A DNA stretch of 64,000 nt from Tubulanus polymorphus. Lineage: Eukaryota > Animalia > Nemertea. A program made the position numbers and the translations under genes. Every line of letters starts with the position of its first letter. The stretch's first letter is position 1. The stretch lies in NCBI RefSeq assembly GCF_964204645.1, contig NC_134027.1:13610485-13674484 (forward strand), read 5' to 3'. Below are positions 1 to 64,000 of this stretch, piece after piece. A model generated the notes under the pieces. The model had not been told where the DNA came from. It saw only the letters and a program-made list of their open reading frames with translations, and did no database searches.

Positions 1-2650
1 TTAAAAGAGGAGTATGTGAAAGATGAAGTTTTTAATAGAACATTAAATATTTGGAATCACTTTAAGATAGAAAATCATGGAGAATTAGTAGATTTATACT
101 TAAAATCAGATGTTATGATATTGGCTGATATATTTGAACAATTTAGAGAAGTTAATTTAAATCATTTTAATGTTGATCCTTGTTATTGCTACTCTAGTCT
201 TGGTTTAACCTGGCAATGTGGTTTAAAATATACAAATGTAGAATTAGATTTATTAAAAGAACCAGACATGGTTTTATTATTTGAAAAATCAATTAGAGGT
301 GGAATTAGTGGTGTTATGGGAGATAGACATTTTAAAGCAAATGATGAATATAAATTATTGTATATTGATGCAAATAATCTATATGGTTGGGCAATGATGC
401 AACCTCAACCATACAAAAATTCTATATTAACAGAAGTTGAAAATGATGATAAAACTGATTGGGAATGTGCAATTATGGGTTTAAAAGATGAAGCACCAAT
501 TGGTTATTTCTTTGTAGTTGATTTAGACTATCCTGATAACATAAAGTTTAAAACAAGAAACTTACCATATTGCCCAGAACATTTAGCCGTAGATGATAGT
601 TATTTAAGTGAATACCAGAAGAAAATAAAACCGAAAGATCATGTTTTTACAGAAAAATTAATACTTACTCAAAATAATAAATACAATTATATTGTTTATT
701 ATAGAATGTTAAAATTGTATCTAAAACAAGGAATGAAATTAACGAAAGTACATAGATATATTGAATTTAATCAATCGAAGTGGTTAGAAAATATATAGAT
801 TGATAGATTAATACTCAACAGAGAACCAAATCAAAAACAGATTTTTAAAAAGATTTCTTCAAATTAATGAAAAACAGTTTTTATGGAAAAACATGTGAAA
901 ATATTAGAACTAGAAATGATATTGAATAAGTAAATAATTCTGAACGATTAAGACATTTACAATCAAGTCCTAGACATTTAGGAAATAAAAGATTTGAAGA
1001 TTATTTAACAGCAGTAAAATTAAAAAGAACGTCAATGGAATTTAATAAACCTTTATTCATTGGTTCAACTTTGTTAGAAGTATCAAAATGTACGATTTTT
1101 ATTATAATGTTTTACAACCTCTTTTTAGGGAAAAGCATATTGAAATATTATATTTTGATTCTGTTACAGCTGACACCCCAATATTATTAAAATGTAATGA
1201 TAAAATATTGATAAGAAGAATTTCAGAAATAATTCCAAAGCAAAAGGAACGTTATATTTCATATGGTGAAAAAGAATCAATACAAATATATGGATTAATG
1301 GATGTTTGGACAAGAAATGGATGGAAAAAATTAAAGAATATTATTAGGCATAAAACAAATAAGAAAATCTATAGAGTTAGAACTAAATTAGGGTTAGTAG
1401 ATGTTACAGAAGATCATAGTTTAATTAAACGAAATGGTGATGAAATAAAACCAACTGATATAATAATTGGAGATGAATTATTACATAAAAGATTTTTCCA
1501 AAGAATGAATCATATGTCATTTGTTGAAATAATTGATAATATTTATAATATAGAACCCGAAACATTAGAAGAAAAAGAATATTTTATCAAAGGATTTTTT
1601 TATGGGAGATGGTTCAGCAGGTGTATATTATTATGTTTGGGGTAATAAATATTGTTGGTATGTATGCAATCAAGATTTGAAATTATTAGAAAGAATAAAG
1701 AAATATTGTGAAGAAGTTTATTCGCACAAAGTTTTCAAAATCATAGATGTTATGAAATCATCGCAATGTTATAGAATACATGTGAATAATCCTAACGAAT
1801 TCTATATTCATGCAATAGTGATAAGTAATACTTCAACCAAAGAAAAGATAGTTCCAGATTATGTATTAAATGCAAAATATAATTCAAGAAAATGGTTCTT
1901 CATTGGATTTTATGCAGCAGATGGTTCAAAAACCGCAAAACAATATCTTTAGCTCAGAAAGGAAAATGTGCAATAAGTGGGTTAAATGTGTTATGTAGTT
2001 CATTAGGTTTTAATATGAATATTGCATTGATTAAATCTAAACCAAATTGCTTTAATTTAAGCCATGTAGAAAATGAGATAACTGAAGAAGTTAGAGATTT
2101 ATTTGAAATATATAACCCAACAGATTATGTTTATGATTTATCAACTGAAGATGGAACATTTAACTGTTGATTTCCATTAATAGCGGTCAATACGGTTGCG
2201 TACATACTAAAAATCAAGACAAATGACATAACAAAAGACTTAAAAACATTAAAACATCATTTTGACTTTAGCAATTATCCAAAAGATCATGAACTATTTA
2301 GCAATGATAATAAAAAGCAGCCTGGTAAGTTTAAAGATGAATTAGGGGGTGATGAAATGATTGAATGTTTTGGGATAAGAAGTAAAATGTATAGTTATAG
2401 AACAAAAGATCATGAAGCTAAAAAGTTAAAAGGAATAACAAAGCATGTGGTTGATAAACAATAGAATTTCAAGATTATATAAAGTGTTTATATAACTCAA
2501 TTGTAATGAAACATAAAATGAATTGTTTAAGATCAGAAGATCACGAGATGTACATTAATGAAGTTGAAAAAACTAGTTTAAATCCGTTCGATGATAAAAG
2601 ATATATTTTGGGTGATGGAATAAAAACATTATCTTATGGCCATTTAAACA
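1..2650 (+). pseudogene. Protein-primed family B DNA polymerase (pPolB), disrupted, intein-containing
   Basis: Exo-III-like YLKSDV; motif A LLYIDANNLYGWAM; motif B KLMKNSFYGK (861-890); motif C YFD|intein|T; C-terminus FDFSNYPKDH..PGKFKDE..GIRSKMYS..KKLKGI..LNPFDDKRY; several frameshifts and stops. Confidence 0.93.
1160..2191 (+). mobile_element. Intein (Hint splicing domain plus LAGLIDADG homing endonuclease) inserted in pPolB motif C
   Basis: Block A SVTADTPILL right after YFD; block B RVRTKLGLVDVTEDHSLI (TxxH); endonuclease motifs FIKGFF.GDGS and FFIGFYAADGS; block F DYVYDLSTEDGTFNC; terminal Asn 2189-2191 followed by Thr, then polymerase sequence resumes. Two frameshifts and one TGA (2168). 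Confidence 0.9.
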
Positions 2651-3076
2651 TAAAATCAATATCATCATACTTGAAATCACTACTGGTTTCTTCAATTTTA
2701 TTTAATTGTTTAGGTTCTTCCATTTCATTTTTCTCAGTTAAATAAAATTCTATATTATTCCACATTTCATTTCGCTCTCTTTGTTTCTTTTTGTTTGTTA
2801 ATTCATCAAATGGAATTATAATATCGATGTTTAAAAAATTTACGATCTTATTTAAAAAGAATTCATAATAATTAATTGAATCTGTTATTTTATTATCCTC
2901 ATAATATCTTAATATTTTTGTGAATGTTTCTTTTATATTTTCGATATCTTCTTCTGTTAATTTAGGTTTTTTATAATAATCGTTAAATAATAAATATAAA
3001 TACATTTCCTTTTTTTGTGTGTTACATGTTGATGGAATAATTGTTTTTATTATATCTTTCTTAGTTATTTCACCAT
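2634..3076 (-). pseudogene. Maverick accessory ORF, unknown function
   Basis: 123-aa ORF convergent on pPolB; probable original start at 3076 (TAAAATG) with frameshift. Confidence 0.45.
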
Positions 3077-3410
3077 TTTATTTTCTATTATTTTCATTTT
3101 TTCAAGCCATTGCTTATATTCTGGTGTATGATCTTCCATAGAAAATATTTTAAAAATTTCATCTAGATATTTTAATTTTGGTTCTATGGGAAAATCTCTA
3201 GTTTTTTCATCACCCCATAAATTTTTTTGCCATCCACATTCGTTACAAAATATTACAGAATTTTCTTGTCTTAAGTACTCATAAATACATTGTGGGCATT
3301 TTTTCTATCATATCTTGGTAATAGATCTTCATTAAGTTCTTGGTATTTACTTACGTTTTCTTTATGATTTATTGTTCTATTATGTAGATTCAAATTACTT
3401 GTTGTAATAA

Positions 3411-3746
3411 TCAATTTTCAGGGCTATATTTTATTCGACAAGGCTCACAGAAATGATCTTTTATATTATTCTTATCATAAAATAAGAATGGTCTTTTCCA
3501 AATAATTTCAGGTTCAGTTTCAACAGAATTATTATTACTTTCGTTACTTTCAACATTAACCGTTGTGTCATTAATTTTACACTTCTCTGAATGTTTTTTA
3601 ACATAATTTCTTGAGAATAATTTATTAGAATTTGGGCAGTTTATTTTAGGGGGTTTGTAATTTGTATCATGTTTTTTCATATGTCGAGCCATATTACTTT
3701 TTCTTTGAAGTTCACCACAAATTTCACATGGTATCTTCTCATCCAT
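3411..3746 (-). CDS. C2H2 zinc-finger-containing viral ORF (probably frameshifted at its 3' end)
   Basis: CEICGELQRKSNMARHMKKH and a second degenerate finger; starts at ATAAATG. Confidence 0.65.
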   Translation of the reverse strand: MDEKIPCEICGELQRKSNMARHMKKHDTNYKPPKINCPNSNKLFSRNYVKKHSEKCKINDTTVNVESNESNNNSVETEPEIIWKRPFLFYDKNNIKDHFCEPCRIKYSPEN

Positions 3747-3813
3747 TTATTAAGGAAAAATTTTATCAAAATTAATTTTTAGTGATGCGAGGTAATTTTT
3801 TGTGTTATGAATA

Positions 3814-4560
3814 ATGGGTGAATTAAAAGAATATCGAATATTTGTTGAATCTAGAAAACTTACAAATTGTAAATCACATAATTTACTACTACAATTAGAT
3901 AGATAATTTAAAAATTGTGTAGATTTGAAATTAGTAAATGTAAGTTTATGTAACTCTTTTTATAATGTATCAGATAAAACTGATGAACAACGAGTAATAG
4001 TAAATGGCCTCATCTTATGCTAACACCAGGATCATATAATTTAGAAACATTAGCGAAAGAAATTAATAGAAAAGCTAAGATTAGGTAGTGAGTCTAGACT
4101 TAATATTAGATTTATAAAAAGTGAGAGTTCTAATAAAATTAAAATAAAGTTTGATGATGAAAGTGAAAAAAATGATATAGGGATAAAAACATATGCTTAC
4201 GGGGTAAAAAACCTTTAGCTAAACTGTTAGAATTCCTCCAGATAAAATTATTGTTAGAGGAAACATAGAAAGTAGATCAAATTTAATGCCTTTTACACAC
4301 TTTTATATTTATTGCAATTTAATTGATCCTACAAAAAAGTTTGAAGCAACTAAAGATTCAACTTGTAATTCCAGTATAATGAATATTTTACCATGAAAAA
4401 TGTTAAACAATTTGTAACACAAATAAACTATAATTTTACTGAATGTGGTTTCAAGCCTTTTATTTCAAAATTTAATACTTTTAAATTAGAAATCATAATG
4501 GTTACTTAATTGATTTAAATAACTTTCCTGTAATTTATGAATTAGTTTTAAGATGTAAAG
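3814..4560 (+). pseudogene. Minor capsid (penton)-like protein, disrupted
   Basis: Manual translation: LKLVNVSLCNSFYNVS, TPGSYNLETLAKEIN, FYIYCNLID, LIDLNNFPVIYELVL resemble Polinton minor capsid motifs; many frameshifts. Confidence 0.55.
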
Positions 4561-4581
4561 AGTTATTTTCTTACTTTATAA

Positions 4582-4959
4582 ATGAATATAACTGTTGGGC
4601 CGAGCATATGTTTTGGCTTTGATTTTAAACGTGTGAAAGAAATGAAATTTAACATTAATGATGTAATTACGCATATTAAAAATATTGCATTTTCTAGTGA
4701 AACAACATTTGAGTATGAAAAAACAATAGATAAAGAAACTTTTAATTTAGAAAAGATTACCGATTTAATTAGAGAATCTTTAAGATTTTATGAATTAGAT
4801 GAAGATTTTATCATTGATGATATTAAAAGAATAATAACTGAAATATATGAAAATGAAACTAATAATATTATAAATGTTGAAAAAATTATAACTAAGATAA
4901 CTAAATATTTTGAAGATAGTAATTTTTTTCAAAATAAATGGCGGATCAGAAGTGGATAA
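4582..4959 (+). CDS. Hypothetical Maverick protein
   Basis: 125-aa ORF starting at ATAAATG. Confidence 0.5.
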   Translation: MNITVGPSICFGFDFKRVKEMKFNINDVITHIKNIAFSSETTFEYEKTIDKETFNLEKITDLIRESLRFYELDEDFIIDDIKRIITEIYENETNNIINVEKIITKITKYFEDSNFFQNKWRIRSG

Positions 4960-5160
4960 TAACTGGTTTAAATAATGGAGCATTATTATCAGTTGGAACT
5001 GTTGGTTATACAATGGTATTAAAAAAAAGTATTTAGAATGGGAAGTATTAATGTTGATAGATTTGATATTAATGATATTTTAAAATTAACGTTAGCAGTT
5101 ACTTTATCTAATCAAACAATTGATCATTTGGAAAAACAAAAATATATTCCTCCCATATAA
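4938..5160 (+). pseudogene. Small hydrophobic protein, frameshifted in an A-run
   Basis: MADQKWIITGLNNGALLSVGTVGYTMVLKK / VFRMG..FDINDILKLTLAVTLSNQTIDHLEKQKYIPPI*; ATAAATG start. Confidence 0.55.
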
Positions 5161-5184
5161 ATGCATAATTGTTTTGCTAAATAA

Positions 5185-6775
5185 ATGGCATCTGCAATTA
5201 CAACTATTATAGGATCGGCAATTGTTAACGCTTTGGCATTTACAGGTGGTGGTTATTTATTCAAGCATATTGATAAAAATAGTTCATTAGGAGAACAAAG
5301 AAGACATAACTTAGCATTTGAAAAATATAATAAAGCTGCAGAAGAATATAGAGAAAAGAGACAAAACTATATGGATTATATTAACAAAGAATTATATGAT
5401 CAGAAAATTACACAGAGATTTTCAATCAGTTGATGAAGCTATGAGTTTATATAACGCAGTAACATACAAGAAAATTAATTTTAGAAAATTATTTGACGCC
5501 TGGGGAAAAATGTAGAATTTCTGGGCTAAGCTAATGTGGAATTGCAAATTTGAAATCGAAGTTTTAAGAAATTTGGGGAATGATGAGATTTGGCGATTGG
5601 GTAGATGATACAGGTCTTCGACTCTAGTAGTGGTTTAAATTTTTTTATTGAAAATTCTCAATAATTGATCGCGAACTTGTGACCGACTTCATTTACTTAT
5701 GTCTCTAAGCTGGTCTGCAACTTCATTGCCTCCATGGATGAAGAAAGAGCTCTTCTGATGTCTGCTTCATCATGACTTCGAGCATATCGTGTGGCTTAGC
5801 CAGCCGGCCCGGGCCACGGGTTTGGCTGTCACTCGATATCCTAGAGTCTTGAGTCTGGGTGGGTTGAAGTAGACATTGTCATTTAAAATAACATGCTTAT
5901 GTTGTTCTGTATGAATTACCCGTGTGTCATGTATGTTGTATTAATTTATTTTAAAATTTGTATTTATTGAATTTGGGAATTTTATCCCGGAATTTCAATG
6001 TAATAAGGATCAATAAAGAATTGAATTGAATTGTCACCTAATACACATGCCATCAGAGGACACGGAGCCGTATATGACAGCTATGCTATTATAAATTGCT
6101 AATCTCACTAAACTTGCATACTCCTAATATCAAACATATTTTCTAAAACGTTTGAATATTGAAATTATATGTTTACACATTTTCATATTGACCGCTTGTA
6201 GCCGCTGATGAAATTCACGCTTGCCCTACACACACCGTAGATAGCTTCGTCATTCCACCGGCATGCCCACGTCAGGGTCTGACTTTTATATCAGACTTCC
6301 GCATCGTGTATACATCCGCCATTTAACCGAATAATCCGATTTACTTATCATTTCTATTTATGCCTGCCGCTTCTGATATAATCATACATCCTTTACTATT
6401 ACAATACGTCTTCTAATGATATTCAATGCAATATAACATTTCGACGTTCAAATATAGGTCATTATATAATCACAGGAAGCCATTCTACATCTATGTCAAT
6501 AATATTTTGCAAGATAGCTTGTTTGTGTACACATAAACCTGTGACGTTTTGCACATCGATTTACGGCTGTCGTTTGTAAAATGACGCTGAATGGTTAGCA
6601 TTGTTTAGGTTTCATAATGGTAACGTTTTATAAGGCGTCAAAAAAATTACATTTATACAAACCTAAATTATCAGATTATTATACCCCAAGTAGTGAACAG
6701 AAGAAATATGAAATAATTTGGATTTTAGGTGGAACAGTTATTGTTATATTTGTAGCATATAAATTTACAAATTAG
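5185..6775 (+). pseudogene. Small protein with hydrophobic ends and coiled-coil middle, split by an insertion
   Basis: N-terminus MASAITTIIGSAIVNALAFTGGGYLF; removing 5492-6642 and one TSD copy restores ..INFRKLHLYKPKLSDYYTPSSEQKKYEIIWILGGTVIVIFVAYKFTN*. Confidence 0.7.
5492..6642. mobile_element. Non-autonomous TIR element inserted in the Maverick
   Basis: 10-bp TIR TTTGACGCCT / AGGCGTCAAA, flanking direct repeat AAAATTA (5485-5491, 6643-6649), higher GC than flanks. Confidence 0.8.
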
Positions 6776-6794
6776 TAATTTTTTTTCTAAATAA

Positions 6795-7175
6795 ATGGGT
6801 GATAAAGTTGATAATGTTGATATTATTCCTCATGACATAAATAAAACTAAATTAAACTTAATTATTTTTAAAATCTAAAATTATATATTTTTTATTATTA
6901 GTGGTTCAGTTACAATAAGTTCTGTTATAACATTTTTAGCAATATTCTCACCATTAACACCTTTAGCTATATCAATTGGTGTGTTAGGATTAAGTTCAAG
7001 TGTATTGACCGGCATAAGTTCAAAATTTAATATAAAAGGAAATAAAGAAAAAATAAAATCTAATATAAAAGAAATTAATAAATTAAAAAATACATTAGAT
7101 TATATTATTAGTTTAAATGGTAATGTAACAGTTGAAGAACGAGATAAATTATTAAAAGAATTAATTAATTATTAA
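6795..7175 (+). pseudogene. Putative two-TM membrane protein, frameshifted
   Basis: ATAAATG start; hydrophobic stretch (..ISGSVTISSVITFLAIFSPLTPLAISIGVLGLSSSVLTGIS..) then charged tail. Confidence 0.5.
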
Positions 7176-7191
7176 TTTTTTGATTATATAA

Positions 7192-8572
7192 ATGGCAATT
7201 AGTTTTCCAAAAGCTTTTCAATATAATAAATCAATTAGATATAATATTCCTGAAATAGATTTTAATAAAGATATTTCATATAGAAACGAAGTTTTAGATT
7301 CATTAATTAATTTAGATATTTATGTTACTGAAACTAATAATTCTAATGCAAAGATGGAAAATATATTTCATGTATATTTAATTGATTTAAAAAAAATGAA
7401 AGATGAAAAACAATGGTTATTAAAATCTAATATGAAGTATTGACAGAACCAATTAAATTTTGCAGTTTATTGTGCAACAACAGGTTGTGGAATTAGTTGA
7501 ATGATCATTTGAATAATTCTAAATATAAATTAATTCGAAGTTTATTTAGATTCCATACTTATTTTCAAATAAGATTAATATTAAATGAATTAGAGACTCC
7601 TTTACCAGGATCTAGCTATTTTAAAGAATTAGATAATAATAATAATTTATCAAAGTTTTATAAAATTTGTAATGAATTTAATATAGATATAAATAATTCT
7701 GATTTTAGAAAAAAACTTGGAACAATAAGATCACTTCCTTGTCCTAAAAAGAGTGCAGAATATTGTGCACTTCCCATACCATCTAATAGCTTTTATAATA
7801 TCTATAATAATAAATTAGGTTATTGTAAAATAGAAACTAAGGATTTAGAAACATTAAATTTCAATCAATTACCGAAATTCTATGATAATTTAAAACAAGA
7901 AAACAATAATGGTTGGGTTTATTTTATTTTAGAAAATAGTGAAGGTTTTACCAAGCCTGGTATACAAAGAATAAATCAATCAATTAGAACTTATTTGATA
8001 TGTATTCTATGATCACAGGTTGAAACAAGATCCCCAATAATTGGAAATTTAAATACACCATTTGATACACAAAAACAATTTAAAGTATTATTTGAAGATT
8101 CAATTCATAATGATAAAAATAGATCGATTCCAGAAAATATTTTAAGATATCAAAATTATTTAGATAAATCACATGTAAGATTAGATTATTGTATAGGCCC
8201 TAATTTGTTAATTATTTCAAATGATTTAATATTAAAAATGGGAAATATAATTGGTTATGATAATCTAATTAAAACTGCAACAATAAATAATAAGTTTGGA
8301 TTAAATGATATAAATAAAAAGATTATTACTTCTCCAAAACTAATGAAAGGTGAAAAAATTAAAAAACATATTCAATCAACAGAAACTAAAACTAAAATAT
8401 TAAATTGGATAATGATTCTAAAATAAAAGATTACAATACTACAGTAAATATTAAAACTGATAATATTCAACATGAAATAATTAAAACTAATAATGATAAT
8501 AAATCCCATGAAAATACTAAATTAGCTATTACTTGTATAGGAATTGTAATAGGAGGAATATTTTATTTTTAA
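7192..8572 (+). pseudogene. Maverick structural-cluster protein of unknown function, disrupted
   Basis: ORFs 7192-7443, 7497-8012 and 8205-8426 are one frame broken by TGA stops (..QNQLNFAVYCATTGCGISLNDHL..); C-terminal hydrophobic tail. Confidence 0.6.
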
Positions 8573-8595
8573 TTTTAATTTTTTTTATTAGATAA

Positions 8596-9970
8596 ATGGA
8601 TGTAGAAGGTGGAGAAGATATTGGTATGGATACTTTTGATGAACCCGGCATAACTGAAGAACAACCGCCTAATTTTAGTGAAACAAGTTTTAATGGCGGT
8701 AATGAGCCAGAATATGATAATGATTTAAATATGCCTGATTATATCAAAAATGCAGAATCACAATTAAATCCTGAAAATTTAGATCCAGATTTAGTAAAAC
8801 AAGATTTAGATAATTTAAACAAAGTACCTAAATTAGAACGTATAATTGAAAATTCTAAATTGAAATTATTAGATACTGGAAAGGTGATTATTATATTGAT
8901 ATCACTTATAAAAATAATAAAAATAAAATATTAACAAAATCAACTTTGAGTGATTTAGATCCAGATAGAATTTTAATAATTAGTAATAGTAATGTAATAA
9001 CTGATGTTTTAAAACAAGAATTAACTGATAATGATATAGACGTATTTAAACAAAGAATTAATGAATTATTTGAAATAACCAAAAAGAAATCAGAAACAGA
9101 AACAACTTCTGAACAGAATATAACTTCCAAAACTAGTAAACTTAAACCACATAAAGTTTCAATTGAAAAACTTTTACGGAATGGATTAATTAATACAAAA
9201 GATCAACGATTAGAATATTTAAATATATTTTCTGATAAAGCAATTAGAGAAATTATTAGTATAAGAAATAAAGTTGATAAATTTGCACATGATAAAAGTA
9301 TAAGAGATTTTAAAATTAGAACTTTAGAAAAAGATAGAACTGATAAAATTAATGAAATAGAACAATTAAAATTAGATAGAGATAATAAAGTTATTGCAGA
9401 AATTCAATTTAAAAAAAAAAATGCACATTTAGAAAAAGAAAAAGATGATTTAGAATATAACATAGAATTACAGAGAGAAGAAATGAAATTACTATCAAAA
9501 TCATATGATTATAATATTAATAGATTAAAAGTTATTTTTAAAGATTTGTTAATAAAACCAAATTCTGAAATATCATTGAAAGATAGAATAAAATTATTAT
9601 TTAAACTAGAAGGTATCACAATTCTTTCAATTCTAACAGCCGTAACTATGTTATTTACAACAATTGGTTTAGCAATATCAAATTCATTAAAAACTACGCC
9701 TACACCCAATAAACCGGATAAACCATCAAATAATAATACTTCTATACAAGATAAAGTTAAAGATGGTTTAAAGAAATTAGCAAAATATCTATGGGAACTA
9801 TCTAAAAAATCTGCTGCAGCTTTACCAGGAATTATTGCATCAATTGTTGGTTTTGTTTTAAAATCTGCTGGGAATATTCTTAACTTTGCTGCTGAACATA
9901 TTATTTTTATTTTTAATTACAATTGTTAGTGCCACTATTTTTGGGTTAGTGAATATGATAAAAAATAAAT
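8596..9970 (+). pseudogene. Large acidic / coiled-coil protein with C-terminal hydrophobic helices
   Basis: ORFs 8596-8934 and 8946-9929; GITILSILTAVTMLFTTIGLAI and AALPGIIASIVGFVLKSAG segments. Confidence 0.6.
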
Positions 9971-9993
9971 AATTAATTTTTTTTGTCATATAA

Positions 9994-11230
9994 ATGAGTG
10001 GGAGTTATATAAATCCTTCTAAGAATTCTAGAATATCTAATGCTATTAAAGCAGAGAGATCTCATCATATAATTACTCATAATCCTTCTAATATTAATCC
10101 TGATGAAACTTTATATGTTAGAATCCCGAGATAAAATACTTTTTATGTTCCAAATAGTATTTATTTATCGGCTGATATAAATGTAACTGGTAATAATAAT
10201 ATTTATATTGTAGATAATGTTGGGAGATATTTGATTAAAAAATTAACTACAAAGATTGGACCAGAAACAGTTTTCTCATTAGATGATCATAATTTATTTA
10301 TGCATTATAAAGATTTACGGTTAACAAAAGAAAATAGAAATAATATGATATTTCAAGGCATCCAATCAGAAAACCATAATAAATTAAGATCAGGAGCTAA
10401 TGACGCAACAGTAACTCGTGCTGCAGATAATTTGATAAAAAAGATTTATGGAAGCAAATATAAAATTCCATTAGATTTTGAATTGAAAAATAATAATGCG
10501 CCTTTATATAAATACGCAATTCAAGAAGATATTATATTCGAGATAACATTTGCTCCTGTTAATGAAATTGTATTATCAAGTGTAGTTAAAGAAAGATGTG
10601 GGTTATGAATTATCGAATATATGTTTAGAATATGATACAGATGAAAATATATCAAGCATAATTCAAACTCAATACAATCAAGGATTTTCATTATTATATG
10701 ATTATATTGATAAATTTAAAACTGTAACTATTAATGCAAATGACGAAATAATTAATGAGAATATTAACTTCCCATGAAGATCTATTAAAGGTATATTAAT
10801 ATTTTTACCATTGCAACATATTCTAATGGTACAATAAATATTGATAATTATTATAATCCTGAAATATCTAAGGTAGAAATGACTATTGAAGGTACAGCAA
10901 ATAAAATATTTTGTCAAGGAATGAGAATGATAGATCAGTGGCCAGAAATTAGAAAACATTTTATGAATGAAAAAGTAAATCATCTGAAAATTGTAATATC
11001 AATCAAATTGATTATTATAACTGCAATAAATATGCATTATGGTTAGATTTTAGAACAACAGAGGATAATTCATTACATGGTTCTGGGAAGAAATTACAGA
11101 ACACTAAAGATGGAATACAATTATTCATGAAAAAGAAAAAAGGAGACAAAAATTTCAAAATGCACATTTATATCATATCTGACGAGCAATTAAATATTAT
11201 AAATTCTCAATTAGATAGTATTCAATATAG
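9994..11230 (+). pseudogene. Major capsid protein-like gene (about 410 aa), disrupted
   Basis: ATAAATG start; HIITHNPSNINPDETLYVRIP..KYKIPLDFEL..IIFEITFA..NICLEYD..NFP.RSIKGILIF..YALWLDFRT..LHGSG..IISDEQLNI; size, beta-rich pattern and position fit a double jelly-roll MCP (inferred). Confidence 0.62.
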
Positions 11231-11261
11231 GAAATATAAAGTTAAAATTAACGATATATAA

Positions 11262-12402
11262 ATGGGGGGTAAAAAAAACTCCTAATACTAAAGAACAATA
11301 TTTAAGAAATTTATATTACAACCCTGAGAGTTCGGTTGCTTATTCTTCTACCAGAAATATATGGCGTCAAGTAAAACAAGATAAATTAGATAAGATAATC
11401 CCACAAAATTTAGTTAAATATAAAGATATAAGTGAATTTATGTTAGAACAACCAACATATACAACACATAAAAAAATTGTTAGAAAATATAAAACTCGTA
11501 AAACTATGGTAAGTTATGTAGATCAACAGTGGCAAGGATTGATATTGGATTGATTTAATTGATATGAAAAATGTTAAGAAAGATAATGATGATTATTGGT
11601 GGATCTTAAACATAATTGATATTTTTAGTCGTTATGTATGGAGCTTCCCACTTTATAGAAAAGATGCTGCACAAACACAATTAGTTTAGAAAAAAATTAT
11701 TTCAGGTGGTAAAATAAAGCCAGAAAAAATACAATTTGATGATGGAAAAGAATTTGATAATTCAGTAGTTCATGAACTCTTAGATAATCATAATATTGAA
11801 TATTTTTCAACAAAATCGGATAAAAAAGCGGCAGTTGTTGAACATTTAATAGAACATTAAGAACAAGAATGTGGAAATATTTTACAGCAAATAATACTTT
11901 TAAATGGATTGATGTTTTACCAAAATTGATAGAAGTTTATAATAATTCTTATCATTCTTCTATTGGAATGAAACCTATCGATGCTAGAAAACCTGAAAAT
12001 GCTGAAATTGTTTGGAATCATTTATATGGAGCATTTCTTGTAGATGATTTTGGTGAACCTAAATTTAAAGTTGGTCAAAATGTTAGAATGTCTAAGTATA
12101 AAAAGATATTTGACAAAGGATACGATCGTAATTTTACTAGAGAAATATATAAAATAAAAAAGGTAATAACAACAAAACCATATTTCTATAAATTAGAAGA
12201 TTTAGATGGTGAAGAAGTTGATGGGTATTTTTGTGAAGAAGAATTAAGTTTAACTACTGAAAATCTAGAACACGAATATAAAATTTAAAAAGTATTAAAA
12301 ACAAAAACTGTTAATAGAAAAAAATATCCTTTAGTAAAATGGGTTTGATGGCCAGATAAATTTAATGAATGGATATTATCAAGTAAAATTAAAAATATAT
12401 AA
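11262..12402 (+). pseudogene. Retroviral-type (rve) integrase with C-terminal chromodomain, disrupted
   Basis: LYYNPES, YTTHK, QWQ..DLIDM, IDIFSRYVW, IQFDDGKEFDN, AVVE.FNRTLRTRMWKYFT, YNNSYHSSIGMKP, KFKVGQNVR, LVKW..WPDKFNEWI. Confidence 0.9.
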
Positions 12403-12765
12403 ATGAATAAGGAATTATTTATATTTGAACCTCATAATATGTTAATTTCTGGTGTAACAAATTGTGGAAAAACTTATTTTATATTAAATTTATTAGAAAC
12501 TGTTTATAAAAACTATTTTGATAATATAGTATTATTTTGTCCAACGTATGAATTTAATCAAACTTATGATAGAAATATTACTAGAAATAATAAATTTATT
12601 GTATTAGATCCTAAAACAGTTAAAGAAAATTTAGATAATTGTATTAAAATAGCAATTGATATTTATAAAGGATCAAATACATTATTTATCATAGGTGATT
12701 GCGCAAATTTACATGATTCAAAAGTTAGAGAAAGTGAGTTATGTTATTTAGCTTTTTCTGGAGTA
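12403..12765 (+). pseudogene. A32/FtsK-like packaging ATPase, 3' truncated
   Basis: Walker A ISGVTNCGKT, Walker B-like TLFIIGDC, LAFSG then abrupt switch to LINE sequence. Confidence 0.85.
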
Positions 12766-13910
12766 ACCCGTAGGTTAGGTGAGGATATATGAGGGTATAG
12801 TAAAGTGTAACAAGGTGTTGATAGTCAAGTATGTTCTTGGTTTTGTTCATTATTCCAGTGATCCGAGAGATTTTTTCGTGTATTTTTTCGATGTGTGGTT
12901 TCCAATTGAGATTTTCGTGTATCGTTAGACCTAGGAAGTCTGTTTGCTTTACTCGTTCTATAACGGTATCGCCTAATTTGATGTGAAAATTGTGATGCAA
13001 GAACGGGTTTCTTTGGTAGTTATGAAATATAATGTATTTAGTTTTTGTATGATTAGGTGTTAATCTGTTGGCTCGAAGCCAGTCATTTAATTTTAAGAGA
13101 TCAGTATTTACATTTTGTGCGAGAGTGTTGAGGTTCTTATGAGATGAGATGCAATTTGTGTCGTCTGCGAATAGAATGTAGTTTAAATGGTCAGTACAGC
13201 GGTAAATGTCATTGATATATACGAGGAATAAAAGTGGGCCAAGGATGGAGCCTTGGGGGACGCCTATATTTGTGAAGAGTGTTGAAGAGGTTGAAGATGA
13301 AACGTAGTGTTGCCTGTCAGAAAGATAAGAGGTAAACCAATTTAAGGCTGTTCCTCGAATACCTTAATGTTCAAGCTTTTTGAGTAGAATGTTGTGGTTC
13401 AGGGTGTCGAAAGCTTTGGAGAGGTCTAGAAAAATACCAATGGTCCAATTGTGGTTATCTAAGGAATTTGTAATTCTGTCGATGAGTTCAAGAATGGCAT
13501 GTTCCGTAGAGTGGTTTGGTCGAAATCCATATTGATTTGGGAATATTTGTTTTTCAATGAATTATGAGTTTTTGGTGAACGAGTTTCTCGTATATTTTTG
13601 ATATAGAGTTGAGTAGCGATATTGGTCGATAGTTTTTAACTAGATTCTTCTCATCCTTTTTGTGTAGGGGAATTATTTTGGCTGTTTTAAGATGATTTGG
13701 AATAGGCCTAACCCCTGTTTTGAGAGATTGAATGATAAGGTGTGTGAGAGGACAAGAGATATAGTTAATGATTATTTTTAATGTATGCGTTGAAATGTTA
13801 TCTTGGGCTGCTGAGTACCTTTTTGTTTAAGATTCCTTACAACTTCTATGACATCTTGTTCACAAACTGGTGAGAGGAAGAAATTTGAATTAAGTTTGGG
13901 GACTTTATTT
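12766..13910 (-). mobile_element. LINE (CR1/L2-group) reverse transcriptase fragment
   Basis: Minus strand: [64 protein letters not shown]. Confidence 0.9.
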
Positions 13911-14705
13911 AAGTCCTGGTACACCACCGAACAACCTCGAATGGCCTTAAATAAATGACCCCTACTCTCCACAACCGGAACCTGAATTTTCTGCGATTGA
14001 AAATGCCGCCATTTTGTTTTTGATCTATCACCGAACGCTCCACTGCCGTAGCAAATCGAATCAAAGCGCTTCGATGAGCGATTTTGTCGCGTTGGGTACT
14101 CGCGTTGGCGATTTGCTTAAATAAATTGTCGAACCGATCCGTGTTGATTCGAGTTACTTAAATAAAAACGCCTCTGGTGTGAAAAAATCGCCTCCACAAG
14201 ACTGATCATGTTGATGTCGGGACAGCGGTTCAGTATAAAATGAGAACTGAGATAACCGAAATAGAATTTGTAAAGGTGATCCTGAGCCAACCGATATACG
14301 GTAGACAATTCCAAATCTGTCTTCCACTTTTGAATTTTTTAAGTCGTATACCTTCGTGCGCATGCGTTAGGGTTAGATGAGCCAATCAGAACGCTTCTGA
14401 AAGGAAATCGACCCTTTTGCTTAGGAGGGTGGTTGTGAGTGATACGATATAGTCACAACCGAGTACATAGTCGATGGTGGCGCTGTAAATCAATATGGAG
14501 GCTGTAGATCTACTGGTGAATGAATGGTTGCGATCATCGTCCAGATAAATGTGGGAGAATAACGCGCTCGCTCTCTGCACAGGCCTATTTTCCCCGTTTA
14601 GCTAGCAAATGGTAGGCAATGTCGGATCAACCAAAATAAGGGCACGTGTCTGTCAGTGTCACTCGTCACGCGAACCCGAAACGAAACGGTCTGACTACTA
14701 CAGTA

Positions 14706-17030
14706 CACTATCAGCCCATTGCTGAATTTGAGCTGAAAAAGAGCTGAATTATGAGCGGAAAATGGACTGAAAATGAGCTGGAAATAAGCAGAAAATTGTC
14801 TAGCTGAAAATGAGCTGAAATAAGGAAGAATTTATAAGTGCCTGAAAATTCAGCTAGATTTCAGCTCTAATTACGCCTGGCAACAAAAGGCTGAAAATCA
14901 GCAGAATTTATTGAAACATTTTCTGGCTGAAATTGAGCTGAAAAAGAGCTTAATTTGGTACCCCACAGTGTTCTATTTCAGCTGATTTTCAGCTCAATTT
15001 CAGCCTGAAATTCCTATTACTTTAGAGTTGCATTATCATTAACGAAAAAAACTTCATTGTTCAAAGTTATGTTTGATTAATCCTACTTCAAAGTTCATGG
15101 AAGAAAGGAGTCCAAGATTAATTAGGTATAGTGATACTCCAATATACTTTGTTGATTGCTGCAGGGGAGATACAGGCTGGGAGGTTGGGGGATTGATTCA
15201 GCTCATATGACAAGGGCACCTCATAACTCGTGGAGGGAGCTATAAAATACAGTCCCAATTGACAAGTTATTCGGCCATTTGCTCGGCCAAGCATTGTATC
15301 AGAAAGTTGGTTATTCGGCCGAGTGGTTGATTAATTCGACAATCCACTCAGCCGAGCTAGTAAAAGTTAAGAAGAAGAGCTCTCATCATCAGTTCTACGA
15401 GGGCTTATGTTACGATTATGTTGATCCTGAAGTTATGCAGTCTGCTGTTACTAATACAAGATTACAAATGTGAGAAGATTGTTGAGAAGAAAGTTCTTCC
15501 TGTTAAGGTAAGAACCTTTTAAAGAAATTGCATTCTACATAGGCCTTTATATTCAACTGTCCTGGAATATCATATTCATCAAATGTTACATTAGGCCTAA
15601 TAGGAACTAGCTGTGAATGTGATATTTATTGCTGCACTTTTGTAGTGTAGATATTTTTCAGAGAAAATTTATTCTAATTCATGTTGATCCAATATTGATT
15701 TTCAGGTCAAAGTTGGCTCTGCAACCAAAGTGGCAATAAAAGATGCAAAACTGAGTTTCTACAATGATTGTCAAACTCTTCTATTGAGACTTTCTATGAA
15801 GACGAGTTAGTCAAATTCGCATCGAAAAAGAGACGCCTTGAAACGGACATTATTTCATTGAATTCAACTTCAGGGACACTCGCAGACCAAGCTGAGGAGA
15901 AAAGAGCGCTTTCCCTTCTTACACAATCGAATAGATTATGAAGACGTGCAAAAGATAAAAGCCAGTGAACTGTCTGTTGTGGAAGAAGAAATGAAAACTC
16001 TAAACGCAATTTCACAGATTTGAGCATAGACATTCTAATCGTGAGGATTATCATTGTTACTTTTGTGAATATGAACACAGTGCAGAATAAATATGGGTTT
16101 TTGTTAATACATATGGTTATATGCTTTTGATTTTTGTTTTTAGTTTGAGTAGAAACACCGTGTTGATAATTTATTATAATTGGACCCTAAAATTTAGGTT
16201 ATGATCTAAAAAACCCTAAAAAAGCCCTAAAATTCTGGAAAGACCAATCTGTACGTAGGAACCATGAGACTATCATATACCTGGTGGAGGGCTCCCAATT
16301 CCTTTGCAAGAGGTTTCGGAGTCCTGCGGTAATTTTGAAAATTAAGGTACACTTTTATACAGTTTTAGTGCATATTACAGCTTTAAGAAGTACTGTGGAC
16401 TTTTGTCATAGATCAATGTCAGGTGGAATTTTTCACGTGTGATCAGAAAAGGGGGAAAAATGGAGACCCCCCGAATCCCTTCTGGATCTGTACCTGTGCT
16501 GTTGCTATTGTTTAAAAAATCAGAAAACTAAGGCAGGAAGAGCACGCAAAAATTACATCATAATAGGGATGCCGTGTTACCGTAGTGCGAAATCGAGCCA
16601 ATAAATGGCTTATGATGACAAGCAACACGACGCCTACCGACACAACTGGGTTTATCGCCTACAAGAAGCCACTAGTTGCTGCTCTATCGGTTCAACATAA
16701 GACAGTAAGTTGGGCTGCGATCGCGGTTGCTCGGTAGGCGTCGTTGCTTGTCGACATAAGCCAGCTTTTAAGAAAGCGGCATTCCAGAATAGTTCAGCCT
16801 CAATTTGAAAACGCTAATTAGTCCAAATCGAGGCTGAAAGAATTGTTCTTAATTTTCCGCTCAAAAACAGCTAAGAGAACTCAGCAGAAAATGAGCGGAA
16901 AATAAGCGGAAAGGGGGACACGTTCCGCTCAAATTCAGCTCATTTTCAGTATGCTACAGATGTTAAATTCCGCTCAAATTCAGCTATTTTTCAGCATTGA
17001 ATTTTCCGCACTCTCAAAGGACTGATAGTG
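14706..17030. mobile_element. CACTA/EnSpm-like non-autonomous element with nested fragments
   Basis: Ends CACTATCAGCCC / GGACTGATAGTG; dense subterminal GAGCTGAAA/TTCAGCTC repeats at both ends; flanks GTA/CTA (imperfect TSD). Confidence 0.7.
16606..16762. repeat. Foldback MITE
   Basis: About 32-bp inverted arms GGCTTATG..CAAGCAAC..GACGCCTACCGA / TCGGTAGGCGTCGTTGCTTGTCGACATAAGCC. Confidence 0.7.
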
Positions 17031-18570
17031 CTAATGTCAATCTATTTCAACCTGACTTGAGAGCATTCCGGGTGGCCTAGCTCGCTCATTTTTAGTAGTA
17101 CATACCTGATAAAAGGTCTTAGTAGGACCAGAAAGGACAGGCAGTCGAACTTAAACATCGTTTTTTAATCCATTTGAAACTGTATTGAAGGATATCCAGT
17201 CAACAGCTGCCATTTTGAAAATTACTGGAGGGCGCTGGCACCTGTGGACTTAGTCAGTAACCTGTCTGTGGTTTAGTTTCACAATCGGATATTTTCACAA
17301 ACCACAGTCAGGAATGGGAACGTCATTTTTCGACGAAATCTTTGTGAGTCAATTTGACTCACGAGTAATTTGCCTGGCATTTTCTGGTCTTTTGAGATAT
17401 CCGTCTAATTTTTGTTGTAGGCCTAATCAACGCACAACAGATTCGTAGTTTGTTTGATACCTATAACACCTCACCTGACTATCTTAATCCATGTGCAAAT
17501 TGGCCGTAAAGTGAGAGTAAATTTCCGTCAATTCAACGGCGGCCATTTTTAAAACTTGTGGAGGGTGCTGGCACCTGTTGACTGAGGCTAGGATAACAGC
17601 GCAAACTAACGTAACGAAATGACGAAATTGAAAAAATTAAGAAATCAACACTAATGCACATTTTCCATAATTTATCATTTCGTTATTTATCATAGAAAGC
17701 ATGAAGATTTGAAATATATGTTGGAAAACCATCAAAAATGAAAATTATCGTTTCGTCTTGGAAGTTTTATATAAATTATATGGAGGTCACCTTGTCCATC
17801 ATGCCACATGTATGCAATACAGAGAAATTACCGGTAATTAATTTCTCAAAATAATGTTGATTAATCACTCGAAACATACATAAAATTGGATTATTTCAAA
17901 AGGTAGGCCTACCTGTGTTAGTTACTATCACTAAATGATAATCCAAACAATGATGAATGCTTTTAGGCCTACATGTCTACTAGAAACTGCCATGTATTGC
18001 TATTCAAATCATATTTTTTGCGCTTAGTTGAACGGATGTGGTCCCTTCAACAACGTAGACTTTCAAAATCAAGAGGCATTTTGTCTGAATTCGGATGCCA
18101 AATAGGTATAAAATCAAGTTGAATTGCTCTCGTAGCTTATTTCCTATTCATTTCTATAGACCTCATTTCTGAGTCGTCCCTTTAGTGACATGGTTTTATT
18201 AATAGACATAGTACCACGCGTCCAGCGGAAGCAATGCATACACTGAACAGGTGCGCGAACATCTAAATCATCAATTCTGACTAGATTGAAAAGATTTTTC
18301 CAATTATGAAATCACCTAACCTTATCGTAAACTATTATCTATTATTTAATGTAAATAGTAGAAAATCTTTAAAAAAATGTCCATTACCCTTTAAAGGCCC
18401 CTTGAATAATACCCCTCAAATTTCTTATCAATGGTCTTTCAGGAACCCTGATGGTGTTCTTGGATCATTATTTTTGTCAATCTTCATTTGAATCTATTTC
18501 TATTTTTCAGTCTGCCTATGTGATGGCGCTGAGAAATGCTATGATTATAAAAGTCAACCGCTTTGTGAAT

Positions 18571-21500
18571 ATGAGTAGGATTTTCGGAATTCTTCTATTA
18601 TTCAATATCTGTTTCTCATATGGAGCAACTATTGATGTGCATATCAATGAAGATCAATGGAGGAAGTCTGGCGACGATTGCATATATAGTGTCTTCATTG
18701 GATCTGGATGGACATACCGAATTAGTGATGGCTCCCAGCAACCACAGAGATCTTATCTTATCAAGATGCAGTCAACTGGTGCAATTCTACTTCAGCGATT
18801 TCCTAGTTGTGGAGAGATCATTACTTATAACCCTCTGACTCTGAACGTCAATGCTTCATATATGTCATCCAGTTTTAGTTTATTCAATCTAGATATTTAT
18901 TTACACAAGGATTGTGATGCTGATAACAAGCATCTACTACTGCCCAGCGACCATAGTGAGGGCACTATTATGGTATATACTAGCTATATACAGAGATGTT
19001 ATGTAAAAAATCAGTTATTACTCAACGTTGGTGCATTGATTCCACAATATTTAAGGAAGTGTGTGGATGAGTATGTACTTGAATCAGCCCTTAAAGATTT
19101 TAACATCTACCCTTTAGTTGGTGATTTGGTAACGAATGCAGATATTTGTTTCACAGGAATGGAATTGAATATAACCCTCACTTTACTGGCATCATGTAGT
19201 AATGAAAACAGAGTAATTCGAGTATTTCTCATTTTGAAAGCAATTGGTCAAAGTGAAAATATTAAATCCGAAATTAGAGTTAGACGAGACACATCTGATA
19301 ATCCAACTACACCAAAATTCCAACAAGCTGAATATATCAAGCATGTTGTTGAAGAACAGAACCCGCCAGTTGAAATAACAACAGTAAATGCATTTGATCC
19401 GGATTTGGGCGCTTCTGGACAACTTACTTATTCGATGCTAGCTCTCCGTGAGGGACGATCCCAAAATATGTTTTCGATTAATGAGATAACTGGTCAGATA
19501 AGAACTAGACAACGCTTAGACCGTGAAGATATATCAATTCATTATTTCCAAGTTGAAGTAAAGGATGATGGTAATCCTGTGAAGAAGGATCAGGCTATAT
19601 TGACCATTTATGTTGAGGATATCAATGACTTTGTGCCTAAATTTGAACTTCCATCTTATACATTGAGTATATCTGAAAACACTCAACTTGGAGCAACTGT
19701 TTTAACGGTACGTGCATCAGATAAGGATTCAGGATCAAATGCTGAAATCCGTTATAGCATTCTAAATCCTAATGTTTTGCATGATGACTTTAGTATCAAT
19801 CCTCATAGTGGAAGTATAACAACAAAATCCTTTTTGGATCGTGAAAAAATGGATAAATATATCCTGAAAGTTCAAGCTGCAGATCAGGGGCCACTTTCGA
19901 ACCAACATTCTTCAACAGTTCCTGTAACTATAATGATACTTGATGAAAATGATAATCATCCACAATTTTCGCAAAAGTCATACACAATTGATATAATGGA
20001 AGATATTGATACTACTCACCAGCCTTTAATTGCTTCAGTTTCTGCATTCGACCCTGACAAAGGAATCAATGCACGTGTTAGATATACTATTGTTGGAGGC
20101 AATAGTGATGGTAATTTTCAGATAGATAAGGTCACTGGTCAGATATCACTTCTACATCCTCTTGATTACGAAAATCGGAATGGCCGTGTTTATCGCCTTC
20201 ATATTCGTGCACAAGATGGTGGACAACCACCTCGAACAAATAGTACTACCATTATAGTCAATGTTGTAGATGTTAATGACAATAGCCCACGGTTTTTTCC
20301 AAGTCAATATACAGAGTCCGTTCTTGAAAGTGAGAACCCAGGATTTTCTATTCTGCGTATTCAAGCTTTTGACAGTGACTCTGGAATCAATTCTGAATTA
20401 GTCTATTCTATTCAGAATGCTCCCGATGATATGCCAATTGCTATTAATGGAAAAACAGGATGGATTACCATAAATGGGCACCTTGATCGAGAAATAACCT
20501 CAAAATATAGTTTCAATGTTGAAGCTAAGGATCACGGAACTCCATCGCGTTCGGCTACTGCTGATGTTGAAATTGATGTAATAGACGTTAATGATAATAG
20601 TCCACTTTTTAATCCACGCTATTATGAAGTGGCAACTTCAGAAGAAACTCCCATTGGATCTCCAATTACAGTAGTAACTGCAAGCGATGCTGATTCAATA
20701 GAAAATGCACGAATCGTTTATGCAATTACTGGTGGAAATATTCATAATACCTTTTCAATTATGAGCCAAATGGGTAAGGGCATGATATCATTGTCTCAAA
20801 AATTAAATTACAAGGATCAGAATCAATACATATTAACGGTAACTGCTACAGATCCAGGTGGGCAAACGGATACATGTACTGTTAAGGTTAATGTAACTGA
20901 TGCTAATACATACCGACCTCGATTCCGTGGAACACCTTATGTTGCTCGGGTAAAGGAAAATGTGCCTGTTGGTGCCAGCATCTTCAAAGTTTTAGCTGAA
21001 GATGATGATGCTGGTGAAAATGCGCGAATCAGCTACACCATTAGCGATGATACTGACATATTCCAAATTGATATGAATACTGGTGTCATCAGTACAAAGA
21101 AGTTGTTGGATCGAGAAACTTCACCTGGTTATACCATAGCGGTTATGGCACAGGATCATGGAATACCTAGAAAATCTGATGCAACTGATGTTTTCATACA
21201 AGTTGAAGATGTTAATGATAATGCTCCTGTCTTCGAGAAACAGTCTTATAATGGTTTGATTAATGAAAAAGTTCCAATTGGAACAAGTGTTTTGAAAATT
21301 TCTGCATCGGATCAAGATTCAGGTCAAAATGGAAATATTCATTATACATTCGAAGGGGGTTCCAATGGTAATGGTGACTTCACTCTCGATGGCACATTTG
21401 GAGTCATTAGAACGGCAAATCTTCTCGACCGTGAGACTACATCATTATACCAGTTGATAGCTTTTGCAGTTGATGATGGATTGCAACCAAAATCCACATC

Positions 21501-22099
21501 AGTTTCAATACAAATACGCGTAGAAGATGCAAATGATAATGCCCCACAGTTTGAGTCGCATACAATACAATTCAAAGTCTTGGAGAATAGCCCGATAGGT
21601 ACAGTAGTAGGTGTTGTACATGCAGTTGATCCAGATGAAGGTGAAAATGCAGTTATCAGATATTTCATAGTGGGACAAGATAGTCCTCCAGCATTTTCAC
21701 TCGATAAGTCAGGCGACGATGCAGTAAAGATTATTACAAATGTACATCTCGACTATGAAGGTGGCCCTACTCAATATATCTTTACCTTGCAAGCTTACTC
21801 GGGCACACTGTTGAATAAAGTTCTAATTCATGTTGAAGTTCAGGATGTGAATGACAACAAGCCAGTTCTGCAAAATTTCAGGATAATTTTCAACAACTAT
21901 TTGGATCATTTTCCTGTGAATATCATAGGACATGTACCTGCTTTTGACCCTGATGTTTCAGACAGGCTGATCTATAAGTTTATCTCCGGTAATGAAGCAA
22001 ATGTGCTGCATCTCAATCTAACTACTGGAGCATTGAAATTAAACTACAGACTTAATTCAGATGTACCAAAGCATGGAAAGCTGATCATAATGGTTTCAG
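18571..22099 (+). CDS. Celsr: Celsr/Flamingo first coding exon: signal peptide, prodomain, furin site, cadherin repeats
   Basis: MSRIFGILLLFNICFSYG signal; RVRR; repeated LDRE/DxNDNxP cadherin motifs; IGHVPAFDPDVSD; donor CAG|GTAAGT. Start could be upstream (ORF opens at 18451). Confidence 0.93.
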
Positions 22100-22188
22100 G
22101 TAAGTGCATCAAAAAAATTATTGTTTGGTCCATGGAATCACCATAAAGTCAGATCCATTCAATCCAGATCCAGACATCTTTTAAAATA

Positions 22189-23934
22189 CAGTAAACCTCG
22201 GGTATAACCAGGAATATAGGCCTATGGTCATATCCAAAATATGGTAAACTTGCACACCATAGAAAATTTGTTAGTTCTTAATGTATGCTTTAAACTAGCT
22301 GTATTCTCGACGAGTCAAAATTAAAGCAATGCTGTGATACGGAACGAGCACTGAAGCCAACTTAAGGAACAGGGGGGGGGGGGTTCGGGGCACCCCCCTG
22401 GAAGAATATTATATTTCTAGGTGCTCGGCTGCGTTTTCCCAGCATTTGAGGGCCATCATCAACTAGTTTAAATTTGGTAATTTTTATTTAGCGGTGATCG
22501 TCAGTAGTTTGCTTTAGGCACTTATCTGCTATATATTGATAGGCTTACGTGCATTAAATAGTTCCGTGTTCTCATGTCTTTATCATCTGTCATGGAGCTA
22601 TGAAGTGTGTTTATACAATTATTGATGCACCAGTAATAAAATTGAGCACGTGGACCTGAGAGTCTTAGAAAGCCAGATAAGTAAATAAACTCTCAATCAT
22701 TTTCTTAAGCATGGCGGAATTTTTTTAGCATGGCGTATCTTTCATTTGCAAAGTGGTAAAGTGCAATAGCATGGTGGGCCGCTGTGCTAAAACCCCTCAG
22801 CGAGAACACTGAATAAGGAAATATCCATCTGATGAACATGAGAAATGTTCATGATGTGATAAGCAATATTCCGCGTTTTATGTGTCCAAACAAAAAACTG
22901 TATTGAAATTCTTGTGATTATTATTATAAGGCCATCCCAAATTAAAAGTGTTTGCTGTAACATTGACTCTGGTGAAGCAGAACGGTCTGGTGAAGCAGAT
23001 TTGATTGAAAATGAATTGAGTACCGGTGTGTCAACAAGGCACAAACATTGGCTGTTGAACCAATATTGTTGATTTTTGGTGTCTTGGTTTGGCTTAGCGA
23101 GTCCTCGGGCCCACAAAAATTTCGTAGTGATCGAGTTATTTTTATGGGACTTATTCTTGAAAAACACGTAAACCCCTGCTTTTAAGCACTCAGTAATTGC
23201 ACGTTTTCACATATGAGAATTTGCATGCTTGGAATTGAAATATGTAAAAGTTCAATCCTTCCTGGAAGTGTTGCCGTTTTTTGTGCGACTCACCTGGATG
23301 TGCTTTTTGACTTACAGGCCCTAACTTGATAAACCCCCTAAATTTTCTCCCATTTATCTGAGTTGACCTTGTTACCTGAGCTACATTGAATGTGATTGGC
23401 TGTTTGTTGGATAAACGGGAAATTCCAGGATCTTCTGATGTAATTGGGAAAGCCCATTGGGAAAACCCAATGTGGAACCCAAAACAAAATGGCGAGCATT
23501 TCATTCGACTAGGTATCGTATGTTCGCTTATAATTTGTTTGGTGTTACAAATATAACCGAGTAGGCTATTCAATTCAGTATCCAAACTAGCAAGTATGGC
23601 GATACCAATGGAGTTTTGGCTTAGATTTGTCGTGTCAATGCCTTAAAGACCTGCTAACCTGTACAGTTTAACCGTGGCCGTCGGCTTTTTGTGAACTTTT
23701 TGTTTTACTGCTCTACTCTATTCAATTTTAGTACATTCTTAGTAGAATTTTGAGCGGTGATAAATTAATAATGGATTAAATAGTCCATAGACAATAGCGG
23801 GCAGTGGAATGCTCTCAGCTTTTCATCTAATCAACAGTCAGTTTTTTCAACTGATTTAGATGTGGGAGCTAGTCTACACACATATACCCTTATATATATA
23901 TATGTATATATATATATGCATATATATATGTATA

Positions 23935-24017
<83 letters not shown>

Positions 24018-25430
24018 ATGATAAAATCTGGAAGTTGCGAGTATGATAATATCTTGTATGTATTAATCATGTAATAAGGGGCTAAGAATTAATGAAGTGA
24101 TTAGATTTTGAATAAAAGATGAAGTTTGAAGAGTTTGTTCAGCATATCGTCAGTTGATGGTTATAATTCGGTAATCTTTTCTACATTCGATTGCAATCCA
24201 AATTAGTTTATAGTTAGAATAATATTTTTGACAAAATACACTCAATGATTTGATGGTGAGCCACAGGGCCATTTGACCTTTATCTTGGAAACTGCAAACG
24301 ATTCAACTGCCTGGATTGGTCCTGGACGGCCGTGAAAAGCAGTGAATCTTATAGAAGGGCAGAGAATTTGGGAAAGGGGGATGTGAATCTTAGAAATTGT
24401 TGAATTTATGAAAATAAATTGTCTAACAAATTGAAATAAATAAATCGTCACACCATAAAGATGGAGAGTGTCTATTTGAAAACCCACTTCCATATATATA
24501 TTCATGAGTAATCATCATGCAGTTGTGTGTGATAACAATATGTATAGTGCTTCACGGAGATCATGTCAATAGACAGATTTTCATAAAAACTTCTTGATTC
24601 AATCAATGGGGCATCTTAGGCTTTTTTGATTATTTGGAGCATGGATTCTCTGAAATTCCGCTTGCCAGGGTTTCATAAACCCTGGACACAAACCCTTCAT
24701 TGATCTATTACCCCGTCCAAGATTTCAGCGGCCACTTAGTCTATGAATTAAGCCAATCAGATGCATTGTTTTTCAACGGCAGATTCGCAGATCCCCTGTG
24801 CAACGTTGTCTATTTCCTGATTGTCAAATCGAAGAAAGCGCCACATAGTGGCACGTTGCCAATTCAACGCAAATTTCTCGAGAATTTTTAATGGTACGCT
24901 ATGAGTTTGTGTATGAAATTGACTTCATTGGACTGTTCCCCACGCATACTGCTTGTCAATACTAAATTTAAAACTTTAGTGGTGCAATAGCAGTTACTAG
25001 GCGAAACATCACCTCTCGCAAATTTGCGAGATCAGTCTTTTCAGGGTCATCCCATTCTCTTTCAAAATTGCAAGAGCAGGTTCCTAAGAGGTAACACATG
25101 TTTCTTAAAGAACCGTATTATACATTGTGAGCCATTGACTCCTGAGCCATTGTGAGCTCATGTGTTACACAGTAGAAAGGTAACTACCCTCAAGGCTGTC
25201 ACTTGGGTGCAATTCCAGTGACACAAAGCAACAGGTACAACAGAATTTCTAGCCTTATTTTCCTGTGAATTGCTTATTTTGGTTTGAAATAAGTGCTTAT
25301 AAGTGCTGATTTTGACCATTGTCTTACAACTATTAACCCTGTAATAGATGGGAAATATCGGGACTAGATGAATAACGAGATAAAAGTGACTCTGTGCTAA
25401 ATTCGACAACTCTTTACCCGAGGTTTACTG
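22189..25430. mobile_element. Tc1/mariner-type non-autonomous element with nested debris
   Basis: TIR CAGTAAACCTCGGGTA / TACCCGAGGTTTACTG with TA on both sides. Confidence 0.8.
23891..24013. repeat. (TA)n microsatellite
   Basis: Direct observation. Confidence 0.97.
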
Positions 25431-25856
25431 TATATGTTCCTAGAGCAACTCTGAAATTTCTAAATGATTAAATTAATTATGTTGTTGTTACGTATGTCAA
25501 GTCTCCAATACTGATGATAAGATAGACTAAGGTGTCATAAGCATTCGGTTCATTCATCATTTTAGGTCATCAATAAAATGTATGCTACTAATTTCAAATG
25601 ATATTATAGTAGGATTGCCACAATCTGGTGTGAAGAAAATATAATTAGTTTAGAACCATTATTAAAACCTTAATTAGCTTTAAATATAGAAAGGTGAAAA
25701 AGTTCAAAAGCAAAATTTATCTCAAGGGATGATGTTGAGAACCCTTTTAGGGGGGAACTTATCATCTATTCTTCACGTCAAGAGTGTGGATGGTCTTTAG
25801 AGAGAGTCGAAAATACTGTGGGTTTGAAACTTATTGATTATATTGTACATTTTTAG

Positions 25857-26212
25857 ATGGAAAAAATGAAGTATCTGCAGTATGTGAAATATCTACGAGA
25901 ATGGTGACTCCCAAAATGCTATACAACAGTATATCTATTCAGATAAAAAGAATGACTGTTTCATTATTTTTGTCAAATCTTTATGACAAACTGCTGGATG
26001 GCTTGTCGTATATTCTTCATGTGCCAGTTTCATACATAACGATACTGGATGTGCATCAAGATATTAATGACAATAGTTATCAGATATTAAATGTCAGCTT
26101 TTGTGTTAAATTGGGTGACGAATATGGTGATGACCTATATTGGTCACCTCAGGATCTCCGAGAACAAGTTTATCTACGAAGACTTATGTTATCAGAAATA
26201 TCAACCTTGCAG
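25857..26212 (+). CDS. Celsr: Celsr exon (membrane-proximal/NC region)
   Basis: AG/GT bounded, phase matches: S|DGKNEVSAVCEISTRMVTPKMLYNSI..LREQVYLRR..LQ. Confidence 0.88.
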
Positions 26213-26331
26213 GTATTTTCTAGTCATGGTCTTCAATCTTTAATGTTTTTTCTTTTAATATTCAGGTGTTGTATTCGGATATTTGATCATTTCCTTCTGT
26301 GTATAATGCTTGTTTATGAATCTTTTATTAG

Positions 26332-26509
26332 GTCATGCCATTCCACGATAATTTATGGTGCGTCATGGAACCTTGTTACTACTTCAAAGAATGCATCAAT
26401 ATCCACAAATTTGGAAATGCTTCTTCATTCTTGTCATCGAATGTGATGTTATTCAGACCTATTCACCCGGTTAAGTCTTATGACTGCCAATGTCCGAAAG
26501 GTTTTACAG
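26332..26509 (+). CDS. Celsr: Celsr exon (EGF)
   Basis: VMPFHDNLWCVMEPC..LFRPIHPVKSYDCQCPKGFTG. Confidence 0.9.
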
Positions 26510-26690
26510 GTAATACACGATTTCAAAGCTTTAAATGATTCAGGTGGGTGGCATTGGCATCAGTTATCAACTAGGGTTTTCCTGTCATTATTCTGTGGTT
26601 TGGAAAATCTACCATGTTTACATTATGACTTACAAACGCTTGTGGTCAAGTGATCGTCACTTATAGATGCTTGACCTTGTTTCTTGATAA

Positions 26691-26826
26691 GGGATCATTC
26701 AATTATTATGTAGGCATAAAATTTGAATTTTTCAACCCCCCTCTGTTTGCAAAATTGGCAATTTTTCATATTCATTAAGCATTACGGTACACAATTGCAC
26801 TGACCTCTCCCCTCCCTTAATGCGTA
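26691..26826. mobile_element. Harbinger/Tourist-like MITE
   Basis: GGGATCATTCA / TGAATGACCCC ends flanked by TAA. Confidence 0.6.
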
Positions 26827-27029
26827 CGTTATAAATGAATGACCCCTAATGACATCACAGGGAAAGCCCTTCAGCATCCATGGACTTTCCCAGTGATGTC
26901 ATTATCAAGAATATATACGTATACAGCATGGTATTGTTAGCTCATTAGGAACTAAAATTGACTTTTCAGTGCTTATGTTGGTGAATAAGATGTGCATATG
27001 AATATTCGGATGAATTTTACGCAATGTGA

Positions 27030-29029
27030 CAGTCTACCCCGGATGTAACGTTGTTGGATTTACCGTAGATTCACTTTTATCGTATTATTTCCCAGGTCCC
27101 CATTTTTAGGCCAGCCGTAGGCTGAGCCTATTACTATACAAATGGAGTGAATTTAAACGACATAGTTTCCAGAGTAAAGGCTCTTTGAATGTGCAACTGA
27201 GCATATATTCATAAAAATCATTCATTAGGGCATCATCCATTATCCAACCCCTATGAAGCTGAATTTTGAAAGAGGGTCGCGTTGAAATTTATATGATCTT
27301 TTTCGCGAAAATCTGATCGCAAAAATATCTGTTTTAAAAAGCCAATCAGAAAGCAAAGACTCCTCTATGATTGGCTTAGCCGCAGAGATCAGCAGGTGTT
27401 CACGTGAACCCGTGGTATCGTCTACCGTTTTACTTCCGGGTCTAATTTTAAGATCTAAAGTTGTATTTCAATATCGTTAGTTGATGTTTAGTTGATTTGG
27501 TTTTTGGGAGGAATATCTTTATTTGCACTACAGAAAATATCATTGACAATTTGTGCAAAGTCCAGGAAAAATAGCTTTTTCTCAAATCGGATGGATGACC
27601 TTGATATGCTAATTAGCTATATGCTCAAACTGCAAATTCAATCAAATTTATTCTGCAATAAGAAAATATCCAAACCAATTCAATTTTACTTAATTGAACA
27701 AGGTAAAACAGCAAATGCATTTCAATTTTGTTATATTGAGCAAATTTCAGATAATTCAATTTTATTCCGCATTCAAATCAATAAGACCGAGGGAAAAGAT
27801 TAATCTGAGGTATTTGTTCCTGCCAGCTCCAGTCGCTGTCTGTGCTACTCATGAAGACACGGTTGAATTGTGTAAATTATTAGCCTGAAATTGACTAGTC
27901 AATGAGCTGGGAGAGTATTTGGACAAATTTAACCTACAGAATGCATCATTTGCCAAGCTGACAGGCTGGCCATAGTGCAGCTTAGGGCTCTTGTTTCCTT
28001 CTATTAGGCCTTAAAAATTTCGAATATACCGTTTTTTCTATAACCTAGATCACTTATATCGCATAATTTATTTGGTCCCAATTAGTCAAATTATCTAACT
28101 ACTATTTTTACTATACTTTAGTCTATTTAAGTGTTTTATTTTTTCATGAAATATTAGCACAAAAGAAAGGCTATTGCTCCTTGATAACAGAGTAAAAATA
28201 AAAGAAATTACAAGGGCAGAAAAAATTATTCATTAACCCTTTAACCGGCAAGTATTTTTCGGCCTATGAGAGCTCTTTTCACAAGCTTTCAAATGATACC
28301 ATGTTTGCAAACTTTGGGGGGTTACCTTCAGGGTCTGACCCCAAGGTCACAGATCCCAAGGTCATCCAGATTTTTGGGCCACCCATAATAAAAAACTGTC
28401 ATGAGATTCATCCCAATACGAATTATCATCAGAATCTTTCATTAATATGTCCAAATTATCAGCCAAACTCATTAGAGAACGTCTTTAGTGCATTGGCCAT
28501 TACTACTAACGATATTCTCAATTTTGGAAATCTGACCCACATGACACGTGGTTTCCATACCCCCTTCTACATGCCAAATGTATGATATATCACTTTCCTG
28601 CCTTGTTAGACTTTGTAGGCCGTCTGGTGTCGCCATCTGCTGATAGGAAAATGAATTAGAATGCTTCACTGAAATCAATAGCTGGTCTATTCAAATCGGT
28701 CATTAGCAACCGATTGCCAGTTAAAGGGTTAATATGGGATCCTTTAGATATGATATAGCCATGGACTTAAGATCTATAATTAGCAGATGGCGTTCGCAAA
28801 CATCGGCATGAAACCTGAATGGAATTTTAAGCCGCTTATTTCTTCTCTGATTATTCAACACATTGAAGTCTTTTTGTACACACAGGCATGCATGATACAG
28901 CCTACTGTATCCCTCAATAAATGACATCCGGATATAATGAAGTTTCTATGGTATATACGTATACCGTATTTCGGTTATAACGTATAAATTATCTGGTCCT
29001 GACTGCTACGTTACATCTGAGGTAGACTG
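27030..29029. mobile_element. Tc1/mariner-type element containing a nested Helentron-like copy
   Basis: TIR CAGTCTACCCCGGATGTAACGT / ACGTTACATCTGAGGTAGACTG. Confidence 0.7.
27105..27995 (+). mobile_element. Helentron/DINE-like non-autonomous element, family A, copy 1
   Basis: 5' TTTTTAGGCCAGCCGTAGGCTGAGCC; 3' GACAGGCTGGCC subterminal IR, short hairpin, CTCTTGTT; homologous to 37447-39540 and 42577-45225. Confidence 0.7.
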
Positions 29030-31391
29030 TAGTCCTATTTACATATAGAAAACACCGAACCGGTGAACTAGTATTGTTTAGGATATAAGTAATTGTCATT
29101 CACTTCCACGGCATGGCTCATCCGTAGCGATCCCGCTTTGTATGGGTATCATGTGGGGAGAATGAGTGTTGTGAATGCATTTCGTCATGACGCTCTGATT
29201 CCTGGCTGCGGCTGCGGCTGCGGCAGTCTTGATCCGCAACACGCCGATGTAGCTGCTACGGTTCATTCTTCTAACCGTGAAGGAATCTACTCATATATTA
29301 CAAATTGCGTCCCTCTATCGTTTACTGGTTATTTGAACTCATCTCTGGTCATCTCATCTCTGCACTTCATAAGGCTGTGGTAAAACCTCTTGGCCCATGG
29401 GCAATTATTATTGTGAATGAAATAAACTTGATAATCGATTTTCATTTAAGTTGTTAACGGTCCAATTATTATTAAAAAGTCTTTGAAAGTGACAGACATT
29501 GGTCCTATAAGCGGCCGTATTTCCTTCTAAAGTTTAAAGCAAAACAAATCCATCTGTTTTGCCTACCACTATCCGAGGCGTCAAGCCTCACTGTAGTGCC
29601 CAGGGCAGTTGTTAAAGCAAAGAGATCTGCATAATTTAAAGAGAAGTAGAATGAACAATGTAACATGTTTTCATCGATATTATAAAAAACTGTACCTCGA
29701 GAGCACAGAACCTTTGGTCCTCTAGTTTGTTCTGCCATGGGCTTGTGAGTCAAAAATCCATACCCATGTATATCATCAAAGTTGAACATGTATAGATACT
29801 ATATAGTGCACCAAGATTTCATCTTTATACGTTATTGCAAATCCAAGAACAAATCAATTTTGTGCTCAAAAACTAAAATTAACTCAGTTGCTCCTACTGG
29901 ACCCATGGTCCTTTATTACATTTTCTCATGTTTGCTCATCAATTTCTGGCATTCTAAGGCATCAAACAGAAATTAGCCCTTTTACAATTAACAGCAAAGA
30001 TGGTTTGAAGAACAAATGATTTATTTTACCGTAAAAACATTCCAACTGTTGTGTCCATATTCTGTACAATAATACAATTGTCTTTGGTATATGGTTTAAC
30101 GCGTAGCTATCGTAGACATATCTACAGTCCAAAAACTGGCTCGTTTCGAATCAAGCTGGCCGACTGGTGGCCATTGTTGTTAGCCGAAATCAGTACTTAT
30201 TACACATATTGAATTTTAGAAGACACTTATGAATTATTTTAATCATTCATATATGCTTGTATCCGTTGGGTCCATTGGCATAAGAAAATTATGTTGATCA
30301 GACACTAGTTGGCTGGTCCTGTGACTCCTATTGTACAAAAAAAAACTCATTTTTGGCATGAATTCCAAGAACTGTAGCTTCCTAATGGTGTTCCATTTTT
30401 CATTGAAATTAGTGCTAGGTATACTTTTGGAAGAGATCTTTAACATATCCGAAGGGTTTTTTGACCTGTCAATTGTCATTCAGTTGGTTGCCATTTTAAT
30501 GTCATCAATCATCTTACAAAGATGGAAAAGTTTTTTTTTCTTGAAAATGCCAGCAGTTATTAGCGAACCTATGCTTCTAACGCCAATGGTCTAGTTGGCC
30601 TTGTGCCAAAATTACAAAAGTGGTGTTAACAAGCCACACTTTTAAATATTGATTGTTCTGGTTGTATTTCTTTTAGCAGATGATTCGAATAGTCAAACAC
30701 TGGCTATTGTGACAGGGGCTTGTATTTGAAGTTTGGGGGGTGGTGAACTGTAGCTTAGATCATCCAGTATCCCTGGTACTATATATAAAAAGAAAAGAGT
30801 GGCAACTTGTATTCAGACACATTAAAATCAGCTGTAACTCCTAAAATATCCATAGGATTTTCAATGAAATCCGTTTTAAATTGTTCCTAACATCCTATAT
30901 TTTCTAAATATGTCTACTTGAAGGCCATTTGAAAACCTTTCACTGCTCAAAATCGTGTTCGAAATCGAATTCCCAGTTTTGAAGTATTTGGGAATTTGAG
31001 AAATTTTCCTCAAATCAGCGAAATATTTGGGAAATTCATTAACATATCATGTACTGCATTTGCGAGGGGCCATTTTCTTCAGCGATTTCCCATTTTTTTT
31101 CGCCTTCATCAACCAGACACCACTAAAATGTTGATTGTAGTTATGATGGTATCTTTTCGTTTTTATGAAGGCCTCCATTTTCCATTTGGTAAAAATTGAA
31201 AAATCACCCATGAAATACTTGGGAAAAACCTGGGAATTTTTACTTCATGTAACCGTGGGAACCATGTGACAATACATGCCCCATACTGACTATGCCCATA
31301 TCTCCATAGACTTTTATACTCAAATCGTCCATATTGTTATTAAACATTCTTAAAATTTGATTCAGTATTGTAGTATTTTATTCATGATCAG

Positions 31392-31517
31392 GTATGAAAA
31401 GGAAACGATTGTGTGACACGGAAGTAAATGCATGTTATTCCAATCCATGTGCTGCCAATGGAAAATGTTTACAACGAGAAGGAGGATTTACTTGTATTTG
31501 TCAGCCAGGATATACAG
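31392..31517 (+). CDS. Celsr: Celsr exon (EGF)
   Basis: LCDTEVNACYSNPCAANGKCLQREGGFTCICQPGYTG; not in ORF track. Confidence 0.9.
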
Positions 31518-32354
31518 GTACAATTGAACTATTGTTGCTGGAATTGTGTGTTGATTAGTCCAACTGAGGGGTCGTTTCAAAATATCACCGATTGACCCTT
31601 TTTAGGTAAAATTCTAGATCCTCAAGCAGCTCTTACAGTTGTCATATTTGGCATATGCATTTGGTAGACAGGATATGCAGGCTGGGATATGCATAGAATA
31701 TACTAAGCCGTAACATTTTTATTGGTCAATGAGAAGTAGCATTCTTGGGGCCCACATCGAGTGACCTATTATGATCACCCACGGCACGATTGAATAGGTT
31801 GATGTTCATCATTTCTAGCGGGAATACTGTTATTCAAGGCGTATGATATAATGATTTATTGTGTGGGATGTATTCAATGATTCATATAGTTTTGATATCC
31901 CGTGCATAAGGTAACGTTGCATCAAGATATCTGACGAAAATATGGTTTTAAAATGCGGAAATTTACATCTTCACTAATAATTCATCTAGTAAGCTACTTA
32001 AAGCAATCCTATCGTGCCACGCGATTATCCGTTTTCACTATCAAACATATTTCGAACGAGTTCCAATATTTCTACTGTCGGACCAAATTAGATAAGCTTC
32101 TGCCGTCCCTGGTTATTATGCCAATTGAAGGTTTAAAATTGTGTCATATCTTGATTATATATAAGTGATAACATTTTTGATAAATATAATAATAATACTA
32201 ATGCAATGATGAATTCAGTTGGCAGCGCATAGGAAAAACCAATGGACTTATACTGAAGATTTGTGTAGAGTACACGTTGTATTCACCCTGTATGATGTCA
32301 CATGCATAGCAAATAGTCGGTGCGCGTTCAGAAAATATACACACCTGTTATATA

Positions 32355-32526
32355 CAGTCTACCCCCGATATACTGCACTCCCATATACTGTCAGCCCAGC
32401 CTACCGCCAGGTTTTCTCAATGTACACCGCTATACAAATACGTAGTAAAACACCCCAGATATACTACCATAGTCTACCACCAAAATTATTCAGCACTGAT
32501 GTGGGCAGTATATTGGGGATTGACTG
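32355..32526. mobile_element. Tc1/mariner-type MITE
   Basis: TA CAGTCTACCCCGATATACTGC .. GCAGTATATTGGGGATTGACTG TA. Confidence 0.75.
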
Positions 32527-32846
32527 TATTTTTCAAAAACCCACTTTTAAGATGATAAGAATTTTGATAAATAGGCTACTGAAGTTTACTTTAACACAGG
32601 GTGTGTACAGGAAAAATCTGAATTTTTAGGCCAAAATCATCTGTCAACTTTTACACTCAAGTTGACTACATGAGTTTATATGGTATCTTCAATTTGTTCC
32701 CAGAGGATATGTCACTGGGCCATTGCTCCTCAATATAGGTTTGAGGGTGATGGAAAAGAAAGAAGGATGGATTCTTCATTCTGTGATATTATATTTCGGA
32801 ATTTTCCAAATGCTTAAATCAGTTTTCTTTGTTAAATGATTTTCAG

Positions 32847-33087
32847 GGATGTTCTGTGAAATCGATATGTCAACAAAAAAGTATGAACGAAATGCATGCC
32901 CCATCAATATCTGTCGAAAACCATCTAAGTGTATTCCATTAGTAAAGGGTGGTTTCCATTGCGATAACTGCCCTAAGAAAGCATTCAGAGATGAATTCTG
33001 TCAGCTGACCACGCGAGGCTTCATGGAGTCATCATTTCTTATGTATACATCATTAAAGCGTAGACATCGCTTTCATATTCATCTAGT
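32847..33087 (+). CDS. Celsr: Celsr exon (EGF, start of LamG1)
   Basis: FCEID..GGFHCDNC..CQLTTRGF..LKRRHRFHIHL. Confidence 0.9.
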
Positions 33088-33175
33088 GTAAGAACGCAAG
33101 CATAACTTTTTTATCATCCCTCTAACTATATCGATTAAGTCTGAAGTTCAACTAACTTCTGTTCTTTTATTTTAG

Positions 33176-33386
33176 ATTTTCCACTCTCAAGAAGGATGGC
33201 TTGCTTTTTTATAATGGGCGTTTGTACCCAGAATATTTTGATTTTATTGCTTTGTCGGTACGAAATGGTCAAGTTGAATTTCTCTTTTCTTTGGGTGATC
33301 AAAATGTGACAAGGGCAGTAACTTCCACATCAGGCAGTGTCAACAATGGGGAATGGCAGGAAGTTAACTTGGAGTACTTGAATCGT
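33176..33386 (+). CDS. Celsr: Celsr exon (LamG1)
   Basis: FSTLKKDGLLFYNGR..DFIAL..VNNGEWQEVNLEYLNR. Confidence 0.9.
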
Positions 33387-34599
33387 GTAAGTATGATATA
33401 CATATTCCTGGAGCTGCCACTGTCCCAATCTAACCAATTGTTCTGCTGTCCCGCTATTATTGAAATTTTCCTTGGCGTTTGCTACTGCTGTCATGGGGTG
33501 AATAAAATTGCCCCAATGCGTTAATGTGCTTCTTGTGTTTATTGTATTATGATGTATTTTCATACTGTAATGGTACCTAAACATATTTTGTAACAATCAA
33601 TTGCAAAATTGTAGCTAGTCATATGTTCAATGAGTGTGGTGAGTTTTAAGATCATTGCTTTTATATTTTTACCAGACGCAATGAATATTGAAATTTTCTG
33701 TTGAGCATTTCAAATTACTTCCCAAGGGGGACCTCTAGTCTGAATACCAGTCGTTGTTACCGGTTCCCTACAACGTCTGACGCTGAAGTATCATATAGAG
33801 GTTAACTCCTGTTAATTGCAATGCAACAACTGATTTTAGTGTCAAATCAAACCTTTGTACTAAAATAAATAAATAAGTTACCTTGTTGACTTTGAAAACG
33901 TGTTCTATAATAATATTTTTGATGATTTAAATCACGAATCGGAGAATTTATTGATTTGATTTGAATTGAATTGATTGCCATAATCGGGATTTCCAATACG
34001 GACTGGATTAATAAAATGTGAAATTTCAATATGTCTCTCTAAAATAACTCTAAATATTATTTTTTGTTGATAAAATGCATAAATTTTGGTCAATTTTAAG
34101 AATTTGAAACAAGAATGATATCTGCATTGGCATCAATGTCAGTCAAAGTTTAAGTCCGAATCCGTAATTTACACTGCACCACGCACTGCGAAAAGCCGCC
34201 ATATTTGTTATGGTGCTTCACTTCAACTATTTTTTGAGGCGACTAGTCAAAAATTTTGAGCTACTACGATCGTCAAAAGCTACTTAGGATTACAAATTTA
34301 TGCACAAACAATAGTTAACTTCCATCTGATTACAGAACAGTCAGTTTGAGGTAAGTTGATGGTGTTTTAAGGGGTGCAATAGACGCTCAAAGCCTCGTCC
34401 CTCAAAATGAGGGACGAAAATTAACCTTATATGATCACTTTCGCCCTAGACGTTGTTTGTAGTACTAGACTACCTGGACCTCTAGTTCTCCAACTAATCT
34501 CTCCCGGAATCCTCCGAACCACAGGGACCTTTAGGGATGAAATGTCATGCGACCCCGTGTTGGGCCATGAATGGTAGATTTTCACTAATGTGAATTAAT

Positions 34600-35310
34600 T
34601 TTAAAAATGCTCGCGATAAAAAGCAATTCGTACTAATACATAGATCACCTGAAATAACCCAATTGATTAAGCAGGAAGCTCCAGAGATAAATGGTTATCC
34701 CAGTCAAGATTGGATTCCCATAAATTCTGAATAAACTTCTTCACCAAAATAGTACTGGAGTAATTAATCCTAGTAGACCGTTAATTTGGCCCTTTCACTA
34801 ACAATTTCTCTCTTTGTAATGAATTGTGTATCGGATCGTCTTTTACCAGTCGCAACGTATCATCAGAAGTATTCCAGCAGATACCTTAAGTCTTGACAGA
34901 CTGTTTGCTACTTGGTACATCATCTTTTAATGCTCTTTGTCTATATCTTTAGAATTCGACAGCCACTCATGCAGGTTAAACCCTGCTTCATTGAGTAATG
35001 ATCTGGAAGTTTCATAGAATTCAATCAACTCAGTATCAGTATACCTACCCAACAAAACATTATCTACATACAAACTATTATGTAAATCTCTAGAAATAGT
35101 ACAATCGTTTAAATCTAGATGATGCTCATGTTGTTGCATTCAGAATAAAAGGAGAACTTTTGGCTCCTAACAAAATCACGTGAAACTTATAAAAACAAAT
35201 TCACTCTTGGCATCTTGGGGATTGGATAGCCACATAAATCTTACTTCATAAAGATGATGGCGATTATATAGAATATGCAAAAATGCGTTCTCTATATTGG
35301 TGCAAAATCT
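34600..35310 (-). mobile_element. BEL/Pao LTR retrotransposon RT fragment
   Basis: LYVDNVLLG, LLNEAGFNLHEWLSNS, LGICWNTSDDTL, degenerate. Confidence 0.75.
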
Positions 35311-35707
35311 GTAGCAAAATAGTCAATTGTTTATGAGATTAGGACCCTTTGAAAGATAATCATTACAGACACATTCGATTGAGCCAAAGCAGTGTATGAT
35401 ATTGTGCGGCTGGGCGCTGTTTGGTGAATAAAAACGTGACGATATCTACCGTTTCGAGAATTACCTGCTTACAATAAAAATCTTGGGTATAAAAAAATCC
35501 ATATTCAAAATAACCGTATGACCAACACTATTGGAACCTATATAGAATGTCCTTATAGTGTTTAGACCCACTATGGTGGTAATCCCATTATTCAACATAC
35601 TAGGGCAGAATTTTTGAAAATTTTCAAATTATCTCCAGCACTATTGGGTATTAATTAGTCAGCACTGAAAGGGTTTATGAGCATGGCGTTTTTTCTTTTT
35701 TACACAG

Positions 35708-35817
35708 ACTGTTTGGCTTACGGTTGGTTCAGATTGTGACCGGGGCATATATTCAAACTTTGTTGGAAATAGTTCTCATCGATGTGCAATTACAGCTCGC
35801 AAGATCTTGGATGAGAG
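35708..35817 (+). CDS. Celsr: Celsr exon (LamG1)
   Basis: TVWLTVGSDCDRGIYSNFVGNSSHRCAITARKILDER; phase 0 to 2 joins flanking exons exactly. Confidence 0.85.
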
Positions 35818-35923
35818 GTAGGATTCTTTCATTTTGACATCACAATGTATCCTGAAAATACCTTGGAAAGGGTGTCCAATAAGAATGCAAAAGGGTTGTT
35901 CCAAATATATCAGCAACTTACTA

Positions 35924-35924
35924 A

Positions 35925-35956
<32 letters not shown>

Positions 35957-36062
35957 CACGTGTACGTACTAGATATACACATACACACACATACGCACAC
36001 ATACACACACATACGCATACATACGCACACATACACACACATACATACGTATATATATATAT
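35924..36062. repeat. Compound microsatellite (TA, TATG, CA/CATA)
   Basis: Direct observation. Confidence 0.92.
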
Positions 36063-37446
36063 AATCCTGAACATGCATTTTCGTATCAAGTTTATAATCA
36101 GGCGGCTAGGTGGAATTTATTTAACCATTTCAGCACATTAAGTTTGACTACTGTAAATTACTAACCTTCTTAGAATATTTCAAAAAGAAGTCTTGAGTTC
36201 TGCAACTGGTACATAAAATGGGTGTGACCCTTTAAAAGGGCCCCAGTCTTTGTTTTAATTTATGAATATGAGTGTTTTGCAGCTGGCAATCGAGTGAAGC
36301 CTTACCTATTGATAATGAGCCACTCATGACTGTTTCAATTAGTGCTAATTATCGCTCTCATTTAACAATTTATGCACAAAATTCAGGTTAGTTTTGATTG
36401 ATAGCTTTAAGTTTAAGAATGAAATGTTAAGAATGTTCTACTCAAGACCAAATATTTTGGGGCATGGCTCATTTAAGACCCCAAACGGCTAATGGTCATG
36501 CCAATATAGATATCACATATCCAGATATTGGTTCTCGGGCTTCTGTTATCAAACCTTTATTCTTTGTCTATCTGCCTGTGTATCTGTCATTCAGCTACTT
36601 AGCTTCGTTAATAGTGGGTCAATCTTGATGCGACATGGGTACAATGTCATTATGGTGGTCTAGTTGTGCTGTGCAAAGAATGGGCCATTATGGTGGTCTA
36701 GTTGTGCTGTGCAAAGAAAGGGCCCAGTGCACCACCTAGTGGCAGAACTTCAAATAGTTGTCTTGAAAATATTTAGCTATTGGCCAGGTACAACATATCC
36801 TAAATTCTATGAGAACTGTCACTTGGTTATTTTGGAGTTTGCATTTGAGCCCTAGAACTGTTATTGCCTTTGGCTTGTTGGTAGATGGCCTGATTGAAAA
36901 ACTAATGAACAAGAATTATGTTCAAAGAGTACACTTATATTTTCTATCACTAATCATTTCGTTTATTCAACAATTTAGGTACAACTTTCGAAATAGTCTC
37001 GGTTTATAGTTTTGGATATGGCAATCATGTTTCTTAAGCACTATTGGAACATCTGTCATTCAAGACCACAAAAGGTCAAGGGTTTGGCTATGATATAGGT
37101 TACTTACAAAAATGTTCCATCAATATGTTGCCCCAGTATAGATGATAATGTACAGCCTGATACAGAAACAGCATGTCTAGTTCTGAAGTTAATTGCAATA
37201 CTAAACTTTACATATTTAATTTAAATGTTATATCCAGATCTCTTTTGTATCAGGACTGCTTATTGGCCGAGATCGAGTGAGCTTAAACAAATGCGAAGCG
37301 AATAAACATCGTATTTCAAGTACGGCCACTTATGTCAACAAAATCTATCACGTTTTCCTCAGTCTAAAAGCTCTAAATGTTCAGGGATTCGACCACAGGG
37401 GTTGCCTTACTGGTTGGCATCCGTATTTCTATGGATTGTTACTAGT

Positions 37447-39540
37447 TTTTAGGCCAGCCGTACGCTGAGCCTATTACTATACAAATGGAGCGAATTTAAG
37501 TGACATGGTTTCTAGAGCCCTTAGACTGTGCAACTGAGGATATACTCATACAAATCGTTCATTAAAGCAATCCATACACATCCATCTCCATAACAGATAT
37601 CTTAAATACATTCACAAATCAATCCCAATTCACTTGTTTCGTTCTGTTCCCTACTATGTTGATACAAATGCAGAATAATATTACTTTTCTTATTTCTGAC
37701 ATACTGTACATGTTGTAAATATTGTGTTTTTTTCCAGCTCAATGAGCATTGAACTTTTCGGTACGAAATAAAGAAATTGAATTAGATTATCAATTCTCCA
37801 AATCCTGGCGACCTGATTTGGAGAGTTGATAAAATTTATAGATGGACGGCACCCGTAGGACGTCCTTTTGGTAAAGACGTATATGTGGATACAATGATGT
37901 GACTTTTTAACCAAATCTGACAAAGTCAGAAAAAATGACGTCACTTGACGTCCAGTTGAAGTTCATGGGGATTTCGGAAGTAGAATTACATCACACCAAT
38001 ATCCGGCAGCCCATAAACTAAAATACGGCAACTTTTAAGTCGGGATTTCAGAAATGATTCATTTTGTGAAATTTCGACCAAGATTGGGTCAATGAATAGT
38101 TTCACAATCAACCACGTTGATCGAACGAGTTGAAAATAGCTGAAATTCCCTTAGCAACGGAGGCAAATTCATAATAACTAACTGCACGGCGGTTCAGCAT
38201 GGCGCAGGTTCGAATCCCGGCGAATTACGCTCTTGCACGCCGCACAGTCAATCCTAGCCACAGCACTGAAATACGTTAGTTTTATAAAATTTAATGAAAC
38301 TGGGGTGAAAGACGCGTGTAGAGTCGTATGATTTGCTTCGGCACGGTACTCTCGAGTGCGAGCACTGAGTAGCAACATCACGGTCGGTAAAACATTAGTC
38401 TCCGCCCCTTCTTATGCCAAATAAGGAATTCGGTACCGCTTGCCACGTGCACTGCTTATTTTGAACCGTACATTGCCGGTACTCGTCATTGCAGAGGATA
38501 AGAAAAAAATGAACATTCTTCGCCAAAAGAAATCAATTTCTCTACAGACATTTGTATTTCCTACTTACTCGATTTTTTTCTGCAGAAAATTATTTTCGAA
38601 CTGCTACATTTCAACGCGTATTCCATTTTTTTCTCTTTAGAAGGTATAATTGAAAAATGCGTTGTCTTCCTTTTATTTTCATTTTCAAATGAAGCTAAAT
38701 TTCTAGCCACCAGGTCAAAATTCTTCCATCTTGAAAAAACCCCTCAGTTTCACCATAGATGTCATAGGTTACATTATGGTTTCACGATCACTTCATTTAA
38801 ATCGAAATAGTATTTTTTTTAGCAGACAGTAAGGGTAATTATGAGACTATATTCAATTAAAAAATTTTTCAAGTTTTTTTCTCGCAGAAAATATAATTTT
38901 ATTTGATGTGTTTCCTCAATTTTCTAATCCTATATAAGCCCAATTCAGAAATGAATCAACCTTGAGTAACAGTTTCATCTTCTATCCTGCCATCCCTTAA
39001 CCCTGGCATTAGTTTTGCCGCTAACTTAGAATTGATTCAATTTCTTCATTAATTTAATGCTTTGGGCCCGCTACAGTACACTACAGAAAATATCATTGAC
39101 AATTAGTCCTGGAAAAATAGTTTTTTCGCAAATTGCATGGATGACCTTGATATGCAAAGTTCGCCATGTGCTGAAATTGCAAATTCAATCAAATTTTATT
39201 CTGCAAAAAAGAAATCAAATCCAATTCAATTTTACTTTATTGAACAAATATAACATCAAATCCAATTCAATTTTGTTTATTGAGCAAATTTCAGAAAATT
39301 CTGATCTGTTCCACATTCAGGTCAATGAGACCAAGGGAAAAGATTTGTCTGAGGTGTTTGTTCCTGCCAGCTCCTGTCTGTGCTACTTATGAAAACATGA
39401 TTGTACTACTGTGTAAATTATAGGTATTGACTCCGTCCGAGCTGGGAGTGTGTTATGACAAATATAACCTTTAGAACGCATAATTTGTCATTCTATCAGA
39501 AGCTGACAGGCTGGCCATAGTGCCCCTTGGGGCTCTTGTT
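37447..39540 (+). mobile_element. Helentron-like family A, copy 2 (different interior)
   Basis: Same terminal motifs as 27105-27995; shared 3' block 39080-39540. Confidence 0.65.
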
Positions 39541-39714
39541 CTCAGATGATTATTAGACTTTGGTGTGAGTATTCTATGTTCCAGCAGCTAGAATGTTAGC
39601 TGTTCTTGGTTTGACCCTTGAATAGATCATTAAATAGTGTATGAGATTGATAAATACTCAGTGTCTGGTACAGTTTTTGATTAACACTTGATTTCCTTAC
39701 GAGAATATATTTTT

Positions 39715-40156
39715 TTTATGCCCCCGGCTCAACTTAAGTTGAAGTGGGGCCTCTAGGCTGTTAATGTCGATTCGATTCAAATTATGGCCACCAGGGGGCC
39801 AACATGAAAAAAGATGCTAACAGCCTAGCGGCTGCAATTGTTGACCGATTCATTTCAAACTTGGTACACAAGTAGGGTATCACTTGGGCCTGAACCCTAT
39901 TTAAAATTGGGTGGATTCGATTCAAATTATTACTAGAGGCCCCAATTGTTGACCGATTCAAAATATGGCCATCAGGGGAAAAGAGCCTTGAGGCTGCAAC
40001 TGTTGATAGATTATTTACACTTTGCACACATGTTCTCTAATATCATTCTTATAGAAATAATTGTGATCATGATATTTCTAACGCATTTACCACAAAAACT
40101 TCACGTGGCGGTGAATTTCAGGCTGGGGGCATTCTAGGCTTTGCCTCATTCTAGTT
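39715..40156 (+). mobile_element. Helentron-like family B, copy 1
   Basis: TTTTATGCCCCCGGCTCAACTTAAGTTGA start, GGGGGCAT subterminal IR plus hairpin end; internal ~120-bp core repeats. Confidence 0.6.
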
Positions 40157-40225
40157 TCATGTGAAATGTAGAGGAAACTGAAACCAACCTGATTCTGTCT
40201 ATAACTTATCTCTGATTTTTTTAAG

Positions 40226-40470
40226 ATGCGTCGATCCTGGTCAGATGTGTTTCCGTTATCTTGATATCAATGGTCCATTACATATTGGAGGTGTACCAGT
40301 TTTCAGTCAAGATCCAAGATTACATTCACACAGTTTTGTTGGCTGTATAAAAGATTTCTATATCGATGGTATGCTGTTGGATTTTAATGAATATGTGGCT
40401 CAAAACATGACTACTGAGGGCTGTTTGAAGAGGAGCAACTTTTGTTCATCTAATCCATGCAAAAATCTAG
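40226..40470 (+). CDS. Celsr: Celsr exon (end of LamG1, EGF)
   Basis: CFRYLDINGPLHIGGVP..FVGCIKD..FCSSNPCKNL. Confidence 0.9.
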
Positions 40471-42576
40471 GTAAGCCAATGTTCTATAGTTTATATATTT
40501 TTAGTCATGTACCCTCTTCCATGAATAATGTCAACCTCGCCATTATTATAATCCATTTTATACTAGTTTCTTAGTGATAATCATAAATTTGATAAATTTG
40601 TCAGCACCAATAACCAGGTGATACTGTAGGAAATTGCTATCAGAAAATTGTAGGTGAAGCCAAAATCTTGAATTGCCACAACTTGACTGCGAAATGATAA
40701 CTTTTAGCAAAAGTTTTCTCAGACATTTCTAGTGAGAAGTAGTTCATAAACGAATTTCTATGATTCCACAATGCTTCATTTGTCATTCTCTGTGAAGATA
40801 CTTCACATGCATAACATTGGTTTTTAGTATACTGCATGGACCTTGAAAAATGATTGAAAAGCAACACTTCCCTGTGTACCAACCCAGTGCTCCAGAGTCC
40901 ATATTGCGTAGATTACGGGAAAAAATTTCGAAGATACGTGGTAAAAAACATTTTTTCAGTACACAGTACAGGAACGAAAAGAAGTTACGTGGCAATAAAT
41001 GAATTGTCAGTATATACAGTTACTGTTGTTCCTATTTGGGTCAGTTAATTTTTATCATTTCATAGATCGATGAAATTATGGGGGGGATGGTGAGGATGAT
41101 GGCATCTTGGGGATTGATTGGTATGACCATAAAAGTGTTTCCCGATCTATTTTTAAATCATTTTCATAAGCAGCATGTGTATACAAAAAAGTTTTATACT
41201 GTTGCCCGACCGTGTCTCTGTGGATATATGAATCTACATTATTGATTTTTCACCGAGTGTTGCTCGTGTAATGCACTATCTTCTATGGCATCTAAACGGC
41301 AAAAGACCCATTATCACTGATTTGCAGGCAAATTTTCCAATTATTATGCCCCGGCTCAACTTAAGTTGAGTGGGATATATAGATTTACCCGCATTTGAAT
41401 ATCCTGTCGCCGCCACCGCTGCCACAAGTGATGTTAACAGCTAAAAGGCTGCAGTTGTCGACCGATTTATTTCAAACTTGGTTCACAAGTAGGGTATAAC
41501 TTGGGTCACAACCTTATGTAAAATTGGGTCGATTTGATTCAAATTATGGCTACCAGGGGGCCTACATGAAAAACGACTTTAACGGCCTAAAGGCCAAAAT
41601 TGTTGACCGATTTATTTCCAACTTGGTACCCAAGTAAGGTATCACTTGGGACAGAATCCTATTTAAAATTGGGTTGATTCGATTCAAATTATGGCTGACA
41701 TGAAAAATGACATTAACGGCCTAAAGACCGTAATTGTTGACGGATTTGTTTGAAACTTGGGACACAACAAAGGCAGCAGTTGGAGCTGAACCATATTCAA
41801 AATTGGGTTGATTTGATTCAAATTATGGCCACTGTTTTAAAGCTTTGTACACGACTAGGGAGCGTCCAGAAATTATGCACCTCAAAATCTCCCGTTTTTC
41901 TGACCCCCTTGTACCACCTTTGTACCAAATTCACTGACCCCCTCATCGGTACATACCATGGTACCCATGACCCCCCATTCCCCAATTATATTGATGAAAA
42001 GAACACAAATCAAAACAAAATATAAAAAATATAGCCTACCTGATTCCAACAAGTGCGTGTAAGATCGATACCGATACCTGGTATGGGGAATTCCCAGCTG
42101 AAGTCTACTACAAGTCACTTGAACAAACTTAAAGCTGATAGAACACCAGTATCGGCTATTTTCATTTGAGTTTGGTGCTTCAAGTACGTACCAAGATTGA
42201 TTAATACCCCCCTCCCTCAAAGTACGTACTTTTTTGCTGACCATCTCCCCCATGTACCACTTTGTACCAAAATTCAGTAACCCCCTCCCCCAATTTGAGG
42301 TACATAACTTTTGGACGCTCCCCTAGGGTATCACTTTGGACACAACCTTGTTAAAAGTTGGGTTTTGATGCGGTTCGCATTATGGCCACCACGGGGGCGA
42401 CATGATAAACGACGTTAACAGTATAGAGGCCGCAATTAATGACCTATTTTCTTAAAACTTCAAACACGAGTAGGGCTTCACTTAGGGCAGAACCCTATTA
42501 AAGGTACGTCCAAATTATGGCCACCAGGGGAAAACAGCCTGCAGGCTGCAACTGTTGATCAATGTTATTATTATGT

Positions 42577-45225
42577 TTAGGCCAGCCGTAGGCTGAGCCT
42601 ATTACTATACAAATGGAGTGAATTTAAATGACATGGTTTCCAGAGGAAAGGCTCTTTGACTATGCCACTGAGCATATATTCATATTAACCATTCATTAAA
42701 GGATTATCCATTCTCCAAACCATATGAGCTTTTTCGCGAAAATCTGAACGCAAAGATATCTGTTTTAAAAAGCCGCAGAGATCAGCAGGTGTTCACGTGA
42801 ATCCGTGGTATCGTCTACCGTTTTACTTCCGGGCTTTATTTTAAGATTTGAAATTGTATTTTAAGAATGGTTTCTGTGAAATCTTTAGTTGATTTGGTTT
42901 TTGGGAGGAATATTTTATTTGCACTACAGAAAATATCATTGACAATTATGGAAAGTACATGAAAAATAGCTTTCTGGATATGCTAATTAGCCATGTGCTC
43001 AAACTGCAAATTCAATCAAATTTTATTCAGCAAAAAATATCAAATCCAATTCAATTTCACTTACTGAACAAATAAAACATCAAATCTAATTCAATTTTAT
43101 TTTACTGAGCACATTTCAGAAAATTCAATTTTGTCCTGCATTCAAATCAATAAGACCAAGGGAAAAGTGTGATTTATGTGAGGTATTTGTTCATGCCAGC
43201 TCCACTTGCAGTTTGTGGTACTTATGAAAACACAATTGTATTATGTAAAGGTATTGACTCTGAGCTGGGAGTGTATTTTGGCAAATATAACCCACAGAAT
43301 GCATCATTTGCCATTTTTAGCTCTTGAGGACCTAGAGAGCTTTTACGAGCGTGTCGGCATCGTGTCCTGTATGTTTGCCACAAACAAAAGCACACCATTT
43401 TCACAGTCATTGAATTAAGAAAGATCCGATTAATGGGGTTAAATCCGCTGCAAAAATAGATCTGGCAATTCAAGATTATTTCACATTATATTGGGTTGAA
43501 TGGTGATTGAAGTTGATCACAATGATATTAAGAAGATTTTTGAATAATATTTTATCAATAATTTGTTTTTTTGCTAAAATAATTATGGGAAAGCCATAGA
43601 ATGGCGTACGTTTCATTGGACTAGATGCCGTATACGTGCGAATTTCAAATGCTCATTGCTGGTGAGGATGTAATTATTTCACTCTTCCTCCATAGGTATA
43701 GTTTCATTTTAAAACCTGGTGATTGTTTTGATTGACATTGAGGTGTAAGCGAATATAACTTACACGAGGCCTCCAGCTGTGTGCGCAGAGTGCTACACGA
43801 CACACAAGCAAGCTCGTTCAGTACACTACTCAAGGTGATGCTGTAACGCGTGCACGTTTGACATGAAAATAGGCTGAAGCAGAAGATGAGCGCTGTGTTT
43901 TCTGTTCGATAGAATTTGTAATAAATTGTAATTTCTTGTGACCTGAAAATACTAAGCAGCAAAGTATAAGGTCTGTCGAGGTAAATTTCAGTATAACCCG
44001 ACTTCTAGGGTACCGAGAAGTGAAAACTTTTTTCTGGGATTCATTGAAATAAATTTTATTTTTGATAAAAACGGCCGACCGACCCACTGCCGACTATGAG
44101 CCATGGATGTTTGAATTCAAGTGTGCATCGTGTGAAAACATGCCTTGACATGTGACCTAGTTTAAGTTTTCCAGGAAACTGGCAGTGTTCCAATAAGCTG
44201 CCATTCATTCTAATAGTGACTATATCAAAACCGCGCACATATTCAATGTACTGTTTCATTTTTAACACAGAGATGACGCTCTGGACAATCTACGCTATTA
44301 GACAAATTTCCCGTGCACAACGTAGATGATTTTTTGCGATATTATATTCATGTAAAAAAGCCCAAAGGTGAAAAATCTGTTTATTTTGCCCAAAAATTGC
44401 AAAAAAAAAAAATTTCTACCTACCTACTGACTCATCCTTGTTGAAGTTGAGTCGGTGTTGCAGCAAACAGACAATTATTTTGGGATGGCCTTATTTGAAT
44501 ATTTTTTTCATTTTGTGAAACATATTTTTTGAAAATATAAAATAGTTTCCCTGCCGCGCCTACCTGTACCCTACAAAATTTTGGACGTGGACCGTAAACA
44601 AATGTATATCTTTGGTCTTATTTGACTACAAAATAATTCTTTAAGAAAGATAAAATACAATATAAACTTGTGGAACTTTGATGTGACGAACTAAAAAGAT
44701 TTTTCAGGCAATGCCCTTATTCCAAACAACCTCTAGCTTTCAAGGTAAACCATACTTTGCCCATGGGCAATTTATTTTAATGAATTAAACTTTATCATAG
44801 ATTTTCATTTTTATTATCCGTCCAATTATTATCAAAAAGTCCTTGAAAGTGATACACATTGGTCAGTCAATCTTTTTGTACTATAACAGGCCATAATCGA
44901 TCTGACGTATTTTTTCCTGCCACTGTCTGAGGTGCCCAGTCTTACCGTAGTGCCCGTAGACCCAGTTCCACAGTTCCGAGTTAGGATTTGACTCCCAGTT
45001 GAAACATTGAAAATGAACTGATTTTAACTCAGAGTTAGCTCTAACTCACAACTGTGGAACTGGATCCAGGGCAGTTGTTAAAGCAAACAGATACGCATAA
45101 TTAAAAGAGTAGTTGAATGAATAATGTGTATATGTTTTCATTGATATTATAAAAAACTGTGCCTCGAGGTCCTCTAGTATGAAAAGCTGACAGGCTGGCC
45201 ATAGTGTCCCTTGGGGGCTCTGGTT
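42577..45225 (+). mobile_element. Helentron-like family A, copy 3
   Basis: 42577-43310 aligns with 27105-27950; 3' end GCTGACAGGCTGGCCATAGTG at 45187. Confidence 0.65.
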
Positions 45226-45302
45226 TACGCTTTGTACACATGTTGTCTAATATCAGTCTTATAGAAATAATTGTGGCCTCAATATTTCTAACGCAATGAT
45301 GA

Positions 45303-45348
45303 TTATTCCTGAAGATGACTATTAGGATATAGTCGAAACGTTGAATAA
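45303..45348 (+). ncRNA. Minimal type I hammerhead ribozyme (Penelope-like element type)
   Basis: Stem I TTATTC/GAATAA, core CTGAAGA, stem II GACTAT/ATAGTC, GAAA, palindromic stem III ACGT, cleavage triplet GUU. Confidence 0.75.
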
Positions 45349-45637
45349 ACTACTATCTCGAAGTTTCATTTTCGGACTTTTTATTATCATTGTGGGATTC
45401 TCTCCTCATCGCGTCAACACGGATATTGTGTTTTACCTATCGTGATTTACCACAAATCCTGTAACTTCAAGTGTGGCAATGAATTTCAGGCCAGGGGTAT
45501 TGTAAGCTTTGCCTTATGCTACCTATTTTCAAAGGTTTGTACATTAATGATGCTGCTAGTCAGAAAACCCAGTATTGCTGCTTTGCAGCTATTTTTGATG
45601 GAGTTATCTTAGAGTAGAACTGGTTTCTATCTTTCAG

Positions 45638-45712
45638 GTGAATGTTTAAACGTTTTTGGAACATTTAAGTGCAAATGCTCTAAAGGATTTGGTGGTCATG
45701 ACTGCTCTATTG
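45638..45712 (+). CDS. Celsr: Celsr exon (EGF)
   Basis: GECLNVFGTFKCKCSKGFGGHDCSI; 75 nt, phase 1-1. Confidence 0.88.
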
Positions 45713-46489
45713 GTATGTACATATAAGATTGGATCATCCATAACTGAAAACTGTTGCATTTGATTTTTAACAGGGAGAACAGGAACAAGTCTATTACCCC
45801 CTATTTGGCTATAGCATTCAATTTTCTGTAATGTCTGTAATGGTATCTTGTGAGGGTTTTTCGGCTTCTTGGTCAGGTATATAATAGTCATTAAATTGAC
45901 AAGTTACTCGGGCATTTGCTCGGCCGAGCATAATTGAAGAAATTTTAAAAAGTTGTTTACTCGGCCGAGTGACTGATCCAATTTCGCTATGTCACTCGAC
46001 CGAGTAATTGTAATCTACTCACCAAGAGTTAGAATATATTTTGCGCTATACACGGTACATGGGAAAAACCCATATATTTCGTGACAAAATCAATGATACG
46101 ATACAATATTGCGATGTACTACGTTTTGCGTTTTTTTAATGATTTGACGTGACCTATATTTGCCGTTATAACGCCACCAAAAAAGAAAACGTGAGCAATA
46201 CAAGACTCCTAGTATTTATTCTGAAAACTTTTTAAGAAAACGCAGTGCTAACGGTTAGACAGTATCGGTTTTGATAACAGCCAGCCGCAAAATAGGTCTA
46301 CTGGCGCAACGTTTTTAAAGCTTTATTTTCATACAATCGTGACCCTCTCGTGACTGGTTCAGTTCAGTTCAAATAAACGGAATATGGCTTTTAATTATTT
46401 CTATCTTTTCTAAAGAATGGGTCGTATAAATGTCAAGCTTCTTATTTTGCGTGGCCTTTTATTCACTTAAATTTAAATTCTCTGCCTAG

Positions 46490-46734
46490 TGATGACGCCA
46501 GAGTCTTGCTCACGAAATTAGTGTATTTGAGCAAAGTTGTTAGTGGAATGCGTTCTACCAACCAACACTGGGTAGATGAATCATGTTGTTTTCAGTGGTG
46601 GCCTGAAAACCTGCCGTGGAAGAATCCCCGATGTGATATTCGTCCCGTGGAGGCGCGCTTCGATCCTTACACAGATGTTGTAAAGAGATTTTGCAGATTG
46701 GCGTATGTTTTTCATAGATGTGAAAACTTGACAG
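46490..46734 (+). CDS. Exon encoding an NRF1/erect-wing-like DNA-binding domain segment inside the TIR element
   Basis: AG/GT-bounded open exon: ARVLLTKLVYLS..WVDESCCFQWWPENLPWKNPRCDIRPVEARFDPYTDVVKRFCRLAYVFHRCENL. Confidence 0.62.
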
Positions 46735-47997
46735 GTACGCAAAAATAAATGTTATTCTAATTTCTAATTTGAACTTGCTATCAAAATTGTTCGAAAGCAA
46801 AAATCAAACAATTAAGAGTATAATGCAACTGGAAAAATGTCCCATAAGGTAGAAAAAATGCCCTAGTCTATCATTACTAATTTAGTAAATTTCCCATAAA
46901 AACATCAAAGAACAAACTTGGAATTGTGTAAATAAATTGCACACTAACCTTAAAAAAGAATTCATTAGGTGACCGTGAGAATTATAGGCCTAGAATTTTG
47001 GGCATTAATTAATTTTGCCTTTTGAGAACTCATTCGAACTCATGCATGATACATCAAATTTGAGAAGATTTTAATTTAGTAATAGAAATGATTAAATCAA
47101 ACAAGAGCCATTATTTGTTATCAAATTTTACGGATTTTCTGGAAATTTTAGCTACTGATTTGAGATAATAAAACTTATGGCTTGCGTCTTTTCTTTTTTT
47201 GAGAGAATTTATCTTTGTTGTTATAAAGAAAATCCTTTCAAACAAAAACCCATATGGTTTCACCGTATTTTCATAAGGCCTGTGGCTTATTGTGTATGGC
47301 TTATGTTCTGGCAGTATTGTTTCGTCTTTCAACATCTGTTTATTAGTGGGAACAAGCAGTGTCCTTAACGCTTATGTAATTGATATAAATAGTCTACACA
47401 CAGACACATTGCAACAGGGAATCCTGTGATCAATAGGCGCATAAGGCTATTATTACAAGCGTGCTGTATTGTAACTCAGCGGAGATGAGTCGCGCGTATT
47501 CTAACTTATAAATGTTTAAATTACGAGTATAATAATAATATATACCTACCTACCTACCTACCCATTTTGGTGATTGCCCCGCCTGAGAAACATTTTTTCT
47601 TATGTGGCCTTACATGTAATTAATGAAAAAGCCTTATTGTTCTAATTATACATGTACTTTAATTGTGAATGTCAATGTGAATACCATATCAATTTCAGAT
47701 TTAGTTGTCTCGGCACTCCACTCTACTGAAATGTCAGAAGAAGGAGGCAATAAGACGTATGTCTTGGAAGAAGATGGAGAGGACAGAGGAAGAGGAAATT
47801 GACTGAAAAAATGCAGGATTACAACCAGAAGAAAAAACGTATTCACTAAACCAGATTAACCATATTATTATTAATCATATTACGTGTACTACAAATGTAT
47901 TATAATCATTGTAAAATTTATTCACTTAGTGTATGTGTACATACATTATGTTTATATTTTAGTAAAATTCAATTCATAGATTCAGATATCAAATTTA

Positions 47998-49160
47998 TTA
48001 TACATTCGTTCTTTTATCTCGGTTTTTTATTGCGAGGAACAAAGCAATGTGCCGCATAAAGTTCTCAGGCTTAATATATGCTAACTGTGATTTCAGGCGA
48101 ACCAAGCCACCATTTGCTTGTTTGTTGTCTTGGCTGTTGATATTTATGACATCCAACTTCGCTTTGTATAAGTCAAGAGAGTATCCATCGCAGCACCTGT
48201 AATTACAGTAGATAAAACATATTAAAAATGTATCTAAGAAAGATGATTCACTCATGAATAAGTTTCGTATGGACAATTTGTCAACTGAAGTGAAAACACT
48301 TACCTATTCAAACAGTACTGATGAAGTTTACAAGCATTGTCGTACACGATAAGGTTAGGAGGTTTCGAAAACCTTTTCTTGAAGATGCTGAATGGATGAT
48401 TCGGCGATTCGTGACTTTCCATAACCTGAAAATGATAAATATTTTTCATCTTTAAAAATCTATTCCCATCCGACACTAGATTACTCAATTTCTAAGGTTT
48501 TTCTTACCTGAAATCCGTAATTAATACCATGAAGACAAAACACTGTAAATATTCCTGGAGTCAGGACTCTGTGACACTTCAAATATTTTTGACACCTGTC
48601 TCTTTCACTCTCCCTACAATTACTTCTAGCTTTGTGTGTTGTATCCATTTTGTATGACGCATCTCTGAAATATTTATGAGCAACTGTATTAAAAACAACC
48701 CATTTCATGTAATTCTATAACTGAAATGAAGAATTACTTACTTACATAGCGATAAAATATTTACAGATTCAGTTCCATTGCTTTCTTCCTATTCATCCGG
48801 ATTGACAGCACTTGGTAATAATATTTTAACTGCTTTGCAGTGTATACAGTAAGCATCGGATTGCTTTCCATAAAATGACTTCACAGGTTCACTTAGACTC
48901 GTTGATAACGCCCGAAGATGAAGCTTGTTACTCTCTCCAATAAAACAGGTACACGTCAGTAACGAGCAGGATTCATCCATATGTGTGAATCTGAATTCTT
49001 TCCTAACTACACAATGTTGAGAACTTTTATAATCCGCCAATACAAAAGCATTATTTGAAATCATCCAGAATTTCTCACTTCTTTGAAAATCCTGCATATA
49101 ATTGTATTCCAGTTTAATTACGATACTGAGGAAAGACGATGAACAAACATCTCTGAAAAG
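47998..49160 (-). pseudogene. Spliced KDZ (Kyakuja-Dileera-Zisupton) transposase, partial and degraded
   Basis: TPGIFTVFCLHGINYGFQ|VMESHESPNHPF..RF..PNLIVYDNACKLHQYCLNR|..CCDGYSLDLY..INSQDNKQAN..LKSQLAYIKPENFMRH, pieces separated by short GT-AG introns. Confidence 0.78.
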
Positions 49161-50891
49161 TCAAAAAAAAAGCTTTTTACTACAGTAGTCCAAACAAAAA
49201 AGCTTATGGTTGTAGGCCTATGCGAAATGTCACAGAATTGTAAGGTACATTTTTGTAACCTGCATTAATGTTAATTTTTCTTTCATCCTTATTGGTACAA
49301 ATTTCGTATATCACCTTTTGTATCATCATCCACAACCATGTAAGATTTTATGATGAATAAACATTGATAGATTTTAAAATAGCCCACTACTGAGTGCTCG
49401 GATGATAATTCTGACCGAGCATTCGTTTATTATTCTCACAATACATGACCCAATATAAACAGAACCGAATCATGGGAGTTACTTCAGTTCATGGGAGATA
49501 GTGCAGAGTGAAGGGGTCACAAGCTTACATCGTAGCAGATTTCGAATTTGATCAAACTTATCAAGTAAGTTATGATAATTAGGATTAGGAAAACCTACGA
49601 TGTATTGTAATACTAGTAGGCCTGTTGTTATTTATTGTTGGTTACTTACTGCAACATGGTCTGGAGATTTTCCTCCGGTCGTGGAGTAGATGAGTTTTTT
49701 AATCCCGGCGCTCTTGTATTATTTGATTTTGAAGCACATGATGAAGTTCTGCCGTTTCGACGGTGTTACAGTTGATGAGATCGTACTTTTTCGTTTTTCA
49801 CGTTTCTTACAAGGAACTATATTAGCGTTGCGTGCTTGGCGAGGCATTCTCAATCAATTATCTTGAAGCGAGCGCGACAGTGGCCGTGCGTGAGGAATAC
49901 GGACCGGACCAAATTCAATTTAATTTTATTTTGTGAACCGATTAGGTGGCACCCACAGACATTTTATGAACTAATTGTTTGCTCGACTGAGAGGGTAAGA
50001 ACGAAGTTTACTGATATCTTGGCCGAGTGTGACTGCAGAATTTAATCAGTCACTTGGCCGAGTAGATTGGCGAATTCTTACGTTTGCTCAGCTTTTACTA
50101 AGATCAGCCGAGTGAATTGTCAAATTCGAACAATCACTCAGCCGAGTAAACAACTTTCTGATATAATGCTCGGCCGAGCATATGCCGGAATAACTTGTCA
50201 ATTAGGACCATATTCTTTGTAGAATACCTTAATTTTTTCCTGTGTATTAACATTTAATTCTGTAGATGATTATTGTTATCAGCATTGGTTGCTTCATGCC
50301 AGTGCAAGTAAAAGGGATCGAAAGTCCATAGTAAAAAAAGCGATGTTTCTCATTTTCATTGAAAATTCAGATTGAAAGTCTTTTCAGGTAAAATATTAGA
50401 TGCAGCCAAAAATTACTCAAACATTACGTTTCGATTATTCTCCACAACATAGCGTTGCCAAATTTTGAAGTTTTTTTATCACATTTTTGCTTGTTAGTTA
50501 TGTGGTATGTGAGAAGGAGTTAAGCAATCGTGTAGTGGTACATTCCTACTCATATTGCAGAAGGAATGAAAAGAATAGACTTTTCTATATCACTAACTGA
50601 TTTCCGATGTTTGAAGCAGGATAACTTTCAAAATTTTATGAATATTTCATTGAAATGGGAGTGGTTGTCATAGATCCCACAAGCTCTCTTGGAAAGCGCT
50701 GCGAACAAACCATATTCCATGACTGGTTAAATAAGATATATGCAAGTAATCTAGTCTTCTATATGTAACGCACTTGCCGGAATGTTATTGTCCAACGTGC
50801 GCCGTGGGAACAAAAAAAAGTAAATAAGAAATCCTCGCTAGCTACCACAAACCAACTGAACCACAATTAACAATAAATTGAAATATGATTA

Positions 50892-51278
50892 GGCCAAACA
50901 AAATATGTATTCTGTTTCTGGTCAGCGCGCATCGATCTAGAATCCCCGCATCAAAATTTTTTTTCGTAAACAGAAATCGGCTCTGAAATTCGCGCTAGCG
51001 CCAACAAGTCGCTGATGTCGTCAAACGCAGAAGTAAAACGCGGAAGTTTAGTCCATCTATCTATTCATTGCTACTGTCTGATTGTGAATGAAAACCGAAA
51101 GCATGTTGATATCGATGTCAATTTTAAAAGGGCCGGCTACTATATGTCCGTTCGGACTTGTTCCTGTCGACTAATCCATCACACTCGATAGTCAAATGTA
51201 GGAACATTTAAAAAAAAGATACCGCATCATTTTCTGCAGAAGGGCCTGACCAGAAACAGAATATATATTTTTTTGGCC
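50892..51278. mobile_element. PIF/Harbinger-like MITE
   Basis: TIR GGCCAAA..TATTCTGTTTCTGGTCAG / CTGACCAGAAACAGAATA..TTTGGCC, TTA on both sides; partial copies at 55223-55492 and ~62907-63221. Confidence 0.8.
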
Positions 51279-52023
51279 TTACGCAGTTTATTCATGCAGC
51301 AATAGAATAAATCTTCATGTAGCTTGGTGTGAATTACTCTTAGAATCAAAAGCAAATACTAATCAATTTTGATTTTAACTATCAAACCTAAATTCAAGAA
51401 AACACTAACCAACCACAACCTAATCAAATTTCAAATGAAACAAATATAACAACAACAATGCTTATCTACTCTGTGTATATGTGTATCAATTATGCACTAC
51501 AAATAATCATTAACTTATCAGTCCCGTATTTGAAATCTGTGTAGAAATGAGGTCTCATAGATAGTTACCAAACGTCTTTGGCAAAATTATAAATAAGTTC
51601 CTGCGAAACAGAGTGAAATATTGGAAACGTCCAGTTCCAATATTTCTATCGAACGAACTCAATGAGTTTGCCACGATTTCTGCTTTGATGAATCGCCAAA
51701 TACTAACAGTTAACTTCAAATGTGATCATCCAGCAAAAGTTCTGATAAATCTCTTGATTCCAGGAGTGGAGAAATTATATGAAATTTCTCAAATTCTCTG
51801 TTTTCAGAACCAGTTTCCTCACAGCAATAATTTAGCTCATTCCTTAATTTAAATATAAATCCGCGGAGGATAAACTGCTTAATTTGGGGCTAAAAATGTT
51901 AGATAAATACTTGTATTCCTTGGAAACTTCGAAAAAATAGTTCCAAGGAAAATAGTCCCGTTCGAAATCATGAAATGGCATATTAGTCTAGCAAAAACTA
52001 GTTATTGAGGCCTAGTCTAGCTA

Positions 52024-52770
52024 TTGAACCCACTTGTACTATTACAGAAGAGAGCTGTAAGATTAATTTCTCATTCAAATTACCTAGCACATACAGATCC
52101 CATATTCAAACGTTTAAAAATCTTGAAACTCCGCGATATTAATGACTTACAATTAGCTGTTTTCGTTTATAAATTTGCCAATTCCTTACTACCTGCATCT
52201 TTCAACGGTTATTGGAGATCAAAATTCCAAATACACCGACGTAATACTAGGAAAAAGTTCGATTTAGAAATTGATAAATTCAAAACCCTAAAACGAAAAT
52301 TTTTGGTCAAATTGTCCAATTGGTCAATTGCACCAATCCTCTGGAATAAGCTACCAAATTCGCTTAAAGAAAAACCTAGTATTAATTCGTTTCGTCTTAG
52401 CTATAAAAAACTGAAGTTTTCCTTATAAAGCTATTTTGTGAGCTGTTCAGATGCTCCAATTATTCCTAATTCATCTATTTCTGTGTGGTGTGTTATTATG
52501 AACATGTGATCGAGTGTGTGAGGGGTATGTGTGTTTCCGCGTGTATGCGTACGTCTGAGTGTGGTATGAATGTAAGGGGCCTTGCATACATAAGCATTTT
52601 TTTGCTTCTCCAAGACCCTGCCCTTTTATTACAACATGAATATCACGTATAGACTAGACCTTAACACTAGTCTATGCGCCCATGATGACACTTATATATA
52701 ACAGTACCCTTGTATTCTTTTATATAACTTTGTATGCATAATCGTGTTATAATTCGAGGGAAAATAAAAG
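52024..52770 (+). mobile_element. LINE 3' end fragment (second copy 56238-56984)
   Basis: LLQKRAVRLIS..AHTDPIFKRLKILKLRDI..APILWNKLP..SFR, typical CR1/L2 ORF2 C-terminus, then 3' UTR with AATAAA. Confidence 0.8.
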
Positions 52771-54049
52771 GTATTAATCGGCAAATATTGCCCAAAAATC
52801 TCAAACTATCAACAGTCCATTCGCCAATAGACCAAATGATAATCAGATTATTCCTAAATATCAGTTAACTAAGATTTTCCTCAGAATTTCTGAAACTACC
52901 AAAAAGATTACCAAATAAGGATATATCATGTGATCAAATGATAATCACTAAAATGAACATTAATCTGGTGATGAAATTCAACTACGCATTGAAAAAGATA
53001 GAAACATCAACTTGGAACGTCTCAAAAAAGTGGTGAAGCTTCTTCCCAATCATGGGAAAAAGTAGGGATTTTTGACAGTGTTTAAGTGAAGCAAATGATT
53101 TCATTGACATGGTCACAAAATCCCTCAAAACTGAAAGAGTATGATCATAAATCATCGAAATTGAATAGATTCTATCATGAATACCTTAATAACGATCTAA
53201 AATACAGATGTGTTTGGCAGTAGTTAAAATTGTATAAAGCAATGCGTTGTTGATATTGTAGGCCTTGAGGAGTCATCGGAATCTCGTCGAAATTTGACAT
53301 TAATCGCTAAATCAAACAGTCTGTCGGTCAGCACTAATTAAAAAAAGGGGAATTGAAAGAAATTGAAGCCAGAATCAATGCTCAGTCGGATCATATAAAG
53401 AATATGTGAACAATTTGACTGTTTAACAGATGCATTTTTCACATGTTCTTCATATGTTGTTTCTGTCTCTCTCAATGCATCGATTTCCCATCTTCTTGTT
53501 GGATTTGTTACATTTGCTGTAATTAACCTCATCACTTCCGCAGATAATGTAACGTACCTCACCAGAATTCAAACCCTATGGCATCAATCAATTCAAATAA
53601 GAATGGTATTAGAGGCTGTTAAAGTTACTAATCCTCCATCTATGTGTAAAAATTGGAACTAAATTGAGGCAGACTATAGGAAGCCTATAGTACGGTTACA
53701 CACCAGGGGTGTAATGGCTCACCACACCAGCAATTGTAGTAAACATATATATTTGCGACGTAAATATATGTCACAAGTGGTTAAAACATTTCTAAAAATT
53801 ACATTAGAGTTGAGGTGAGTTCTGTTTTGTCATGGATATTTCAGAATTTTTACCTTGAATGTCCTTGAAAGGTCCGGGAGTTTAACTTCTTACCAAGTGT
53901 ATGAACCCTGCCACAGACTGCAGTGGATTGAAGCAGCCAACTGGTTCCTTTAGCGTTTCAGCAGAGAAAATTGCAATCCTGACGGGTATGCTTGGGTTTT
54001 GGGAATTCTGTCAGAGGGTTATTTCATTCGGGCCCCACTGCAGCACTCG

Positions 54050-54350
54050 ATGAGAGAAATCCAGTACACACTTATGATGCAGGAAGAAGTCATTCCCCAA
54101 CAAGCTCATTGGCTATGACCATGGGTACCTGGAATTCAAGAGCACCTAGTTTAAGGGTAACATCAACTGCCCACTTAAAGTGACAAGGCCTGCCCATTTT
54201 CTGTGGTAGGGTTACCAACTACCGATTTCAGATCACAAGGGTCTTGGCTCCTAGGGCTAGCTTCCCAGAATGAAAATCTAAGAACAGTTGCTGAGGCTCC
54301 TGTATCCAGGAGGATCGACGCTGTGGCCCTCAAGTTCACCTAACCCAATA
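54050..54350 (-). mobile_element. LTR retrotransposon aspartic protease fragment (second copy 58264-58564)
   Basis: ILLDTGASATVL and ..GNDFFLHHKCVLDF on the minus strand, frameshifted. Confidence 0.65.
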
Positions 54351-57300
54351 GGGAATATCAACAAATTCAGGTTCTGGAATTTCTCGCTTGATTGCGCTAG
54401 TCAGAACCGGAAATTGGTACCTAAATCCGCCATGTTCTAGTTCACTTGCGATAAAAATCTGGCGCTTCAAAGCATTATTTTACTTACTATATACATTGTC
54501 ATGAGTAATCCTTTAAGTATGATATCATGTGTTGGATTCGATAAAATTCCGCTTCAAACGCTAAAATGTAAAAAAATTACTAAGAATCACAAATTTAGCG
54601 AAGCAGCTGATTGAAGTAAAGACTGGTGCTGGTTGTCATCACTTTGTTGTTGAGTGCATGACTCTAAGGTGAATTTATTGCAGCCTACACTGATAGATAT
54701 AAATAATACCATGAAATAAAATTGATTTTAGAAGGACTGCAATCGTAGATCCATAATCATAATGAAAATGTGAAAAGTACAAGGACTCAACCGACAATCA
54801 AAATTGGGGCGCCATGTGCTGTCACCATGTGATACCCGCCAACCAGTCTTTACATTGTCAGCTGTCGCAAAATGTTTTTTGGTAACTTTAGGACATTTAT
54901 TAGGGTTTTCTGACTTTCGTCGAAAACCCTCTTGAAATTCTGTTGATTATTATTATTATTATATATTTTCCGCCGATTTCGTCCAATAAAATTCATCTTC
55001 ATTCAGATTGGACAACTGACAGCTTCGAAACGATATGTATAAATTGATACTGTAGAAACGGTCTCTCTGAACCAACAGATTGTCTGAATGTACTTTCCAT
55101 CCTATTTGAAACTTAAAATTACTTATTAGGTTACTGTAAATAAAGAATTGAATTGAATTGTTAGACAAGCACCGGCGAAATAACAGTTTGTGACGTCATT
55201 TAGTAAGTAAATAAAGGAGGGCTCGCTGATGTCGTCAAACGCAGAAGTAAAACGCGGAAGTTTAGTCCATCTATCTATTCATTGCTACTGTCTGATTGTG
55301 AATGAAAACCGAAAGCATGTTGATATCGATGTCAATTTTAAAAGGGCCGGCTACTATATGTCCGTTCGGACTTGTTCCTGTCGACTAATCCATCACACTC
55401 GATAGTCAAATGTAGGAACATTTAAAAAAAAGATACCGCATCATTTTCTGCAGAAGGGCCTGACCAGAAACAGAATATATATTTTTTTGGCCTTACGCAG
55501 TTTATTCATGCAGCAATAGAATAAATCTTCATGTAGCTTGGTGTGAATTACTCTTAGAATCAAAAGCAAATACTAATCAATTTTGATTTTAACTATCAAA
55601 CCTAAATTCAAGAAAACACTAACCAACCACAACCTAATCAAATTTCAAATGAAACAAATATAACAACAACAATGCTTATCTACTCTGTGTATATGTGTAT
55701 CAATTATGCACTACAAATAATCATTAACTTATCAGTCCCGTATTTGAAATCTGTGTAGAAATGAGGTCTCATAGATAGTTACCAAACGTCTTTGGCAAAA
55801 TTATAAATAAGTTCCTGCGAAACAGAGTGAAATATTGGAAACGTCCAGTTCCAATATTTCTATCGAACGAACTCAATGAGTTTGCCACGATTTCTGCTAT
55901 GATGAATCGCCAAATACTAACAGTTAACTTCAAATGTGATCATCCAGCAAAAGTTCTGATAAATCTCTTGATTCCAGGAGTGGAGAAATTATATGAAATT
56001 TCTCAAATTCTCTGTTTTCAGAACCAGTTTCCTCACAGCAATAATTTAGCTCATTCCTTAATTTAAATATAAATCCGCGGAGGATAAACTGCTTAATTTG
56101 GGGCTAAAAATGTTAGATAAATACTTGTATTCCTTGGAAACTTCGAAAAAATAGTTCCAAGGAAAATAGTCCCGTTCGAAATCATGAAATGGCATATTAG
56201 TCTAGCAAAAACTAGTTATTGAGGCCTAGTCTAGCTATTGAACCCACTTGTACTATTACAGAAGAGAGCTGTAAGATTAATTTCTCATTCAAATTACCTA
56301 GCACATACAGATCCCATATTCAAACGTTTAAAAATCTTGAAACTCCGCGATATTAATGACTTACAATTAGCTGTTTTCGTTTATAAATTTGCCAATTCCT
56401 TACTACCTGCATCTTTCAACGGTTATTGGAGATCAAAATTCCAAATACACCGACGTAATACTAGGAAAAAGTTCGATTTAGAAATTGATAAATTCAAAAC
56501 CCTAAAACGAAAATTTTTGGTCAAATTGTCCAATTGGTCAATTGCACCAATCCTCTGGAATAAGCTACCAAATTCGCTTAAAGAAAAACCTAGTATTAAT
56601 TCGTTTCGTCTTAGCTATAAAAAACTGAAGTTTTCCTTATAAAGCTATTTTGTGAGCTGTTCAGATGCTCCAATTATTCCTAATTCATCTATTTCTGTGT
56701 GGTGTGTTATTATGAACATGTGATCGAGTGTGTGAGGGGTATGTGTGTTTCCGCGTGTATGCGTACGTCTGAGTGTGGTATGAATGTAAGGGGCCTTGCA
56801 TACATAAGCATTTTTTTGCTTCTCCAAGACCCTGCCCTTTTATTACAACATGAATATCACGTATAGACTAGACCTTAACACTAGTCTATGCGCCCATGAT
56901 GACACTTATATATAACAGTACCCTTGTATTCTTTTATATAACTTTGTATGCATAATCGTGTTATAATTCGAGGGAAAATAAAAGGTATTAATCGGCAAAT
57001 ATTGCCCAAAAATCTCAAACTATCAACAGTCCATTCGCCAATAGACCAAATGATAATCAGATTATTCCTAAATATCAGTTAACTAAGATTTTCCTCAGAA
57101 TTTCTGAAACTACCAAAAAGATTACCAAATAAGGATATATCATGTGATCAAATGATAATCACTAAAATGAACATTAATCTGGTGATGAAATTCAACTACG
57201 CATTGAAAAAGATAGAAACATCAACTTGGAACGTCTCAAAAAAGTGGTGAAGCTTCTTCCCAATCATGGGAAAAAGTAGGGATTTTTGACAGTGTTTAAG

Positions 57301-60300
57301 TGAAGCAAATGATTTCATTGACATGGTCACAAAATCCCTCAAAACTGAAAGAGTATGATCATAAATCATCGAAATTGAATAGATTCTATCATGAATACCT
57401 TAATAACGATCTAAAATACAGATGTGTTTGGCAGTAGTTAAAATTGTATAAAGCAATGCGTTGTTGATATTGTAGGCCTTGAGGAGTCATCGGAATCTCG
57501 TCGAAATTTGACATTAATCGCTAAATCAAACAGTCTGTCGGTCAGCACTAATTAAAAAAAGGGGAATTGAAAGAAATTGAAGCCAGAATCAATGCTCAGT
57601 CGGATCATATAAAGAATATGTGAACAATTTGACTGTTTAACAGATGCATTTTTCACATGTTCTTCATATGTTGTTTCTGTCTCTCTCAATGCATCGATTT
57701 CCCATCTTCTTGTTGGATTTGTTACATTTGCTGTAATTAACCTCATCACTTCCGCAGATAATGTAACGTACCTCACCAGAATTCAAACCCTATGGCATCA
57801 ATCAATTCAAATAAGAATGGTATTAGAGGCTGTTAAAGTTACTAATCCTCCATCTATGTGTAAAAATTGGAACTAAATTGAGGCAGACTATAGGAAGCCT
57901 ATAGTACGGTTACACACCAGGGGTGTAATGGCTCACCACACCAGCAATTGTAGTAAACATATATATTTGCGACGTAAATATATGTCACAAGTGGTTAAAA
58001 CATTTCTAAAAATTACATTAGAGTTGAGGTGAGTTCTGTTTTGTCATGGATATTTCAGAATTTTTACCTTGAATGTCCTTGAAAGGTCCGGGAGTTTAAC
58101 TTCTTACCAAGTGTATGAACCCTGCCACAGACTGCAGTGGATTGAAGCAGCCAACTGGTTCCTTTAGCGTTTCAGCAGAGAAAATTGCAATCCTGACGGG
58201 TATGCTTGGGTTTTGGGAATTCTGTCAGAGGGTTATTTCATTCGGGCCCCACTGCAGCACTCGATGAGAGAAATCCAGTACACACTTATGATGCAGGAAG
58301 AAGTCATTCCCCAACAAGCTCATTGGCTATGACCATGGGTACCTGGAATTCAAGAGCACCTAGTTTAAGGGTAACATCAACTGCCCACTTAAAGTGACAA
58401 GGCCTGCCCATTTTCTGTGGTAGGGTTACCAACTACCGATTTCAGATCACAAGGGTCTTGGCTCCTAGGGCTAGCTTCCCAGAATGAAAATCTAAGAACA
58501 GTTGCTGAGGCTCCTGTATCCAGGAGGATCGACGCTGTGGCCCTCAAGTTCACCTAACCCAATAGGGAATATCAACAAATTCAGGTTCTGGAATTTCTCG
58601 CTTGATTGCGCTAGTCAGAACCGGAAATTGGTACCTAAATCCGCCATGTTCTAGTTCACTTGCGATAAAAATCTGGCGCTTCAAAGCATTATTTTACTTA
58701 CTATATACATTGTCATGAGTAATCCTTTAAGTATGATATCATGTGTTGGATTCGATAAAATTCCGCTTCAAACGCTAAAATGTAAAAAAATTACTAAGAA
58801 TCACAAATTTAGCGAAGCAGCTGATTGAAGTAAAGACTGGTGCTGGTTGTCATCACTTTGTTGTTGAGTGCATGACTCTAAGGTGAATTTATTGCAGCCT
58901 ACACTGATAGATATAAATAATACCATGAAATAAAATTGATTTTAGAAGGACTGCAATCGTAGATCCATAATCATAATGAAAATGTGAAAAGTACAAGGAC
59001 TCAACCGACAATCAAAATTGGGGCGCCATGTGCTGTCACCATGTGATACCCGCCAACCAGTCTTTACATTGTCAGCTGTCGCAAAATGTTTTTTGGTAAC
59101 TTTAGGACATTTATTAGGGTTTTCTGACTTTCGTCGAAAACCCTCTTGAAATTCTGTTGATTATTATTATTATTATATATTTTCCGCCGATTTCGTCCAA
59201 TAAAATTCATCTTCATTCAGATTGGACAACTGACAGCTTCGAAACGATATGTATAAATTGATACTGTAGAAACGGTCTCTCTGAACCAACAGATTGTCTG
59301 AATGTACTTTCCATCCTATTTGAAACTTAAAATTACTTATTAGGTTACTGTAAATAAAGAATTGAATTGAATTGTTAGACAAGCACCGGCGAAATAACAG
59401 TTTGTGACGTCATTTAGTAAGTAAATAAAGGAGGGCTCCGAGAATTTCCAAATCACGGGGGACTATACTGGGGTTAGACCATTCAACCAAAAAGAGGATT
59501 GCTCCGATAATATCCAAATCATCTCATTTTATTTTTTCCATCGAATACCCGGTAATTAATTTTTCCTTTCGATCACATGCATCCAGAAAACCCGTTATCG
59601 CTGCTTTGCAGCTATATTTTATATTTGCTTTCGGAATTATTCAAATGGTAACTATGATAATAATTACATAATCACACAAAATTTTAGTGGTTTACCAATG
59701 CCGTCACTTTTGAGCAAATGCATTCACTTTTTGTGGCACAAAATTTAATGCCAATAGTGGTACTAATTTGCTATGTAAAATTATGATGTAAACGTCCGAT
59801 GACCCACATACATGACGTTTAGACGGAGATTCCTCATTAACAGGATTCCCTATGCATGGCAACAACCAATTTGAGTTACCCACACCTGCTACGGAGTCTC
59901 GTCGGTAGACTGTTAAGTAATGCATTTACCTTGCGAAACTTGTATTCTAAATCTATATTGTATGAATAGAATCGAGGTATGACTGTATGCGTGTAACGGT
60001 CAGTTTCTGAAGTCATATGAGAATAATTGCTGTACATTTTCGTATGTCTAACTTGGATCAAAAGTTTCAAGATTCATTTTCACTGAATTATGTGCCAGTC
60101 ATTTGTGTCATTAAAACATAAAACGGACAAGTTACTTCGATTCATTGCAAGTTATTTCCACGAGATTAGCTCAGTAGTACCATGGACTCTTAAATGAAGT
60201 CCACGGTGGCCCAAAATACGTAGTTCTGCATACCCACGGAAAATAAAATTTACTGGTTTTAGAGAAATGACAGGTTTTGGTCATCCCATATTACATTTTG

Positions 60301-60459
60301 AGAAAAAAAGTTGTACTGATTCCTTGGGACTTATAAATTAAGTCCCAAGAGATTCGACTTATGCGTATTCTACTGCATAGATATGTAAATGCTCATGCAA
60401 TGCTCACTACCCAAAATATTAATTCAATAATGTATCAAAATTTTGTTTTCTACCTTCAG

Positions 60460-60629
60460 TTGTCGCTACAAGGACCTTGCTTGGTGATAGCTATTTGGAG
60501 TTTCAACAAACCGAAGTTCTTCCAATACAATTTCCCTGGTACAATGGGATATCATTTCGAACAAATAAGCAAGATGTATTGCTTATGTTTATTGTGCTCG
60601 GCAACAAAAATACAAATGCAACTATAGAG
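60460..60629 (+). CDS. Celsr: Celsr exon (LamG2)
   Basis: LLGDSYLEF..IQFPWYNGISFRT. Confidence 0.88.
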
Positions 60630-60713
60630 GTATTGAGTGTAGCTCAATTCACAGGTAATCACTGACCTATCATTGGACTCTTTGAGTGTAAAAATTCCCT
60701 TTGCATATTTCAG

Positions 60714-60863
60714 GTGGTGAAAGGTTTTATTAAGTGCAGTTTAAACAATCATGTGTTAGTGTTTGATCAGATAACACTTTCAGATGGAAAGTGGCATCAT
60801 CTAGAAATCAGATGGGAAATCTCTGAAGTCATCCTTACTTTAAACTATGGACAAGCTATACAG
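60714..60863 (+). CDS. Celsr: Celsr exon (LamG2)
   Basis: LSDGKWHHLEIRW..LTLNYG. Confidence 0.88.
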
Positions 60864-61497
60864 GTAACGCATGCCAAATTATTAAGGATTTTAAGCAATT
60901 AATAGACTGCATTTCCTTTTCCCCTTGAACCATCTTTTTACCTATTAGTTCTCAAGGAACAGAAAAATTTTGAATAAAAGTTTATCAGCGAGTCGTTGAA
61001 ATTAATTTATTTATTAAGTCAACTAATATGCAGATGAATACATCATTTAGTGTGAACAGGCACCTTGTAAACTTTGTACCTGTAGGTGTGTTAACCCATC
61101 GTTGTGACTTGATAAGCAATGAAATTCGACCTAATAAGTCAAATTTCAAGTTAATTATGTAGAAATTCGAGTTATTTTCATGGCGAATTTCCGAGTTATT
61201 TTCATGTCAATGTCGAATTTCGACTTAATATCGAAATTCGAGTTATTAAGTCGAAAATTATCTCATTTGTCACCTGGGGGCTTCCGTAGTTAAAAGATCA
61301 TAGAAATATAGTAAATTACAAGACCATTTTGATTGATAGAATTCAACCACCTGGTGGATCCCAAGATATGAGATTTCATTGCAGTTTGCCCAGTCCTCAT
61401 TGATACTAACAAGCAAACAAGGCATGGTGTATGCTATGAATAGGGAATAGAATAATTTGCCTTAATTTATTGCATATGACTATTTTTTTGCTTTTAG

Positions 61498-61786
61498 AAA
61501 TATACTGCAATGACTATTGGCATTGATGGATTGACCGTTCGAAAAATCTATGTTGGTGGACTCCTATCATCGGCAACAGATGGTGGTAACCATGTATTGA
61601 AAGGATTTAAAGGCTGTGTCAAAAATATCTATGTTGGAAACTTTGTGAATTCTCATTTGCGATTGTCATCTCAATACAATACACTAGAAGACTGTAATTT
61701 TGCTGATGGATGCAGATATAATCCTTGTCCTAAAAACAGCACATGTCTAAGAAATTTGGATGAACACAGATGCAAATGTGACAAAG
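61498..61786 (+). CDS. Celsr: Celsr exon (end of LamG2, EGF)
   Basis: IYVGG..GFKGCVKN..CRYNPCPKNSTC..CKCDK. Confidence 0.88.
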
Positions 61787-62178
61787 GTAACAAATATCAA
61801 GCATATAAGCCCGGGTTATTATGATCCATGCCTATAGATTTTATTTTAGTCTTTATATACAGAATCCCACGCTGATATAATGAGAAAGATAAAGATAATG
61901 TCTGAAAAGTAACTATGTACTAAGGACTATAACCTAATTATCATCAGGAATACAGAGTTAATAAAAATATGCCAAGAACAAAGACAAATTTAGTATTTAA
62001 AACTGAAGTAATTGAGGGGAATTAAAATATAGAACTTTGAGAAAATATGACAGATGAAAATACAGTAGTACACAAATCGTTCCTTGAATATTCAAAAACT
62101 CTCTTTGAATTATTGGTTTTATCGTTTCTATGGATAGGACATTTCTACTGGATAAATGGTTTTACCTTTCATTTATAG

Positions 62179-62444
62179 GGTTTTATGGAGAAATGTGTGA
62201 GAACATATGTGAAAATTTCAATCCTTGTCAACATGGTGGAATCTGTCGTTTTGATAAGCAGTCTCCTCATGGTTATCGGTGCTCATGTAATGAATATCAT
62301 AGTGGAAAATATTGTGAACATGTGATCGGCCAGCCATGCCCTAAGGGATGGTACGGATATCCAATATGTGGCCCTTGCAACTGTCCGAGTTCAGGAGGAT
62401 TTGCTCCATCGTGTAATACATCTACTGGTGATTGCGTTTGTGAG
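62179..62444 (+). CDS. Celsr: Celsr exon (EGF, laminin-EGF); gene continues beyond window
   Basis: NPCQHGGIC..HGYRCSC..QPCPKGWYGYPICGPCNC..CNTSTGDCVCE. Confidence 0.9.
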
Positions 62445-64000
62445 GTAATGGAATGGAAGGTGGCACTTCTAATATTACGCTTATTATATCAGTCATTTTG
62501 TCTCATATATTTTTCTAAAAAAGTTGTATGCCCTTTGAGCACAGGCACTGAAAAAATTCAGTTTAAATTCAACATGATTAAGACAAATGATAGGCAGTAT
62601 TTCACGATGGGTCTTGGGAATTATTATGCTGCCATATGCAAATAATGTACATTTTTGGCCTATAATTATAACGTTACGTTGGTGCCTTTTCCTCATTAGC
62701 TCTCTACACACTTCAAATTATGTGCAATTTTCTTGTAGCTTGGTTGCTATAATGGCGGTAGGTCCAGGGATGAAATCAAAAATATTGCTTTTCCAATGTG
62801 GCTACCAGGGTGGACATCTTGAATTTCTATTTAGTACTCTACATAACATCAAACAACGTGCGATTTCTTATAAACCTAGCGCCATCTAGTTATCTATGTT
62901 GTGAAATGCAGAAGTAAAACGCTGAAGTTTAATCCATCTATTTATTGCTATTGTCTTGATTGTGAATGAAAAGCGGTTTTTGAATAGACAAAGGCATGTT
63001 GATATCGATATTAACTGTGAAAGGGCCGGCTACTATACATCCATTCAGATTTGTTATCTACAATGTAGTGTACGCATTTTCAGAAAAACCTCACTCCCCT
63101 TTTGCATACACAACAAATGGACGACGCCTAGTCATATGTAGGATTGTTTTTAAAAAACCGCATCACCGCATCTTTTTGTGCAGAAGGCCCTGACCAGAAA
63201 CAGAATATATTTTTTTTGGCCTAATGTACTAGGTCCATATTTTACACCTGAAATTCAGCTTTCTGGCTGTCCAAAAATTGCTGCCAAGATGGACATCTTC
63301 CATTATATCACCCTGGTAGGTCCACGGATTAGGCCCTCCCATAGTACTCAATCAAAAATAAAGTTTCTTGCTGTTACAATGTGGCCTGATTTTCGAGATA
63401 CGGAACTTTGCCATATCAGAGAATTTTATATAGCATTATCAAAAGATGAATGTAGGTTGTAACTCCATCCAAAAATTGGCCTGTTAATTTATATTTATTG
63501 AATAGATAATTTGTTTCATATAGAGCAATGGTACCTTATGAATTGATTAATTTTTTGAGAATAACTAATGAGATATCAGGTTACTACCATTTTTCAATAA
63601 ATAATCAAACCTATGTGGGGGGGTGCTATTGTTTTTATGGGACGTCGAGGGATGTACATGCAAAACTATAAAGTCTATCCCAGTGGTTATAACTGCCACA
63701 GTTCTTCATAGAGTCTTATCATTATACATTGGATCCATGTGGTTTTTATACACTGAACCCTATGTGTTACTGATATCAGGCGACTACTGAATGCAAGAGT
63801 CAATGATATCCCATCAACTATGAGTTGTTCAAGGCTCATTTCAATAACCATTCTAATAACAAAATCTCTTTGTTCCTGTGGATTTGATTTTTTATTAGCA
63901 TTGGTTGACGTCTATGACGTCATGCCAATGCTAGTAAAATAGATCGAAAATAGTAGTACGAAAAAATAGCGCCGACTCTTCTCATTTTCATAGTAACTTC

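Follow-up and report, generated by a model that had tools for sequence, protein, structure and literature searches.

The window, that is, the whole 64-kb stretch of Tubulanus polymorphus DNA analysed here, opens inside a degraded Maverick element that extends to about position 12,770 and contains genes for a protein-primed PolB (pPolB), a likely capsid protein, a likely integrase and an A32 ATPase, most of them broken (Table 1). In the GC profile of the window, the stretch 1..~12,770 is AT-rich, with 20-32% GC versus about 36% beyond it. Many stops and frame breaks are spread across this Maverick copy, its opposite end is cut by a LINE, and the high-copy repeat nested in it reached a read depth of 1,300-2,000, compared to 160-600 in most Maverick bins, and was skipped by 264 and 235 reads. 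The pPolB pieces of the window gave no Pfam match on their own, and the polymerase was assigned via the collinear protein P0002, which carries DNA_pol_B_2 (PF03175, 62 bits). The likely capsid gene obtained ESM Atlas values of 0.95-0.97 to double-jelly-roll (DJR), Capsid_N and Sputnik-MCP clusters, with recognition below its threshold, and a Pfam Capsid_N match with an E value of 0.077. Two consecutive pieces of the likely integrase match successive parts of PF00665 (rve) with E values of 0.008 and 0.14, both below the cut-off, and a lead to a Chromo domain was also noted in this region. An adenoviral-type cysteine protease was not seen among the window ORFs scanned and may lie outside the window. 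The Maverick lies upstream of a multi-exon CELSR-type cadherin gene, whose large exon is present at single-copy read depth and whose LamG exons continue to 62 kb. Since this gene follows the Maverick from 18.4 kb on, the host is an animal, and reads from the same species agree with the animal setting that a first-pass annotation of the window had proposed.

Table 1. Features of the Maverick copy and its surroundings in the 64-kb window.
Feature	Positions	Strand	Remarks
N-extein, pPolB polymerase domain to motif C (YFD)	1..1159	+	gene starts upstream of window
Degraded class-1 intein at pol-c site	1160..2191	+	1,032 bases, 344 codons
Hint N-terminal part, block A (Ser1) and block B (TEDH)	1160..1500 (end approximate)	+	
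LAGLIDADG homing endonuclease, blocks C and E	1570..2085 (ends approximate)	+	two frame changes
Hint C-terminal part, blocks F (VYDLST) and G (terminal Asn)	2086..2191	+	
C-extein, +1 Thr and remainder of pPolB	2192..2652	+	78-86% identity to intein-free P0392-P0395
High-copy repeat nested in Maverick copy, 1.18 kb	5464..6641	.	depth and read-skipping
Broken double-jelly-roll major capsid gene, likely	9994..11258	+	ESM Atlas and Pfam Capsid_N
Broken retroviral-type integrase gene, likely	11262..12285	+	PF00665 rve pieces, below cut-off
A32-type packaging ATPase, LINE-truncated	12403..12770	+	PF04665, 29.3 bits, cut-off 22.8
LINE reverse-transcriptase fragment truncating Maverick	12728..13363	-	PF00078, E 1e-14
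CELSR/flamingo-type cadherin gene, large exon	18406..22146	+	PF00028 x8, PF23592, PF02210

The polymerase gene is split within its catalytic motif C. The N-extein ends with YFD at 1159, and the insert begins with SVTADTPILL at 1160, followed in this order by TEDHSL, GFF/GDGS, GFYAADGS, YVYDLSTEDGTFNC, a TGA stop (2168-2170) and FPLIAVN up to 2191, after which the C-extein resumes with TVAYILKIKTND. All the motifs that the first-pass annotation had quoted for 1160..2191 were located there, and its placement of the insert at the pol-c site holds, as YFD/T (the slash marks the insertion point) matches YGD/TDS, the site defined in the Mimivirus PolB in the accessible text of PMC549080. The GC content of the insert (0.263) is close to that of its flanks (0.250 and 0.269). 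TIGR01445 (intein_Nterm) matched 1160-1603 with 37.6 bits versus a cut-off of 24.5, and the same segment is 67% identical to P0002 (E 1e-52). The Hint N-terminal piece found PI-PkoII in the PDB (E 1e-4), and Pfam Intein_splicing remained below its cut-off on the window piece (E 0.007). With X placed at its breaks, the translated insert can be aligned over its whole length with the intact P0002 intein (58-61%). The endonuclease pieces of the window, which are frame-broken, gave no match when run alone against LAGLIDADG models; the domain was assigned to 1570..2085 because it is homologous to P0002, P0006, P0140 and P0155, which pass PF14528. The annotation had called the insert an intein and had expected Hint and LAGLIDADG profiles to recognise it. 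The call itself is supported by the TIGR01445 score, by the alignment with P0002 and by relatives carrying both Hint and LAGLIDADG, while profile recognition within the window was obtained for the Hint N-terminal part and not for the endonuclease pieces.

The window copy is dead, as had been annotated: a TGA stop and two frame changes, near 1595-1608 and near 1945-1955, lie within the intein, and the C-extein motif, TDS in the family, has decayed to TVA. The exteins are also frame-broken, near 790-810 and at about 1080 on the N side and at about 2460 on the C side. Of the C-terminal splicing blocks F and G, VYDLST, the terminal Asn and the +1 Thr are still present, behind a stop.

The nearest polymerases, P0392-P0395, read KHIEIMYFDTDSYILK unbroken, which corresponds to the window flanks minus the insert; thus, the two exteins rejoin into a contiguous motif, as the annotation had assumed. 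Their identity to the window is 68-79% over the N-extein and 78-86% over the C-extein, and positions 1-795 are 79% identical to P0392 and 54% to P0002. Among the 120 matches listed of 949, 89 were intein-free, one carried the intein and 30 did not cover the site. The pPolB of Actinostola sp. (P0503) is also intein-free. That the host gene is a pPolB, another claim of the annotation, is in line with the closest polymerases, which read through the site, and with the presence of PF03175 in P0002.

We looked for further copies in read data of the same species. X6 is a raw genomic run with the same species label (study P3), about 12% of which was used. It yielded 9,079 reads on positions 1-3000, 37 of them at least 99% alike to the window copy. 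With respect to the single-copy exon (mean depth 6.3), the exteins had depths of 67x and 83x, and the two halves of the intein 39x (1201-1700) and 22x (1701-2100). As these ratios mix likeness thresholds of 80% and 90% and may include free viral DNA, the resulting number of about 20-40 intein-bearing copies per single-copy depth in the species is only a rough figure. Alleles lacking the intein were found as well: in the joints listed, 1159 is linked to 2201 through nine extra letters in 39 X6 reads and 1163 to 2201 in 26, and two X1 contigs have joints similar to those of the intein-skipping X6 reads. Of the X6 reads, 141 of 144 depart from the window copy at the TGA, as do 174 of 241 at its first frame break. 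Since most reads differ at both places, these lesions are specific to the window copy and not to the family; short reads address single positions and do not phase full-length intein copies. Of the words sampled, 22-32% occur in four runs of study P1. X1 is possibly the source of the assembly and was not counted as independent, and the 25 mostly partial pieces obtained from a marine metagenome run (X5, share 0.05) were excluded from the counts. The intein is therefore a multi-copy family in this species, polymorphic for presence and absence, rather than a one-off passenger; both the intein-plus and the intein-minus alleles anticipated by the annotation occur in same-species reads.

Judged by their sequences, several other Maverick-type lineages also carry this intein. 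Full-length pPolBs with the same intein at the same site are P0002, P0006, P0140, P0155 and P0157, and P0009 is a partial one. LAGLIDADG_3 (PF14528) was above cut-off in all seven pPolB-type proteins scanned, Pfam Intein_splicing in P0140 and P0009 but below it in P0002, P0006, P0011, P0155 and P0157, and DNA_pol_B_2 (PF03175) was above cut-off in P0002, P0006 and P0140. Ser1, TEDH, both LAGLIDADG acidic motifs, VYD, the terminal Asn and the +1 Thr are kept in six of six intact relatives. All 16 complete pPolB-type inserts end with Asn before Thr, and none of them is a mini-intein. The annotation had seen a likeness to the Mimivirus intein in the non-His penultimate residue of the window copy; this argument does not hold for the family, as 14 of the 16 intact inteins end with His-Asn. 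Mean pairwise identities are 0.52 and 0.53 for the two Hint parts, 0.50 for the nuclease and 0.29 for the linker. The nuclease is thus as conserved as the Hint domain while the linker is not, implying that the nuclease is under selection. For the P0011 model (pLDDT 90.8), the best PDB matches were endonuclease-bearing inteins (TliVMA, E 7e-17), and further fold matches were I-DmoI and PI-PfuI in the PDB and giant-virus polymerases in BFVD. A search of representative sequences added only fragments (P0279, P0282, P0285, P0295 and P0309). Viral contigs gave one weak match with a window piece and none with P0002, P0155 or P0140, two loci at 29% were found in metagenome contigs, and alignment scans brought up a further 80 viral loci and 23 prokaryotic ones. 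None of these scans yielded an intein-bearing pPolB: of the 106 loci in all, 63 had junction pairs that could be read, every one of them RNA-primed PolB, and 43 gave no pair.

The cluster of P0140 comprises 136 members. The contigs of the 15 listed ones measure 57 kb to 1 Mb, and the cluster looks like a multi-copy family in a large genome. Seven of these 15 members carry the intein, six are free of it and two end early. Compared with P0140 over residues 1-1,042, three free alleles reach 98.0-98.9% identity and the other three 93.5-95%. At the level of protein sequence, the difference between plus and free alleles amounts to 42% across the ten residues upstream of the site and 40% across the ten downstream, drops to 17% and 9% in the following downstream bins, and is 0.6-2% farther upstream, while the plus-plus difference at the site is zero. 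The free alleles show three site types, with DTDA or DCDS replacing DTDS, and DCDS is the common form in the P0409 cluster. Such a peak may stem from co-conversion of donor flanks or from the survival of resistant empty sites; as each of them implies cutting of the site, the peak is an indirect sign of homing.

For the intein tree, 274 inteins were extracted, 172 of which were full length and 147 remained without near-duplicates; 86 were used, with the window copy read with X. Inserts below 300 aa, near-duplicates and 61 of 127 RNA-primed PolB rows were excluded from the trees, rows were chosen by likeness to the query, and the root was placed on topoisomerase II inteins. The eight pPolB-type rows form one clade (100/100), which is nested in the pol-c inteins of RNA-primed PolB by four successive nodes (99/97, 94/79, 99/99 and 96/93). 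Its sister group (96/93) consists of 23 RNA-primed PolB rows, mostly ending with G[FST]PL-x-x-x-N, and includes four T4-like phage polymerases (P0138, P0034, P0291 and P0020); phrog_262 matched P0014, P0020 and P0034 with E values of 1e-155 to 1e-163. The pPolB clade stands outside this group on a stem of 0.35. In IMG/VR, all ten loci scored as G[FST]PL-type are labelled GVMAG. Regarding the NCLDV-type donor that had been proposed, the nesting among RNA-primed PolB inteins agrees with it, and the T4-like phages in the sister group leave room for another donor. The donor is only likely to have been a giant virus because the sister inteins come from giant-virus bins as well as from T4-like phage polymerases. 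A special tie to Mimivirus was considered and rejected: its intein (P0210) is 36-44% identical to the pPolB inteins, 36-40% to that of the window, and lies further out in the tree.

In the extein tree (52 rows; P0006 and P0009 were omitted for lack of an alignment or for a short one), the nearest neighbours of each of the five plus rows are free rows, and five changes are needed. Forcing the plus exteins together was rejected by a direct IQ-TREE test (p-AU 3e-49); under the same constraint, the AU test of the tree kit gave p 0.114, even though the log-likelihood gap was 1,129 and the bootstrap support 0%. When intein and extein trees were compared, as the annotation had suggested, the polymerases of the first group gave the same shape in both, with identities that track each other (61/49/44% versus 54/47/43%), and P0006 was discordant. 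Its intein, 48-49% identical to those of the window and P0002, forms a group with these two (96/85). Its polymerase had no BLAST match to the window exteins at E 1e-3, the alignment being good over the intein and weak near it. A close intein in a distant polymerase points to a horizontal jump. The congruence in the remaining rows suggests long co-divergence with homing among near relatives, or many losses; one old gain followed by many clean losses also explains it.

Taken together, we consider it probable, and hold this with good confidence, that the window contains a broken, LAGLIDADG-bearing pol-c intein within the pPolB of a multi-copy animal Maverick, whose intact copies would splice and whose nuclease likely homes. 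We infer splicing and homing from the conserved residues and from what is established about intein chemistry. The intein may have arrived by one old transfer from an RNA-primed PolB, likely that of a giant virus, which the shared YxD-TDS motif would have made possible. In class-1 splicing, an acyl shift at Ser1, attack by the +1 Thr and cyclisation of the Asn would restore the catalytic motif YxD-TDS, so that carriers could still replicate. The nuclease would cut the empty sites of related Maverick copies, and repair would copy the intein into them. Homing among close relatives, integrated or replicating in one nucleus, would keep the nuclease under selection, and, as a consequence, intein and polymerase would mostly co-diverge while empty alleles persist. 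At least one jump would have reached a distant pPolB class (P0006), and the site peak of the P0140 family would reflect co-conversion of flanks, survival of cut-resistant empty sites, or both. The window copy would have decayed after integration. A bolder version, which we put forward tentatively and believe rather less than we doubt it, would have a live homing intein cycling in animal Mavericks, converting copies, driving escape to DTDA and DCDS, jumping between classes and budding off a stand-alone family, the P0011 cluster.

Alternatively, the intein could be a passive passenger that splices but does not home in the animal, having entered long ago and spread by amplification of the Maverick; empty alleles would then stem from separate lineages or clean losses. 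The congruence of the first-group trees and the death of the window copy would fit such a history, and activity is in any case predicted. We regard it as unlikely, given that the nuclease is kept across more than 50% divergence with no mini-intein among the complete pPolB inserts, that plus and free alleles with a sharp peak at the site sit on backbones up to 99% identical, and that the intein jumped to P0006. A question of origin, rather than of behaviour, is whether the donor was a T4-like phage or an unsampled host, or whether the flow went from pPolB to the RNA-primed polymerases. Four of the 23 sister rows are of phage type, the pPolB clade is sister to that group and not inside it, with a long stem, and the tree rows were picked by likeness to the query. 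The position of the clade within four successive RNA-primed PolB nodes and the GVMAG label of every G[FST]PL-type locus in IMG/VR argue against these options, and giant viruses and Mavericks share eukaryotic cells; we find another donor or the opposite direction distinctly unlikely.

Contaminant viral DNA or an assembly chimera was rejected as highly improbable. Although no piece among those listed joins the element to unique host DNA, and just 37 of the 9,079 X6 reads are 99% alike to the window copy, the element bears a LINE truncation, an inserted high-copy repeat and many stops and frame breaks, many diverse copies of the family occur in same-species runs of two studies (P1 and P3), and over 4,348 bases an X1 contig deviates from the adjacent host exon by a single letter and a single gap. 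A non-splicing Hint domain of the Hedgehog/BIL type, a reading we rejected, or a bare nuclease insertion comparable to the HNH and VSR domains of Polinton pPolBs deserves next to no credence, for despite the sub-cut-off Intein_splicing scores of the window piece and five relatives and the non-His penultimate residue of the window copy, P0140 and P0009 pass the Pfam cut-off, the splicing blocks and the +1 nucleophile are all kept, and the insertion interrupts the catalytic motif at an established intein site, which would leave an unspliced product without motif C.

Inteins of invertebrate iridoviruses likewise reside in DNA viruses of animals, but reportedly in free viruses and in another host protein, and not as heritable chromosomal copies. 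The closest known systems are the inteins of the Mimivirus PolB (P0210) and of archaeal PolI site III, which share with the present one the YxD/TDS site, Ser1, the TEDH block B, LAGLIDADG and a length of about 350 aa. In contrast to them, the host here is a protein-primed Maverick polymerase, for which no BLAST-level closeness to RNA-primed PolB is claimed, the pPolB inteins form their own clade, and an animal carries many integrated copies of the element. For Klebsormidium, Tetrabaena and a labyrinthulomycete, the accessible text of PMC10710043 describes nuclear scaffolds whose viral-like DNA polymerases contain inteins, likewise a case of an intein in an endogenous viral polymerase gene of a eukaryotic nucleus. 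Those hosts are algae and a protist, the terms 'animal', 'metazoa' and 'polinton' have 0 matches in that text, and the carrier found here differs in being a multi-copy family with plus and free alleles. Insertions of HNH and VSR nucleases in Polinton pPolB2 were described in PMC10748475, and PMC11161782 suggests, in its accessible part, that nuclease insertions of Polinton pPolBs stem from intein invasions. The former are also nuclease domains in a Polinton polymerase, but the available main text has no mention of intein, Hint or LAGLIDADG, whereas here a complete Hint and LAGLIDADG intein splits the catalytic motif. The word intein is absent from PMC8502044. Animal genomes have been described as being without inteins. 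The literature searched, with supplements, subscription papers, Repbase and InBase lying outside it, yielded no report of an intein with Hint and LAGLIDADG domains in the nuclear DNA of an animal or in the polymerase of a Polinton. What is new is a pol-c intein in a new polymerase class, inside endogenous elements of an animal and with signs of homing. This is tempered by the fact that the carrier genes are virus-derived and not host genes, that algal precedents exist and that splicing and homing are predictions.

Heritable, multi-copy animal DNA thus carries a complete intein family, in an endogenous virus-like element rather than in a host gene. The range of the pol-c allele is widened from RNA-primed to protein-primed polymerases, which suggests that giant-virus-type replicons and Mavericks have exchanged DNA, and a route from virus to integrating element to germline is outlined by which animal genes could acquire inteins. 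Since intact carriers would have to splice to replicate, splicing in animal cells would be a direct test of Maverick activity. Finally, a genome with dozens of intein-bearing and empty copies offers a natural population in which invasion, co-conversion, target escape and loss may be followed.

In the Maverick family to which P0408 and the P0409 cluster belong, YTDCDS was the common form of polymerase motif C, being found in P0408 and P0409 themselves and in 8 of the 11 further members of the P0409 cluster covering the site. The same variant was seen in two intein-free alleles (P0253 and P0255) of the P0140 family of protein-primed PolB (pPolB), and this motif C variant, present in both the P0409 and P0140 families, possibly reflects a site-limited exchange between them. 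Another Maverick-type pPolB, P0403, is labelled in UniRef as a Sulfurimonas protein and was probably mis-binned.

The intein protein P0011 belongs to a 55-member family (the P0011 cluster, with P0124-P0137), whose members sit on large contigs. Four of them (P0011, P0125, P0126 and P0128) are complete stand-alone ORFs, in which 11 residues precede the entire intein and 4-7 residues follow it, and a fifth member, P0133, has the same start. The intein of this cluster shows 90% identity to the one in P0009, a partial intein-bearing pPolB. The P0011 cluster may represent a free-standing or domesticated homing gene.

In the window, nine Maverick ORFs have ATAAATG at their start, resembling TAAATG, the poxvirus late-promoter motif. 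Since ATAAATG is not enriched across the entire window (33 found versus 33.75 expected), only its placement at start codons is notable.

Maverick ORFs of the window starting with ATAAATG
Start	Strand
3744	-
4578	
5181	
6791	
7188	
8592	
9990	
11258	
12399	

An apparent 4.2-kb tandem duplication (about 51500-55200 and 55700-59400) lies in one of the introns of the cadherin gene. The ORF translations of the two copies, offset by 4,214, are identical or nearly so, and the duplication could be an assembly artefact.

Inteins also occur in other enzymes: the RNA-primed polymerases P0004, P0010, P0012 and P0013 each carry two or three, and the type II topoisomerases P0029, P0030, P0050, P0053, P0055 and P0075 carry inteins of the same subfamily at the site D|TDG. 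The pol-c inteins of T4-like phage-type polymerases (P0014, P0020, P0034, P0138 and P0291) cluster with giant-virus-type inteins, a grouping that indicates that phages and viruses of eukaryotes have exchanged inteins.
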